Below the pieces are notes generated by a model. That model was not told the origin of the DNA. It did no database searches and was given only the letters and a program-made list of their open reading frames with translations. Of a stretch of 64,000 nt of DNA, positions 1-64,000 are shown piece by piece. A program made the translations under genes and the position numbers. This DNA is from an uncultured bacterium (GTDB lineage: Bacteria; Desulfobacterota; Binatia; HRBIN30; CADEER01). Numbering within the stretch: position 1 is the first letter of the stretch; every line of letters begins with the position of its first letter. The stretch is taken from contig CAVWTK010000003.1 of the NCBI GenBank assembly GCA_963757755.1, forward strand, positions 295,825 through 359,824. Direction: 5' to 3'.

Positions 1-638
1 CGATAGGCGGCGGTGAAGAGCGCCTCGGCGCGCACCTCCACCGCATAGGCGAGGCCGGCCGGCAGGCGCTCGAGAAACGCGTGGAGCCGTTCGACGAAGC
101 GCAGCGGTCCGCCGATCGGTCCGAGCGGTTGCGGCGGAAACTGGAAGACGAGCACGCCCGCCTTCCCGCCCAGACCGCCGGCGAGCGGCGCGCAGATGGC
201 ATCGGTGGCGTAGCCGGGGTCGAGGAAGGCAGCGCTGCGCGCGCCGCGTTGCTCGCCGTGGCGCGGGTGATCCGGGAAGCGCGCGGTGGTCAGGGCCTCC
301 GGCGCTTTGACCAGGAAGCGGAAGTCCTCCGGGACGGCAGCGGCGTAGGTGGCGAAGTCCTCGGCGGTGATCGGCGCGTAGAACGTGCGGTCGACGCCGA
401 CCGTGCGCAGCAGCGGATGGCGAGCGTAGGCGGCGAGACCGCGCCGCGCGAGCGTCGCCGTGCTGGCCTCGCGGTCATAGACGATGCCCGCCCAGCCCGG
501 GAACGACCACGACGACGTGCCGAGGCGGATGATGCGCGGCAGGCGGCCGGCGAGCGCGGCGAGCTCCGGGGACGCCGCGGCCGGGCCGACGCCGCGCGAC
601 GGTGGCGGCGCGCCGAAGAGGTCGAGCTGGGTGGGCAC
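1..638 (-). CDS. DUF72 (UPF0759/YecE-like) family protein, C-terminus cut by window edge
   Basis: Absent from the ORF track because it runs off the window. My minus-strand translation from GTG at 638-636 (in-frame TAG just upstream) reads [67 protein letters not shown]. The GTSxW....W and TFY patterns are typical of DUF72. Confidence 0.6.
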
Positions 639-644
639 TAGCTA

Positions 645-870
645 GTGGCCTGTACCAGCGGAATCGGCAGCAGCGATTCGCAGGGACTCTACGGGTTCAT
701 CTGTTCCCGCATGCCCCGAGTGCGAGCAGAGCGAGCGTATCGAGGGGGCGATATGCGACGGCGCCAGGGCGTCCCCTCGATACGCTCGCTCCGCTCGCAC
801 TCGGGGTATGCGGGGATGGGGATGTATCAGGTCGAGGATCACCACTACCGATTCCATTGATACAGGCCAC
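645..870. repeat. 226-bp nested palindromic element (MITE-like or structured RNA) between photolyase stop and DUF72 start
   Basis: The outer 31-nt arms 645-675 and 840-870 are reverse complements with 7 differences, all transitions. The inner 34-nt arms 714-747 and 773-806 are reverse complements with 1 transition, around a loop of about 25 nt. GCTA directly flanks both ends (641-644 and 871-874). Confidence 0.8.
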
Positions 871-871
871 G

Positions 872-2283
872 CTAGCGCGGCGGCTTCCCGGAAGCGCGCG
901 CGGCCTCGTAGCGGGCGACCGCGGCGATGCGGCGCTCGGCGTGGTCGACGATCGGCGGGGGATAGTCGCGCGGTGGGCTCGGCGCCTGCCACGGCGTGTG
1001 GACGAACGCGAGATCCACGTCGCGCAGCTCGGGCACGTATCGGCGCACGTAGGCGCCGTCGGGATCGAAGCGCCGTCCCTGCAGCACCGGGTTGAAGATG
1101 CGGAAGTACGGCTGCGCGTCGGTGCCGGTCGACGCGGCCCACTGCCAGCCGCCGTTGTTCGAGGCGGGGTCGCCGTCGACGAGGTGGCGCATGAAGGCGC
1201 GCTCACCGTCGCGCCAGTCGAGGAGCAGATCCTTGGTGAGGAAGCTGGCGACGATCATGCGCGCCCGGTTGTGCATCCAGCCGGTCTGCAGCAGTTGGCG
1301 CATCGCGGCGTCGACGAACGGGTAGCCGGTGCGCCCTTCGCACCAGGCGCGAAAGCCCGCGTCGTCGTCGTTCCAGGCGACGGCGGCGAACTCGCGCCGG
1401 AAGGCGCCGCCGAGGACGCGCGGGTGCTCGGCGAGCAGCGCCGCGTAGAACTCGCGCCAGATGAGCTCGTCCAGCCATTTCGTCGCGCCGGCGGCGGCGC
1501 TCGGTTCGTCCGTCGCGAGTGCCAGCGCCTGCTGCACGCAGCGGCGGATCGAGATGGTGCCGAACCGCAGGTGCGGCGAGAGGCGCGAGGTCCCGTCGCG
1601 GTCGGGGCGGTCGCGGTCGCGCACATAGTCGCGCGCCGGCCCGATCAGGAAGCGCCTGAGCCGATCGAGCGCGGCGGCCTCGCCCCCGGGGGGATCTCGG
1701 TGGCGTCGTCGCCGGCGCCGAGCGACGCGGCGTCCGGCAGCGGCGCGGTGGTCAGGCCCGCGACCGGCGGCGGCAGTGTCGGCGCGCGGTGCGTCGGCGT
1801 CGGCGCCTGGCGGTAGCGGGCCAGCCAGGCGTTGCGAAACGGCGTGAAGACGACGAAGCCAGTGGCGCTCTGCGTGCGCACCTCGTCGTGCTCGAAGACG
1901 ACGCGATCCTTGTGGTCGTCCACCACCACGCCGCGCTTCTGCGCGGCGGCGCGGACCGCGAGATCGCGGCGGCGCGCATACGGCGTGTAGTCGCGGTTGA
2001 AGGTGAGCCGGTCGGCGCGCGTCTCGTCGAGCAGACGGGCGACCTCGGTGCGCGGATCGCCGACGCGCACGACCAGCCGGGAGCCGTGATGGGCGAGGTT
2101 GGCGGCGAGACTGGCGAGGCACGCGGCGAGAAAGCGCCGCCGCGGCGGGCTCACATGGACGCGGGTCAGGAGCGCGCGATCGAGCACGAAGAGGGGGATG
2201 AGCTCGTCGCCGCGCGCCGCCGCGCCGAGCGCGGCGTTGTCGTGCAGGCGCAGATCGTTGCGAAACCAGTGCACGACGCGCAT
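872..2283 (-). CDS. phr: deoxyribodipyrimidine (CPD) photolyase, one apparent frameshift
   Basis: The N-terminal half is in ORF 1645..2418 (MRVVHWFRNDLRLHDNAAL, ATG at 2283). The FAD-binding half is in ORF 872..2503 (WREFY, TGYPFVDAAMRQL, GWMHNRARMIVASFL, GGWQWAASTG). The frames join at EIPPG|GEAAALDRL inside a C5G6 run at 1683-1693. Confidence 0.85.
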
Positions 2284-2360
2284 CCGCAGACGATACCGGC
2301 GGGTCCCGGTCCTGCAAGCCCTCTGTGGCTCTCCGTGCGCCGCTGTGGTGAAAGCGTCCG

Positions 2361-3194
2361 ATGCACGACGCCGAGGAGATCGAGCGCCGCCGCGACCGTC
2401 CGTTCCGGCGTCTGCCATCGTTGCGGGTCGCCGGTCGCCAGCGCGCCGCGCGGTTCCTCGACGAGGCGGGGCTCGCGTCGCTGTTCGCGTACCGGCAGCT
2501 CAACCTGCCGTGCCTGTGGGTCGCGGTGTGCGGGCGCCGCGATCCGGTCTTCCCGCACCACAGCCATCACGATCCCGAGGTCGCGCTCGCGTGGAACCTG
2601 AAGGACCAGCTGCCGGCGGCGGGGCGGGTCTTCTACGGCAAGCTGCTGCGCGGCAAGCCGACCTTCGTCGCCTGGTCGCTCTTCCCGGCGGTGTACCGCC
2701 TCTTCGGGCCGCGCACCGACTACGGCGCCGCCTATCGCGCCGGTCTCCTGTCGCCGTCGGCAAAGGCGATCCTCGACGCGCTGCATCGGAAGCGGCCGCA
2801 GGATACGCTGTCACTGAAGCTCGCCACCAACCTGGCGCGCCCGACCCAGCGCCGCGCTTTCGACGCCGCGATGGCCGAGCTGCAACAGACGCTGCACATC
2901 TGCATGGTCGAGGTGCGGTACGAGCCGTTCACCTACGTCTGGGACCTGGTCGCGACGCGTCACGCCGCGCGCCTGCGCGGCGTACGGCGGCTGAGCGAGG
3001 TCGAGGCGGCGGCGACGGTGCTGCGCCACTATCTGCGGACGGCGATCGCGGCGACGCCGAACGACGTCGCGCTGGTGGTCGGCAGCAGGGGACGAGCCGA
3101 CGCTGCGATAGCGGCGTTGGCGGACGAGGGCGTCGTCGAGCCAGGAGCGTCGATTCGCGGGCGCAGCGGGAAGTGGATGGTGTGGAAGGAGTGA
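2361..3194 (+). CDS. hypothetical protein (conserved-looking, function unknown)
   Basis: An intact 277-aa ORF divergent from the photolyase, with non-low-complexity composition. I see no motif I can name confidently. The start is uncertain. Confidence 0.5.
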   Translation: MHDAEEIERRRDRPFRRLPSLRVAGRQRAARFLDEAGLASLFAYRQLNLPCLWVAVCGRRDPVFPHHSHHDPEVALAWNLKDQLPAAGRVFYGKLLRGKPTFVAWSLFPAVYRLFGPRTDYGAAYRAGLLSPSAKAILDALHRKRPQDTLSLKLATNLARPTQRRAFDAAMAELQQTLHICMVEVRYEPFTYVWDLVATRHAARLRGVRRLSEVEAAATVLRHYLRTAIAATPNDVALVVGSRGRADAAIAALADEGVVEPGASIRGRSGKWMVWKE

Positions 3195-3220
3195 GCCGGT
3201 GAGCCAGTGAGCCGGTGAGC
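3191..3220. repeat. REP-like half element, family A (GTGAGCC units)
   Basis: The sequence gtgagccggtgagccagtgagccggtgagc starts inside the TGA stop of the upstream gene. Only one arm is present. Confidence 0.6.
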
Positions 3221-3252
3221 GGCGCCCTCCACCAATCACCGGCGCAGGCTCT

Positions 3253-6200
3253 TCAGCTCCACCGCCGTCTCGCGACCGCGAGCAGCGCCGCGAGCGCACT
3301 GACGACCGCCCACGGCAGCATCGTCGGTGCGGGAGCTGGTCGGCCGACGACGGTCGAGCTGCCGCCGCCGCTGCCGCCGCCCGCGGCATCCCTGATGATC
3401 ACCGTGTTGGTGATCGTCAGCGATTGCGGGTGCGCGTCGACCGTGACGGCAAACAGCAGCGTGCCCATCCCGCCCGACGGGACGTTGGCAACGGCATGCG
3501 TGCACATCGTCCCCGCGGGGCCGCCGTCGAGGCAGGACCAGCCGGGAGTGCCGGCGGCGGCGTTGAAGGTCGTCGAGCCAGGCACCGTCTCCGTGACGAC
3601 GACGCCCGTGGCCGTGCTGCCGCCGGTGTTCGTGTAGGTGATCGTGTAGACCAGCGTGGCGCCGGCCTCGACGAACGGCTCGCTGGTCTTGGTGATCCCC
3701 AGCATCGCCGGTCCGGGCGTAGTGGTGGGTGTGCCCGACGCGGTCGCGGTCGGGGTCGAAGACGTCGTCGGTGTCGCGCTGGCGGTGAGCGTGGCCAACG
3801 GGGTGCTCGTTTCGGTGGTGGTCCGCGTCTGGGTGGCGGTGCCGGTCGCGGTGATGGTGGCCGTGGCGGTGGGGCTGACCAGCGGCGTCGCCGTCGCCGA
3901 CTCGGTCGGCGTCTGACTGGCCGTCGTCGACGGCGTCATGGTGGTTGTACCGGTGGGCGTCCGCGTCGCGGTTGCCGTCGCGCTGAACGTCGCCGTCGCC
4001 GTGACGGTATCGACCGGCGTCGCGGTGGCGGTGCCCGTGTTGACCGGCGTCGCCGTCGGCGTGGACATGAGCGTCGGCGTGAGCGTCGCGGTGTCCGACG
4101 GGGTGGTGGTCGCGGTGGCCGTGGCGGTAGCGGTATCGACCGGCGTGGCCGTGGGCGTGCCGGTGTGCGTCGGGGTGATGGTCGCGGTGGCCGTCGCCGT
4201 CGCGGTATCCACCGGCGTGGCGGTGGGTGTCTCGGTCCCGGTTGATGTAGCCGACGCGGTAGCCGTGGCCGTTGCGGTGAAGGTGGAGGTGGACGTCGCC
4301 GTACCGGTCGCCGTTGGCGTGTCCGTCGCAGTCGGTGTGGCGCTCGCCGTTTCGGTCGGTGTCGCGGTCGCCGTCGGCGTGCTCGTGTGAGTGGCGGTGA
4401 CAGTGTCGGTGGCGGTGCCAGTCGCCGTCGGGGTGACCGTGGCGGTACCGGTGTCGGTCGCCGTCGCCGACGGCGTGTGGGTGGCCGTCGCGGTCTGGGT
4501 GTCCTCTGGTGTCCGCGTGGGCGTGGCCGTCGCCGTGACGGTGGGCGTCTGGGTCACCGTGCCGGTCTGGGTCGCCGTGGCGGTCTGCGTGTTCTCGGGT
4601 GTGCGCGTGGAGGTGGCCGTCGCCGTGGTGCTGGGCGTCTGCGTCACCGTGCCGGTCTGGGTCACCGTGCCGGTTTGGGTCGCCGTGGCGGTCTGGGTGT
4701 TCTCCGGTGTGCGCGTGGACGTCGACGTCGCGGTGGTGCTGGGCGTCTGCGTCACCGTGCCGGTGCGGGTCGCCGTGGCGGTCTGCGTGTTCTCGGGTGT
4801 GCGCGTGGAGGTGGACGTCGCCGATGGTGCTGGGCGTCTGCGTCACCGTGCCGGTCTGGGTCACCGTGCCGGTTTGGGTCGCCGTGGCGGTCTGGGTGTT
4901 CTCGGGTGTGCGCGTGGACGTCGACGTCGCGGTGGTGCTGGGTGTCTGCGTCACCGTGCCGGTCTGGGTCGCCGTGGCGGTCTGGGTGTTCTCGGGTGTG
5001 CGCGTGGACGTCGACGTCGAGGTTGAGTTGGGCGTCTGCGTCACCGTACCGGTGCTGGTCGCCGTGGCGGTGCGCGTGGTCTCGGGCGTGCGCGTCGACG
5101 TCGCGGTGCCGGTGATCGTGATCGTGATGGTCGGAGTAGCGGTGCTGGTCGCCGTGCTGGAGCGCGTCGCGCTCGGCGTCGGGGTCGCGCCGCACAGGCA
5201 CGCGATGCTGCCGGCAAACTCCGGCTGATGTACCTCGCTGGTCGTCGTGAGCGCGCCGACGGCGACCGATCCTTCGATGGGGTTGCTGCCGCTGACCGTC
5301 GCATAGGGTGCGAGCATGGCGCCGTTGAAGTTATGGCTGCCGAGCGCGATCGACGTCGCCGAAGGGAAATTCCACAGCACGTGACTGCGCCACGTCGGAT
5401 CGGTGAACTGCGAGACCATGTTGCCGAACGTCCAGTTCACCGAGGTGCCGGTGACGTTGATGAGGATCGTCGACGCGCTGCCGGGGGCGAGCTCGATCTG
5501 CTGGACGAGCGTGTTCGCGAAGAGCGCGCCAGCGTCCACGGTGAAGACCGCGATGCCGCAGGCGTTGACCTGGCTGACGGTGAAGCGCGCCGGACCCGGT
5601 TGGCCGCTCGGCAACGTGACGGTGTTGTTGGGCGCGATCGCGGCGAGGTACGCCGTCGAGGCCTGGAGCGTCGCCGTCAGCGGGCCGTTGCTGAGCGTCG
5701 GATCGGCGACCGTCGACCCGCCACCGTTGTAGTTGATGATGCGGCCGTTGGTGGAGCCCTTGATGTGCAGGCTGCCGCCCTGAACGTTGATCGGATTGCC
5801 GGCGACGATGTTGCCCACGATCTCGACGGTCGTCTCGGCGGCCGGCACGCCGCCGAGGTGCGCGGCGAGGGTGGAGGAGTTGGCATTGGTGAAGTTGCCG
5901 CCGATGAACGAGCGGCCCTCGACGTCGGAGCTGGTCGAGTAGTCGCCGAGCGTGATCAGGTTGTAGTGCTGCATCGCCGTCGTCAGATCCTGCAGGACGG
6001 AAGCGCAGGGGGCGATGGTCGGCGTCGCCGTGGTGGTTGTCGTCGGCGTGCGCGTGGCGCCGCTGGTGACGGTCACCGTCGGGGTCGCGGTCGCCGTCCC
6101 GGTGCGGCTCGATGTGATGGTCGGTGTCGATGGACAGCCGGCGAGGGAGGTGGCGACGATGCGGACGAGCTCGTCGATCGTCACCTGGTGGTCGCGGTTC

Positions 6201-6385
6201 AGGTCGCCGGGACAACTGCCCTGCGGGCAGCCCTCGAGGGCGAGGTTGACGGCGCTGATGATCTCCTCGATCCGCACCTGACCGTCGCCGTTGAGGTCTC
6301 CGGGGCATTCATCGGCGCGTCCGAGCCCGGGGAGGGGGGCCAGCGCCAACAGCAGAGAGACCAGCAATACCCGCACAACAGCCAC
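3253..6385 (-). CDS. giant secreted surface protein: signal peptide, 2 dockerin-like modules, choice-of-anchor A domain, Thr/Ala/Pro tandem repeats, DUF11 repeat domain, IPTL/PEP-CTERM-like C-terminal anchor; one frameshift
   Basis: The N-terminal part is in ORF 3236..6385: [37 protein letters not shown], and [24 protein letters not shown] (choice-of-anchor A-like). The C-terminal part is in ORF 3253..4755: [28 protein letters not shown] (DUF11-like), ending [26 protein letters not shown]. The frames switch at about 4824 inside the repeats. The GTG start at 6385 is uncertain by a few codons. Confidence 0.8.
4501..5167 (-). repeat. in-gene tandem repeat, 90-bp unit with optional 18-bp sub-repeat ([21 protein letters not shown][GTVTQT]PSTTATSTS)
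   Basis: The GTTCTC landmark recurs at 4591, 4699, 4789, 4898 and 4988, with variants at 4501 and 5078. The spacings are 90, 108, 90, 109, 90 and 90. The 109-bp unit carries one extra A at about 4824 (GCCGATGG versus GCCGTGG in the sister unit), which is exactly the frameshift. Confidence 0.85.
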
Positions 6386-6431
6386 CCACCCTTGCGGTCA
6401 TCATTAAAGCAGTTCCCGATGCGTTGTCAGC

Positions 6432-6488
6432 CGACATGTGAAATCCCGCGACCACTCGGATGGCTGCGGGATGAATCGACTTGTGAAA
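6432..6488. promoter_or_regulatory. direct repeat CGACWTGTGAAA x2 in divergent promoter region (possible regulator or sigma-factor site)
   Basis: cgacatgtgaaa lies at 6432-6443 and cgacttgtgaaa at 6477-6488, 45 bp apart. They sit in the relatively AT-rich 176-bp gap between the divergent surface-protein and protease genes. Confidence 0.2.
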
Positions 6489-6561
6489 GACGTCGGTATC
6501 GGACAGATTTCAGCGGTCCGTGTGGGCGGGTGGGCCGCGCCACGACAGCAGGGGGTACCTG

Positions 6562-8376
6562 ATGCGGAAACCGCCTCGCGGCGGGGGGATGGGTGCAATG
6601 CGGTGGCGAACCTGGGCACAGGTGGTCGCTGTCGCTGCGCTCTGCCTCGCCGGCGTCGCGGCGGCGACCGAGCGGGTGCGGCTCGACCCGACGGTGCGCC
6701 CGCGCATCGTCAACGGCGTCACCACCCACGCGCATCCGACCACCGGCGCGCTGCTCTACAGCGGCGGCGGCGTGATCGACGAGGACAACGCGGCGACGCG
6801 CTGCTCGGGCACGTTGATCGGCTGCCGCACCTTCCTGGTCGCCGCGCACTGCGTCGACGACGACGCGCACGCCGGCCATTACTGGGTCTATCTGCAAAAC
6901 GCCGGCATCGCCGCGGTCAGCGCCGTCTCGCTCCATCCGGCGTCGTCGGGAGCGACATTCCCGGTGTCCGACGTCGCCGTGCTCCATCTCGCGGATTGGG
7001 TGACCGGCATCGGACCGACCGCGATCAACCTCGTCGACCCGGCGCCGTTCATCCCGGCGGCGGGCACGATCGTCGGCTTTGGCCAGACGCAGGGGAACGC
7101 CAACGACTACGGCATCAAGCGCGTGGGCGCCGTCACGACGGCGAACTGTCCGCCGGGACTGCCGTCGGGCGCCACCGACACCGAGGTCGTGTGCTGGAAT
7201 TTCCACTCGCCGGTCGGTCCGCCGGGCACCGACTCCAACACCTGCAATGGCGACTCGGGCGGACCGCTGTTGATGAACCTCGGCAGCGGCGAGGTCGTCG
7301 CCGCCGTCACCTCGGGCGGCCTCAGCTTCAACTGTCTGGCGAACGACACGAGCTTCGACGCCAGCGTCTCCGACTCGCAGACCTTCCTGCTCGCGCAACT
7401 GTCGGCCGACGACACGACGACCTGCGGCGGGCTGCCGCCGGTGGGCGACGTGCAGAACACGGTCGTCGCCGTCGACGACACGCTCGACTCGCTGGACACG
7501 TCCGACACCTTCACCGTGACCGTGCCCGCCGGCGCCAACGCCCTGCGGGTCGCGCTCAACGGCGAGGACAACGGCGTCTTCAACGTCGATCTCTACGTGA
7601 AGCAGGGGCTGGGTGCCGGGCCCGGCAGCTTCGACTGCAAGGCGGACGGACAGTCGGTCTTCGGCGGCTGCACGATCGAGCATCCGGCGGCCGGCACGTG
7701 GTCGTTGGCGGCGGTGCGCACGCGCGGCGCCGGCGACTACCAGATCACCAGCACCGTCTTCGGTGGGGCCGCGCCGGTCTGCGGCAACGGCACCCGCGAG
7801 TTCGACGAGGCGTGCGACGGCGCCGACGCGGAGCAGTGCAGCGGACTCTGCCAGCCCGACTGCACCTGCCCGGCTCCGGTCTGCGGCAACAACGTGCGGG
7901 AGCAGGGCGAGCAGTGCGACGGTGCCGATGCGCCGGGGTGTCCGGGCGAATGCGACGCCTGCGCCTGTCCGACGCCGTGCACGGTCGGCGACATGTACGA
8001 CGTCAACGCCCGCCTCGACGCCGCCCGGTTGAAGGTGCGCAGCCGCCTGCTCAACTTCACCCACACCTACGACGGCGCCGATCCGCGCAACGGCTTCTCC
8101 CTCGTCCTGACGCAGGGGCCCAACACGCTGACGATCGCGGTTCCCGCGAACGACCCCGGCTGGTTCAAGTCGAAGCCCGACAAGGGCCGTTTCAAATGGG
8201 TCGGGAATCTCAACGGCGTGACGCGCGTCAAGGCCGTCGACCGCAGCAGCCAGCAGGGCATCTGGAAGATCGTCGTGGTCGGGAAGAGCGTCCTCGGCGC
8301 CGGCCTGTTCGACCTCGGCCAGCCGGTCGCGGTGCGGCTGACCCTCGACGGCCGCTGCACCGACGACACGTTCTGA
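6562..8376 (+). CDS. secreted trypsin-like (S1) serine protease with PPC-like domain and two Cys-rich repeats
   Basis: Motifs are IVNG, TLIGCRTFLVAAHC (His), DVAVL (Asp) and CNGDSGGPL (Ser), with signal peptide WAQVVAVAALCLAGVAAA. Two VCGNGxxExGExCD repeats lie at about 7777-7975. AGGGGG precedes the ATG at 6562. Confidence 0.85.
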   Translation: MRKPPRGGGMGAMRWRTWAQVVAVAALCLAGVAAATERVRLDPTVRPRIVNGVTTHAHPTTGALLYSGGGVIDEDNAATRCSGTLIGCRTFLVAAHCVDDDAHAGHYWVYLQNAGIAAVSAVSLHPASSGATFPVSDVAVLHLADWVTGIGPTAINLVDPAPFIPAAGTIVGFGQTQGNANDYGIKRVGAVTTANCPPGLPSGATDTEVVCWNFHSPVGPPGTDSNTCNGDSGGPLLMNLGSGEVVAAVTSGGLSFNCLANDTSFDASVSDSQTFLLAQLSADDTTTCGGLPPVGDVQNTVVAVDDTLDSLDTSDTFTVTVPAGANALRVALNGEDNGVFNVDLYVKQGLGAGPGSFDCKADGQSVFGGCTIEHPAAGTWSLAAVRTRGAGDYQITSTVFGGAAPVCGNGTREFDEACDGADAEQCSGLCQPDCTCPAPVCGNNVREQGEQCDGADAPGCPGECDACACPTPCTVGDMYDVNARLDAARLKVRSRLLNFTHTYDGADPRNGFSLVLTQGPNTLTIAVPANDPGWFKSKPDKGRFKWVGNLNGVTRVKAVDRSSQQGIWKIVVVGKSVLGAGLFDLGQPVAVRLTLDGRCTDDTF

Positions 8377-8407
8377 TCGCGCCGGCCGCGCGAGCCGACT
8401 CTGCGCG

Positions 8408-9295
8408 ATGCGCTGCCGCCGCCCTCACGCCGCCGTCCTGGTCTCGTTGGCGCTGTCGGCGGCGGCCTGCGGCAGCGGCTCGAGCTCGGCCGCGCCCGCC
8501 AACGACGTCGTGCGCCAGCGCATCGAGGCGCTCGCCCCGGCCGCCAACCTGGCGCATCGCGGCAGCGGGCCGACGCGGCCGCTCTCGCCGCTGCCCGAGA
8601 ACTCACTCGCCGCCTATCGCAGCGCCATCGCGCTCGGCGCCGACGGCATCGAGCTCGACGTCGAGCTGACGAGCGACGGCCAGCTGCTCGTCATGCACGA
8701 CGACACGCTCGACCGCACCACCACGTGCGCGGGCTGCGTCAATACCTACACGCTCGCCGCGGCGCAGGACTGCGTGCTGGTCGACGGCCACGGCAACCCC
8801 ACCGACGAGCACCCGCCGACGCTGACCCAGGTCTACGCCGCGTTGCCGCCCGACGCGCTGGTGAACGTCGAGCTCAAGGTCTACGGCGACGAGTGCGGCA
8901 CACCGACGACCGGCGCCGACACGCTGGCGCGCACCGCCGCCGCCGAGATCCGCCGGCTCGGGGCCGCGCGCCGCACGCTCTTCTCGTCGTTCGAGGAGGA
9001 GGCCGTGGTCGCGTTGAAGCGCGCCGATCCCGACCTCTACGCCGCCTGGCTGACCGGCACCGCCAGCCCCGCCGACGTCGCGCACATCGCCGCGATCGGC
9101 CTCGACGCGATCCACCCGACCTGGTCCGGCATCAGCGCCGAGAACGTCGTCGCCGCCCGCGCCGCCGGCCTGCAGGTGAGCCTGTGGACGGTCAACTCGC
9201 GCCCGTTCCTGACCCAGGCGCTCTCCAAACATCCGACCGCGATCATCACGGACGAGCCGGGCGTGTTGGCCGAGCTGTTGAGGGAGATGAAGTAG
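8408..9295 (+). CDS. glycerophosphodiester phosphodiesterase family lipoprotein
   Basis: The lipobox is LALSAAAC. GDPD motifs are LAHRGSG, PENSLAAY and GADGIELDVELTSDGQLLVMHDDTLDRTT. Confidence 0.85.
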   Translation: MRCRRPHAAVLVSLALSAAACGSGSSSAAPANDVVRQRIEALAPAANLAHRGSGPTRPLSPLPENSLAAYRSAIALGADGIELDVELTSDGQLLVMHDDTLDRTTTCAGCVNTYTLAAAQDCVLVDGHGNPTDEHPPTLTQVYAALPPDALVNVELKVYGDECGTPTTGADTLARTAAAEIRRLGAARRTLFSSFEEEAVVALKRADPDLYAAWLTGTASPADVAHIAAIGLDAIHPTWSGISAENVVAARAAGLQVSLWTVNSRPFLTQALSKHPTAIITDEPGVLAELLREMK

Positions 9296-9425
9296 GGGCG
9301 GGGAAGAAGGGGAAAGGCAGAAAGGCAAAGATCAAAAGGCAAAAGAACGTGGGGTGGGGCGACACCCGGCGGATTCCGCCTCCGGCCCTTTCACGTTGGC
9401 CTTTCTGTTTTCCGGTTCCCCGCCC
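9296..9425. repeat. REP-like imperfect hairpin (GGAAAGGCAGAAAGGC-type units) between convergent genes
   Basis: The left arm ggggcggggaagaaggggaaaggcagaaaggc..gaacgtg is at 9296-9351. The right arm cacgttggcctttctgttttccggttccccgccc is at 9392-9425. The element starts right after the TAG at 9293-9295. Confidence 0.7.
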
Positions 9426-9444
9426 GTCAGCGACCCGCAGGCCC

Positions 9445-10644
9445 TCAACGAGGGTAATGGTATCCGAGATCGACCGGCGACCGATCGCGCGCGCCGTCAG
9501 AAAGTGTGGTGAGCGCCTCGAGGGCGGATTTGAGGGTCTCGCCGATGCGGCCGGAGCCGGCGTCGATGGCGGGGCTGTTCGCTTCGAGGTGGATGTCGCC
9601 GACGTTGGCGTTGACGAACAGGGCGTCGGTGTTCTTGTCGTGATTGCCGCGCAGGGTGGGCGGATTGTAGGCGGTGTGCTGGTCCTCGAGCGCGGGCTGG
9701 TAGACGAGGTTGTAGTCGCCGTCGAAGCCGTTCGGCCCGCCGCTGGCGTCGATCGCGACGCCGGTGCCGTTCTCCTGGAAGATGCAGTTCGTCACGATGG
9801 TGCCGGCGGGCGATGCCCCGCCGCTGGTGCGCAGGGACAACGCGGCGTGGTCGCTCAGGGCGACGGTGTTGTTCGCCAGCTCGGTGCGGTTGGCGGCGCC
9901 GGTGATGAGGATGCCGCGATCGGCCGAGAAGACGAGATTGTTGAACAGCAGGACGTCGCTCGAGCCGTCGATCCGGATGCCGTCCGCCGGCTGGGCGTTG
10001 GCGATGACGCAGTTGCTGATGGTGACGTGGTCCGATCCGCCGCGCACCCGCACGTCGACGGCGCTGGTGGCGGTGGTGGGGGCGACGCCGCGGACGATGA
10101 AGCCGTCGATCGTGACGTACGGCGAGCTGGTGACGATCGCCGCCACGAGGTTGCCGCCGCCGTCGATGATTACGTCGCCGGCGGGATCGCCGGTCGCCGC
10201 GCCGGTGCGGTCGGCGAGAATCTGGACCGGCTGCGCGGCGGTTCCGACGATGTCGGTGACCGTGAGGCGCTCCTGGTACACGCCGCGGCCGACGTGCAGC
10301 GTGCTGCCCGGTGACATCTTCGTCATCGCCTTGGCGAGCGTGCGCAGGGCCTGATCCGGCGCCGTACCCACGTTCTCGTCATTGCCGCTCTGGCGCACGA
10401 AGAGCGTGACGGGCGGGCCCGGCGTCTTGGTCGGGCGCGGCGTGTATGTCGGCCCGCCGGTCTTCGTCGCCGTTCGCGTCGGGCCGCCGGTGCGCGTCGC
10501 CGTGCGCGTCGACTTCGGCGTCCTGGTGGGCGCGTTGGGATCGGGCGTCTTGGTCGCCTTCGGCGAGCTGCTGCTGGTGCTTCCGCAGGCGGCCAGCACC
10601 AGGCACGTCATCACCACCAATCCCGTCAGTCCACGCATGCGCAC
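9445..10644 (-). CDS. lipoprotein with right-handed parallel beta-helix repeats (pectate-lyase fold, DUF1565-like)
   Basis: The lipobox is LVLAAC, followed by a Pro/Thr/Lys-rich linker. Repeated xxNCxI/NNxV beta-helix turns follow (VTISNCVIANA, VLLFNNLVFSA, ELANNTVALS, IVTNCIFQEN). Confidence 0.7.
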   Translation of the reverse strand: MRMRGLTGLVVMTCLVLAACGSTSSSSPKATKTPDPNAPTRTPKSTRTATRTGGPTRTATKTGGPTYTPRPTKTPGPPVTLFVRQSGNDENVGTAPDQALRTLAKAMTKMSPGSTLHVGRGVYQERLTVTDIVGTAAQPVQILADRTGAATGDPAGDVIIDGGGNLVAAIVTSSPYVTIDGFIVRGVAPTTATSAVDVRVRGGSDHVTISNCVIANAQPADGIRIDGSSDVLLFNNLVFSADRGILITGAANRTELANNTVALSDHAALSLRTSGGASPAGTIVTNCIFQENGTGVAIDASGGPNGFDGDYNLVYQPALEDQHTAYNPPTLRGNHDKNTDALFVNANVGDIHLEANSPAIDAGSGRIGETLKSALEALTTLSDGARDRSPVDLGYHYPR

Positions 10645-10760
10645 CTCGGTATCCCCCGACGCTACTCGCGGCGTACGTTGTTTGCCAATGGGAAGCGCAC
10701 CGGTGACCCAGCGAGCCTGGGCGCCAGGTTTTTACGGGCAACGGCGCCCCGGCTGATGGG

Positions 10761-11819
10761 TCACGCCCGTAGCCGCGGATCGGATGACGCGTCGGCGATC
10801 CCCAGCGCGCGGGTCGCCAGCGCGGCGGTCGGGCGGAGCATCCCTTCGAAGCCCTCGCCGAGGGTCTTGCCCTGCAGGTAGCGCGCGTAGATGCCCTCGG
10901 CGATGATGGCGAGCTTGTAGAGTGCCAGCACCTGGTAGAAATCGATCGCGGCGACGTCGCGGCCGCTGGCGCGGGCGTAGGTCTCGACGAGCTCCGCGCG
11001 CCGCAGGAAGCCGGGTTGCTGGGTGAACGGGGAGACGCTGCCGATGCTGGCGGCGTCGATCTGGTCGTCGGGGTCGGCCCAGTAGATGAGCGTGTAGCCG
11101 AGGTCGGACAGCGGGTCGCCGAGCGTCGCCATCTCCCAGTCGAACACCGCGATCACCGTGCCGGGATCGGCGGGGTCGAGGGCGAGGTTCCCGAGACGGA
11201 AATCGCCGTGGACGATCGTCGGCGACGGGGACGTCGGCAGCGCCGCGCGCAGGCGCCCGGCCAGCGTCTCGATCTCCGGCAGCGGCGCGGTCTGCGAGCG
11301 CTCCCACTGCTGGGCCCAGCGCCGCACCTGGCGCTCGAGGTAGCCGTCGGGATGGCCGAACCCTTCGAGGCCGACGGCGCGGTAGTCGATCGCGTGCAAG
11401 TGCACCATCGTGTCGATCATGGCCAGACTGATGCGGCGTCGCGCCTCGGGCGTGTCGGCGTACCCCTCGGGAAGGGCATGCGCGAGCACCACGCCGGGGC
11501 GATATTCCATGACGTAGAAGGGCGCGTCGTTGACGGCGACGTCCTCGCAGAGCGCGATCGGCCGCGCCACCGGCACGTCGGTGTCCGCGAGCGCCGCCAG
11601 CACGCGATACTCGCGCGCCATGTCGTGCGCGGTCGGCAGCACGTGCCCGAGCGGCGGCCGGCGCAACACCCATGATCTTCCGCCGCCCTCGACGAGGTAG
11701 GTGAGGTTCGAACGCCCGCCGCTGATCAGCGAGAAGTCGAGCGCGACGTCGCCGTGCGGCACGTGCGCCGCGAAGAATCGCGACACGTTGGCGGCGTGGA
11801 TTCCCCCGATCTCCGGCAT
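10761..11819 (-). CDS. phosphotransferase family protein (APH/ChoK-like kinase fold, ACAD10/11 N-terminal type)
   Basis: An intact 352-aa ORF. The Brenner motif is IVHGDFRLGNL, followed by FDWEMATLGDPLSDL. Confidence 0.8.
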   Translation of the reverse strand: MPEIGGIHAANVSRFFAAHVPHGDVALDFSLISGGRSNLTYLVEGGGRSWVLRRPPLGHVLPTAHDMAREYRVLAALADTDVPVARPIALCEDVAVNDAPFYVMEYRPGVVLAHALPEGYADTPEARRRISLAMIDTMVHLHAIDYRAVGLEGFGHPDGYLERQVRRWAQQWERSQTAPLPEIETLAGRLRAALPTSPSPTIVHGDFRLGNLALDPADPGTVIAVFDWEMATLGDPLSDLGYTLIYWADPDDQIDAASIGSVSPFTQQPGFLRRAELVETYARASGRDVAAIDFYQVLALYKLAIIAEGIYARYLQGKTLGEGFEGMLRPTAALATRALGIADASSDPRLRA

Positions 11820-11898
11820 CCGCGACTCTCTACCAGAACCGGGACCCTCTGTGACCTCTGCGGTGGAATTCTTTGGCGCCTTTCACCTAAGCTGCGCC

Positions 11899-12975
11899 AT
11901 GCACCCGCTCTATTCATGCGACGACCACCTCGATCTGTGGACGCTGCCGGTCGACCTCTGGTCCGCCCGCCTGCCGGCCGCGCTGCGCGAGCGCGGCCCG
12001 CGTGTCGAGCGCCAGGGCGACAACGACTGGTGGCTGTGCGACGGCGCGACGATGGGGCCGAGCGGGCTGAAGATGCTCGGCGACTACAACGCCACGACCC
12101 GCGCCGGCATCGAGGACGACGGCTTCCGCGCCAGCACCGCGAGCCTGCGCCTGCAGGACATGGACCGCGACGGGCTGCGCGCCTCGGTGATCTACGGGCC
12201 GTCGCTGTTCGGCCTGCCGATCGCGGATCCCGAGCTGAAGGCCATCTGCCTGCGCGCCTACAACGACTGGTCCGACGAGTTCAACGCCAACGACCGCAGC
12301 CGCCTGTGCGTGCTGCCGGTGCTGCCGACGCACACCCCGGCGGCGGCGATCGCCGAGCTCGAGCGCGTCGCCCGGCTCGGGCATCGCGGGGCGATCGTCA
12401 GCCCGTTCGAGTTCCGCGTCTCCGATCCCGCGTGGGACGGCCTGTGGGCCGCCGCCGCCGACACCGGCATCCCGCTCAGCTTCCACATCGGCCACGGCAC
12501 CTCGCAGGTGAAGGTCGCCTACATGAGCTGGGAGATGGCCGCGTTCGCCGCGGTCGCGCCGATGCAGCTCGACGAGCCGCTGGCGATGATGATCTTCTCC
12601 GGCGCCCTGGAGCGCCATCCGAAGCTCACGCTGGTGCTGGCCGAGTCGGGCATCGGCTGGGTGCCGTACTTCGTCGGCCGCATGGACCAGGCGGCGGAGA
12701 AGCACGTGCCGAAGGCGACGGACTATCAGCTCCGGGCGAAGCCGAGCGAGATCTTCCGGCGCCAGGTCTTCGCGACCTTCGAGGAGGAGCCGCTCGGCCC
12801 ACAGCTCATTCCGCTGCTCGGTCCCGACAACTTCATGTGGGCCTCCGACTATCCGCACCCCGACAGCACCTTCCCGCATTCCGCCGAGGCCATTACCACG
12901 GCCTTCGCCGGCCTCGACGACGCGGTCGTGCGCAAGGTGACGGCGGACAATTGCCGGGCGCTGTATCGCTTCTGA
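11899..12975 (+). CDS. amidohydrolase family protein (amidohydrolase_2/ACMSD-like)
   Basis: The start is taken at MHPLYSCDDHLD (ATG 11899). The C-terminus reads FMWASDYPHPDSTF. Confidence 0.8.
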   Translation: MHPLYSCDDHLDLWTLPVDLWSARLPAALRERGPRVERQGDNDWWLCDGATMGPSGLKMLGDYNATTRAGIEDDGFRASTASLRLQDMDRDGLRASVIYGPSLFGLPIADPELKAICLRAYNDWSDEFNANDRSRLCVLPVLPTHTPAAAIAELERVARLGHRGAIVSPFEFRVSDPAWDGLWAAAADTGIPLSFHIGHGTSQVKVAYMSWEMAAFAAVAPMQLDEPLAMMIFSGALERHPKLTLVLAESGIGWVPYFVGRMDQAAEKHVPKATDYQLRAKPSEIFRRQVFATFEEEPLGPQLIPLLGPDNFMWASDYPHPDSTFPHSAEAITTAFAGLDDAVVRKVTADNCRALYRF

Positions 12976-13066
12976 GGCCACCGATGAACGCGGATGGCCA
13001 CCGATGGACACGGAGAAAAATCTCGATCCGTGTCCATCTGTGGCCATCGGTGTCCGTCCGTGGATG
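12976..13066. repeat. REP-like hairpin, family B (GATGGMCAC units)
   Basis: ggccaccgatgaacgcggatggccaccgatggacacgga..tccgtgtccatctgtggccatcggtgtccgtccgtgg. It begins at the base after the TGA at 12973-12975. Confidence 0.85.
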
Positions 13067-13070
13067 ACGC

Positions 13071-13967
13071 ATGGGCCCCGTCATCATCGAAGCCGCGATC
13101 AACGGGATCGCCAACAAGGCGCGCAATCCGCACGTGCCGTGCGAGCCGGCGGAGATCGCGGCGGACGCCCTGGCGTGCTTCGCCGCGGGCGCGGCGATCG
13201 TGCACAATCACATCGATCAGTTCGGCAGCGCGCCGCCGGCGGCGGCGTTGCGCTATCTGGAAGGCTGGCGTCCGGTGCTGGCGCAGCGACCGGACGCGAT
13301 CCTCTATCCGACGGTCGGCTTCGGCGGCGACATCGTCGAGCGGTACGCGCACATTCCGCTGCTCGCCGCCGAGGGCGCCATCCGCATGAGCCTGTTCGAC
13401 AGCGGCTCGGTGAATCTCGGCGGCATCGGCGACGACGGCCTGCCCGGCGGCGGCTTCGATCTCGTGTACGCCAACAGCTTCGGCGACGTGCGCCACATGG
13501 CGGCGCTGTGCGAGCGCCATCGCCTGGGGCCGAGCGTGGCCGTGTTCGAGCCCGGCTTCCTGCGCACCGTCCTCGCGTACTGGCGGGCCGGCCGGCTGCC
13601 GCGCGGCACGTTCGTCAAGTTCTACTTCGGCGGCGACTTCGACTACCTCGGCGGCGGCGCGCGCGGCGTCAGCTTCGGCCTGCCGCCGACGCCGACCGCG
13701 CTGGCGGCCTACCTGGAGCTGCTTGGCGACTGCGACGTGCCGTGGGCGGTGGCGGTGATCGGCGGCGACGTCGTCGAGTCCGGGATGGCGCGCCTCGCGC
13801 TCGAGCGCGGCGGCCACCTGCGCGTCGGGCTCGAGGACTACGCCGGCGCGCGCCAGCCGCGCAACGTCGAGCTCGTGGAGGAAGCGGCCGCCCTGGCGCG
13901 GCGCGTGGGCCGTGAACCCGCCGACACGAGCGAGACGTCGACGCTGTTGGGATTGTCGCCGGCCTGA
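13071..13967 (+). CDS. 3-keto-5-aminohexanoate cleavage enzyme family (BKACE/DUF849)
   Basis: An intact 298-aa ORF with VIIEAAINGI, IVHNHID and HLRVGLEDY, typical of the BKACE TIM-barrel family. Confidence 0.8.
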   Translation: MGPVIIEAAINGIANKARNPHVPCEPAEIAADALACFAAGAAIVHNHIDQFGSAPPAAALRYLEGWRPVLAQRPDAILYPTVGFGGDIVERYAHIPLLAAEGAIRMSLFDSGSVNLGGIGDDGLPGGGFDLVYANSFGDVRHMAALCERHRLGPSVAVFEPGFLRTVLAYWRAGRLPRGTFVKFYFGGDFDYLGGGARGVSFGLPPTPTALAAYLELLGDCDVPWAVAVIGGDVVESGMARLALERGGHLRVGLEDYAGARQPRNVELVEEAAALARRVGREPADTSETSTLLGLSPA

Positions 13968-13979
13968 ATCGCCGCGCCG

Positions 13980-16550
13980 TTACGGCTTCACGAAATACGT
14001 GCCCAGCAGGAGGAACATCTCGTCCTCCGTGGTGACGCCGCCGTTCAGGGTGCACGCGTCGCAGCTGCCGTCGTTGGCACCGGGGCTCGAGTCGCACGAA
14101 CGATCGCGCGCGTCGTCGGTCGCGCCGCTGCACGGTGCGCCGACCTTGCCGCTGTAGCAGTTCGTCGCCTGCGGGCAGGTCGACGTGCCGAAGGGCGTCG
14201 GCGGCGAGGTGGACTTCCGCTTCACCTTCGTCGGATCCGTGAAGCCGTTGTCGTAGAGGGCGCAGTAGGTCAGCGTGCGCTCCGCCTTGACGCCGGTGAA
14301 GATCTGCGGAGGATCGAAGCGCAGCTCGACGGGATCGTTGTACAGGAAGTTCGTGTACATCAGGCTCGTCATCGGATCGCGGGCATCCGGGGCGGCGCAC
14401 GAGACGCCGTTGGGACATTGCGATGGGCTGAGCGGGTCACACGGGATGACGCCCGCTCCCGAGCAGGTGAACTCGCCGCGGAACGTTCGCCAGCGTTTGC
14501 CGCGCTGGTGCATGTGCGAGGTGAGCTCGAACAGGTTGGCGTTCTTCGGCAGCACGTGGGTGTTGCACACCTCCTGCTGCTGGAACGCCGGCACCGACAT
14601 CTTGAAGATGGCGGTGAGGTCGAAGATGCCGTCGGAGGCGTACAGGCGCTCTGCCGGTTTCGCAAATGTGAAATTGATCCAGGCGCGCAGCAGCCCGTCC
14701 TTGTCGGTCAGGTTGAACGCGTGCGAGTTCCACCAGATCATTCCCTTGAGCGGCACGCAGCGGTACGCGCCGTCGGGGAACGCCGAGCTGGCGTTGGTCT
14801 TCTGGGCACCGGAGAAGGGCACGGCGGCGCGCCCGCCATCGGCGGGACCGAAGCCATTGCAGGCGACCCCGGGCACGATCTTGGTGATGCAGAAGCTGCC
14901 GGCGCCGCAGGCGTCCTTCACGGTCGGATCGCACGTGGCGCCGTCCTGCGCGCCGCCATCGCAGTGGAAGCCGCCCCACGCCGGATCGTCCGGGCCGAAG
15001 GCGCCGGTGTACAGGTTGACGATCAGGTGGTGGCTGAGCGGATCCTGGCGGAGCTGCTCGGCGTTGTAGCAGAAGGTGTCGCCGCCGCCGCGCATCTCCT
15101 CGGGGACCTGGTCCGTGAGGTCGTAGTAGCTCGCGAAGCACACCTCGTGCTCGCTGTGCGCGTTGACGATCCACGGCGGCATCTGGAGCTGGACGCCGTC
15201 CGTCGCCGCCGGAGGATCGAGCGGCTTGATCTCGATCGGCTCGGGCTCGGGCAGGCAGGCGTGCAGCAGATCGCCGACGCCGGACACCGCGCCGTCCTTG
15301 GTCGCGGCGGCGTAGATCCACCGCCGTACCGCTTCGAGCTCGTCCCCGCTCAGGCCGGCCACGTTGCCGAGCGGCATCGGCGTGCCGATGCCGAGCTGCT
15401 CGAAGTCGTACTGGTCGGGCAGCGTCTTCGCGGCGAGCTTCAGGAAGAGCAGGCTCCGCTGCGGATCGCCGGGCTCGATGCGCTTGCGCGCGGGATCGAT
15501 GCTCGACGGGACGTCGATCAACTGCGCGTAGGAGCCGCCGGCGCGCAGGTCGAGGCCGCCGGACTGGGCTTTCCCGTGACAGGCGTCGTTGGTGCAGCCG
15601 TGGTTCTCGAAGATGGCCTTCTGGATCAGATCGTAGGTGGTGGCGAACGCGTCGCACTGCGTGGCGACGCAATCGCTCCGGCAGCCGTCGCCGTCGAAGT
15701 CGTTGCCGTCGTCGCACTCCTCGCCGCGCTCCTGCATACCGTTGCCGCACACCGGCACCGGGCAGGTCACGGCGTCCTGCACGTAGACGAAGCCGACCAT
15801 GCAGCCGGCCTGCGCGGCGATGCGGCCGAGGAAGTCGTCGGTGCTGCGGCGGTACGCGTCGGTGAAGGCGGTCTCGGGACACGTGGCGGCGATCGCGGCG
15901 GTGCTCTGGGCCTGGGCGCGCGCGATGCGGGCCCGGGCCCAGTCGACGAGGCGGGATTTCTGCTGCGCGGTCTGGCCGGTGCCGGCGATGCGGTCGAGCG
16001 CCTGCTGATAGGTGCGCATCGCGTAGCGCAGCAGTCGCGTCGACTCGCGCGCGCCGGCCTGCACGCACGCCGCCTTGCCCGGGTCGACGCTGGCGACGGT
16101 GCCGCCGATCATGACGGGGGCGAAGGCGGCGCTCATCGCCGCCGTGTCGAGCTGACGGCACGCGTCGGTGACGTCCTTCTGCGCGTCCTGCAGGTCGATG
16201 TAGCCGAGGTTCTGCAGTTGGTTGACGGTGCAGGAGCGCTGCAGCCGGTCGAGCGCGCGCTGGCGCGCGTCGGTGACGTCGGCGTCGAGGGCGGTCTCGT
16301 CGCACGCCCCGCCGTTCAGGGCGGCGCCGAGGCAGTTGCCGCGCAGCAGGGCGACGCGGGCGATGCACACCGAGGTGGCACGGCTCAGCACGCGCTGGCA
16401 GCGCGCGGCGTCAGCCGGGAACGGACCCCAGAACGCGAGCTCGGCCGGCTGGCCGTGCGCCCACGCCGTGCCGGTCGTCAGGCCGATGATCAGGGCCAGC
16501 AGCGTTCCGCGAAGTCGCGCTGTCACGAATGTCCTCGTCCCCCGGAGCAT
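13980..16550 (-). CDS. secreted multidomain protein: Cys-containing helical N-domain, Cys-rich repeat, PSCyt1-like motif, PHM/DBH-like two-copper monooxygenase-like C-terminal half
   Basis: An intact ORF. The signal peptide is MLRGTRTFVTARLRGTLLALIIGLTTGTAWA (start taken at 16550). Domains in order: VCGNGMQERGEECDDGNDFDGDGCRSDC, then IFENHGCTNDACHGKAQSGGLDL..MPLG..LSGDELEAVRRWI. The C-terminal half then has LSHHLIV, WNSHAFN, TSHMHQRGKRW and TTEDEMFLLLGTYF, in the order of the PHM CuH (HH..H) and CuM (HxH..M) ligands. Confidence 0.75.
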   Translation of the reverse strand: MLRGTRTFVTARLRGTLLALIIGLTTGTAWAHGQPAELAFWGPFPADAARCQRVLSRATSVCIARVALLRGNCLGAALNGGACDETALDADVTDARQRALDRLQRSCTVNQLQNLGYIDLQDAQKDVTDACRQLDTAAMSAAFAPVMIGGTVASVDPGKAACVQAGARESTRLLRYAMRTYQQALDRIAGTGQTAQQKSRLVDWARARIARAQAQSTAAIAATCPETAFTDAYRRSTDDFLGRIAAQAGCMVGFVYVQDAVTCPVPVCGNGMQERGEECDDGNDFDGDGCRSDCVATQCDAFATTYDLIQKAIFENHGCTNDACHGKAQSGGLDLRAGGSYAQLIDVPSSIDPARKRIEPGDPQRSLLFLKLAAKTLPDQYDFEQLGIGTPMPLGNVAGLSGDELEAVRRWIYAAATKDGAVSGVGDLLHACLPEPEPIEIKPLDPPAATDGVQLQMPPWIVNAHSEHEVCFASYYDLTDQVPEEMRGGGDTFCYNAEQLRQDPLSHHLIVNLYTGAFGPDDPAWGGFHCDGGAQDGATCDPTVKDACGAGSFCITKIVPGVACNGFGPADGGRAAVPFSGAQKTNASSAFPDGAYRCVPLKGMIWWNSHAFNLTDKDGLLRAWINFTFAKPAERLYASDGIFDLTAIFKMSVPAFQQQEVCNTHVLPKNANLFELTSHMHQRGKRWRTFRGEFTCSGAGVIPCDPLSPSQCPNGVSCAAPDARDPMTSLMYTNFLYNDPVELRFDPPQIFTGVKAERTLTYCALYDNGFTDPTKVKRKSTSPPTPFGTSTCPQATNCYSGKVGAPCSGATDDARDRSCDSSPGANDGSCDACTLNGGVTTEDEMFLLLGTYFVKP

Positions 16551-16646
16551 ACGATTGCATACCGGCGGGGGAGTGCTGTGACAAGAAGTCACCGGGCAAA
16601 CGGTTGATTTCCAAGGCCGAAACGCACCGCCGGCCGGCCTCGCGCG

Positions 16647-18197
16647 CTAGATCTTCGGGACGATGCGGTAGAGCTCGCCGCCGTAGTCGACGATGTACAG
16701 CTCGCCGCGCGCATCCTCGCCGAAGCTCACCACCGAGTCGATGGTCAGGCCGCCGCCGGGGGCCAGCGCCTTCGTACGATCCTCGAGCCCTGTCACGATG
16801 CCGTTCTCGTAGGCGAAGGTACGGATGAACGGCGTGCAGTAGTCGCTGAAAAAGTACTGCCCGCGGAGGTCGGGCAGGGCGCAACCGCGGTAGACGTAGC
16901 CGCCGGTGATCGAGCAGGGCCTGCCCTCGTCGCTGTGCGAATAGTCGAGGATCGGCGGTGTGAACGGCGCCACCTGTTCGGGGCACTGGTTGGTGCCCGG
17001 TGGCGGCTCGTGACAGGTCGCGCCCTCGAAGACGTCCCAGCCGAAGTTGGTGCCGCCCGGGCTTCCGGCGGGGAGGAAATCGATCTCCTCGCGGCGGTTC
17101 TGGCCGACGTCGGCGATGTAGAGGTCGCCGGTGAGGCGATCGAAGGCATAGCGCCAGGGATTGCGCACGCCCTTCGCCCAGATCAGTCCGAGCGGCGCGC
17201 CCTCGCCGGCGCGCGGATTGTCGGGCGGCACGTGGTAGTAGCGGCCGCTGGCCTCGGCCTCGGCGTCATCGACGTCGACGTCGAGCCGCAGCATCTTGGC
17301 GAGCAGCGTCTGGTCGTTCTGGCCGTTGCCGTTCGGATCGTCCTGACTGCCGCCGTCGCCCATGCCGACGAACATCGTGCCGTCGGGGGCGAAGGCGAGC
17401 AGGCCGCCGTTGTGGTTCGCGAACGGCTGGAGAATGGTCAGCAGGATCTTCTCGCTGTCGGGATCGGCGACGTCGGGATCGGCGCTGACGGTGTAGCGGG
17501 CGATGACGGTGTCGCCGTGGGTGTTGGTGTAGTCGACGAAGAAGCGGCCATTGTGCTCGTAGTCGGGATGGAAGGCGATGCTGAGCAGGCCGCGCTCGCC
17601 GCAGCAGCTGACGCGTTCATGGATGTCGAGGAAGGGCGTGTCGAGTTTGACGCCGTCCTTGATGATGCGGATGGTGCCGAACTGCTCGACGACGAAGAGG
17701 CGGTGCGGATCGAGCCGCGGCGCGCCGGCGAACACCGGCAGCGACAGCCCGTCCGTCACCAGCACCGACGTCAGTGCCGCACCGGGAAACGCGGCGACGC
17801 CGGCGCACGGATTGCCGCCCGGCTCGAGCTGGCAGGCGGCGTCGCAGCCGTCGCCGGCGACCTGGTTGCCGTCGTCGCACTCCTCGTCGGGATCCGCGGT
17901 GCCGTCGCCGCAGTGCAGTGGCCCGGGCGTGACCGAGGGCGTCGCCGTCGGCGTCGCGTCGGCACACCCGTTGAGCGCCGCGTCGACCCCGGCGATCAGC
18001 TCCTGGATCGCCACCTGCCCGTCGCCGTCGATGTCGGCCGCCGCGCAGCGATCCGTGCCCGCACTGCCGAGCGCGATCTCGACGCCGAGCACCAGCTCGT
18101 TGATCCCCACCGTCCCGTCACCGTCGCAATCGCTCGGACAGGCCCGGGCCGACAGCGGCGCGAGCAGAACGAGCAGGACGAGCGCGCGGGGAAGCAT
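16647..18197 (-). CDS. secreted PQQ-dependent sugar dehydrogenase (soluble glucose/sorbosone dehydrogenase family) with 2 dockerin-like modules and a Cys-rich repeat
   Basis: The start is MLPRALVLLVLLAPLSARA (ATG 18197). The modules are CPSDCDGDGTVGINELV, DIDGDGQVAIQELI and HCGDGTADPDEECDDGNQVAGDGCDAAC. The beta-propeller body has RGLLSIAFHPDY, HNGGLLAFAPDG, GVRNPWRYAFD and GDLYIADVGQNRREEID. Confidence 0.85.
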   Translation of the reverse strand: MLPRALVLLVLLAPLSARACPSDCDGDGTVGINELVLGVEIALGSAGTDRCAAADIDGDGQVAIQELIAGVDAALNGCADATPTATPSVTPGPLHCGDGTADPDEECDDGNQVAGDGCDAACQLEPGGNPCAGVAAFPGAALTSVLVTDGLSLPVFAGAPRLDPHRLFVVEQFGTIRIIKDGVKLDTPFLDIHERVSCCGERGLLSIAFHPDYEHNGRFFVDYTNTHGDTVIARYTVSADPDVADPDSEKILLTILQPFANHNGGLLAFAPDGTMFVGMGDGGSQDDPNGNGQNDQTLLAKMLRLDVDVDDAEAEASGRYYHVPPDNPRAGEGAPLGLIWAKGVRNPWRYAFDRLTGDLYIADVGQNRREEIDFLPAGSPGGTNFGWDVFEGATCHEPPPGTNQCPEQVAPFTPPILDYSHSDEGRPCSITGGYVYRGCALPDLRGQYFFSDYCTPFIRTFAYENGIVTGLEDRTKALAPGGGLTIDSVVSFGEDARGELYIVDYGGELYRIVPKI

Positions 18198-18325
18198 GGA
18201 GCGATGGTAGACGCCGCGGGAGTGAGAGGGAAATGGCGGCGGAGGAGCGTCGCAACGCACGCGGCAGCGCGCTGCTGGGAGCGCGGGCGGCTCGCCCGCA
18301 TCTCTAGGCTTGATGGGACAATGTG

Positions 18326-18473
18326 CACCGCCAAGGGCGCCAGGAAACGCCAAGGACGCCAACGGCGAGCGCGATCATACGCTCGTGACGGCTGAGCCCC
18401 TCAGCAACGAGGTCGAACGAAAGGCAGCCGAGGCACTGCTCGGCTTGCCGCCCTTGGCGTCCTTGGCGGTTCG
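18326..18473. repeat. REP-like hairpin (CCAAGGRCG units) with long loop
   Basis: The left arm is caccgccaagggcgccaggaaacgccaaggacgccaacggc. The right arm is gccgcccttggcgtccttggcggttcg. The loop holds a small gctgag/ctcagc hairpin. Confidence 0.7.
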
Positions 18474-18515
18474 CAATGTCACATCAAGGCGAGATAGCGC
18501 GCGCCAGCCTACGAT

Positions 18516-27770: not shown

Positions 27771-28232
27771 ATGAGCGCGCCAGGCACGGTTGAACCCATG
27801 TACAAGGACCAGGTCATGGAGTTCCCGTACAAGCACTCGACCGGCGAGACGGTGGGCCGTTTTCTCGCCGGGTTGAAGGAACAGAAGACGATCTGGGGGC
27901 AGCGGGTGAAGGGGCAGGGCGTGGTGGTGCCGCCGATGGGTTACTCGGAGCTCGACGCCGCGGGCGGCGGCGAGTGGGTGGCGGTGCAGGACACCGGCGT
28001 GATCACCGCCGCTGCGATCGTGCGCGAGCCGATCGAGCGGCTGCACCCGGTCGACGAGCCGTTCGCCTTCGTGCTGGTAAAGCTCGACGGGGCCGACACG
28101 GCGTTCGCGCACATCGCGCGCGGCGATCTGGGCACGCTGAAGGTCGGTGCGCGCGTGCAGGCGGAATGGGAGCCCGACGACGAGCGAGTGGGCAGCGTGC
28201 GCGACATCGCCGCGTTCCGCGTCGTCGGCTGA
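27771..28232 (+). CDS. DUF35 OB-fold (acyl-CoA-associated) protein 1
   Basis: An intact 153-aa ORF with GAGGAGG RBS. The OB-fold C-terminus reads FAFVLVKLDGADTAFAHIARGDLGTLKVGARVQAEW. Confidence 0.8.
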   Translation: MSAPGTVEPMYKDQVMEFPYKHSTGETVGRFLAGLKEQKTIWGQRVKGQGVVVPPMGYSELDAAGGGEWVAVQDTGVITAAAIVREPIERLHPVDEPFAFVLVKLDGADTAFAHIARGDLGTLKVGARVQAEWEPDDERVGSVRDIAAFRVVG

Positions 28233-28243
28233 GCGAGGACAGC

Positions 28244-28746
28244 ATGAAGGAACCGCCGAAGGATCCGGTCAAGTACGTCGAGACCGACGTCTATCTGCCG
28301 TACCGCTACATCGCCGGCGACTACCGGGCGCGCGCCATGCACGGGCTGAAGGACAAGAAGTTCATCGGCTCCAGGGACAGCAAGACCGGCAAGGTGTTCG
28401 TCACGCCGATCGTCAACTCGCCGGAGAGCTTCGCGCCCTGCGATACGAGTTCGTCGAGCTCGAGGGCAACGGCGTCGTCACCACCTTCTGCATCGTCAAC
28501 ATCCCGGTCATCGGCCGCGACCTGCAGCTGCCCTACGTCGCCGCCTCGGTGGCGCTCGACGGCGCCGACATCTCGATCTTCGCCGCCATCCAGGAATGCG
28601 CCGTCGGCGACGTGCGGATGGGCATGCGCGTCGAGGCGGTGTGGAAGCCGGACGGCGAACGCACCGGCTCGTTCGACGACGTGCTGTACTTCCGCCCCAC
28701 CGGCGAGCCCGACGCCGCGGCCGAGACCTACATCAACCGTCTGTGA
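28244..28746 (+). CDS. DUF35 OB-fold protein 2, one apparent frameshift
   Basis: MKEPPKDPVKYVE..FIGSRDSKTGKVFVTP is in the 27974 frame. YEFVELEGNGVVTTFCIVNIP..YVAASVALDGADISIFAAIQECAVGDVRMGMRVEAVW is in ORF 28147..28746. The junction is at about 28400-28440. Confidence 0.75.
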
Positions 28747-28754
28747 CCAGCATT

Positions 28755-28829
28755 TCTCACCACGGAGGCACGGAGGCACGGAGACAGTCTCACCGGAGTT
28801 CTCCGTGTCTCCGTGTCTCCGTGGTGAAA
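28755..28829. repeat. REP-like hairpin, family C (CACGGAGGCAC units)
   Basis: tctcaccacggaggcacggaggcacggagac..tctccgtgtctccgtgtctccgtggtgaaaa. Confidence 0.85.
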
Positions 28830-28841
28830 AGGATTTCGTGA

Positions 28842-29971
28842 ATGACCAAACTTCGTAACGTTGCCGTCGTCGGCTTCGCGCATGCGCCGATCGTCGCGCA
28901 CGATCGCGCATCGCATGGCGCCGGAGATGCTCTACCCGGTGGTGCGCGAGGCGCTGGCGCAGTGTGGGGTCGAGCGCGACGCGATCGACTACCAGACCGC
29001 CGGCTCGGCCGACTACATCGATGGCCGCCCGTTCGGCTTCGTCGCCGCGCTCGACGTGATGGGGACGTGGCCGCCGCGCCAGGACTCGCACCTCGAGATG
29101 GACGCCGCCTTCGCCGCCCACTACGCGTGGATCCGCATGCAGGCCGGCGAGTGCGACACGGCCATGGTCGTCGGCTACGGCAAGGTGTCGGAAGGCCAGC
29201 CGGAACGCGTCCTCAACCTGCAGCTCGATCCCTACTACCTGGCGCCGCTCGGCCTCGGTCCGCTCAGCACGGCGGCGCTGCAGGCCAGCGCCTATATGGC
29301 GCGCAGCGGCGCGACCGACGGCGACTTCGCGGCGCTGCGCGGCGCGCAGTCGCGCCGCCGCGCGCGAAGAACCCGAACGCGCAGCTGCGCGAGCCGACGT
29401 CGGCCACGGCCCTGCAGCAGACGCCGTGGGCGGTCGAGCCGCTGCGCCAGGGCTACGTGCCGCCGGTCGGCGAGAGCGCCGTCTGCCTGATCCTCGCCGG
29501 CGAGGGCAAGGCGCAGAAGATGTGCGCGGCGCCAGCGTGGATCCACGGCGTCGACCAGCGCGCCGAGTTGCAGTCGCCTTGGCGCGCGCGATCTGTCGCG
29601 CAGCGCCAGCGCCGCGCTGGCCGCCGAAAACGCGATGGCGATGGCGGGGCTGAAGAGCGCCGCCGAGGTCGACGTCGCCGAGCTGCAGCGCCGCGACGCC
29701 GGCCGAGGAAATGATCCTGCGCGAGGCGCTGGGGCTGCCGGCGACCGGCGACGGCGCGCCGGTGATCAATCCGTCGGGCGGCACGATGGGCGGCAATCCG
29801 ATCATGATGAGCGGGCTCATCCGCCTCGGCGAGGCGTTCAAACAGTTGAGCGGCACGGCCGGGGCGTACGCGGTGCCGGACGCGCAGCGCGCCATCGCGC
29901 ACGCCGCGCAGGGACACTGCCTGCAGCAGAACGTGCTGTTCGTGCTCGGGCGCGAGCGGAGGTGGTCGTGA
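28842..29971 (+). pseudogene. thiolase-fold (SCP-x/Ltp-type) protein 1, about 4 frame changes
   Basis: It begins MTKLRNVAVVGFAHAPIV. The fragments with their ORFs are PEMLYPVVREALAQCGVERDAIDY..AMVVGYGKVSE (ORF 28861), KNPNAQLREP..SAVCLILAGEGKA (28842 frame), MAMAGLKSAAEVDVAEL (29635 frame) and INPSGGTMGGNPIMMSGLIRLGEAFKQL (ORF 29711..29971). Confidence 0.75.
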
Positions 29972-31121
29972 AACGTCCCGTTGCAGTCGTCGGAGTCGGA
30001 CAGACCAAGCACAGCGCCCGGCGCGCGGATGTCAACATCGCCGGCCTGGTGCGCGAGGCGGTCGATCGCGCGCTGCTCGACGCCGGCCTGGAGCACAAGG
30101 ACATCGACGCCATCGTGATCGGCAAGGCGCCCGACATGCTCGAGGGCGTCATGCAGCCCGAGCAGTTTCTCGTCGGCGCCGATCGGTGGCCACCTCAAGC
30201 CCGTGGTGCGCATCCACACGGCGGGATCGGTGGGCGCCACGACGGCGCTGGCCGGCGTCACGCACGTCGCCTCCGGCCTCTTCGACCGCGTCCTGGTGAT
30301 CGCGTTCGAGAAGCAGTCGGAAGGCAACGCCATGTGGGCGTTGTCGCCGAACATGCCGTTCATGCCGCCGCTCGTCGCCGGCGCCGGCGGCTACTTCGCG
30401 CCGTTCGTGCGCGCCTACATCGCGCGCACCGGCGCGCCGCCGCATATCGGACCGATGACCGCCGCCAACGCGCGCGCCAACGGCGGCCGCAACGAGTACG
30501 CCCATCTCAGCGAGCCGATGACGGTCGAGGACGTGATGGAGTCGCCCGTTCCTGTGGGAACCCATCCGCTATCTCGAGACCTGCCCGTCCTCGGACGGCG
30601 CCGTCGCCATGGTGCTGTCCAGCGAGGCGCACGCGAAGAAGGGCCCGCGCAAACCCGCGTGGGTGAAGGGCGGCGCGTCGTACGCCGAAGCGATGTGGGT
30701 GCCGGGCCGCGACCAGGTGAACCCGCTCGCCGGCCGTACCTGCGCGAAGCACGTCTACGACCAGGCCGGCATCACGGATCCGTGGAACCAGATCGACACC
30801 GCCGAGATCTACGTGCCGTTCGCGTGGTTCGAGGCGATGTGGCTCGAGAACCTCGGCTTCCGCCCGATCGGCGAAGGCTGGAAGGCGGTCGAGCGCGGCG
30901 ACCAGAAGATGGGCGCCCACCTGCCGATCAATCCGTCCGGCGGCGTGCTGTGCACCAACCCGATCGGCGCCTCGGGCATGCTCCGCCTCGGCGAAGCCGC
31001 GCTCCAGGTCATGGGCCGCGCCGGTGCCCATCAGGTCGAAGGCGCCAAGACGGCGCTCGGCCACGCGTACGGGGGCGGGGCGCAGTATTTTGCGATGTGG
31101 GTCGTCGGCAGCGACCAGTAA
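29968..31121 (+). pseudogene. thiolase-fold (SCP-x/Ltp-type) protein 2, 2 frame changes
   Basis: The GTG at 29968 overlaps the upstream TGA (GTGA). The fragments are VKRPVAVVGVGQTKHSARRADVNIAGLVREAVDRAL, RIHTAGSVGATTALAGVTHVASGLFDRVLVIAFEKQSE (ORF 30203) and INPSGGVLCTNPIGASGMLRLGEAALQV (ORF 30609..31121). The junctions are at about 30190 and in a CCC run at about 30547. Confidence 0.8.
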
Positions 31122-31172
31122 GCCGGTGAGCCAGTGCGCCGGTGTGAGTCGTCGAAGCGGCTCACTGGCGCA
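31121..31172. repeat. REP-like hairpin, family A (GGTGAGCC/GGCTCACC)
   Basis: agccggtgagccagtgcgccggtgtgagtcgtcgaagcggctcactggcgcagc, starting in the TAA stop. Confidence 0.75.
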
Positions 31173-31199
31173 GCGGCCCACGTTCTCTGAAAGGAAGCC

Positions 31200-32013
31200 A
31201 TGTCCGAACCCGCCCTGATCTACGAAAAAGACGGCCACGTCGCGATCGCTGACCATGAACCGGCCCGCCGCGCGCAACGCGGTGAATCCGGAGATGCTGT
31301 GCCGCCTCGCGGATGCGTGGGAGGACGTCAACAACGACGCCAACATCCACGTCGCGATCCTCACCGGCGCGGGCGAGCAGGCGTTCTGCGCGGGCGCCGA
31401 CCTCGACAAGCTGGTGCGCATGATGCAGGGCGCGATTCCGCCGGAAAACGAATACGACGAGCGGATCAAGAACGACGTCGGCGTCATCTACAAGGGCTTC
31501 ATGCGCAGCCTCGACGTCTACAAGCCGATCGTCGCGGCGGTGAAAGGCTTCTGTGTCGCCGGCGGTCTGGAGATCCTCAACTGCTGCGACATCCGGGTCG
31601 CCGCCGACGACGCGCAGTTCGGGCTCGCCGAGGTGAAGTGGAGCCTCTTCCCGATGGGCGGCTCGACGGTGCGGATCCCGCGCCAGATCCCGTGGCCGAT
31701 CGCGATGGAGATCATGCTCACCGGCGAGCGCATCTCGGCGCAGGAGGCCTACCGCGTCTGCCTGATCAACAAGGTCGTGCCGGCGTCGCAGGTGATGGGC
31801 GAGGCGCGCCGCTACGCCGACATCATCGCCGCCAACGGCCCGCTCGCCGTGCAGGCCGTGAAGCGCTCCGCCCTCACCGCCCTCGGCATGGAGACCGAGA
31901 AGGCGCTCGAGAAGGAGATGGAGATCGGCATCCCCGTCTCGATGTCCGAGGACGCCCGCGAGGGACCGAAGGCGTTCAAGGAGAAGCGGAAGCCGAACTT
32001 CAAAGGGCGTTAG
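31200..32013 (+). CDS. enoyl-CoA hydratase/isomerase (crotonase) family, one apparent frameshift near the N-terminus
   Basis: MSEPALIYEKDGHVAI is in the 31200 frame and NRPAARNAVNPEM..AILTGAGEQAFCAGADL..CVAGGLEILNCCDIRVAA is in ORF 31255..32013. The junction is at about 31243. Confidence 0.85.
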
Positions 32014-32128
32014 CGGGTGAGCGGGTGAGCCGGTAAGCCGGTGCGCCAGTGAGCCGGTGAGCCAGTGAGCCGGTGAGGCAGTGCCGAGTCTTCGACCGGC
32101 GCACTGGCGCACTGGCGCACCGGCTCAC
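32014..32128. repeat. REP-like hairpin, family A, long array
   Basis: About 7 GGTGAGCC-like units lie at 32014-32077. They face ggcgcactggcgcactggcgcaccggctcac at 32098-32128. The last unit contains the stop codon (TCA 32125-32127) of the convergent GMC gene. Confidence 0.85.
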
Positions 32129-33651
32129 ACGCGCAAGCGCTCAGCCAGGTGCTCCGCCAAGCGCAGCGACAGCGCCGTGATCGTCAGCGTCGGGTTGCTG
32201 ACGCCGCTGGTCACGAAGACGGCGCTGCTGGCGACGTAGAGGTTCGGGGTGCCGTGCACGCGCAGGTCGCGGTCGACGACGCTGGTGCGCGGATCGTCGC
32301 CCATGCGGCAGGTGCCCATGTGGTGGTGCTCCCAGGCGAGTGGGCCGACGGTCACGGTGGGATGCTCGATGCCGAGTTGGGCAAGCACCTGCCAGACGAG
32401 CGTCTCGGCATGGCGAATGGTGCGCCGGTCGGCGTCGGTGAAGTCCAGTGCCAGCTGCGCCGTCGGGTTGCCGAGGGCGTCGCGGCGGTCGCTCAGGGTG
32501 ACGCGATTGAGCGGTGAGGGTTCGCACTCGATCTCGCCGCGCACCTGCAGGGCGATCCGGTGCGGCGGCTTGTCGTCTCTGGGGGCAAGCGTGTCCGCGA
32601 CGACGCGGATGCGCAGGCCGCCCAGGCCGCGCTGCTTGGCGTCGTCGAGGAATTCCTCGGTCGAGACCCATTCGTTGCCGGGACGCGGGCCCCAGTCGGC
32701 GTCGATGGTGGCGCGGCCCCTCACGACCAGCGGGTGCTCCATGAAATTGCGGCCGACCTGATCGGAGCGGTTGCCGAGCCCATGTGGCGCGTGCGCGGAG
32801 TGCGACAGCAGCAGGAGGCGCGCGCTCTCGACGCCGCCGCAGGCGATGACGTAGGCGCGCGCTCGTGCCAGGCGTGGCGGGTCGGTGAAGTTCTCGAGCC
32901 GGATGCCCTCGACGCGTCCGCGCGCGTCGCAGACGACGCGCGTCGCAGTGGCGTCGGTCACCAGGAGCGCGTTCGGCGAGGCCGCGAGCTCGGGGAGATG
33001 GGTGACGGCGATTCGTACGCCGACGCCGTTGTCCCCTTTGGATCGCGGCGATCGGTGCAGCGCCAGGTCGGCGCCACGCCGGCGCATCAGCTCCTGAATG
33101 TTGGGGAAGGGCGGATGCTGGGAGAGCGGGAAGGGGTCGCGTCGCGGCGGCGCGTAGGGCGCGTCGTCGACGCCCTGCACGCGCAGCTCGACCTCGGCAC
33201 CGAGATAGTAGGGCTCGAGGTCGGCATAGCGGATCGGCCACGGCGCGTGACGCGGGGTGTAGGCGTTGGGCTCGAAGTCGATCGGATGGAGCCGCGGACA
33301 CGCGCCGCTCCATAGGTTCGAGGTGCCGCCGGCGCCGCGGAAGCGGGTCGAGGCGAGCGGATAGTCGAGCCCGCCGATCGACGAGTAGATGTCGAGGGCG
33401 TTGACGCGCGGATCGCGCGGCGCACCGCGCGCCGGGCCGGACTCGACCAGCGTGACCGTCAGGCCGCGGCGCGTCAGCGCACAGGCCAGGATCGCCCCGG
33501 CCGGGCCGCTGCCGATGATGCACACGTCGGCATCCGGGGCGGCGGCGGTCGCCGCGCCGGCGCGGAGGACGCGTGTCAGCGGCGCCGCTGCCAGAGCGAC
33601 CCCGGCGCGCAGCACCGCCCGTCGCCGAACCCCCTTTCCTCGACCCGCCAC
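32125..33651 (-). CDS. GMC family FAD oxidoreductase with Tat-type signal
   Basis: An intact 508-aa ORF. The twin-arginine N-terminus is RRRAVLRAGVALAAAP. The FAD motif is DVCIIGSGPAGAILACAL and the GMC C-terminal motif is WEHHHMGTCRMG. Confidence 0.85.
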   Translation of the reverse strand: MAGRGKGVRRRAVLRAGVALAAAPLTRVLRAGAATAAAPDADVCIIGSGPAGAILACALTRRGLTVTLVESGPARGAPRDPRVNALDIYSSIGGLDYPLASTRFRGAGGTSNLWSGACPRLHPIDFEPNAYTPRHAPWPIRYADLEPYYLGAEVELRVQGVDDAPYAPPRRDPFPLSQHPPFPNIQELMRRRGADLALHRSPRSKGDNGVGVRIAVTHLPELAASPNALLVTDATATRVVCDARGRVEGIRLENFTDPPRLARARAYVIACGGVESARLLLLSHSAHAPHGLGNRSDQVGRNFMEHPLVVRGRATIDADWGPRPGNEWVSTEEFLDDAKQRGLGGLRIRVVADTLAPRDDKPPHRIALQVRGEIECEPSPLNRVTLSDRRDALGNPTAQLALDFTDADRRTIRHAETLVWQVLAQLGIEHPTVTVGPLAWEHHHMGTCRMGDDPRTSVVDRDLRVHGTPNLYVASSAVFVTSGVSNPTLTITALSLRLAEHLAERLRV

Positions 33652-33810
33652 CAGGAATGCCTATCCGGCGTCGGTCGTTGGGTGCAATGTCAGGAGCGCA
33701 GGCGCCTCCATCCCCGTTGCTGCCCCAAGGGCTCACAGTGCGAGTGGCAGCGCGCTCCGGCCCTGCCGGGCCGACGGGCCTGGAGGCCCGCGCTCCCGCG
33801 CTCCAACCTT

Positions 33811-33826
33811 GACAAACAAACGTTTG
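33811..33826. promoter_or_regulatory. CAAAC-N4-GTTTG operator, site b (autoregulatory position), overlapping TTGACA
   Basis: ccttGACAAACaaacGTTTGgtcaa lies 20 nt upstream of the TetR ATG at 33846. TTGACA is at 33809-33814. No RBS is seen, so the transcript may be near-leaderless. Confidence 0.6.
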
Positions 33827-33845
33827 GTCAACTACTGCCACCCTC

Positions 33846-34505
33846 ATGAAGGCCCGTTCGGCGGCGAAGCGGCCGCGGGTGGTGCGGTCAACGCGTGACG
33901 TGATCCTCGACGCGGCCGAACGGCGCTTTGCCGAGCGCGGCTTCGCCGGGGTCTCGGTGCGCGAGATCGCCGGTGATGCGGGGCTCAAGAACCAGGCCAG
34001 CCTCTACCATCACTTCAAGAACAAGAAGGCGCTCTACGAAGCGGTGCTGCAGCGCGGGCTCGAGCCGATCATCGAGTTGGTGTCGGGCAGCGAGACCGCC
34101 GGCGACGCCAGCGATCCGGTGCTCGACCGCATGGTGGACTATCTGGCGGCGCGGCCGCATCTGCCGCGCCTGATCCAGCGCGCCGGCCTGGACGACAGCA
34201 AGGCATTGCGCGGCACCGTCAGCCGCCTGCTGAGCCCGCTCTACAGCAGCGGCATGCGCGTCCTCGCCGGGACCAGCGGCACCTGGTCGGAGTCGGAGAT
34301 CCCGCATCTCGCCGCCGGCCTCTATCATCTCATCTTCGGGTACTTCGCGAACGCCGCGCTGCTCGAGGCCGTTCTGCCGGACGACCCGCACAGTCCCGCG
34401 GCCCTCGCCCGCCAGTCGCACTTCCTCAAGGTCGCGGTTGCCCGACTGCTCGGTGGTGACGACGTCGCCGCGCAGGCACCGCGCCCCCTCAACAAGAGTT
34501 CCTGA
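33846..34505 (+). CDS. TetR/AcrR family transcriptional regulator
   Basis: An intact ORF. The HTH is ERGFAGVSVREIAGDAGLKNQASLYHHFKNKKALYEAV. Confidence 0.85.
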   Translation: MKARSAAKRPRVVRSTRDVILDAAERRFAERGFAGVSVREIAGDAGLKNQASLYHHFKNKKALYEAVLQRGLEPIIELVSGSETAGDASDPVLDRMVDYLAARPHLPRLIQRAGLDDSKALRGTVSRLLSPLYSSGMRVLAGTSGTWSESEIPHLAAGLYHLIFGYFANAALLEAVLPDDPHSPAALARQSHFLKVAVARLLGGDDVAAQAPRPLNKSS

Positions 34506-34521
34506 CAGGAGAACGGTCCGC

Positions 34522-35745
34522 ATGCAGATGTCCGACATCGACCTCGCCCATCCCGACAACTATCACTCGGGTCCGCCCCATCACATGTTCGAAGTGCTCC
34601 GCCGCGAGGCGCCGGTGTTCTGGCATCCCGACACGGAAACGCCCGGCTTCTGGGCGCTCACGCGGCACGCCGAGGTGGCGCACGCCTCGCGGAGCCCGCA
34701 GCTCTATTCGGCGCAGCGGCGGACGGTCTTCATGTTCGAGTCGAACGAGGAGGACCTGTCCAACCTGCAGATGATGCTGGTGAACCGCGACCCACCGCAG
34801 CACACCAAGCTGCGCCGTCTGGTCAGCCTCGGGTTCACGCCGCGCCGCATCGCCATGCTCGAGGTGAAAGTGCGGGAGCGCGCCAACGCGATCATCGACG
34901 CCGTCGCGGCGCGCGGCGAGTGCGACTTCGTCACCGAGCTCGCCGCCGACCTGCCACTGCAGGTGATCGCCGAGCTGGTCGGCGTGCCGATGGAGGATCG
35001 CGGCAAGCTCTTCGAGTGGAGCAACAAGCTGATCGGCTTCGACGATCCCGAGTACTCCGGCGATCGCGAGATGCAGAAGCAGAGCGCGATGGACGTGTAC
35101 CTCTACGCCAACCAGCTGGCGGAGAAGCGGCGCGAGCAGCCGACCGACGACCTCACCAGCATCATCATGAACGGCGAGGTGGACGGCGAGCGGCTCACCG
35201 AGATGGAGTACGACCTGTTCTTCCTGCTGCTCATCGTCGCCGGCAACGAGACGACGCGCAACGCCATCTCGGGCGGCATGCTGGCGCTCATCCAGCATCC
35301 GGAGCAGCGCGCTCGTCTGATCGCCAACCCGGCACTGATGACGACCGCCACCGAGGAGATCCTGCGCTGGGTGACGCCGGTCAACTGCTTCCGCCGCACC
35401 GCGCTGCAGGACACCGACATCGGCGGCCAGCCGGTGCGCGAGGGCGACAAGGTGGTGATGTTCTACCCGTCCGCCAACCGCGACGACCGCGTCTTCGCCA
35501 GTCCCGATCAGTTCGACGTCGGCCGCACCCCCAACGACCATCTCGCGTTCGGCATGGGCACCCACTTCTGCCTCGGCAACGCTCTCGCCCGCCTCGAGAT
35601 CAAGGTGATGTTCGAGGAGCTGCTGCGCCGCGTGCCCGATATCGCGCTGGCCGGCCCGGTCGAACGGCTGCGCTCGAGCTTCATCAACGGCATCAAGCGC
35701 ATGCCGGTGCGCTTCACGCCGGAGAAGGTTCGCAAGACCGCGTGA
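34522..35745 (+). CDS. cytochrome P450
   Basis: The start is MQMSDIDL (AGGAG upstream). Motifs are the I-helix LLLIVAGNETT, the EILRW (ExxR) motif and the heme loop FGMGTHFCLGNALARLE. Confidence 0.9.
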   Translation: MQMSDIDLAHPDNYHSGPPHHMFEVLRREAPVFWHPDTETPGFWALTRHAEVAHASRSPQLYSAQRRTVFMFESNEEDLSNLQMMLVNRDPPQHTKLRRLVSLGFTPRRIAMLEVKVRERANAIIDAVAARGECDFVTELAADLPLQVIAELVGVPMEDRGKLFEWSNKLIGFDDPEYSGDREMQKQSAMDVYLYANQLAEKRREQPTDDLTSIIMNGEVDGERLTEMEYDLFFLLLIVAGNETTRNAISGGMLALIQHPEQRARLIANPALMTTATEEILRWVTPVNCFRRTALQDTDIGGQPVREGDKVVMFYPSANRDDRVFASPDQFDVGRTPNDHLAFGMGTHFCLGNALARLEIKVMFEELLRRVPDIALAGPVERLRSSFINGIKRMPVRFTPEKVRKTA

Positions 35746-35859
35746 GCAAGCTGCGGATCACACGGACCGAACGGGTCCGTGCGATCCGTGACCGCTCGGA
35801 GTCGCACAGCGGAACGTTCCGCACGTGATCGGGCCGCACGCGCCGTCGACGCCCGTTGC

Positions 35860-36360
35860 CTAGCGGACGCGTGAGCGCCGCGATGCTGCCGCCCGCAGCG
35901 TCAGATCCGGCGTACGGCCGTCCGGGAGCTCCGCGGTCGTCTCCTCGTGCCGCAGCGGTTCGTGGCAGTGCGCGCAGGTGGGCTCGGCGTGCGTGATGGC
36001 GCCGCAGCGCGTGTGGCGCAGCAGGACCGGCGCGCCCTTGGAGCCGTGGAGCCAGCGGTCGCCCCAGCGCATCATCGCGAGCAGCACGGGATGGAAATCG
36101 CGCCCCTTTTCGGTGAGGTGATACTCGAAGCGGGGCGGGCGCTCCTGGTACTGGCGGCGCTCCAGCAGCCCTTCATGCTCGAGGCGGCGCAGGCGATCAG
36201 TGAGCACGTTGCGCCCGATCGACAGCGCCCGCTGCAGGTCGTCGAAGCGGGTCAGGCCGAAGAAAAGCTCGCGGAGGACAAGTGGGGTCCACCAGTCGCC
36301 GAGGAGGTCGACGGTGCGCGCGATCGAGCACGGCCATTTGCGGAAGGATGTGCGTCGCAT
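35860..36360 (-). CDS. HxlR family transcriptional regulator
   Basis: CSIARTVDLLGDWWTPLVLRELFFGLTRFDDLQRALSIGRNVLTDRLRRLEHEGLLERRQY. The start is taken at MRRTSF (36360); the ORF is open to 36396. Confidence 0.8.
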   Translation of the reverse strand: MRRTSFRKWPCSIARTVDLLGDWWTPLVLRELFFGLTRFDDLQRALSIGRNVLTDRLRRLEHEGLLERRQYQERPPRFEYHLTEKGRDFHPVLLAMMRWGDRWLHGSKGAPVLLRHTRCGAITHAEPTCAHCHEPLRHEETTAELPDGRTPDLTLRAAASRRSRVR

Positions 36361-36455
36361 ACGCCCCACCATACAGGGTTGCACGAACGAACGCACTGGC
36401 CTATGGTCGGTTCCATGAACGAACTGACTGGGCCCCGAAAGGCGAGGAGGCGCGC

Positions 36456-36902
36456 ATGAGCAACGAGGTCATGGCTTTCGTGCAGTACGCGACGGCGTTC
36501 GAGGACGGCTTTGCCGCCGACGATTGGCACCTGGTGGACGTCCTGTTCGACGACGACGTCGCGTGGGCGGTGGGTGGCCTGCCGTCGCCGGAACCCTTTC
36601 TCGCCCAGGGGCGGGCCAACGTCTCCGCGACCATCAAGAAGAGCGTCGATGCCTTCGATCGCCGCTTCGACACGCGCGAGCCCGTGCCGACGAGCGGGCC
36701 GGTGCCGATTCCCGGTGGCATTCATCTCGAATGGACGGTGACCTACACCCGCGACGGGCTGCCGCCGTTCGTGCTCCGCGGCGAGGAATGGGACCTCTTC
36801 CGCGACGGCAAGCTGGTGATGCACTACGAACACATCCACAACGGCGCCGACGCGCTCGCCTACCTCGCCCGCCACGCCGCGGCGCTGCGTCCGCCGCGCT
36901 AG
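36456..36902 (+). CDS. SnoaL-like / NTF2-fold protein (hypothetical)
   Basis: A 148-aa protein from MSNEVMAFVQYATAFEDG (GAGGAGG upstream), divergent from HxlR. The fold call rests on size and pattern only. Confidence 0.55.
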   Translation: MSNEVMAFVQYATAFEDGFAADDWHLVDVLFDDDVAWAVGGLPSPEPFLAQGRANVSATIKKSVDAFDRRFDTREPVPTSGPVPIPGGIHLEWTVTYTRDGLPPFVLRGEEWDLFRDGKLVMHYEHIHNGADALAYLARHAAALRPPR

Positions 36903-37260
36903 CGCAACTGCATTTGCGAGTGGCGCGCGCGTAGCTGCGGGCCGTGTGCCCGCACGCGGAGCGCCGGGCCCGCGTGCCCCCGTCCATCCCGCCGGCGACG
37001 CAATGCAGCACCGTCGGCCCAACGGCCGCGGATGCGGGCAGGCCCACCCACATCGCGGTGAAGACCGTCAGGTCGCGGTGGAGCGACCGTGCCGGCCGAG
37101 TACATCTTACCGGCAGCCGCGCAACCTTGGGTAAGCGCGGCGGCCTGCCACGCCGGGAAATACGCTCGCGATGGCGAGTCGAGGTGGCCTCGGCCTTGCT
37201 GACGGCGTGTGCCACGCGCCCTCTGTTGGGTGCAGAGAATGGCAGAACTCCAGGCTCGTC

Positions 37261-38046
37261 ATGACTGCCTCCCCAACGAATGCTGCCATCATCACGTGTC
37301 TGCTGGTCGTGACGTCGGGATGCGCGTCCCTGCAGAGCGCTGGGCGCAAGGCGCTCGGAATCGGCGACAAACAGATGCGCGAGGCGGAGCGCCTGCAGCG
37401 CGCGGAACGGGCCGGGCGGTTGAGCGAGGAGCAGGTCGATCGCCGGCTGACCTTCCTCACCGAGCGGCTGGACGAGCGCCGGCTACACGCGGCGGCGTGG
37501 AAATACGGATGGCTGACGGTCACCAGCGCCGGCGGCATCGCCTCGGCGACGCGGGCGGGCTTCGAGGACGGCACGAAGCGCGTCAACGGCATCAGTCAGG
37601 CCGGCAAGGCCCTGATCGGCGTGACCTATCTGCTGTTCAATCCGATGCCGGGCGTCAGCGGCGCCGATCCGGTGCGCGAGATGCCGGACGCCACACGCGC
37701 GGATCGGGTGGCGCAGTTGGTGGCAGCCGAGGACCTGCTGGCCCGAGAGGCGGAGCGGGCGCACGACCGAAGCTCGTGGCTCCTCTATTTCGGCGTCGTG
37801 TTCATCAACGCCGCGGCCGCGGCGCCGGTCCTGGCGTGCGGCGACGAAGGGCTCGCGGCTCAGTCGTTCGGCATCGGTACGGCCGTCGGCGCGCTGCAGG
37901 TCCTGTCTCAACCGTGGAACGGGCCGGCCGACTGGGAGGAATATCAGCGTTTCGTCGATACCGATGGCGCGGTGCCGAGCGAACCGACGACGCAGTGGCA
38001 CATCGCTCCGCACGACCTCGGCCTCGCCATCACGGCGCGATTCTGA
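37261..38046 (+). CDS. hypothetical lipoprotein/membrane protein
   Basis: The N-terminus MTASPTNAAIITCLLVVTSGC has a lipobox, and there is a later hydrophobic segment (WLLYFGVVFINAAAAAPVLA). No family is recognised. Confidence 0.5.
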   Translation: MTASPTNAAIITCLLVVTSGCASLQSAGRKALGIGDKQMREAERLQRAERAGRLSEEQVDRRLTFLTERLDERRLHAAAWKYGWLTVTSAGGIASATRAGFEDGTKRVNGISQAGKALIGVTYLLFNPMPGVSGADPVREMPDATRADRVAQLVAAEDLLAREAERAHDRSSWLLYFGVVFINAAAAAPVLACGDEGLAAQSFGIGTAVGALQVLSQPWNGPADWEEYQRFVDTDGAVPSEPTTQWHIAPHDLGLAITARF

Positions 38047-38273
38047 CTCGCGTCGGCCGCAGGGTCACTCGCAACCGACCGACGCGGTCGCAGCCAGGCG
38101 GGGGGTCGGCGCTTCGTGAACATCGCGAGCACGCGATCGCATGAGGTCGCCTTCACGCACTTCATCGCGTGCGCGTCGTCGTGGCGAGGTGATGAGAACC
38201 GTTAGCAGAGGTGATGACGGCGGATGCGTCCCGACTTGCGAACGGCGGGTGTGAGGAGGAGCATCCGCAGCCG

Positions 38274-39782
38274 ATGAATCCGCTTCGGGAAGGACTGCAG
38301 CGGCAGCGTGTCTCCGAGCCCTGCGTCATGGTGATCTTCGGCGCGTCGGGCGATCTCGCGCAGCGCAAGCTCGTCCCGGCCATCTACAGCCTCGCGCATG
38401 AAGGCTCCCTGCCGCCGTACTTCGCCCTCGTCGCCGTGGCCGTCAGCGATTTCACGACGGAGTCGTTCCGCGAGCACATGCGGGACGCGGTGGAGCAGTT
38501 CGGCCGCCAGCGGCCGATCAGCCAGGCCGTGTGGAACTCGCTCGCGCAGAACATCCACTACATCCAGGGCGATTTCGAGCAGGCCGACACGTTCCGCCGG
38601 CTGAACGAGCTGCTCGACCGCCTCGACCGCGAGCACGGCACGCAGGGCAACCGACTGTTCTACCTCTCGACAGCGCCGAGCCTCGTCGAAACGATCTCGA
38701 CGCAATTGCGCGAGCACGGCCTGACCGCCAATCGCGGCTGGCGCCGGCTGGTCGTCGAGAAGCCGTTCGGCCGCGATCTCGCCTCGGCGCGCAAGCTCAA
38801 TCTGCAGTTGCAGTCGGTGCTGAACGAATCGGAGATCTACCGCATCGATCACTACCTCGGCAAAGAAACCGTCCAGAACATCCTGGTCCTGCGCTTCGCC
38901 AACGGCATCTACGAGCCGATCTGGCGCAACCAGTTCATCGATCACGTCCAGATCACCGTGGCCGAGACGCTCGGCGTGGGTACGCGCGCCGGCTATTACG
39001 AAGAGGCCGGCGCCGCGCGCGACATGATGCAGAACCACATGATGCAGCTCCTCGCGCTGGTGGCGATGGAGACGCCGATCAGCCTCAACGCCGAGCAGAT
39101 CCGCAACGAGAAGGTCAAGGTGCTGCAGGCGCTGCGGCCCATTCGCGAGCACGACGTCAAGAGCGCCACGGTACGGGCCCAGTACGCGCGCGGCTACGCC
39201 GACGGCCTGCCGGTGAAGGGCTACCGCGAAGAGGAGCACGTCTCGGCGCAGTCGGGCACCGAGACCTTCGCCTGCGTCAAGCTGGCCATCGACAGCTGGC
39301 GGTGGGCGGGCGTGCCGTTCTATCTGCGGCACGGCAAGCGGCTGGCGAAGAAGGGCACCGAGATCTCGGTCTACTTCAAGAAGTCGCCCGATATCCTCTT
39401 CAACGCCGCCGACAGCGACACGCCGGTCGACCACAACGTGCTCACCATCCGCGTGCAGCCGGACGAGGGCGTCTCGTTGCGCATGGAAGCCAAGGTGCCG
39501 GGGCAACTGTTGCAGATTCAGTCGGTGAAGATGGACTTCCATTTCGGCGGCGACTCGCCGGAGGCGTACGAGCGACTGTTGCTCGATACGATGATCGGCG
39601 ACGCGACGCTGTTCATCCGCCACGACGAGGCCGAGCATTCGTGGATGTTCTTCGATCCGATTCTGAACGCCTGGCAGGACGAGAACGCCCGCTTCGTGCC
39701 GCAGTACCCGGCCGGCACGTGGGGCCCCAAGGAAGCGGAGCTGCTCCTCGCGAAGGACGGTCGGCAGTGGCGGCGGTTGTAG
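38274..39782 (+). CDS. zwf: glucose-6-phosphate 1-dehydrogenase
   Basis: The motifs are VIFGASGDLAQRKL and RIDHYLGKETVQNILVLRFAN. The gene is intact. The start is taken at MNPLRE (GAGGAGGAG upstream). Confidence 0.9.
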   Translation: MNPLREGLQRQRVSEPCVMVIFGASGDLAQRKLVPAIYSLAHEGSLPPYFALVAVAVSDFTTESFREHMRDAVEQFGRQRPISQAVWNSLAQNIHYIQGDFEQADTFRRLNELLDRLDREHGTQGNRLFYLSTAPSLVETISTQLREHGLTANRGWRRLVVEKPFGRDLASARKLNLQLQSVLNESEIYRIDHYLGKETVQNILVLRFANGIYEPIWRNQFIDHVQITVAETLGVGTRAGYYEEAGAARDMMQNHMMQLLALVAMETPISLNAEQIRNEKVKVLQALRPIREHDVKSATVRAQYARGYADGLPVKGYREEEHVSAQSGTETFACVKLAIDSWRWAGVPFYLRHGKRLAKKGTEISVYFKKSPDILFNAADSDTPVDHNVLTIRVQPDEGVSLRMEAKVPGQLLQIQSVKMDFHFGGDSPEAYERLLLDTMIGDATLFIRHDEAEHSWMFFDPILNAWQDENARFVPQYPAGTWGPKEAELLLAKDGRQWRRL

Positions 39783-39859
39783 GCGTGGGTGGGCCGACGC
39801 GCCGCCGGCCACGGGTCTCCCGTTCGGCGGCGTCTGCGCGCGTGAGTCGGAGGTAGGAG

Positions 39860-40951
39860 ATGACCCAGGATGCTGCCACGCCCGCTTCGCTCACGGCCAC
39901 CCAGATCGCACAGGGCCATAGCGCCATCTCGCACCCGTGCCTGTCGAATCTGGTCATCTACACGGAAGACAAGGGTGACGAGGCGCTGATTTCCGAGACG
40001 ATCGCGGAGTATGTCGTGAAGCACCCCTGCCGCGTCATCCTCGCGGTGGCGCAGCCGCGCAACGGACAGGCGGGGCTGGAGTCCGCCGTCTCGGCGCACA
40101 CCTACAGCGACGGTGCCGGCAAGAGCGTCACGTGCGAGCAGTTCACGCTGAACGCCAGCGGCGCGGCCGTGAAGGAGCTGGCGAGCGCGGTGCAGCCCCT
40201 GCTCGTCGCCGACCTGCCGACCTCCATCTGGTGGCGCGGGATCTTCCTCACGCAGCGTCTCCTGGTCGAGCAGTTCTTCACGTTCGCCGATCGCTTCATC
40301 TACGACGGCGTCGGATGGACCAATCTCCACTTCACGGTGCTGCAGGTCGCCGACTTCATCTCCAAGTACGGCGACACCGTCGCCTTCACCAACTTCAACT
40401 GGTCGCGCCTGCGCCCGTGGCGCGAGAGCGTCGCCGACTTCTTCGACGCCGGCATGTACGAGAAGGAGGTGTGGGATCTCCGCCAGGTCCGCGTCGACTT
40501 CATGTCGCTGCCCGGCAGCGAAGAGGGCTACCAGTTTCGCGCGCTGCTGATCGTCGCGTGGCTCGCCGTGCAATTGGAGTGGGAGCCCGTCACCGGACGT
40601 CCCGGGCTCGAGCAGGCGTGCATCGAATTCCGCGACAAGCAGGGAGCCCCGGTACACGCCGAGCTCGCGCTGCTGCCGCAGTCCGGCCCGACGAGCCAGG
40701 GGGTGCAGGGGGTCGCGCTGACCGCCGGGAGCGGTGACCGCACCCATGAGTTCATCGTCGAGCGCGACCATGGCGAGCATCTGATGATTCTGCGCCACAA
40801 GGACCACACCAGCGAGAGCGTGTTGCGCACGGTGCCGCACGCCGACTCGTCAACCGCCGACCTGCTCTACCGCGAGCTGGGCCGCCGCGTGCGCAACCGG
40901 GTGTTCGAGAAATCGTTCAAGATGGCGTCCCGGCTGGTGGACATGATCTGA
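39860..40951 (+). CDS. opcA: OpcA-like glucose-6-phosphate dehydrogenase assembly protein
   Basis: It lies immediately downstream of zwf and is 363 aa. The segments NLVIYTED and PTSIWWRG resemble OpcA proteins. The call is partly positional. Confidence 0.65.
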   Translation: MTQDAATPASLTATQIAQGHSAISHPCLSNLVIYTEDKGDEALISETIAEYVVKHPCRVILAVAQPRNGQAGLESAVSAHTYSDGAGKSVTCEQFTLNASGAAVKELASAVQPLLVADLPTSIWWRGIFLTQRLLVEQFFTFADRFIYDGVGWTNLHFTVLQVADFISKYGDTVAFTNFNWSRLRPWRESVADFFDAGMYEKEVWDLRQVRVDFMSLPGSEEGYQFRALLIVAWLAVQLEWEPVTGRPGLEQACIEFRDKQGAPVHAELALLPQSGPTSQGVQGVALTAGSGDRTHEFIVERDHGEHLMILRHKDHTSESVLRTVPHADSSTADLLYRELGRRVRNRVFEKSFKMASRLVDMI

Positions 40952-41002
40952 GCGGTGCCGGGCCGCTCGTTCGACACGGATCGATCCGTTGACGGCCAGA
41001 TC

Positions 41003-42640
41003 TCAGGCGCCGCCGGCGGCGATCGACTTCGCCCAGCGGTAGTCGGGCTTGCCGCTGGCGGAGCGGACGATCTGCTCGACCGGGATGATCGCCTTGGGCA
41101 GCTTGTAGCGCGCGAGGTGTTTCGCCGCTTCCTCGATCAGCTCGGTGTCGGCGGCGCGTTGGCCCGGGCGGAACTGGACGATGGCGGTCACCTGCTCGCC
41201 CCAGCGCTCGCTCGGCGCGCCGGCGACGACGACGTCGTAGACCGCCGGGTGGTGCTTGAGCGCCTTCTCGACCTCTTCGGCGAAGATCTTCTCGCCGCCG
41301 CTGTTGATGCAGACGGAGTCGCGGCCGAAGACGACGATCGTGCCGTCGGCCGACACCTGGGCGCGGTCGCCGGGCACGGCGTAGCGCGTACCGCCGACGG
41401 TCGGATACGTCTTCCGCGTCTTGGCGGCGTCGTTGAAGTAGCCGAGCGGGAGCCACCCCGTGCGGGCGAGCCAGCCGACGGCGTTCTCGCCGGCGGCGAG
41501 CGTGCGCGTCAGCCCTTCGTCGAGCACGCAGGTGTCGGGATCCATCTTGAACGACGGCGCGATCGCGTCGCCCTTGGTGGTCAACGTCGCGCCCTGCGCG
41601 CCGGTCTCCGACGAGCCGAAGCCGTCGAAGATCATCAGGTTCGGCAGGTGTTCGAGGAACGCGTGCTTGAACGGCGGCGAGAGGATGGCGCCGCCGGAAC
41701 CGAGAATGGAGAGGGACGACAGGTCGTAGGTGGCCTTGCCGAGCTGGTCGAGCAGCGGCCGGGCGAAGGCGTCGCCGACGATCGACAGGGTGCCGACCTT
41801 CTCGCGCTCGACGGTGCGCCAGATGTCGTCGGGGTCGAGGGCGCGGGTGTTGTGCGGCAGGATGATCGAGCCGCCCTGGTGCAGGATCATGAACGACGAC
41901 CACTGTGCCGCGCCGTGCATGAACGGCGGCGCCGGCAGCGAGCGGATGTACGATCCCATCGGCGCGCGTTCGACCATTTCGGCCACGCTCTGCACGGTGC
42001 CCATGCCAGCGGGCAGTTGTCCGCCCATGGCGGCGAAGAAGATGTCGTGCTGGCGCCACAGCACGCCCTTGGGCATGCCGGTCGTGCCGCCGGTGTACAG
42101 GATGTAGAGGTCGTCCTCGGTCGGCGTCACCGGCGGCAATGTGTCGCTCGATGCCTCCAGCGCCTCTTCGTAGTCGCGCGCGCCGGCCAGCAGCGGTTCG
42201 CCGCTGCCGTCGTCGACCTGCAGCAGGATCGCCATCGGCGGCAGTTCCTTCAGCACCGTCGCGAGCCGCGGCGCGAAGCTGGCGTGATAGATGATCCCCC
42301 TGGTCTTCGCGTCGGCGAGCAGGTAGCGCAGCTCCTCCTCGACGTAGCGGTAGTTGACGTTGAACGGCGCGACGCGCGCCTTGTAGCAGCCGATCATCGA
42401 CTCCAGGTACTCGTGCCCGTTGTAGAGGTACTGGGCGACGTGATCCTGCCCGGACTCCCACGGCTCGAGCTGCGCCCGCTCGCGGTGACAGCCGAGGCCC
42501 GCCCGGTTGAGTAGATTGGCGAGCTGCCGCGAGCGCCGCTGGAAGTCACGCCACGTCAGGCGGCGCGTGGCGGAGATGATCGCTTCGTGGTCGGGGATCG
42601 CTTCGGCGATCGCGTCGTTGATGGGACCCAGTGCGAACAT
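41003..42640 (-). CDS. acyl-CoA synthetase (AMP-forming, ANL superfamily)
   Basis: An intact 545-aa ORF. The AMP-binding motif is ILYTGGTTGMPKGV. Other motifs are GSSETG, YAVPGDRA and INSGGEKI. Confidence 0.85.
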   Translation of the reverse strand: MFALGPINDAIAEAIPDHEAIISATRRLTWRDFQRRSRQLANLLNRAGLGCHRERAQLEPWESGQDHVAQYLYNGHEYLESMIGCYKARVAPFNVNYRYVEEELRYLLADAKTRGIIYHASFAPRLATVLKELPPMAILLQVDDGSGEPLLAGARDYEEALEASSDTLPPVTPTEDDLYILYTGGTTGMPKGVLWRQHDIFFAAMGGQLPAGMGTVQSVAEMVERAPMGSYIRSLPAPPFMHGAAQWSSFMILHQGGSIILPHNTRALDPDDIWRTVEREKVGTLSIVGDAFARPLLDQLGKATYDLSSLSILGSGGAILSPPFKHAFLEHLPNLMIFDGFGSSETGAQGATLTTKGDAIAPSFKMDPDTCVLDEGLTRTLAAGENAVGWLARTGWLPLGYFNDAAKTRKTYPTVGGTRYAVPGDRAQVSADGTIVVFGRDSVCINSGGEKIFAEEVEKALKHHPAVYDVVVAGAPSERWGEQVTAIVQFRPGQRAADTELIEEAAKHLARYKLPKAIIPVEQIVRSASGKPDYRWAKSIAAGGA

Positions 42641-42677
42641 TATTCACCACGGAGGCGCACAGGGGCGCACGGAGGGC
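42641..42677. repeat. REP-like half element related to family C
   Basis: tattcaccacggaggcgcacaggggcgcacggagggc fills the whole 37-bp gap between two same-strand genes. Confidence 0.55.
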
Positions 42678-43295
42678 TCACTGCCATGCCGAAATGACGT
42701 CGTCCACGTCGGCGATGGTTGCGAGCAGGCGAAGAGTATTGGCGAACACCGCTTCGACGTAGTCATCGGGCGTGCCGGTCACGGCCTGCCTGGGGATGAC
42801 GACCTGGTAGCCGGCGTTGACGGCTTCGATGGTCATGCCGGTGATGCCGATGTTGACCGACACACCGGTCGCGATCACGGTCTTGACGCCGAGGTTGCGC
42901 AGCAGCTGATCGAGCTCGCCGGCATGGAAGGGGGTGATGCCGTGAAAGCGGTTCACCAGCCAGTCGCCGTCGTGGGGCGCCAGCGCGTCGACAACCGCGT
43001 GCCGCTTGGATCCGAGCAGCAGCGGCTCGCCCTTGCGCCCCAAGGCCAACAGCAGACAGTTGGCCGTACCGCCGGCGGAATCGGGTCGACGCGCGACGGT
43101 CAGGTAGAACACCGGCACCTTCGCCACGCGTGCCGCGTCGAGCACGCGCGCGATCTGCGCGATGGTCCCGTGCCGCGCCACGGCCTCGCCCAGCGCCCCC
43201 AGCGCGGCGCTGCCGCCGACGATGCCTTCCTGGCACTCCATCACCAGCACCGCGGTGTGCGCGGGGGTGAGGAGCTCTGGGAGACTGACCGGCAT
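42678..43295 (-). CDS. isochorismatase-family (cysteine hydrolase fold) protein
   Basis: An intact 205-aa ORF with TAVLVMECQEGIV and KTVIATGVSVNIGI..AVNAGYQVV. Its start abuts the stop of the upstream amidohydrolase, suggesting an operon. Confidence 0.75.
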   Translation of the reverse strand: MPVSLPELLTPAHTAVLVMECQEGIVGGSAALGALGEAVARHGTIAQIARVLDAARVAKVPVFYLTVARRPDSAGGTANCLLLALGRKGEPLLLGSKRHAVVDALAPHDGDWLVNRFHGITPFHAGELDQLLRNLGVKTVIATGVSVNIGITGMTIEAVNAGYQVVIPRQAVTGTPDDYVEAVFANTLRLLATIADVDDVISAWQ

Positions 43296-44374
43296 TCAGT
43301 TTCCAACGAGCGGATACAGCTCCCGTGCGTTCTCGAACAGGATGCGCTTCTTGGTCGCGTCGCTGACGTCGGTGCGCTCGGCGATGAGCTTCACCGTGTC
43401 GGGGAAGGCGCAATCCCAGTGGTAGTAGTCGGAGGCGTAGACGATGCGGCGGTCGCCCATGAGCTCGACGACCTGCTTGAGCGTGTGTTCGTCGGGCTCG
43501 CAGGAGATGTAGCAGTGGCCGTCCATGAAGTACTCGCTCGGCTTGCGGTCGATCGCCGGCGCCTGCTCGGACATCAGCTCGTAGTGCTCGTCGAGCCGCT
43601 CGAGCCAGAACGGCAGCCAGCCGCAGCCCGGACTCCATGAAGCCGACGCGCAGCTTGGGGAAGCGGTGGATGACGCCGCCGATCATCATCGACATCAGCG
43701 CCAGCATGTTGCCCATCGGGTGCGTCATCGCGTGCACCTCGAGGCGGGTGTTGTAGCGGTCGACGCCGATCGGGAACTGGTCCGGCGCCTGGCCGCCGCC
43801 GTGGATGCACACGGTCGCGCCGAGCTTCTCGGCCTCGGCCCAGACGACGTCGAAGCTCGGGTCGCTCAGGTTCTTCTCGCGGACGTGCTGCGGGCACACC
43901 ATGCCGACCAGGCCGAGCTCGGTGACGGCGCGGCGCAGCTCGGCGGCGGCCGCCGGCGGATCGATCATCGGCAGCTTCGCCAGCGCCTTGAGACGCTTCG
44001 GCTCGTGCGCGGCGAACGTCGTGCTTGGCGTTGTTCATCGTCCGGCAGAGCGCGATGGCGAAGTCGCGGTCGAGCATCGCCCACTCCTCCCCGGCGCCGC
44101 CGGGGAAGTTGACCGTCACGTCGATCCCCTCGAGGTCCATGTCCTTCAGCCGCTCGGCCGGATCGGTCATGCCCGGCCGCATGTCGAATTTGTCGCCGGG
44201 CCGCTTCGTCCCGCCGCCCGGCAGCACCAGCTTCGAGTAGTGCTTGGCGACGCGATCGCGGTACTCGGCCAACCGCGGCTGCCACTCCGCGGGCACGTTC
44301 TTGCGCCAGTCCTCGAACTCGCCGCCGTGCCCGTCGGCGTCAATCACCTGGTAACCAAAGCGACCCATCGTCAT
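43296..44374 (-). pseudogene. amidohydrolase_2 family protein, 2 frame changes
   Basis: MTMGRFGYQVIDADGHGG is in the 43574..44524 frame, VCIHGG..HAMTHPMGNM..RFPKLRVGFMESG is in the 42763..43968 frame, and YASDYYHWDC is in ORF 43296..43574. The junctions are at about 44017 and in a CCC/GGG run at about 43630. Confidence 0.75.
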
Positions 44375-44390
44375 ACCTCCCGAAAAATCA

Positions 44391-44472
44391 GATCCACCGA
44401 TGGACACCGATGGCCACAGATGAACACCGATGCGTCTCGTGTCCATCTGTGGCCATCGGTGTCCATCAGTGG
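44391..44472. repeat. REP-like hairpin, family B (GATGGMCAC units)
   Basis: gatccaccgatggacaccgatggccacagatgaacaccgatg..gtgtccatctgtggccatcggtgtccatcagtgg. Confidence 0.85.
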
Positions 44473-44474
44473 TT

Positions 44475-45549
44475 TCAAGCCATTGAGAATACGCCGCGCG
44501 CGAGTTGCCCGGCGCGCAGGTCATCGAGCGCGTGATCGAAGTCGTCGAGCGCGTAGTGGCGGGTGATGAGCTCGTCGATCTTGAGGCGGCCGCTCAGGTA
44601 GAGGTCGGCGAGCATCGGGAAGTCGCGCTGCGGGCGCGCGGCGCCGTAGCGGCAGCCGAGGATCGACTTGTTCTGGTAGAGCGCGTGGACGACGAACTCG
44701 TAGGCGGTGCCGACCTTGGGGACGCCGACAATGGTCATCGAGCCGCCCGCCCCGATGCGACTCGAGGGCCTGCTTGATGACGGCGATGTTGCCGACGCAC
44801 TCGAAGCTGTAGTCGGCGCCGCCGCCGGTCAGGTCCTTCACCGCGGCCACCGGGTCGGTCGCCGACGCATCGATCACGTGCGTGGCGCCGAAGTGCTGCG
44901 CCCACTCGAGCTTCTGCGCCATGACGTCGACGGCGATGATCTTGGACGCGCCGCTGAGCACGCCGCCCTGCACGCAGTTGAGGCCGATGCCGCCGACGCC
45001 GAACACCACCATCGTCGCGCCGGTCTCGACCTGCGCGCGGTTCACCACCGCGCCGAAGCCGGTCATGACGCCGCAGCCGATCAGCGCGGCGCGATCGAAC
45101 GGCACCCGCGGATCGATGATGATCGCGCCCTGCTCGCGGACGACGGTGTACTCGGCGAACACCGATGCGTTGGCGAACTGGAAGGCGGGCACGCCCTTGA
45201 TCGTGAACGGCTTGGCGTCCTTCGGGCTCGGCGCGTTCCGGCACTCGGTCGGATGGCCGGCATCGCACTTGGCGCAGCGACCGCAGTGCGACAGCGTCGA
45301 CACGATGACCGTGTCGCCCTCCTTCACCGAGCGGACGCCGACGCCGACCGCGTCGATGATGCCGGCGCCCTCGTGGCCGAGCACCACCGGCACGGGGTAG
45401 GGGATCGTGCCGTCGATGACGCTCAGATCCGAATGGCAGAGCCCCGCCGCCATGATCTTGATGCGCACCTCGCCGGGACCGGGATCGCGCACCTCGACCT
45501 GCTCGATCGCGATGGGCTTGCTGCTGGAGTAGAAAACCGCTGCCTTCAT
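44475..45549 (-). CDS. zinc-dependent alcohol dehydrogenase (MDR family), one apparent frameshift
   Basis: The motifs are MKAAVF, CHSDLSV, GHEGAGIIDAVG, CGRCAKCDAGHPTEC and VFGVGGIGL. The C-terminal 87 aa are in ORF 44475..44738. The junction is at about 44758. Confidence 0.85.
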
Positions 45550-45568
45550 GCCGCACCCCACCCCTGTT

Positions 45569-45709
45569 GTTCACCACGGAGGCACGGAGGCACGGAGAGA
45601 GCCTGCCAAGATCGACCAAACTGAATGGGCATAGAGGGTTTCTTAGGGTAGCCGGCGCGGAATCGCCAACTGACCGTCTCCGTGTCTCCGTGCCTCCGTG
45701 GTGAAGATC
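45569..45709. repeat. REP-like hairpin, family C, with 73-nt AT-richer loop
   Basis: The left arm gttcaccacggaggcacggaggcacggagaga is at 45569-45600. The right arm ccgtctccgtgtctccgtgcctccgtggtgaagatc is at 45674-45709. Confidence 0.85.
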
Positions 45710-45713
45710 TGTT

Positions 45714-47423
45714 TCATGCTTTTGGATTGCCCACACGCAGCACACGGCCGGGGAGGGCGTCGGTCAGGGCGCCGCGTTCGACGATGACCTCGCCGTTGAC
45801 GAGCACGCGCTCGATGCCCTCGGGTTTCACCTGCCAGCGCGGCTCGCCGCCGGGCAGGTCGGCGACCAGCTGCTTGGTGCCGAGGCGCAGGCGGTCGGGA
45901 TCGAAGAGCACGAGGTCGGCGGCGTAGCCGCGCGCGATGAGGCCGCGGTTCTTGATGCCGCAGATGACGGCGGGCAGGTGGGTGATGCGGCGGATCCCTT
46001 CCTCCAGCGTCGTGGTGGCGCGTTCGAGCAGCCAGGAGCGGATGTAGTACGTCGACCACTCGGCGCCGTCGTCGCGGTCGGCGTGGGCGCCGCCGTCGCC
46101 GGTGCCGATGATCATGTGCGGGTTGCGCTGCGCGTCGGCGTTGGCGGCGGCCCAGTCGGCGTTCTCGCTGTTCCAGAGGAACTGCGTCTCGAGACCGTCG
46201 GCGACCGCGAGGTCGGCCATGATGTCGGCGGCGTGGACGCGGCGCGCGGCGGCGAGCTGGACGAGATTCCTGCCGACGGCGCCGGGATCGCTGCGGCTGA
46301 CGTCGACGAAGACCGTGGCGAGCGGTGGCGGCGGCAGGGTGGATCCCCTGCCGCCGTCGGTATTGGGATGGTCGAACGCGTCGCGCAGCGCCTGCCGCCG
46401 CTGCGGATCGCGCAGTCGCGCCAGACGCTCGGCGGGCGGCAGCGACGTGAGGTCGCGCCACTCGAAGACGCCGTCGTACAGGCTGGTGCCGCGCTGCCAG
46501 TTGAACGGCCGCATGAACGGCTGCGTGCGCAGCACCGAGAAGATCGCCGCGCCCTTGCGGCGCGCGTCGTCGAGGAAGGCGACGGATTCCGCCCACTGCG
46601 CGGGATTGCCGACGCGCTTGGTGATGCCCTGCACGACGATCGGCAGGCCGCTGCGCGTCGCCAGCTCGATCAGGCGGGCGCGATCCTCCTCGTCGAGACC
46701 GCGCGCGGCGGTGCCGGGGAGGAAGCAGATGCTGCCGGCGCCGCCCTCGCCGGTGGCCTCGATCAGGGTGCGTACTTCCTCGTAGGCGGCGCGGCGCGAC
46801 GGCACCGGCTGGTCGAACTGATCCACGTGCGTCGGCGACAGCGACGTCGAAAAGCCGGCCGCGCCGGCGTGCATCGCCTCGCGCACGAGCGTTTGCATGC
46901 GCGCCAGCTCGTCGGCGGTCGCGGCGCGCTCCGACGCGGCCTCGCCCATGACGTAGCGGCGCAACGCCGAGTGGCCGAGGTAGCAGGCCATGTTGATGCC
47001 GATGCGCCGGTCGAGCGCGTCGAGGAACGACGGGAAGCTCTCCCAGTCCCAGGGCAGCCCCTGCTCGAGGACGCTCGGCGTCATCCCCTCGACCTTCGCG
47101 AACAGCGCCGTGAGGTAGGGATGATCCTCGGGCCGGCAGGGCGCGATCGAGTAGCCGCAGTTGCCGGCGACGACCGACGTCACGCCGTGAAAGCAGGACG
47201 ACGTCGCGAACGGCTCGAACGACAGCTGCGGATCGTAGTGCGTGTGCGCGTCGACGATCCCCGGAATCACCATCAACCCGTCGGCGTCGATGACCCGCGT
47301 GGCGCCGTCGAGATGCCCGACGTCGGTGACGACGCCGTCCCGGATGCCGACGTCGGCAATACGCATCGGCAGCCCCGAGCCGTCGATGACCCGCCCGCCC
47401 TTGATGATTGTATCGAAGCCCAT
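45714..47423 (-). CDS. N-acyl-D-amino-acid deacylase (D-aminoacylase) family amidohydrolase
   Basis: It is intact. The start is taken at MGFDTIIKGGRVIDGSG. The metal-binding motif is PGIVDAHTHYD. Confidence 0.8.
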   Translation of the reverse strand: MGFDTIIKGGRVIDGSGLPMRIADVGIRDGVVTDVGHLDGATRVIDADGLMVIPGIVDAHTHYDPQLSFEPFATSSCFHGVTSVVAGNCGYSIAPCRPEDHPYLTALFAKVEGMTPSVLEQGLPWDWESFPSFLDALDRRIGINMACYLGHSALRRYVMGEAASERAATADELARMQTLVREAMHAGAAGFSTSLSPTHVDQFDQPVPSRRAAYEEVRTLIEATGEGGAGSICFLPGTAARGLDEEDRARLIELATRSGLPIVVQGITKRVGNPAQWAESVAFLDDARRKGAAIFSVLRTQPFMRPFNWQRGTSLYDGVFEWRDLTSLPPAERLARLRDPQRRQALRDAFDHPNTDGGRGSTLPPPPLATVFVDVSRSDPGAVGRNLVQLAAARRVHAADIMADLAVADGLETQFLWNSENADWAAANADAQRNPHMIIGTGDGGAHADRDDGAEWSTYYIRSWLLERATTTLEEGIRRITHLPAVICGIKNRGLIARGYAADLVLFDPDRLRLGTKQLVADLPGGEPRWQVKPEGIERVLVNGEVIVERGALTDALPGRVLRVGNPKA

Positions 47424-47438
47424 AGAAGAAACCCTGAA

Positions 47439-47512
47439 TCTCACCACGGAGGCACGGAGGCACGGAGACGATCCGACTGTCTCCGTGCCTCCGTGCCTCC
47501 GTGGTGAAGATC
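47439..47512. repeat. REP-like hairpin, family C
   Basis: tctcaccacggaggcacggaggcacggagac gatccgac tgtctccgtgcctccgtgcctccgtggtgaagatc, a near-perfect 31-bp stem. Confidence 0.9.
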
Positions 47513-47520
47513 TTTTTTCT

Positions 47521-48975
47521 TCAGGAGACCCATCCGATGTACTTCAGCTCGCTGTACGCGTTGAGCGCGTAGGTGCCGCCGTCGCGGCCGATGCCGCTCA
47601 GCTTGTAGCCGCCGAAGGGGGCGTCGCCGTTCACCGGAGCGCCGTTGATCTGAACGGTGCCGGTGCGCAGGGCGCTGGCGACGCGCAGGCCGCGGGCGAG
47701 GTCGCCGCTCCACAGGTAGCCGTAGAGGCCGAAGTCGGAGTCGTTGGCGATGGCGATCGCCTCGGCCTCGTCCGTGAACGGGATGGCGGCGATGACCGGG
47801 CCGAAGATCTCCTCGCGGGCGATGGTCATGTCGTTGCGCACGCCGGTGAAGAGCGTCGGCTCGATGTAGTAGCCCTGGCGCAGGTGCGCGGGACGCTTGC
47901 CGCCGCAGGCGAGGGTGGCGCCCTCCTTCACGCCGGCGGCGATGTAGTGCTCGACGCGGTCGCGCTGGCTCGCCGAGATCAGCGGGCCGACGACGACGCC
48001 GGCCTCGGTGGGCGGTCCGACCTTCAGTCGCGGCGCGGCGGCGGCGAGCTGGGCGGTGAACTCGTCGTAGATGGACTGCTCGACCAGCAGGCGCGTGCCG
48101 GCGATGCAGATCTGGCCGGTGTGGAAGGTCCAGACGCTCATCGCGCTGGCGAGCGCCTTCTGCCGGTCGGCGTCGGCAAAGATGATGTTCGGCGACTTGC
48201 CGCCCAGCTCCAGCAACGTGCGTTGCATGCGGCGCGCGGCGGCGGCCTGGATGTGGCAGCCGACAGCGGTGCTGCCGGTGAACGAGATCATGTCGACGTC
48301 GGGCGACTCGCAGAGCGCGACGCCGATCTCCGGCGAGGATCCGCAGACGAAGTTGACGACGCCCGGCGGCAGGACCGAGTCGATCATCCGGCACAGCTCG
48401 GCGACGCCGAGCGGATCGAGCGGCGCCGGCTTCACGACGACCGTGTTCCCGCACGCCAGCGCCGGGCCGACCTTGCCGGCGCAGTTCGTCATCGGGAAGT
48501 TGTAGGGCGTGATGCAGGCGACGACGCCGACGGGCTCGCGCACGGCCATGCCGTTGCCGACGCCCGGTCCCTGGCGCAGCGCCGTGAGCCGCAGCGGCTC
48601 CTCGGGCGGCAGGCTCGCGAGAGTCGCGTACTTCGCGAGGCGCAGGCCGACCGCGCCGACCTGTTGCGTCTCGGCGACGAAGCGCAGCGCGCCGGTCTCC
48701 GCCATCGTCACGTCGACGAGCGAGGCCTTCTCGCGCTCGAACAGCTCCGCGGCCTTGTGCAGCAACGTCCCGCGCTCGGCGCCGCTCATGCGCGGCCACG
48801 GCCCGCTGACGAACGCCTCGCGCGCCGCCCGCGCCGCCCGCCGCACCTGGTCGAGCGACGCCTGCGGCGCGTGCCCCGCAGGCTCCTCGGTCGCGGGGTT
48901 GATGATGGGATACGTGCCGTCGGCAGCGCGCTCCCACTCGCCGGCGATGAGGACGGAATCGATGGTGTGAGGCAT
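47521..48975 (-). CDS. NAD(P)-dependent aldehyde dehydrogenase
   Basis: It is intact. The start is taken at MPHTIDSVLIAGEW. The motifs are FTGSTAVG, LELGGKSP, the catalytic GQICIAG and EEIFGPV. Confidence 0.9.
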   Translation of the reverse strand: MPHTIDSVLIAGEWERAADGTYPIINPATEEPAGHAPQASLDQVRRAARAAREAFVSGPWPRMSGAERGTLLHKAAELFEREKASLVDVTMAETGALRFVAETQQVGAVGLRLAKYATLASLPPEEPLRLTALRQGPGVGNGMAVREPVGVVACITPYNFPMTNCAGKVGPALACGNTVVVKPAPLDPLGVAELCRMIDSVLPPGVVNFVCGSSPEIGVALCESPDVDMISFTGSTAVGCHIQAAAARRMQRTLLELGGKSPNIIFADADRQKALASAMSVWTFHTGQICIAGTRLLVEQSIYDEFTAQLAAAAPRLKVGPPTEAGVVVGPLISASQRDRVEHYIAAGVKEGATLACGGKRPAHLRQGYYIEPTLFTGVRNDMTIAREEIFGPVIAAIPFTDEAEAIAIANDSDFGLYGYLWSGDLARGLRVASALRTGTVQINGAPVNGDAPFGGYKLSGIGRDGGTYALNAYSELKYIGWVS

Positions 48976-48992
48976 GGGTATGCGAAGAGCGG

Positions 48993-49070
48993 TAGCCAGT
49001 GAGCCAGTGAGCCAGTGCAGCCCGTGCGCCCGTGACACCGGCTCACCGGCTCACCGGCTCACTGGCTCAC
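48993..49070. repeat. REP-like hairpin, family A
   Basis: tagccagtgagccagtgagccagtgc..caccggctcaccggctcaccggctcactggctcac. Confidence 0.85.
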
Positions 49071-49078
49071 GCTTGTTC

Positions 49079-50202
49079 TCACGCCGCCTTCTTGACCGCC
49101 GCTTCCCGCATCCGCGTCGTGCTGTGCATCGGGTCGCGATCGAACACCGGCAGCACGTGCTTGCCGAAGGTCTCGATCGAGCGCAGGACGTGCTTCTGGT
49201 CGAGGGTCATGGTGAGCGGCGAGTAGATGAGTTGGTCGACGCCGATCGCTTCGTACATCTTGACGACCGGGATGATCTCTTCCGGCGCGCCGACCTGGCG
49301 GCCGCCGGCGGGGAGGCCGGCCTTGAGCTCCTGGATCGTCGGCTGGCGGCAGTTTCGGCACCGGCCCTTCCTTGGGGAACTGCGGCGGACGCGGGATCGA
49401 ATCGAGCCAGCTGAAGAACAGCTGCGAGAAGTACTCGGTGCGGGCGCCTGCAGTAGAGCGTGCGCGCCTCGTCGCCGTCGGGCAGGCAGAGCATGTTGGT
49501 CGTGACGGCGATGTTGTCGTTGATGAAGCCGCCCACCGGATGCGTGCAGCGCGCGATGCCCTCTTTGTACGCCTTCACCAGCGGCGCGATCTGCTCGGGC
49601 GTGCCGAAGGTGAAGCACAGCGCGCCGAGGCCGAGCTCGCCGGCCTCGGTGAAGGTCGGCGGGCTCGAGCAGGCGAGCCACATCGGCGGATTCGGCTTGG
49701 AGTAGGGCTTGGGCAGGACGTCGCGCTTGGGCATGCGGAAGTACTTGCCCTCGAACTCGTAGGGCTCGTCGCGCCACATGCGCGGGATCTCCTCCAGCGA
49801 CTCGCGCCACATCGGCTTGGTCTCGGCGGCGCTGGGGATGTCGAAGCCGGCCCACTCGGCCGACGACGAGCCGCGTCCGGTGCCGAACTCGACGCGACCC
49901 TCGGAGAGATGGTCGAGTGTCGCGATGCGCTCGGCGACGCGCGCCGGGTGGTTCACCTTGGCGGTGATGTTGGTGATCGCGGTGCCGACGTGGATCTGCT
50001 TGGTCTTCGCCGCCACCCAGGTCAGGAAGACCTCCGGCGCCGGCTGGTGCGAATAGTCCTTGAGGAAGTGGTGCTCGGGCGACCAGTCGTACTTGAAGCC
50101 GACCGCGTCCACAGCCTGCGCGACCTCGATCTCGCGGCGGAACCGCGCCTGCTCGGTGTCGTCGTACGGCGTGTGCATCTGCGAGAAGATTCCGAACTCC
50201 AT
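49079..50202 (-). pseudogene. LLM-class (luciferase-like) flavin-dependent monooxygenase, 2 frame changes
   Basis: MEFGIFSQMH..WSPEHHF..TLDHLSEGRVEFGTGRG is in the 49207..50277 frame. A middle piece (GARTEYFSQLFFSWLD) is in a third frame. The C-terminus (IPVVKMYEAIGVDQLIYSP) is in the 49079..50242 frame. The junctions are at about 49455 and about 49345. GGAGG precedes ATG 50202. Confidence 0.8.
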
Positions 50203-50258
50203 GGCCGGCCTCCTTGATTTGGGCGGCTGCTTGCCTGGCCACCCTGCATCCGTGATTA

Positions 50259-50288
50259 CGAAAGTTCGAATTACCATTCGGACTTTCG
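50259..50288. promoter_or_regulatory. AT-rich inverted repeat operator in the LLM/TetR divergent region
   Basis: CGAAAGTTCGAAT tacc ATTCGGACTTTCG has 13-nt arms with 1 mismatch. The nearly palindromic ttcgaattgtcaattgaa follows. The 50255-50315 stretch is unusually AT-rich. Confidence 0.6.
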
Positions 50289-50326
50289 AATTGTCAATTG
50301 AATAGTGTGCTGATAGGGTTCGGCGC

Positions 50327-50944
50327 GTGGCCGGCGGGAAGCTTCAGGACAAGGCGCGGCAGGCGCGCACCGACGTGTACCGCCAGCACATTCTCGAGGC
50401 GGCGGAACAGGTGTTCGCCGAACACGGCTTCGACAGCGCCAAGCTGCAGGACATCTCGAAGCTGGCGGAAGTGTCGATGGGGACGATCTACGCGATCTTC
50501 GCCGGCAAGGAGGAGCTCTTCCGCGGCATCCTCGACACCCGCGGCGCCGATCTGCTCGAGGTGGCGCGCGCCAGTACGCAGGCCGGCGGCGATCCAGCCG
50601 CCGCGCTCGATCGCCTGATCGAGGCGTACATCGACTACTTCCTCGCGCACCCGTCCTTCCTGCGCATGCACCTGCGCCTCGGGACCTCGTGGGTGCTCGG
50701 CCCGTCGATGAGCGGCGAAGCGCAGGTGCGCCTGTGGCGCGAGATCCACACGTTGCAGGCGGACCTCATGCGCCGCGGCGTCGCCGCCGGCGTGTTCGTC
50801 GACGAAGACCCGGCGTTCCTCGCCAAGGTCTTCAGCGCGCTCGATCAGGTCCTGCTCGCCGACTGGGTTGCCGGCGGGATGACCGCGACGCGCGACGAGG
50901 TGCATCGGCGCGCATGCGGGGGTTGGTGGAGCGGTCAATCCTGA
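50327..50944 (+). CDS. TetR/AcrR family transcriptional regulator
   Basis: It has a GTG start. The HTH is EHGFDSAKLQDISKLAEVSMGTIYAIFAGKEELF. Confidence 0.85.
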   Translation: MAGGKLQDKARQARTDVYRQHILEAAEQVFAEHGFDSAKLQDISKLAEVSMGTIYAIFAGKEELFRGILDTRGADLLEVARASTQAGGDPAAALDRLIEAYIDYFLAHPSFLRMHLRLGTSWVLGPSMSGEAQVRLWREIHTLQADLMRRGVAAGVFVDEDPAFLAKVFSALDQVLLADWVAGGMTATRDEVHRRACGGWWSGQS

Positions 50945-51061
50945 ACCACCGATGAACACAGATGGCCACAGATGGACACGGATCCTCCAATCCCATCCGC
51001 AAGGGCTCGGGGGGTGGCGGGGATCTGTGTCCATCTGTGGCCATCTGTGTTCATCGGTGGA
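50945..51061. repeat. REP-like hairpin, family B, filling a convergent intergenic gap exactly
   Basis: accaccgatgaacacagatggccacagatggacacggatc..gatctgtgtccatctgtggccatctgtgttcatcggtgg. Confidence 0.9.
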
Positions 51062-51062
51062 C

Positions 51063-51986
51063 TCACTTGATCGCGAGCGGATTCAGCGGCGAGCCGATGC
51101 CGCCGCTGACGCGCAGGGGCGGGGCGGTGAAGAGGAACTCCCAGACGCCGTCGGCGGCGCAGTCGTCGGCGAGGGCGTCGAGGACGAACATCTCGCCGAG
51201 CGTGAGGCCCATGTCGCGCAGTGCGAGCAGGTGCAGGGGCAGGGGAGTCCTGGGATCCTCGAAGGGGATGACCTCGACCGAGTTGGTGTCTGACGCGACC
51301 GCCGCGACTTCGCGATCGTGCAGCCACCGCGCCGAGTCGATGCCGAGGCCGGGCATCATCCGCATGTAGCCCATGCGGTCGCCGTCGGTGGTGAAGACGC
51401 TGAGGTGGCCGGTGCGCACGAGCAGGACGTCGCCGCTCTCGACGCGCACGCCCTGCGTGCGCTCGGCGGCCTCGAGGTCGGCGGGCGTGATCGCGGTGCC
51501 CGGCGCGAGCCTCGGCAGGCCCTTCAGCCGCGCGACGTCGAGGAGCACGCCGCGGGAGATGATGCCGGGGCCCACCTTGTCGATGCCGTTCTTCGCGGCG
51601 CCGGCCGCCGACGTCGTCGCGGCGGGATAGCCGTTGTAGAGCTGACCGTCGTAGTGCACGTGCGCGAGGCTGTCCCACTGCGTCGCGCACTGCAGCGGCA
51701 GCACCATCACGTCGTCGGCGTAGCGAAACCCGTCCGGGTAGTTGCCCGGCAGCTTCTGATCGACCGCTGTCATCAGGTGCAGCGGATTGACCCGCCCACC
51801 CTGGCCGATCTGCGGACCCTCGGCGCCGAACGTCAGCCCGAGGCTGAAGACCTCGCCGCGCTTCACCAGGCCGGCGGCGCGCTTCACGACATCCGGCGTG
51901 ATGAAGTTGAGCGTGCCGCGCTCGTCGTCGGCGCCCCACCGGCCCCAGTTGGAGACGGATTTGGCGAGGGTGCGGATGGAGTCCAT
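51063..51986 (-). CDS. cyclase family protein (kynurenine formamidase-like fold)
   Basis: An intact 307-aa ORF with RWGADDERGTLNF, QWDSLAHV and DTNSVE. Confidence 0.75.
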   Translation of the reverse strand: MDSIRTLAKSVSNWGRWGADDERGTLNFITPDVVKRAAGLVKRGEVFSLGLTFGAEGPQIGQGGRVNPLHLMTAVDQKLPGNYPDGFRYADDVMVLPLQCATQWDSLAHVHYDGQLYNGYPAATTSAAGAAKNGIDKVGPGIISRGVLLDVARLKGLPRLAPGTAITPADLEAAERTQGVRVESGDVLLVRTGHLSVFTTDGDRMGYMRMMPGLGIDSARWLHDREVAAVASDTNSVEVIPFEDPRTPLPLHLLALRDMGLTLGEMFVLDALADDCAADGVWEFLFTAPPLRVSGGIGSPLNPLAIK

Positions 51987-52143
51987 GGGTGAGCGTGAGC
52001 CGGTGAGCCAGTGAGCCGGTTAGCCGGTTAGCCGGTGGCGAGAGGTTGAGCAAATCGCGCTGTTCATGCACCGGCGCCCCCGCGCACCCGCGCCCTCGCG
52101 CACCGGCGCACCGGCGCACTGGCTCACTGGCTCACCGGCTCAC
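51987..52143. repeat. REP-like hairpin, family A, long
   Basis: ggtgagcgtgagccggtgagccagtgagccggttagccggttagccgg..caccggcgcaccggcgcactggctcactggctcaccggctcac. Confidence 0.85.
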
Positions 52144-52144
52144 G

Positions 52145-53467
52145 TCACTTCCCGTACCTCGCCAGTGCCTGTGAGTCGAAGAGGTTCGGGTCGATCTGGA
52201 TGCGGCGGACGAACGGCGCCTTGGGATCGGCGCGCATGCCGCCGAGGGTGGCGCGGTTCATCTTGAAATTCTCGGCGCAGGCCCAGACCTGGGTGGCGGC
52301 GGGCATCATCTCGCCGTCCTCGGCCGTCTGGTTGACGCGCGCCATGGTCTGGTACGAGTGCACGACGTCGCCCTGCCAGCTGTACTTGATGTTCCAGGAA
52401 CCGTCCCAGGTCTCGGCGTCGATCCACAGCTGGATCTTGCCGTACAGGTAGTAGCGATCCCTCGGCGTGCCCTCGACGATCCACACCGGGCGCTGGGCCA
52501 GGCCCGCGTGGATGGGGGCCCAGGAGAGACCCGTCCAGTTCGGGTCCTCGAACCCGACCATGGGCGGGTTGTCGTAGGTCAGCACCGAGAAGCCGCCGCC
52601 CGGGGCCGGCGGGACCTTCAGATCGCCTTTCACGTTGTTGGGGTCGACGACCCGCAGCGCGTCGCGCTTGCCGATCAGCTTCCATTCGAAGTCCTGCGGC
52701 TTGCCATCGAAGAAGAAGCCATCGTCGCCGCTGATGTCGGAGCCGAGGTAGCCGTCGGAGCGGTTGGCGGGGCTGACCGCGCGCACGCGCCGCAGCGCCG
52801 GCACGAACGCCCACACGGAATCGCGCTTGTCGGCGTCGCGATAGCGCCAGGAGAGCGACGAGGTGCCCTGCAGGTCGGTCGGAAACGTGGTCACGCCGAG
52901 GAATTGGCTCTGCAGGTTGTTGGGATTCGGCTTGCGGTACTTCTCGTCCTGCCCATCCCAGAAGTTGAAGTAGCCGTCGGCGTGGATGTCGCGGTCGATG
53001 CCCTTCGGCTGCAGCATGATGACCCGGGTCACGTTGAACGAGCTGCCGCCGGCCCAGTAGGCGAGAAACTGGTTCCAGACGATCTTCACCGCCGCCTTGG
53101 GATCGTTGGGATCGATGTTGGGGAAGGGGAAGCCGTACAGGTAGTCGGGCGGCTTGCCCGAGCCCTTGAACACCACGGTGCCAACGTCGTCGACGTCGAG
53201 CTGGCCGGCGTTCTTCTCGGTCGCGGCCTTCCAGGCCGGCTCCCAGCGGGAGCTGCCCACCGGGTAGTCGACGATCACGTTCTTGTAGTCGCCGGTCTGG
53301 TAGTGCTTGAGGATCTCGGGCGGGAGCAGGTCGGTCGCGGCCTGATAGTTGTCCGGTCCGAGCACGACGCCCGGCTTCAGCACGGTGTCGGCCGCGACGA
53401 CCAACGCCGGCGCGCCGGACACCAGCGTGCACGCCATCAACGCCGCTGCGATCCACGTGGTCCTCAT
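52145..53467 (-). CDS. DUF1329 family periplasmic/outer-membrane lipoprotein-sorting (LolA-like) protein
   Basis: It is intact, with signal peptide MRTTWIAAALMACTLVSGAPALVVAA. Pattern and length (440 aa) match DUF1329 (GFPFPNIDPNDP, WNQFLAYW, WRYRDADKRDSVWAFVPALRRVR). Confidence 0.7.
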   Translation of the reverse strand: MRTTWIAAALMACTLVSGAPALVVAADTVLKPGVVLGPDNYQAATDLLPPEILKHYQTGDYKNVIVDYPVGSSRWEPAWKAATEKNAGQLDVDDVGTVVFKGSGKPPDYLYGFPFPNIDPNDPKAAVKIVWNQFLAYWAGGSSFNVTRVIMLQPKGIDRDIHADGYFNFWDGQDEKYRKPNPNNLQSQFLGVTTFPTDLQGTSSLSWRYRDADKRDSVWAFVPALRRVRAVSPANRSDGYLGSDISGDDGFFFDGKPQDFEWKLIGKRDALRVVDPNNVKGDLKVPPAPGGGFSVLTYDNPPMVGFEDPNWTGLSWAPIHAGLAQRPVWIVEGTPRDRYYLYGKIQLWIDAETWDGSWNIKYSWQGDVVHSYQTMARVNQTAEDGEMMPAATQVWACAENFKMNRATLGGMRADPKAPFVRRIQIDPNLFDSQALARYGK

Positions 53468-53529
53468 ACGCTCGTCCCCCCAGCTCGTCGTGAGCAGACC
53501 CCGGCTCGTAGCGTGCGCCTCTCGGCGAA

Positions 53530-53547
53530 GTCAAACAATCGTTTGTC
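53530..53547. promoter_or_regulatory. CAAAC-N4-GTTTG operator, site c
   Basis: gTCAAACaatcGTTTGTC (minus strand GACAAACgattGTTTGAC) lies 63-80 nt upstream of the DUF1329 start. Confidence 0.6.
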
Positions 53548-53586
53548 TGGGGGTATGCGCGAGTGCCTGCGCGGCGACATTCAGAG

Positions 53587-53645
53587 ATCAACCACGGATT
53601 TCACGGATATCCGGATCCTGAGATCCGTGTCGTCCGTGGTTGACC
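53587..53645. repeat. REP-like hairpin (CACGGAT units)
   Basis: atcaaccacggatttcacggatatccggatcctgagatccgtgtcgtccgtggttgac. Confidence 0.8.
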
Positions 53646-53670
53646 TTCTTCATGGGAGAGCACGAGCGAC

Positions 53671-54606
53671 TCAGCCCTTGAAGGTCGACGGTCCGAAGTC
53701 GCCGAAGGGCTCGTCGCGCTCGCGCACCGCCTGCTTGAAGCCGACCTCGGCGGCGCGCTGCTGGAACGCGTAGCCCTCGGCCGTGTGGCGGGTGATGCCG
53801 TCGAACACGGTGCCGAGGATCTGCGTCGTCGGCAGGCCGGCGCTGAGCACGGTCTGGTTGACCAGCAGCTTCATCATCACGAGCTGGTTGATCGGCATGC
53901 GGGCGATGCGGCCGAGCAGGGTCTCGAAGCGCTCGTCGAGCCGGTCGGGCGGCGCGCACTCGGTGGCGAGGCCCCAGTCCACCGCCTCGCGGCCGTTGAG
54001 GCAGTCGCCGGTGAACAGCAGCCGCTTGGCCTTCTCGATGCCGATGCGGAACGCCCACACCGACGTGGTCGGCGAGCCCCAGACGCGCGCCGGCGGGTAG
54101 CCGATCTTCGCGTCCTCGGCGATGACCAGCAGGTCGCTGCACAGCGCCATGTCGGTGCCGCCGGCGACGCAGAAGCCGTGCACCTTGCACACCACCGGCT
54201 TGTTGGCGTGGAAGAGGCTCATGAAGCCGCGCACGTTGCGCGACATCATCTGGTAGTCGATGACCGGATCCCACACCGTGCGCGGATCGTGGTTGCGCCC
54301 GGTGACGCGCGGGTCGAGCGGCGAGCCCGGCGGGCGCGAATGGGCGCTCGCCGAGCGCGGGCGCGGCCCTCCCCGTCGCCCATGCGCTCGGCGCTGGCGA
54401 CGAGATCGTAGCCGCCGCAGAAGCCCTTGCCGTTGCCGGCGAGCGCGATCACGTGCACGGCGGGATCGAGATCGGCGCGCTCGACGCACTGCGCGAGCTC
54501 CACCGGCAGATCGAGGGTGATGCCGTTGCCGCGCTCCGGCCGGTTGAGCGTGATGCGCGCGATGCGGCCCGTCGACGTCGTAGGTCATGGTCTTGAGGGT
54601 GTCCAT
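53671..54606 (-). pseudogene. crotonase/enoyl-CoA hydratase family protein, at least 2 frame changes in the N-terminal third
   Basis: MDTLKTMTYDVDG is in the main frame. The oxyanion segment (VIALAGNGKGFCGGYDL) is only in ORF 54246..54503. The main frame then resumes (KVHGFCVAGGTDMALCSDLLVIAEDAKIGYPPARVWG). Confidence 0.7.
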
Positions 54607-54635
54607 GGCGTCTCTCTTAGCGCCGGACTGAAAGG

Positions 54636-54712
54636 CTCTTCAACGCGAAGGCGCGCAGCCGCGAAGGCCCGCCCCGACCTCCTTCGCACCTGCGCGTCTT
54701 CGCGTTGAAGGA
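54636..54712. repeat. REP-like hairpin (GCGAAGRC units) in a divergent promoter region
   Basis: ctcttcaacgcgaaggcgcgcagccgcgaaggcc..ccttcgcacctgcgcgtcttcgcgttgaagga. Confidence 0.8.
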
Positions 54713-54742
54713 TCGGGGACGGCCGTGCTAGCGCATCGCGCC

Positions 54743-55560
54743 ATGGATCAATTCAACGGTCGCGTCGCGGTCATCACCGGCGGCGCCGGTGGGATCGGCA
54801 TGGCGATGGCGCGCGCGTTCGCCAGCGGCGGCGCGAAGCTCGTCCTCGCCGATCTCGACGAGGCGGCGTTGCAGCGCGTCGCAGGAGGCGCTGGAGGCCG
54901 ACGGGCGCGACGGTGTTCGGCGTCCGCACCGACGTCACCAGCCTGGAGAGCGTGCAGGCGCTCGCGGACAGCGGCCCGCAAGCGGTTCGGCGCGGTGCAC
55001 ATCATCTGCAACAACGCCGGCGTCGCCCCCTTCGGCGAGATGCACCACGCCTCGCACCGCGACTGGGTGTTCACGATGAACGTCAACTTCTGGGGCGTCG
55101 TGCACGGAGTGGAGACCTTCGTGCCGCTGCTCATCGAGCAGGGGCAGGGCGGCCATATCATCAACACCGCCTCGATGGCCGGGCTCGTCGGCATGCGCTG
55201 GCTCGGCATCTACTGCGCGTCGAAGTTCGCCGTCGTCGGCGCTGACCGAGAGCATGCGCGCGCGAGCTGTCGCCGCATCAGATCGGCGTCAGCGTGCTCT
55301 GCCCGATGATCGTCGACACCGGAATCAACGAGAACACGGTGCGCATGCGTCCGGACGACCTGCGCAATGCCGAGGAACTGCCGCCGCTGCCGGCCAGCTC
55401 CATGTCCGGCGGCGTCATCACGGCCGACGAGGTGGCGCGCCGCGTCGTGCGCGGCATCGATCGCGGCGACCTCTACATCCTCACCCACCCGGAGCAGCGC
55501 GAGTTCCTGCGTCGCCGCGCCGCCAAGATCGACGCGATGTTCGAGGAGGACGTCTGGTGA
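54743..55560 (+). pseudogene. SDR family oxidoreductase, about 5 frame changes
   Basis: The motifs are MDQFNGRVAVITGGAGGIG, ICNNAGV, YCASKFAVVG and VLCPMIVDTG, spread over frames 54725, 54789, 54913, 54725, 55254 and 55294. Confidence 0.7.
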
Positions 55561-56331
55561 AGAATCTGTTTTCGGTCGCGGGCAAGGTCGCGCTGGTGAC
55601 CGGCGGCTCGCGCGGCATCGGCCTGATGATCGCGCGCGGCTACGTCGAGAACGGGGCCACGGTCTACATCTCCTCGCGCAAGCGGGAGGTGTGCGACCAG
55701 GTGGCCGCCGAGCTGTCGAAGGTCGGGCACCTGCCACTCGCTGCCCGCCGACCTCGGCTCGGAAGCCGAGTGCAACCGCCTGGCGGCGGAGCTCGCCAAG
55801 CGCGAGCCGAAGCTGCACATCCTGGTCAACAACGCCGGCGCCAACTGGGGCGCGCCGCTGACCGAATACCCGGACGACGCCTGGGACAAGGTGCTGGCGC
55901 TGAACCTCAAGTCGATCTTCCACCTGACGCGCGCGTGCCTCCCGCAGCTCGAGGCGGCGGCGACGCCGGCCGATCCGGCCCGCGTCATCAACATCGGCTC
56001 GATCGACGGGCTGCGCGTGCCGATGCTGCACACCTACGCCTACTCGTCGAGCAAGGCCGCCGTGCACCACCTGACGCGCGTGCTGGCCGTCGAGCTGGCG
56101 GCCAAGCACATCACCGTCAACGCCGTCGCGCCGGGGCCGTTCGAGAGCAAGATGATGGCGGAGACGCTGCGCTCGTTCGGCGACGCGATCCGCGCCAGCG
56201 TTCCCCTCGGCCGCATCGGCGAGCCGGAGGACATGGCGGGCATCGCGATCTACCTGGCCTCGCGGGCGGGGGCCTATCTGACCGGTACGGTGATCCCGGT
56301 CGACGGTGGGATCACGGTCAGGCCGAGCTGA
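55557..56331 (+). CDS. SDR family oxidoreductase (3-oxoacyl reductase-like), one apparent frameshift
   Basis: The GTG at 55557 overlaps the upstream TGA. GKVALVTGGSRGIG comes first, and after the junction at about 55725 come LVNNAGA, YSSSKAAVHHLT and NAVAPGPFESKM. Confidence 0.8.
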
Positions 56332-56411
56332 CGGAGGGCAGCAAAGACGGAGGACGAAAGACAGAAAACGAGCTCCTTCATCCTTCGTCTTTCAGCCTTC
56401 GTCCGTGCGCC
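56330..56411. repeat. REP-like hairpin (GACGRAGG/GAAAGAC units) between convergent genes
   Basis: gacggagggcagcaaagacggaggacgaaagac..gtctttcagccttcgtccgtgcgcc. Confidence 0.75.
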
Positions 56412-56606
56412 TCAGTCCTCTTCGATCGATATCGCCTGGCGCGGGCAGCGGCGGACCGCTTCCTCGACCTTGGCGCGCAGTTTCTCGTCCGGGTGTTCCT
56501 GCTTGATCAACAGCGTATCGTCCGGCTGCAGCTCGAACACCTCGGGACACACCTTCATGCAGACGGCATTGGCCTCGCAGAGATCCCAATCGACGACGAC
56601 TTTCAT
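56412..56606 (-). CDS. small single-cluster ferredoxin (P450 redox-partner type)
   Basis: MKVVVDWDLCEANAVCMKVCPEVF..RRCPRQAI shows the CxxxxxC...CP cluster pattern. A GGGGGTGG RBS is upstream. The protein is 64 aa. Confidence 0.75.
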   Translation of the reverse strand: MKVVVDWDLCEANAVCMKVCPEVFELQPDDTLLIKQEHPDEKLRAKVEEAVRRCPRQAISIEED

Positions 56607-56701
56607 TCCACCCCCTGACGACGACAGCGTAGGCCGCGAATAGATCACGATTCTCCGTCGCGCCTCAAGTCGTTCGATGGGTGCCGGAGAGGGGAGCGCA
56701 G

Positions 56702-57538
56702 ATGACGGCGAAGAAGGTGGCGTTCATCACCGGCGCGAGCCGCGGCATCGGGCGCGGCTGTGCGCTGGAGCTGGCGCGGCGCGGGTTCGATCTCGTGCTG
56801 ACGGCGCGCACGGTCACCGGCGCCGAGCGCTACGAGCATTCGTCGACGGTGCGCCGGTCGAAGACGGAGCCGCTTCCCGGCAGCCTCGAGCGCACGGCCG
56901 AGGAGGTGCGGGCGCTCGGCGCCGAGGCGGCGGTGATCAAGCTCGACCTCTCCGTGCGCGCCGACTGGCCGGCGGCGATCGACGGCGCGCTGCAGCGGTT
57001 CGGGCGGATCGACGTGCTGGTCAACAACGGCCGCTACATCGGGCCGGGGCACATGGATCCCTTCGAGGACACGCCGGTCGATCTGATCGAGCAGATGATG
57101 CTCTGCAACGTCATCGCGCCGCTGCACCTGATCAAGCTCTGCCTGCCGATCATGCGCCGCCAGGGCGGCGGCATCGTCATCAACGTCACCTCCAGCGCCG
57201 GCGACCGCGAGATCGACGCGCCGATCGGCAAGGGCGGCTGGGGCCTCGGCTACTCGCTCAGCAAGGCCGCGTTCAACCGCATGGTGCCCGGCCTGGCCAA
57301 GGAGCTGCGCACCGACAAGATCGCCGTCATCGGGCTGATGCCCGGCTTCGTCGGCACCGAGCGCATGGCCATCGAGCTCGCCGACTTCGGCTTCGACGCG
57401 AGCCGCGGCCTCCCGGTCGAGAACCCCGGCCGCGTCTGCGCGATGCTGGCGACGGCGTCCGATCCGATGCTGTTCAGCGGCAAGGACATCTACGGGCCGT
57501 GGTTCCACGCCGAGCACGCGGCGGTGCGCTTCGAATAG
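56702..57538 (+). CDS. SDR family oxidoreductase
   Basis: KKVAFITGASRGIG, LVNNGRY and YSLSKAAFNRM. It is intact. Confidence 0.8.
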   Translation: MTAKKVAFITGASRGIGRGCALELARRGFDLVLTARTVTGAERYEHSSTVRRSKTEPLPGSLERTAEEVRALGAEAAVIKLDLSVRADWPAAIDGALQRFGRIDVLVNNGRYIGPGHMDPFEDTPVDLIEQMMLCNVIAPLHLIKLCLPIMRRQGGGIVINVTSSAGDREIDAPIGKGGWGLGYSLSKAAFNRMVPGLAKELRTDKIAVIGLMPGFVGTERMAIELADFGFDASRGLPVENPGRVCAMLATASDPMLFSGKDIYGPWFHAEHAAVRFE

Positions 57539-57604
57539 ATGGCCGCAAAGGCGCAAAGGACGCCAAGCGGATCCACTGGGCGTCCTTTGCGCCTTTGCGG
57601 CCAT
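57539..57604. repeat. REP-like hairpin (GCAAAGGC units)
   Basis: atggccgcaaaggcgcaaaggacgccaagcgg atcc actgggcgtcctttgcgcctttgcggccat, starting at the base after the TAG stop. Confidence 0.9.
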
Positions 57605-57628
57605 AACCAAATGTGATTCCCTCGCCGC

Positions 57629-64000: not shown

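Follow-up and report, generated by a model that had tools for sequence, protein, structure and literature searches.

The locus described here lies in a 64,000-nucleotide stretch of DNA (the window) and consists of two open reading frames on the minus strand, 16647..18197 and 13980..16550, both of them whole, which bears out the intact same-strand gene pair of the preliminary description. The upstream gene encodes a GSDH-family protein and the downstream gene a large multidomain protein, with the following features.

13980..16550, minus strand: large gene, encoding an 856-aa exported multidomain protein (ORF; ATG backed by orthologue lengths and alignment)
13983..14630, minus strand: PHM-like C-terminal beta-sandwich, residues ~641-856, with putative CuM site H679, H681, M845 (Foldseek; ligand conservation)
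14631..15254, minus strand: PHM-like N-terminal beta-sandwich, residues ~433-640 (approximate boundary), with putative CuH site H507, H508, H610 (Foldseek; ligand conservation)
15255..15665, minus strand: cytochrome-c-like (PSCyt1-type) module, residues 296-432 (invariant motifs; relative P0128; weak profile matches)
15372..15377, minus strand: M392-P393, putative distal (axial) Met haem ligand (invariant; aligned with known axial-Met segments)
15576..15596, minus strand: putative haem-c attachment motif C319-T-N-D-A-C324-H325 (invariant in 45/45 and 32/32 aligned sequences)
15669..15803, minus strand: DUF4215/myxo_disulf_rpt acidic Cys-rich repeat, residues 250-294 (PF13948, E 4.5e-9; TIGR02232, E 7.6e-7)
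15783..16448, minus strand: all-helical Cys-containing N-terminal domain, residues ~35-256 (helices at 46-256 in the AF2 model)
16458..16550, minus strand: predicted Sec signal peptide, residues 1-31, ending ...TGTAWA before HG (inspection; low-pLDDT N-terminal helix in the model)
16551..16646, minus strand: intergenic spacer of 96 bp from the GSDH stop to the large-gene ATG
16647..18197, minus strand: GSDH-family gene, encoding a 516-aa exported six-bladed beta-propeller of the HHIP-like branch (PF07995, E 7.2e-32)
17817..17915, minus strand: DUF4215/myxo_disulf_rpt repeat of the GSDH protein, residues 95-127 (TIGR02232, E 2.6e-11; PF13948, E 4.5e-6)
17964..18140, minus strand: dockerin-like/EF-hand-like Ca-binding repeat pair, GSDH residues ~20-78 (EF-hand_1, E 9e-4)
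18424..18445, minus strand: terminator-like hairpin that follows a CoA-transferase gene and lies upstream of the GSDH gene

The 516 aa of the GSDH protein are counted from its ATG, within a longer ORF that reaches 18362. For the large gene an alternative GTG start at 16592 would lengthen the product to 870 aa, but its orthologues measure 850-863 aa, in agreement with the ATG. The 54-bp gap reported earlier holds for the GTG start, but is 96 bp with the ATG, and no terminator-like site was found in this spacer. The hairpin at 18424..18445 is a consensus match only, and such matches are no commoner than shuffle expectation. Both proteins had been described as exported, and their N-termini (MLRGTRTFVTARLRGTLLALIIGLTTGTAWA followed by HG in the large protein, MLPRALVLLVLLAPLSARA followed by C in the GSDH protein) do resemble Sec signal peptides on inspection; the Myxococcus-type Cys-rich repeat said to be shared by them is likewise significant in both, as DUF4215 and TIGR02232. 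All of the motifs quoted at that stage (LSHHLIV, WNSHAF, TSHMHQRGKRW, TTEDEMFLLLGTYF and IFENHGCTNDACHGK...GGLDL...MPLG...WI) occur in the translation.

The large protein runs from the signal peptide through a helical Cys-rich domain, DUF4215 and the cytochrome-c-like module to a PHM/DBH-like core, and its AF2 model has a pLDDT of 89.5 and a pTM of 0.82. The N-terminal helical domain is without a match in Pfam or the PDB. With DUF4215 it makes up an accessory portion, which in relatives may stand as a protein of its own: a separate downstream gene encodes the two at locus L029 and probably also at L021, L044 and L061. The large protein contains 38 Cys, many of them invariant, and we describe it with fair confidence as a putative exported, disulfide-rich redox enzyme.

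Fold and putative copper ligands of the core

In animals, amidated peptide hormones are made by PHM and noradrenaline by DBH. With the AF2 model of the large protein, the best 28 PDB matches in Foldseek were all DBH or PHM at probability 1.00 (best figures: DBH 4zel, E 8.5e-9; PHM 1sdw, TM 0.58, and 1phm, TM 0.54), and the next class, viral jelly rolls and PNGase F, lay at E > 2e-4 and probability < 0.7. This model-based result agrees with the PHM/DBH-like fold proposed earlier for the C-terminal half, here ~425 aa, and a PHM/DBH catalytic-core fold for the two predicted beta-sandwiches is well supported computationally. The profile matches anticipated alongside that proposal did not appear: the large protein gave no match to Cu2_monoox, Cu2_monoox_C or PSCyt1 at E <= 1, nothing significant for Cu2_monoox was returned by Pfam, NCBIfam, phmmer and hmmsearch against the PDB, or hhalign, and a profile-profile comparison of the large-protein family with the PHM family yielded a probability below 1%. 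Three members have sub-threshold Cu2_monoox_C matches at the HxH motif, as in P0105. Since sequence searches gave no significant Cu2_monoox match, the case for homology to PHM/DBH rests on predicted structure and motifs.

Among the 10 His and 8 Met of the core, H507, H508, H610, H679, H681 and M845 show no variation across 45 aligned sequences, down to 43% identity, and the five His chosen in the preliminary description are exactly the five that are invariant in this alignment. In a sample of 150 representatives of 50%-identity clusters the six proposed ligands are 95-99% conserved (CuH-like: H507 111/116, H508 111/116, H610 129/132; CuM-like: H679 128/130, H681 126/132, M845 111/112), whereas the other five His and seven Met vary, so that at the level of sequence conservation the CuH and CuM ligand sets put forward earlier appear to be retained across relatives. 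The PHM motifs cited for comparison were also correct and hold H107, H108, H172, H242, H244 and M314 of PDB chain 4e4z_A, with which the rat PHM core used here was identical at 254 of 255 residues. Checked against this PDB sequence, the motif contexts of the large protein are PHM-like (HH with hydrophobics; H-x-H-xx-GK; GG-[ST][ST]-x-DEM): in local hhalign comparisons its HH aligns with H107/H108, its H-x-H-xx-GK with H242/H244 and its GG-TT-EDEM with GG-SS-DEM314, while H610 and H172 were not cleanly aligned. Judging from the model and these alignments, the core probably keeps both mononuclear copper sites, a CuH-like one (H507/H508/H610) and a CuM-like one (H679/H681/M845), each presumably binding copper. 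The residues that hold the peptide carboxylate in PHM, R240, N316 and Y318, are replaced in the motif alignments by T, L and L, so the substrate is probably not a glycine-extended peptide.

The GSDH-family neighbour as a possible electron donor

The product of 16647..18197 does match GSDH (PF07995), and a database protein, P0388, is identical to it. To call it a clear PQQ sugar dehydrogenase, as had been done, is nevertheless too strong: family membership stands, but its best PDB relative is HHIP (Hedgehog-interacting protein, E 1.7e-30), PQQ enzymes in the PDB match more weakly (E 5e-11 to 1e-7), and its TIGR03606 score is 38.7 against a cutoff of 434.55. In this protein the 'NHNGG' His is retained, and 'VRNP' (Arg-Asn) takes the place of the HHIP 'LHDP'; these residues presumably correspond to the catalytic His144 and Arg228/Asn229 of sGDH. 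Further secreted proteins of the lineage contain the same dockerin-like module of ~60 aa, and Dockerin_1 (PF00404) is precomputed for the relatives P0478, P0501 and P0506.

It is conceivable, though in our view doubtful, that the two genes form a functional pair in which PQQ-dependent sugar oxidation would reduce the haem module and the copper enzyme would hydroxylate its substrate. Precedents are a PQQ-dependent AA12 enzyme with a cytochrome domain that drives an LPMO (PMC5960967) and CjX183, a c-type cytochrome domain that reduces bacterial LPMOs (PMC8981238). The likeness drawn earlier, to the AA12 PDH or CDH enzymes that drive LPMOs, with the present pair as their bacterial counterpart, would be equally tentative. 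The genes share a strand and a short gap free of terminator-like sites, with a terminator-like hairpin upstream of both, and the retained NHNGG His and VRNP Arg-Asn fit such a role, although with HHIP as nearest solved relative and the TIGR03606 cutoff missed, PQQ dependence is putative. A distant relative, P0167, has the core fused to a PQQ-repeat beta-propeller, but one of PQQ_2/BamB type rather than GSDH, and none of the best 120 GSDH relatives carries a cytochrome fusion.

Co-location, on which the pair had been staked, is only partly conserved. Of 11 orthologue contexts besides the query locus (58-83% identity), seven, at 65-80% identity, have GSDH adjoining the large gene, and adjacency is kept in L090 despite a quite different upstream flank (kdsB, pyrG, kdsA) and in L089 though the upstream neighbour has changed. 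However, the pair is interrupted in two contexts (by an opposite-strand gene in L091 and by about 7 kb with a P-type ATPase and a nucleoside phosphorylase in L001), GSDH is absent near two orthologues (P0015, 68% identity, and P0027, 58%), and it is missing at about 80 paralogue loci (adjacent in 0 of about 76, and in 0/4 further paralogue contexts). Much of the adjacency, moreover, falls within whole-block synteny that also retains unrelated BKACE, APH and amidohydrolase genes, and many secreted proteins of the lineage likewise contain the shared DUF4215 and dockerin-like modules. The lineage has many members of both families, in multiple copies, and a chance adjacency that a subclade then inherited becomes more likely for that reason. 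A PQQ-reductant pair is thus a possible candidate for the query's subclade only, holding in close relatives; the GSDH propeller is a lineage-specific neighbour outside the conserved unit that may supply electrons in that subclade.

The fused cytochrome-c-like module and proposed chemistry

What accompanies the copper core invariably is the cytochrome module fused to it rather than the GSDH gene; the module lies directly upstream of the core in 80 of 82 complete relatives. Of the planctomycete-cytochrome-like segment noted in the preliminary description, a PSCyt1/class-I-like module before the core stands, but the large protein itself has no PSCyt1 match; relative P0128 scores at the PSCyt1 gathering level. 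The order helix, C-x-CH, Met, helix is that of class I cytochromes. Seven of nine weak PDB profile matches are haem c proteins: six are class I cytochromes c, and the seventh lies in hydrazine synthase alpha, in its haem region. In the alignments displayed, MP and the next helix fall on the axial-Met region, which reads 'MPA' in cytochrome c6 and in SorU-type cytochromes.

The module's putative haem motif is the non-canonical C-x4-CH in 77 modules and CxxCH in nine. This spacing, the lack of a Pfam cytochrome match in the large protein and a Foldseek search with the isolated module that returned no match whatever would suit a haem-free, structural module, with C319/C324 as disulfide or metal ligand (the protein being so Cys-rich that disulfides are plausible) and copper reduced by small molecules. 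We consider this unlikely, given that neither the His that follows the second Cys nor the Met of MP ever varies, that canonical CxxCH occurs at the same column in nine relatives, that P0128 meets the PSCyt1 threshold and that haem c proteins, chiefly class I cytochromes c with the Met aligned, make up nearly all of the weak PDB matches; haem attachment by C-x4-CH is also found naturally in some tetrahaem cytochromes c3.

Least likely, in our judgement, is that the PHM-like domain is no monooxygenase but a copper-binding or electron-transfer domain with other chemistry (oxidase, copper handling) or a non-catalytic jelly-roll binder of the PHM/PNGase F superfamily: the missing Cu2_monoox membership, PNGase F-like and other double-jelly-roll proteins lower in the Foldseek list, gene contexts without substrate or pathway and the loss of PHM's substrate-binding residues (from motif alignments and known PHM structure) are set against conserved class-defining His3 and His2Met patterns amid drifting His and Met and a lead of DBH/PHM over all other folds of > 4 orders of magnitude in Foldseek E-value, and pure binding leaves unexplained both the conserved Met in a PHM-identical DEM motif and the permanently fused redox module.

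We therefore favour, as reasonably probable and computationally well backed, a haem-wired PHM/DBH-like copper monooxygenase. Whereas the animal enzymes are reduced by ascorbate, a haem c attached at C319-x4-C324-H325, with M392 as sixth ligand, would here receive electrons one at a time from an outside donor in the periplasm or the extracellular space and hand them to the CuH-like site in ascorbate's stead, and the CuM-like site would bind O2 and hydroxylate a C-H bond of an extracytoplasmic substrate.

The large-protein family comprises about 620 clusters, mostly from Binatia MAGs, with several copies per genome, and is annotated as "DUF4215" only. Its paralogues stand alone amid unrelated housekeeping genes, the commonest neighbour cluster occurs in no more than 8 of 80 loci, and no hint of substrate or pathway was seen in the gene context of these loci. 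We count the solitary paralogues and the lack of recurring neighbours in favour of a protein that is, on balance, self-sufficient, and that belongs to an apparently undescribed and unnamed bacterial family centred on Binatia.

The gene pair and its surroundings

The pair consists of two intact genes on the same strand of the window, which has a G+C content of ~70%:

16647..18197, minus strand, GSDH-family gene, intact ORF of 516 aa
13980..16550, minus strand, large gene, intact ORF of 856 aa

The preliminary description placed these genes 54 bp apart, a distance that applies only if the large gene starts at the in-frame GTG of position 16592; with the ATG of position 16550 as start, the protein agrees in length with its 850-863 aa orthologues and the spacer is 96 bp. 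No terminator-like site was found between the two genes and one is present upstream of the GSDH gene, after a CoA-transferase, a pattern that would fit, without proving, joint transcription of the two genes. Both products carry plausible Sec-type signal peptides, as judged by inspection, and the Cys-rich repeat described as common to them is DUF4215/TIGR02232 in each. The genes on one side of the pair (BKACE, amidohydrolase, APH-family kinase, beta-helix lipoprotein and GDPD) are unrelated to it, as is the CoA-transferase on the other side.

This family III CoA-transferase (18519-20881, minus strand) is broken near 19987 and 19260 into three pieces, each in its own reading frame, which share 83%, 73% and 82% identity with an intact 787-aa orthologue at L081, a homologous locus in another genome; it is either a pseudogene or the product of assembly indels. 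Two further secreted-looking ORFs lie on the minus strand, one (21081-22217) encoding a protein with Lcl_C (DUF1566) and a dockerin-like segment, the other (22293-22997) a possibly truncated 234-aa FGE-sulfatase-domain protein that covers part of the Pfam model only. A dockerin-like or EF-hand-like module of ~60 aa occurs in many secreted proteins of this lineage (window 17964-18140 and 6131-6307, both on the minus strand; L089 6708-8132; L029 7047-9920). It is N-terminal in the GSDH protein and in a 1049-aa pAdhesive_15 protein (window ORF 3236-6385), is inserted within the PHM-like C-terminal sandwich of many paralogues of the large protein, and is C-terminal in an unannotated gene found 3′ of the large gene in several orthologues. 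The latter gene encodes a secreted protein of ~370-475 aa, lies directly 3′ on the same strand (L089 6708-8132, L090 9329-10498 and the contexts of P0020 and P0015), and joins an N-terminal ‘LxPxKDNTIF...RALLAF’ region to the dockerin-like module; in the window it is absent and the next gene is BKACE, on the other strand. The recurrence of the dockerin-like module hints at a common anchoring scaffold.

Fold and putative copper ligands of the large protein

The C-terminal half of the large protein had been likened to peptidylglycine alpha-hydroxylating monooxygenase (PHM) and dopamine beta-hydroxylase (DBH), which together with tyramine beta-monooxygenase (TBM) form the class of copper type II ascorbate-dependent monooxygenases (PF01082 plus PF03712), whose core is made of two eight-stranded beta-sandwich domains. 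Membership of the Cu2_monoox Pfam families fails on sequence. Neither Cu2_monoox (PF01082) nor Cu2_monoox_C (PF03712) matched the large protein at E <= 1, and its matches in Pfam and NCBIfam were to the DUF4215/TIGR02232 repeat alone. Among 45 members of its family PF01082 matched none, and the best PF03712 score was 15.1 bits against a cutoff of 23; three members gave sub-threshold Cu2_monoox_C matches, of which that of the related protein P0105, inspected closely, covers the HxH segment. Searches of PDB sequences with the single protein (phmmer) and with the 45-sequence family profile (hmmsearch) returned nothing relevant, a global hhalign comparison of the domain profile with rat PHM gave no meaningful alignment, and profile-profile hhalign against a 28-sequence PHM family returned a probability of 0.6%. 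With no HMM or PDB sequence match, the proposed relationship would have failed standard annotation; the core is recognisable by its structure and ligand pattern only.

An alignment of the 45 sequences, drawn from at least 395 homologues, was used as AlphaFold2 input and produced a model of the large protein with a mean pLDDT of 89.5 and a pTM of 0.82. The best 28 Foldseek matches of this model in the PDB were all human DBH or rat PHM, with probability 1.00, E-values of 8.5e-9 to 1.1e-5 and target-normalised TM-scores of 0.34-0.58. The next class, comprising viral double-jelly-roll capsids and PNGase F-like proteins, appeared at E > 2e-4 and probability < 0.7. These matches, obtained with a predicted structure, support a PHM/DBH-type fold of two beta-sandwiches for the core.

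The PHM motifs on which the initial comparison relied were quoted correctly and contain H107, H108, H172, H242, H244 and M314; the rat PHM core sequence used for this comparison is identical to PDB 4e4z_A at 254 of 255 residues. The large protein has the same order of His-His...His and His-x-His...Met in the same motif context, giving a CuH-like set (H507, H508 and H610) and a CuM-like set (H679, H681 and M845). Its five His ligands are the only invariant His in residues 430-856 of the 45-sequence alignment, a region with ten His, and M845 is also invariant there. Because the residues had been picked by motif resemblance alone, their conservation provides independent support; five picks would coincide with the five invariant His among ten by chance about 1 time in 252. 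When 150 representatives of 50%-identity clusters from a library of 1.84 billion proteins were aligned, the six putative ligands proved to be 95-99% conserved and all remaining His and Met varied (M457 is retained in 35/105, for instance, and H465 in 15/106).

Conservation of the putative copper ligands in the alignment of 150 representatives
H507, CuH-like set: 111/116
H508, CuH-like set: 111/116
H610, CuH-like set: 129/132
H679, CuM-like set: 128/130
H681, CuM-like set: 126/132
M845, CuM-like set: 111/112

Local hhalign alignments, not statistically significant, paired five of the six putative ligands with PHM ligands, setting HH507/508 against H107/108, H679-x-H681-xx-GK against H242-x-H244-xx-GK and GG-TT-EDEM845 against GG-SS-DEM314; H610 had no clean pairing with PHM H172. 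The large protein is also disulfide-rich and exported, as are members of the PHM/DBH class. In contrast to that class, it shows no significant sequence similarity to the known enzymes, is bacterial with a predicted activity, and is bigger, with Cys-rich insertions and gaps of 102 and 164 residues between its ligand blocks as against 64 and 70 in PHM. Furthermore, PHM residues R240, N316 and Y318, which hold the peptide carboxylate and backbone in PHM structures, are T, L and L in the motif alignments of the large protein, making peptidylglycine or another glycine-extended peptide an unlikely substrate.

The cytochrome-like module and the wider family

The segment preceding the core (residues 296-432) had been described as resembling the planctomycete cytochrome domain PSCyt1 (PF07635). 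The large protein itself scores nothing against either PSCyt1 or the model of fatty-acid cis/trans isomerase (CTI, PF06934); the resemblance is instead carried by conserved motifs, in the order helix, C..CH, GGLDL, PG..S.L, MP and L..EE...L..WI that is found in PSCyt1 and in the CTI haem region, and by relatives of the protein. Weak PSCyt1 matches occur in 4 of the 45 family members, and weak matches to the CTI haem region occur in 13 of the 45, over the MP...WI segment. The relative P0128 scores 22.1 bits on PSCyt1 against a gathering cutoff of 22. In P0128 (944 aa), the sole member seen at the Pfam PSCyt1 gathering score, the PHM-like core is preceded by a tandem pair of cytochrome-like modules, both with C-x4-CH.

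In family alignments G-C319-x4-C324-H325, GGLDL and M392-P393 are invariant or nearly so, and C-x4-CH is invariant in the clade of the large protein. The 87 modules found among the 150 representatives comprise 77 with C-x4-CH, nine with canonical CxxCH and one with an x6 spacing, the CxxCH occupying the same column as C-x4-CH, as expected of a haem attachment site. Having C-x4-CH rather than CxxCH, the majority of members, the window protein among them, differ from PSCyt1 and CTI, and the partner here is a PHM-like core rather than PSD1/DUF1553-type or isomerase domains.

Against the PDB, the module profile gave nine weak matches (E 0.08-1.3), of which six are with class I cytochromes c and one is with the haem region of hydrazine synthase alpha. 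Three of these weak matches were inspected as alignments, and in them MP and the helix after it fall on the axial-Met segment (MPA in cytochromes c6 and 4pw9_B). In the models the module has the class I order of helix, C-x-CH, Met and helix, and the invariant M392-P393 is followed by a helix at 402-413, as a distal Met with a C-terminal helix would be. A Foldseek search of the PDB with the isolated module model (pLDDT 90.3) gave nothing below E 2.8, apo models of small haem domains being poor queries. Among 82 complete representatives, 80 have the module directly upstream of the PHM-like core. Of the apparent exceptions, P0125 is real, whereas P0145 and P0192, considered as cytochrome-less forms, proved to be gene calls truncated at the N-terminus, with starts that fall within the module. 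Judged from these sequence patterns, the cytochrome-like module holds up as initially proposed, and the predicted conserved functional unit is this module together with the PHM/DBH-like two-copper core.

Searched with the PHM-like profile, 1.84 billion representatives yielded 620 clusters (E <= 1e-3) and 185,579 species genomes yielded 415 loci. Most loci are in MAGs labelled Candidatus Binatia, ‘Deltaproteobacteria bacterium’ or ‘bacterium’, and the few odd labels are probably binning artefacts. Among the 80 loci kept, single MAGs contribute three to four each and tandem copies occur; cytochrome plus PHM-like copies stand side by side at L039, L046, L075 and L085 (7001-9457 and 9653-12184). 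The source annotations read ‘DUF4215 domain-containing protein’, ‘cysteine-rich repeat protein’ or ‘hypothetical protein’ only, and the literature, within our limited coverage of it, described neither bacterial enzymes of PHM/DBH-like type nor forms fused to a cytochrome.

The N-terminal helical domain and DUF4215 are an optional part of the architecture and some members are without them. At L029 (9917-10834), and probably also at L021, L044 and L061, they form a separate secreted protein. The L029 protein has 305 aa; its gene comes directly after one that encodes a signal peptide, cytochrome module and PHM-like core, and the locus shares its rsmD...argJ-secA surroundings with the fused orthologue P0027. 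This apparent fusion/fission pair marks the helical domain as a likely functional partner of the PHM-like protein. Other decorations among members are dockerin-like inserts, extra DUF4215 repeats, a TIG domain and a PQQ-repeat propeller. The last was seen in a distant member, P0167 (1249 aa), in which DUF4215, cytochrome module and PHM-like core are followed by a C-terminal propeller (~795-1249) of the PQQ_2/PQQ-repeat type (PF13360, E 2.4e-30), a family distinct from GSDH.

The GSDH neighbour and the proposed electron route

The propeller of the upstream protein scores 111.4 bits (cutoff 25; E 7.2e-32) on GSDH (PF07995), the family of the soluble PQQ glucose/aldose dehydrogenases (sGDH, Asd/YliI) and of Hedgehog-interacting protein (HHIP). 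To call it a clear PQQ sugar dehydrogenase, as the preliminary description did, is too strong. Its best solved relative by sequence is HHIP (E 1.7e-30), which accounts for the best five PDB alignments and is alone in matching the C-terminal half, whereas solved PQQ glucose/aldose dehydrogenases match at 5e-11 to 1e-7; TIGR03606, the non-repeat PQQ dehydrogenase subfamily, scores 38.7 bits, far below its cutoff of 434.55. HHIP has a GSDH-fold propeller and is not known to use PQQ. The upstream protein retains the His of ‘NHNGG’ and, at the position of ‘LHDP’ in HHIP, has ‘VRNP’ with an Arg-Asn; these are presumably the catalytic and PQQ-contacting residues of sGDH, and their retention makes PQQ use plausible. 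The protein also differs from GSDH family enzymes in its extra N-terminal dockerin-like and DUF4215 modules. Its relatives make up another very large family in Binatia, likewise decorated with DUF4215, dockerin and EF-hand modules, and no cytochrome fusion was found among the top 120 clusters of these relatives. Bacterial relatives are automatically named ‘PQQ-dependent sugar dehydrogenase’. A protein on record, P0388, also 516 aa long, is 100% identical to the window product over the 382 propeller residues queried.

We examined eleven other orthologue contexts, and a GSDH gene is adjacent in seven, separated by other genes in two and absent from two.

GSDH genes in eleven contexts of orthologues at 58-83% identity
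L081, 80%: directly upstream, same strand
L082, 77%: directly upstream, same strand
P0020, 66%: directly upstream, same strand
L002, 67%: directly upstream, same strand
L003, about 70%: directly upstream, same strand
L089, 65%: directly upstream, same strand
L090, 65%: directly upstream, same strand
L091, 75%: near, with a 426-aa opposite-strand gene in between
L001, 67%: near, with ~7 kb including nucleoside phosphorylase and P-type ATPase in between
P0015, 68%: absent
P0027, 58%: absent

Adjacency at L090 persists despite a quite different upstream flank (kdsB, pyrG, kdsA), a sign that the pair has some cohesion; elsewhere it forms part of whole-block synteny in which unrelated genes are kept too. 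In 76 paralogue loci (below ~55% identity) there was no adjacent GSDH gene, the one distant homologue being on the other strand, and four further paralogue contexts had unrelated housekeeping neighbours only and no GSDH. ORF clustering across 80 loci gave no real recurrent neighbour in more than eight, antisense ORFs in this 70% GC DNA being a confounder. The DUF4215 and dockerin-like modules that the two proteins share were rejected as evidence for the pair, as they are found in many unrelated secreted proteins of the lineage. The proposed pairing of a PQQ reductant with the copper enzyme therefore does not hold up at the level of the family, given that GSDH is missing from ~80 paralogue contexts. 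Since the GSDH and PHM-like families have both undergone expansion in this lineage, a single origin of the adjacency followed by slow decay suffices as an explanation, and we regard a real, subclade-specific partnership between the GSDH and copper proteins as rather unlikely, at something short of one chance in four.

The observation in the preliminary description is confirmed and its interpretation partly supported, in that fold, ligands and cytochrome module hold, all on computational grounds. PHM/DBH/TBM enzymes are ascorbate-dependent, and every characterised one is, to our knowledge, eukaryotic. Electrons pass to CuH and then across an interdomain cleft of ~11 Å to CuM by a path that is still debated. 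For the predicted unit, the most economical mechanism would be that of PHM/DBH with a built-in protein donor, every step of which we infer: external one-electron donors would reduce the haem, the haem would reduce the CuH-like site, and the CuM-like site would activate O2 and hydroxylate some extracytoplasmic substrate. The fused c-type cytochrome-like module sets the large protein apart from PHM, which depends on ascorbate, and from DBH, which has a DOMON domain at this position and may be a loose parallel. Cytochrome domains that reduce LPMOs appear to be nearer precedents, namely the AA8 cytochrome b of fungal AA12 PQQ pyranose dehydrogenase (PMC5960967) and the c-type cytochrome domain CjX183 of Cellvibrio Cbp2D, which reduces bacterial LPMOs (PMC8981238). 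The concept is shared with these and with CDH-LPMO systems, in that an extracytoplasmic dehydrogenase and/or cytochrome feeds single electrons to a secreted copper monooxygenase. The parts differ, however: the cytochrome-like module is here fused to the oxygenase and not to the dehydrogenase, the oxygenase has a PHM-like core with two putative Cu sites rather than the histidine brace of LPMOs, and the dehydrogenase link is one of subclade-level gene adjacency only.

Binatia, which are uncultured, are known for their hydrocarbon and C1 metabolism. In its fullest form, the proposal is that they have an expanded and so far unrecognised family of self-sufficient non-coupled two-copper monooxygenases, structural counterparts of PHM/DBH in bacteria, in which a fused C-x4-CH c-type haem replaces ascorbate, with a co-expressed PQQ-type GSDH in this subclade driving extracytoplasmic C-H hydroxylation from sugar; we consider this combined reading unlikely, with about one chance in five. 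If the GSDH link were real, it would be a bacterial counterpart, built from different parts, of the fungal dehydrogenase-cytochrome-LPMO relay. A bacterial PHM-like family wired to haem would surprise copper-oxygenase specialists and would offer a tractable, ascorbate-independent system for CuH/CuM electron transfer, since the haem donor can be followed optically. It would also mean that the PHM/DBH class reaches deep into bacteria, past current sequence models, in proteins that Pfam and NCBI label as ‘DUF4215’ only, and that the several diverged paralogues per genome are candidate catalysts of C-H hydroxylation.
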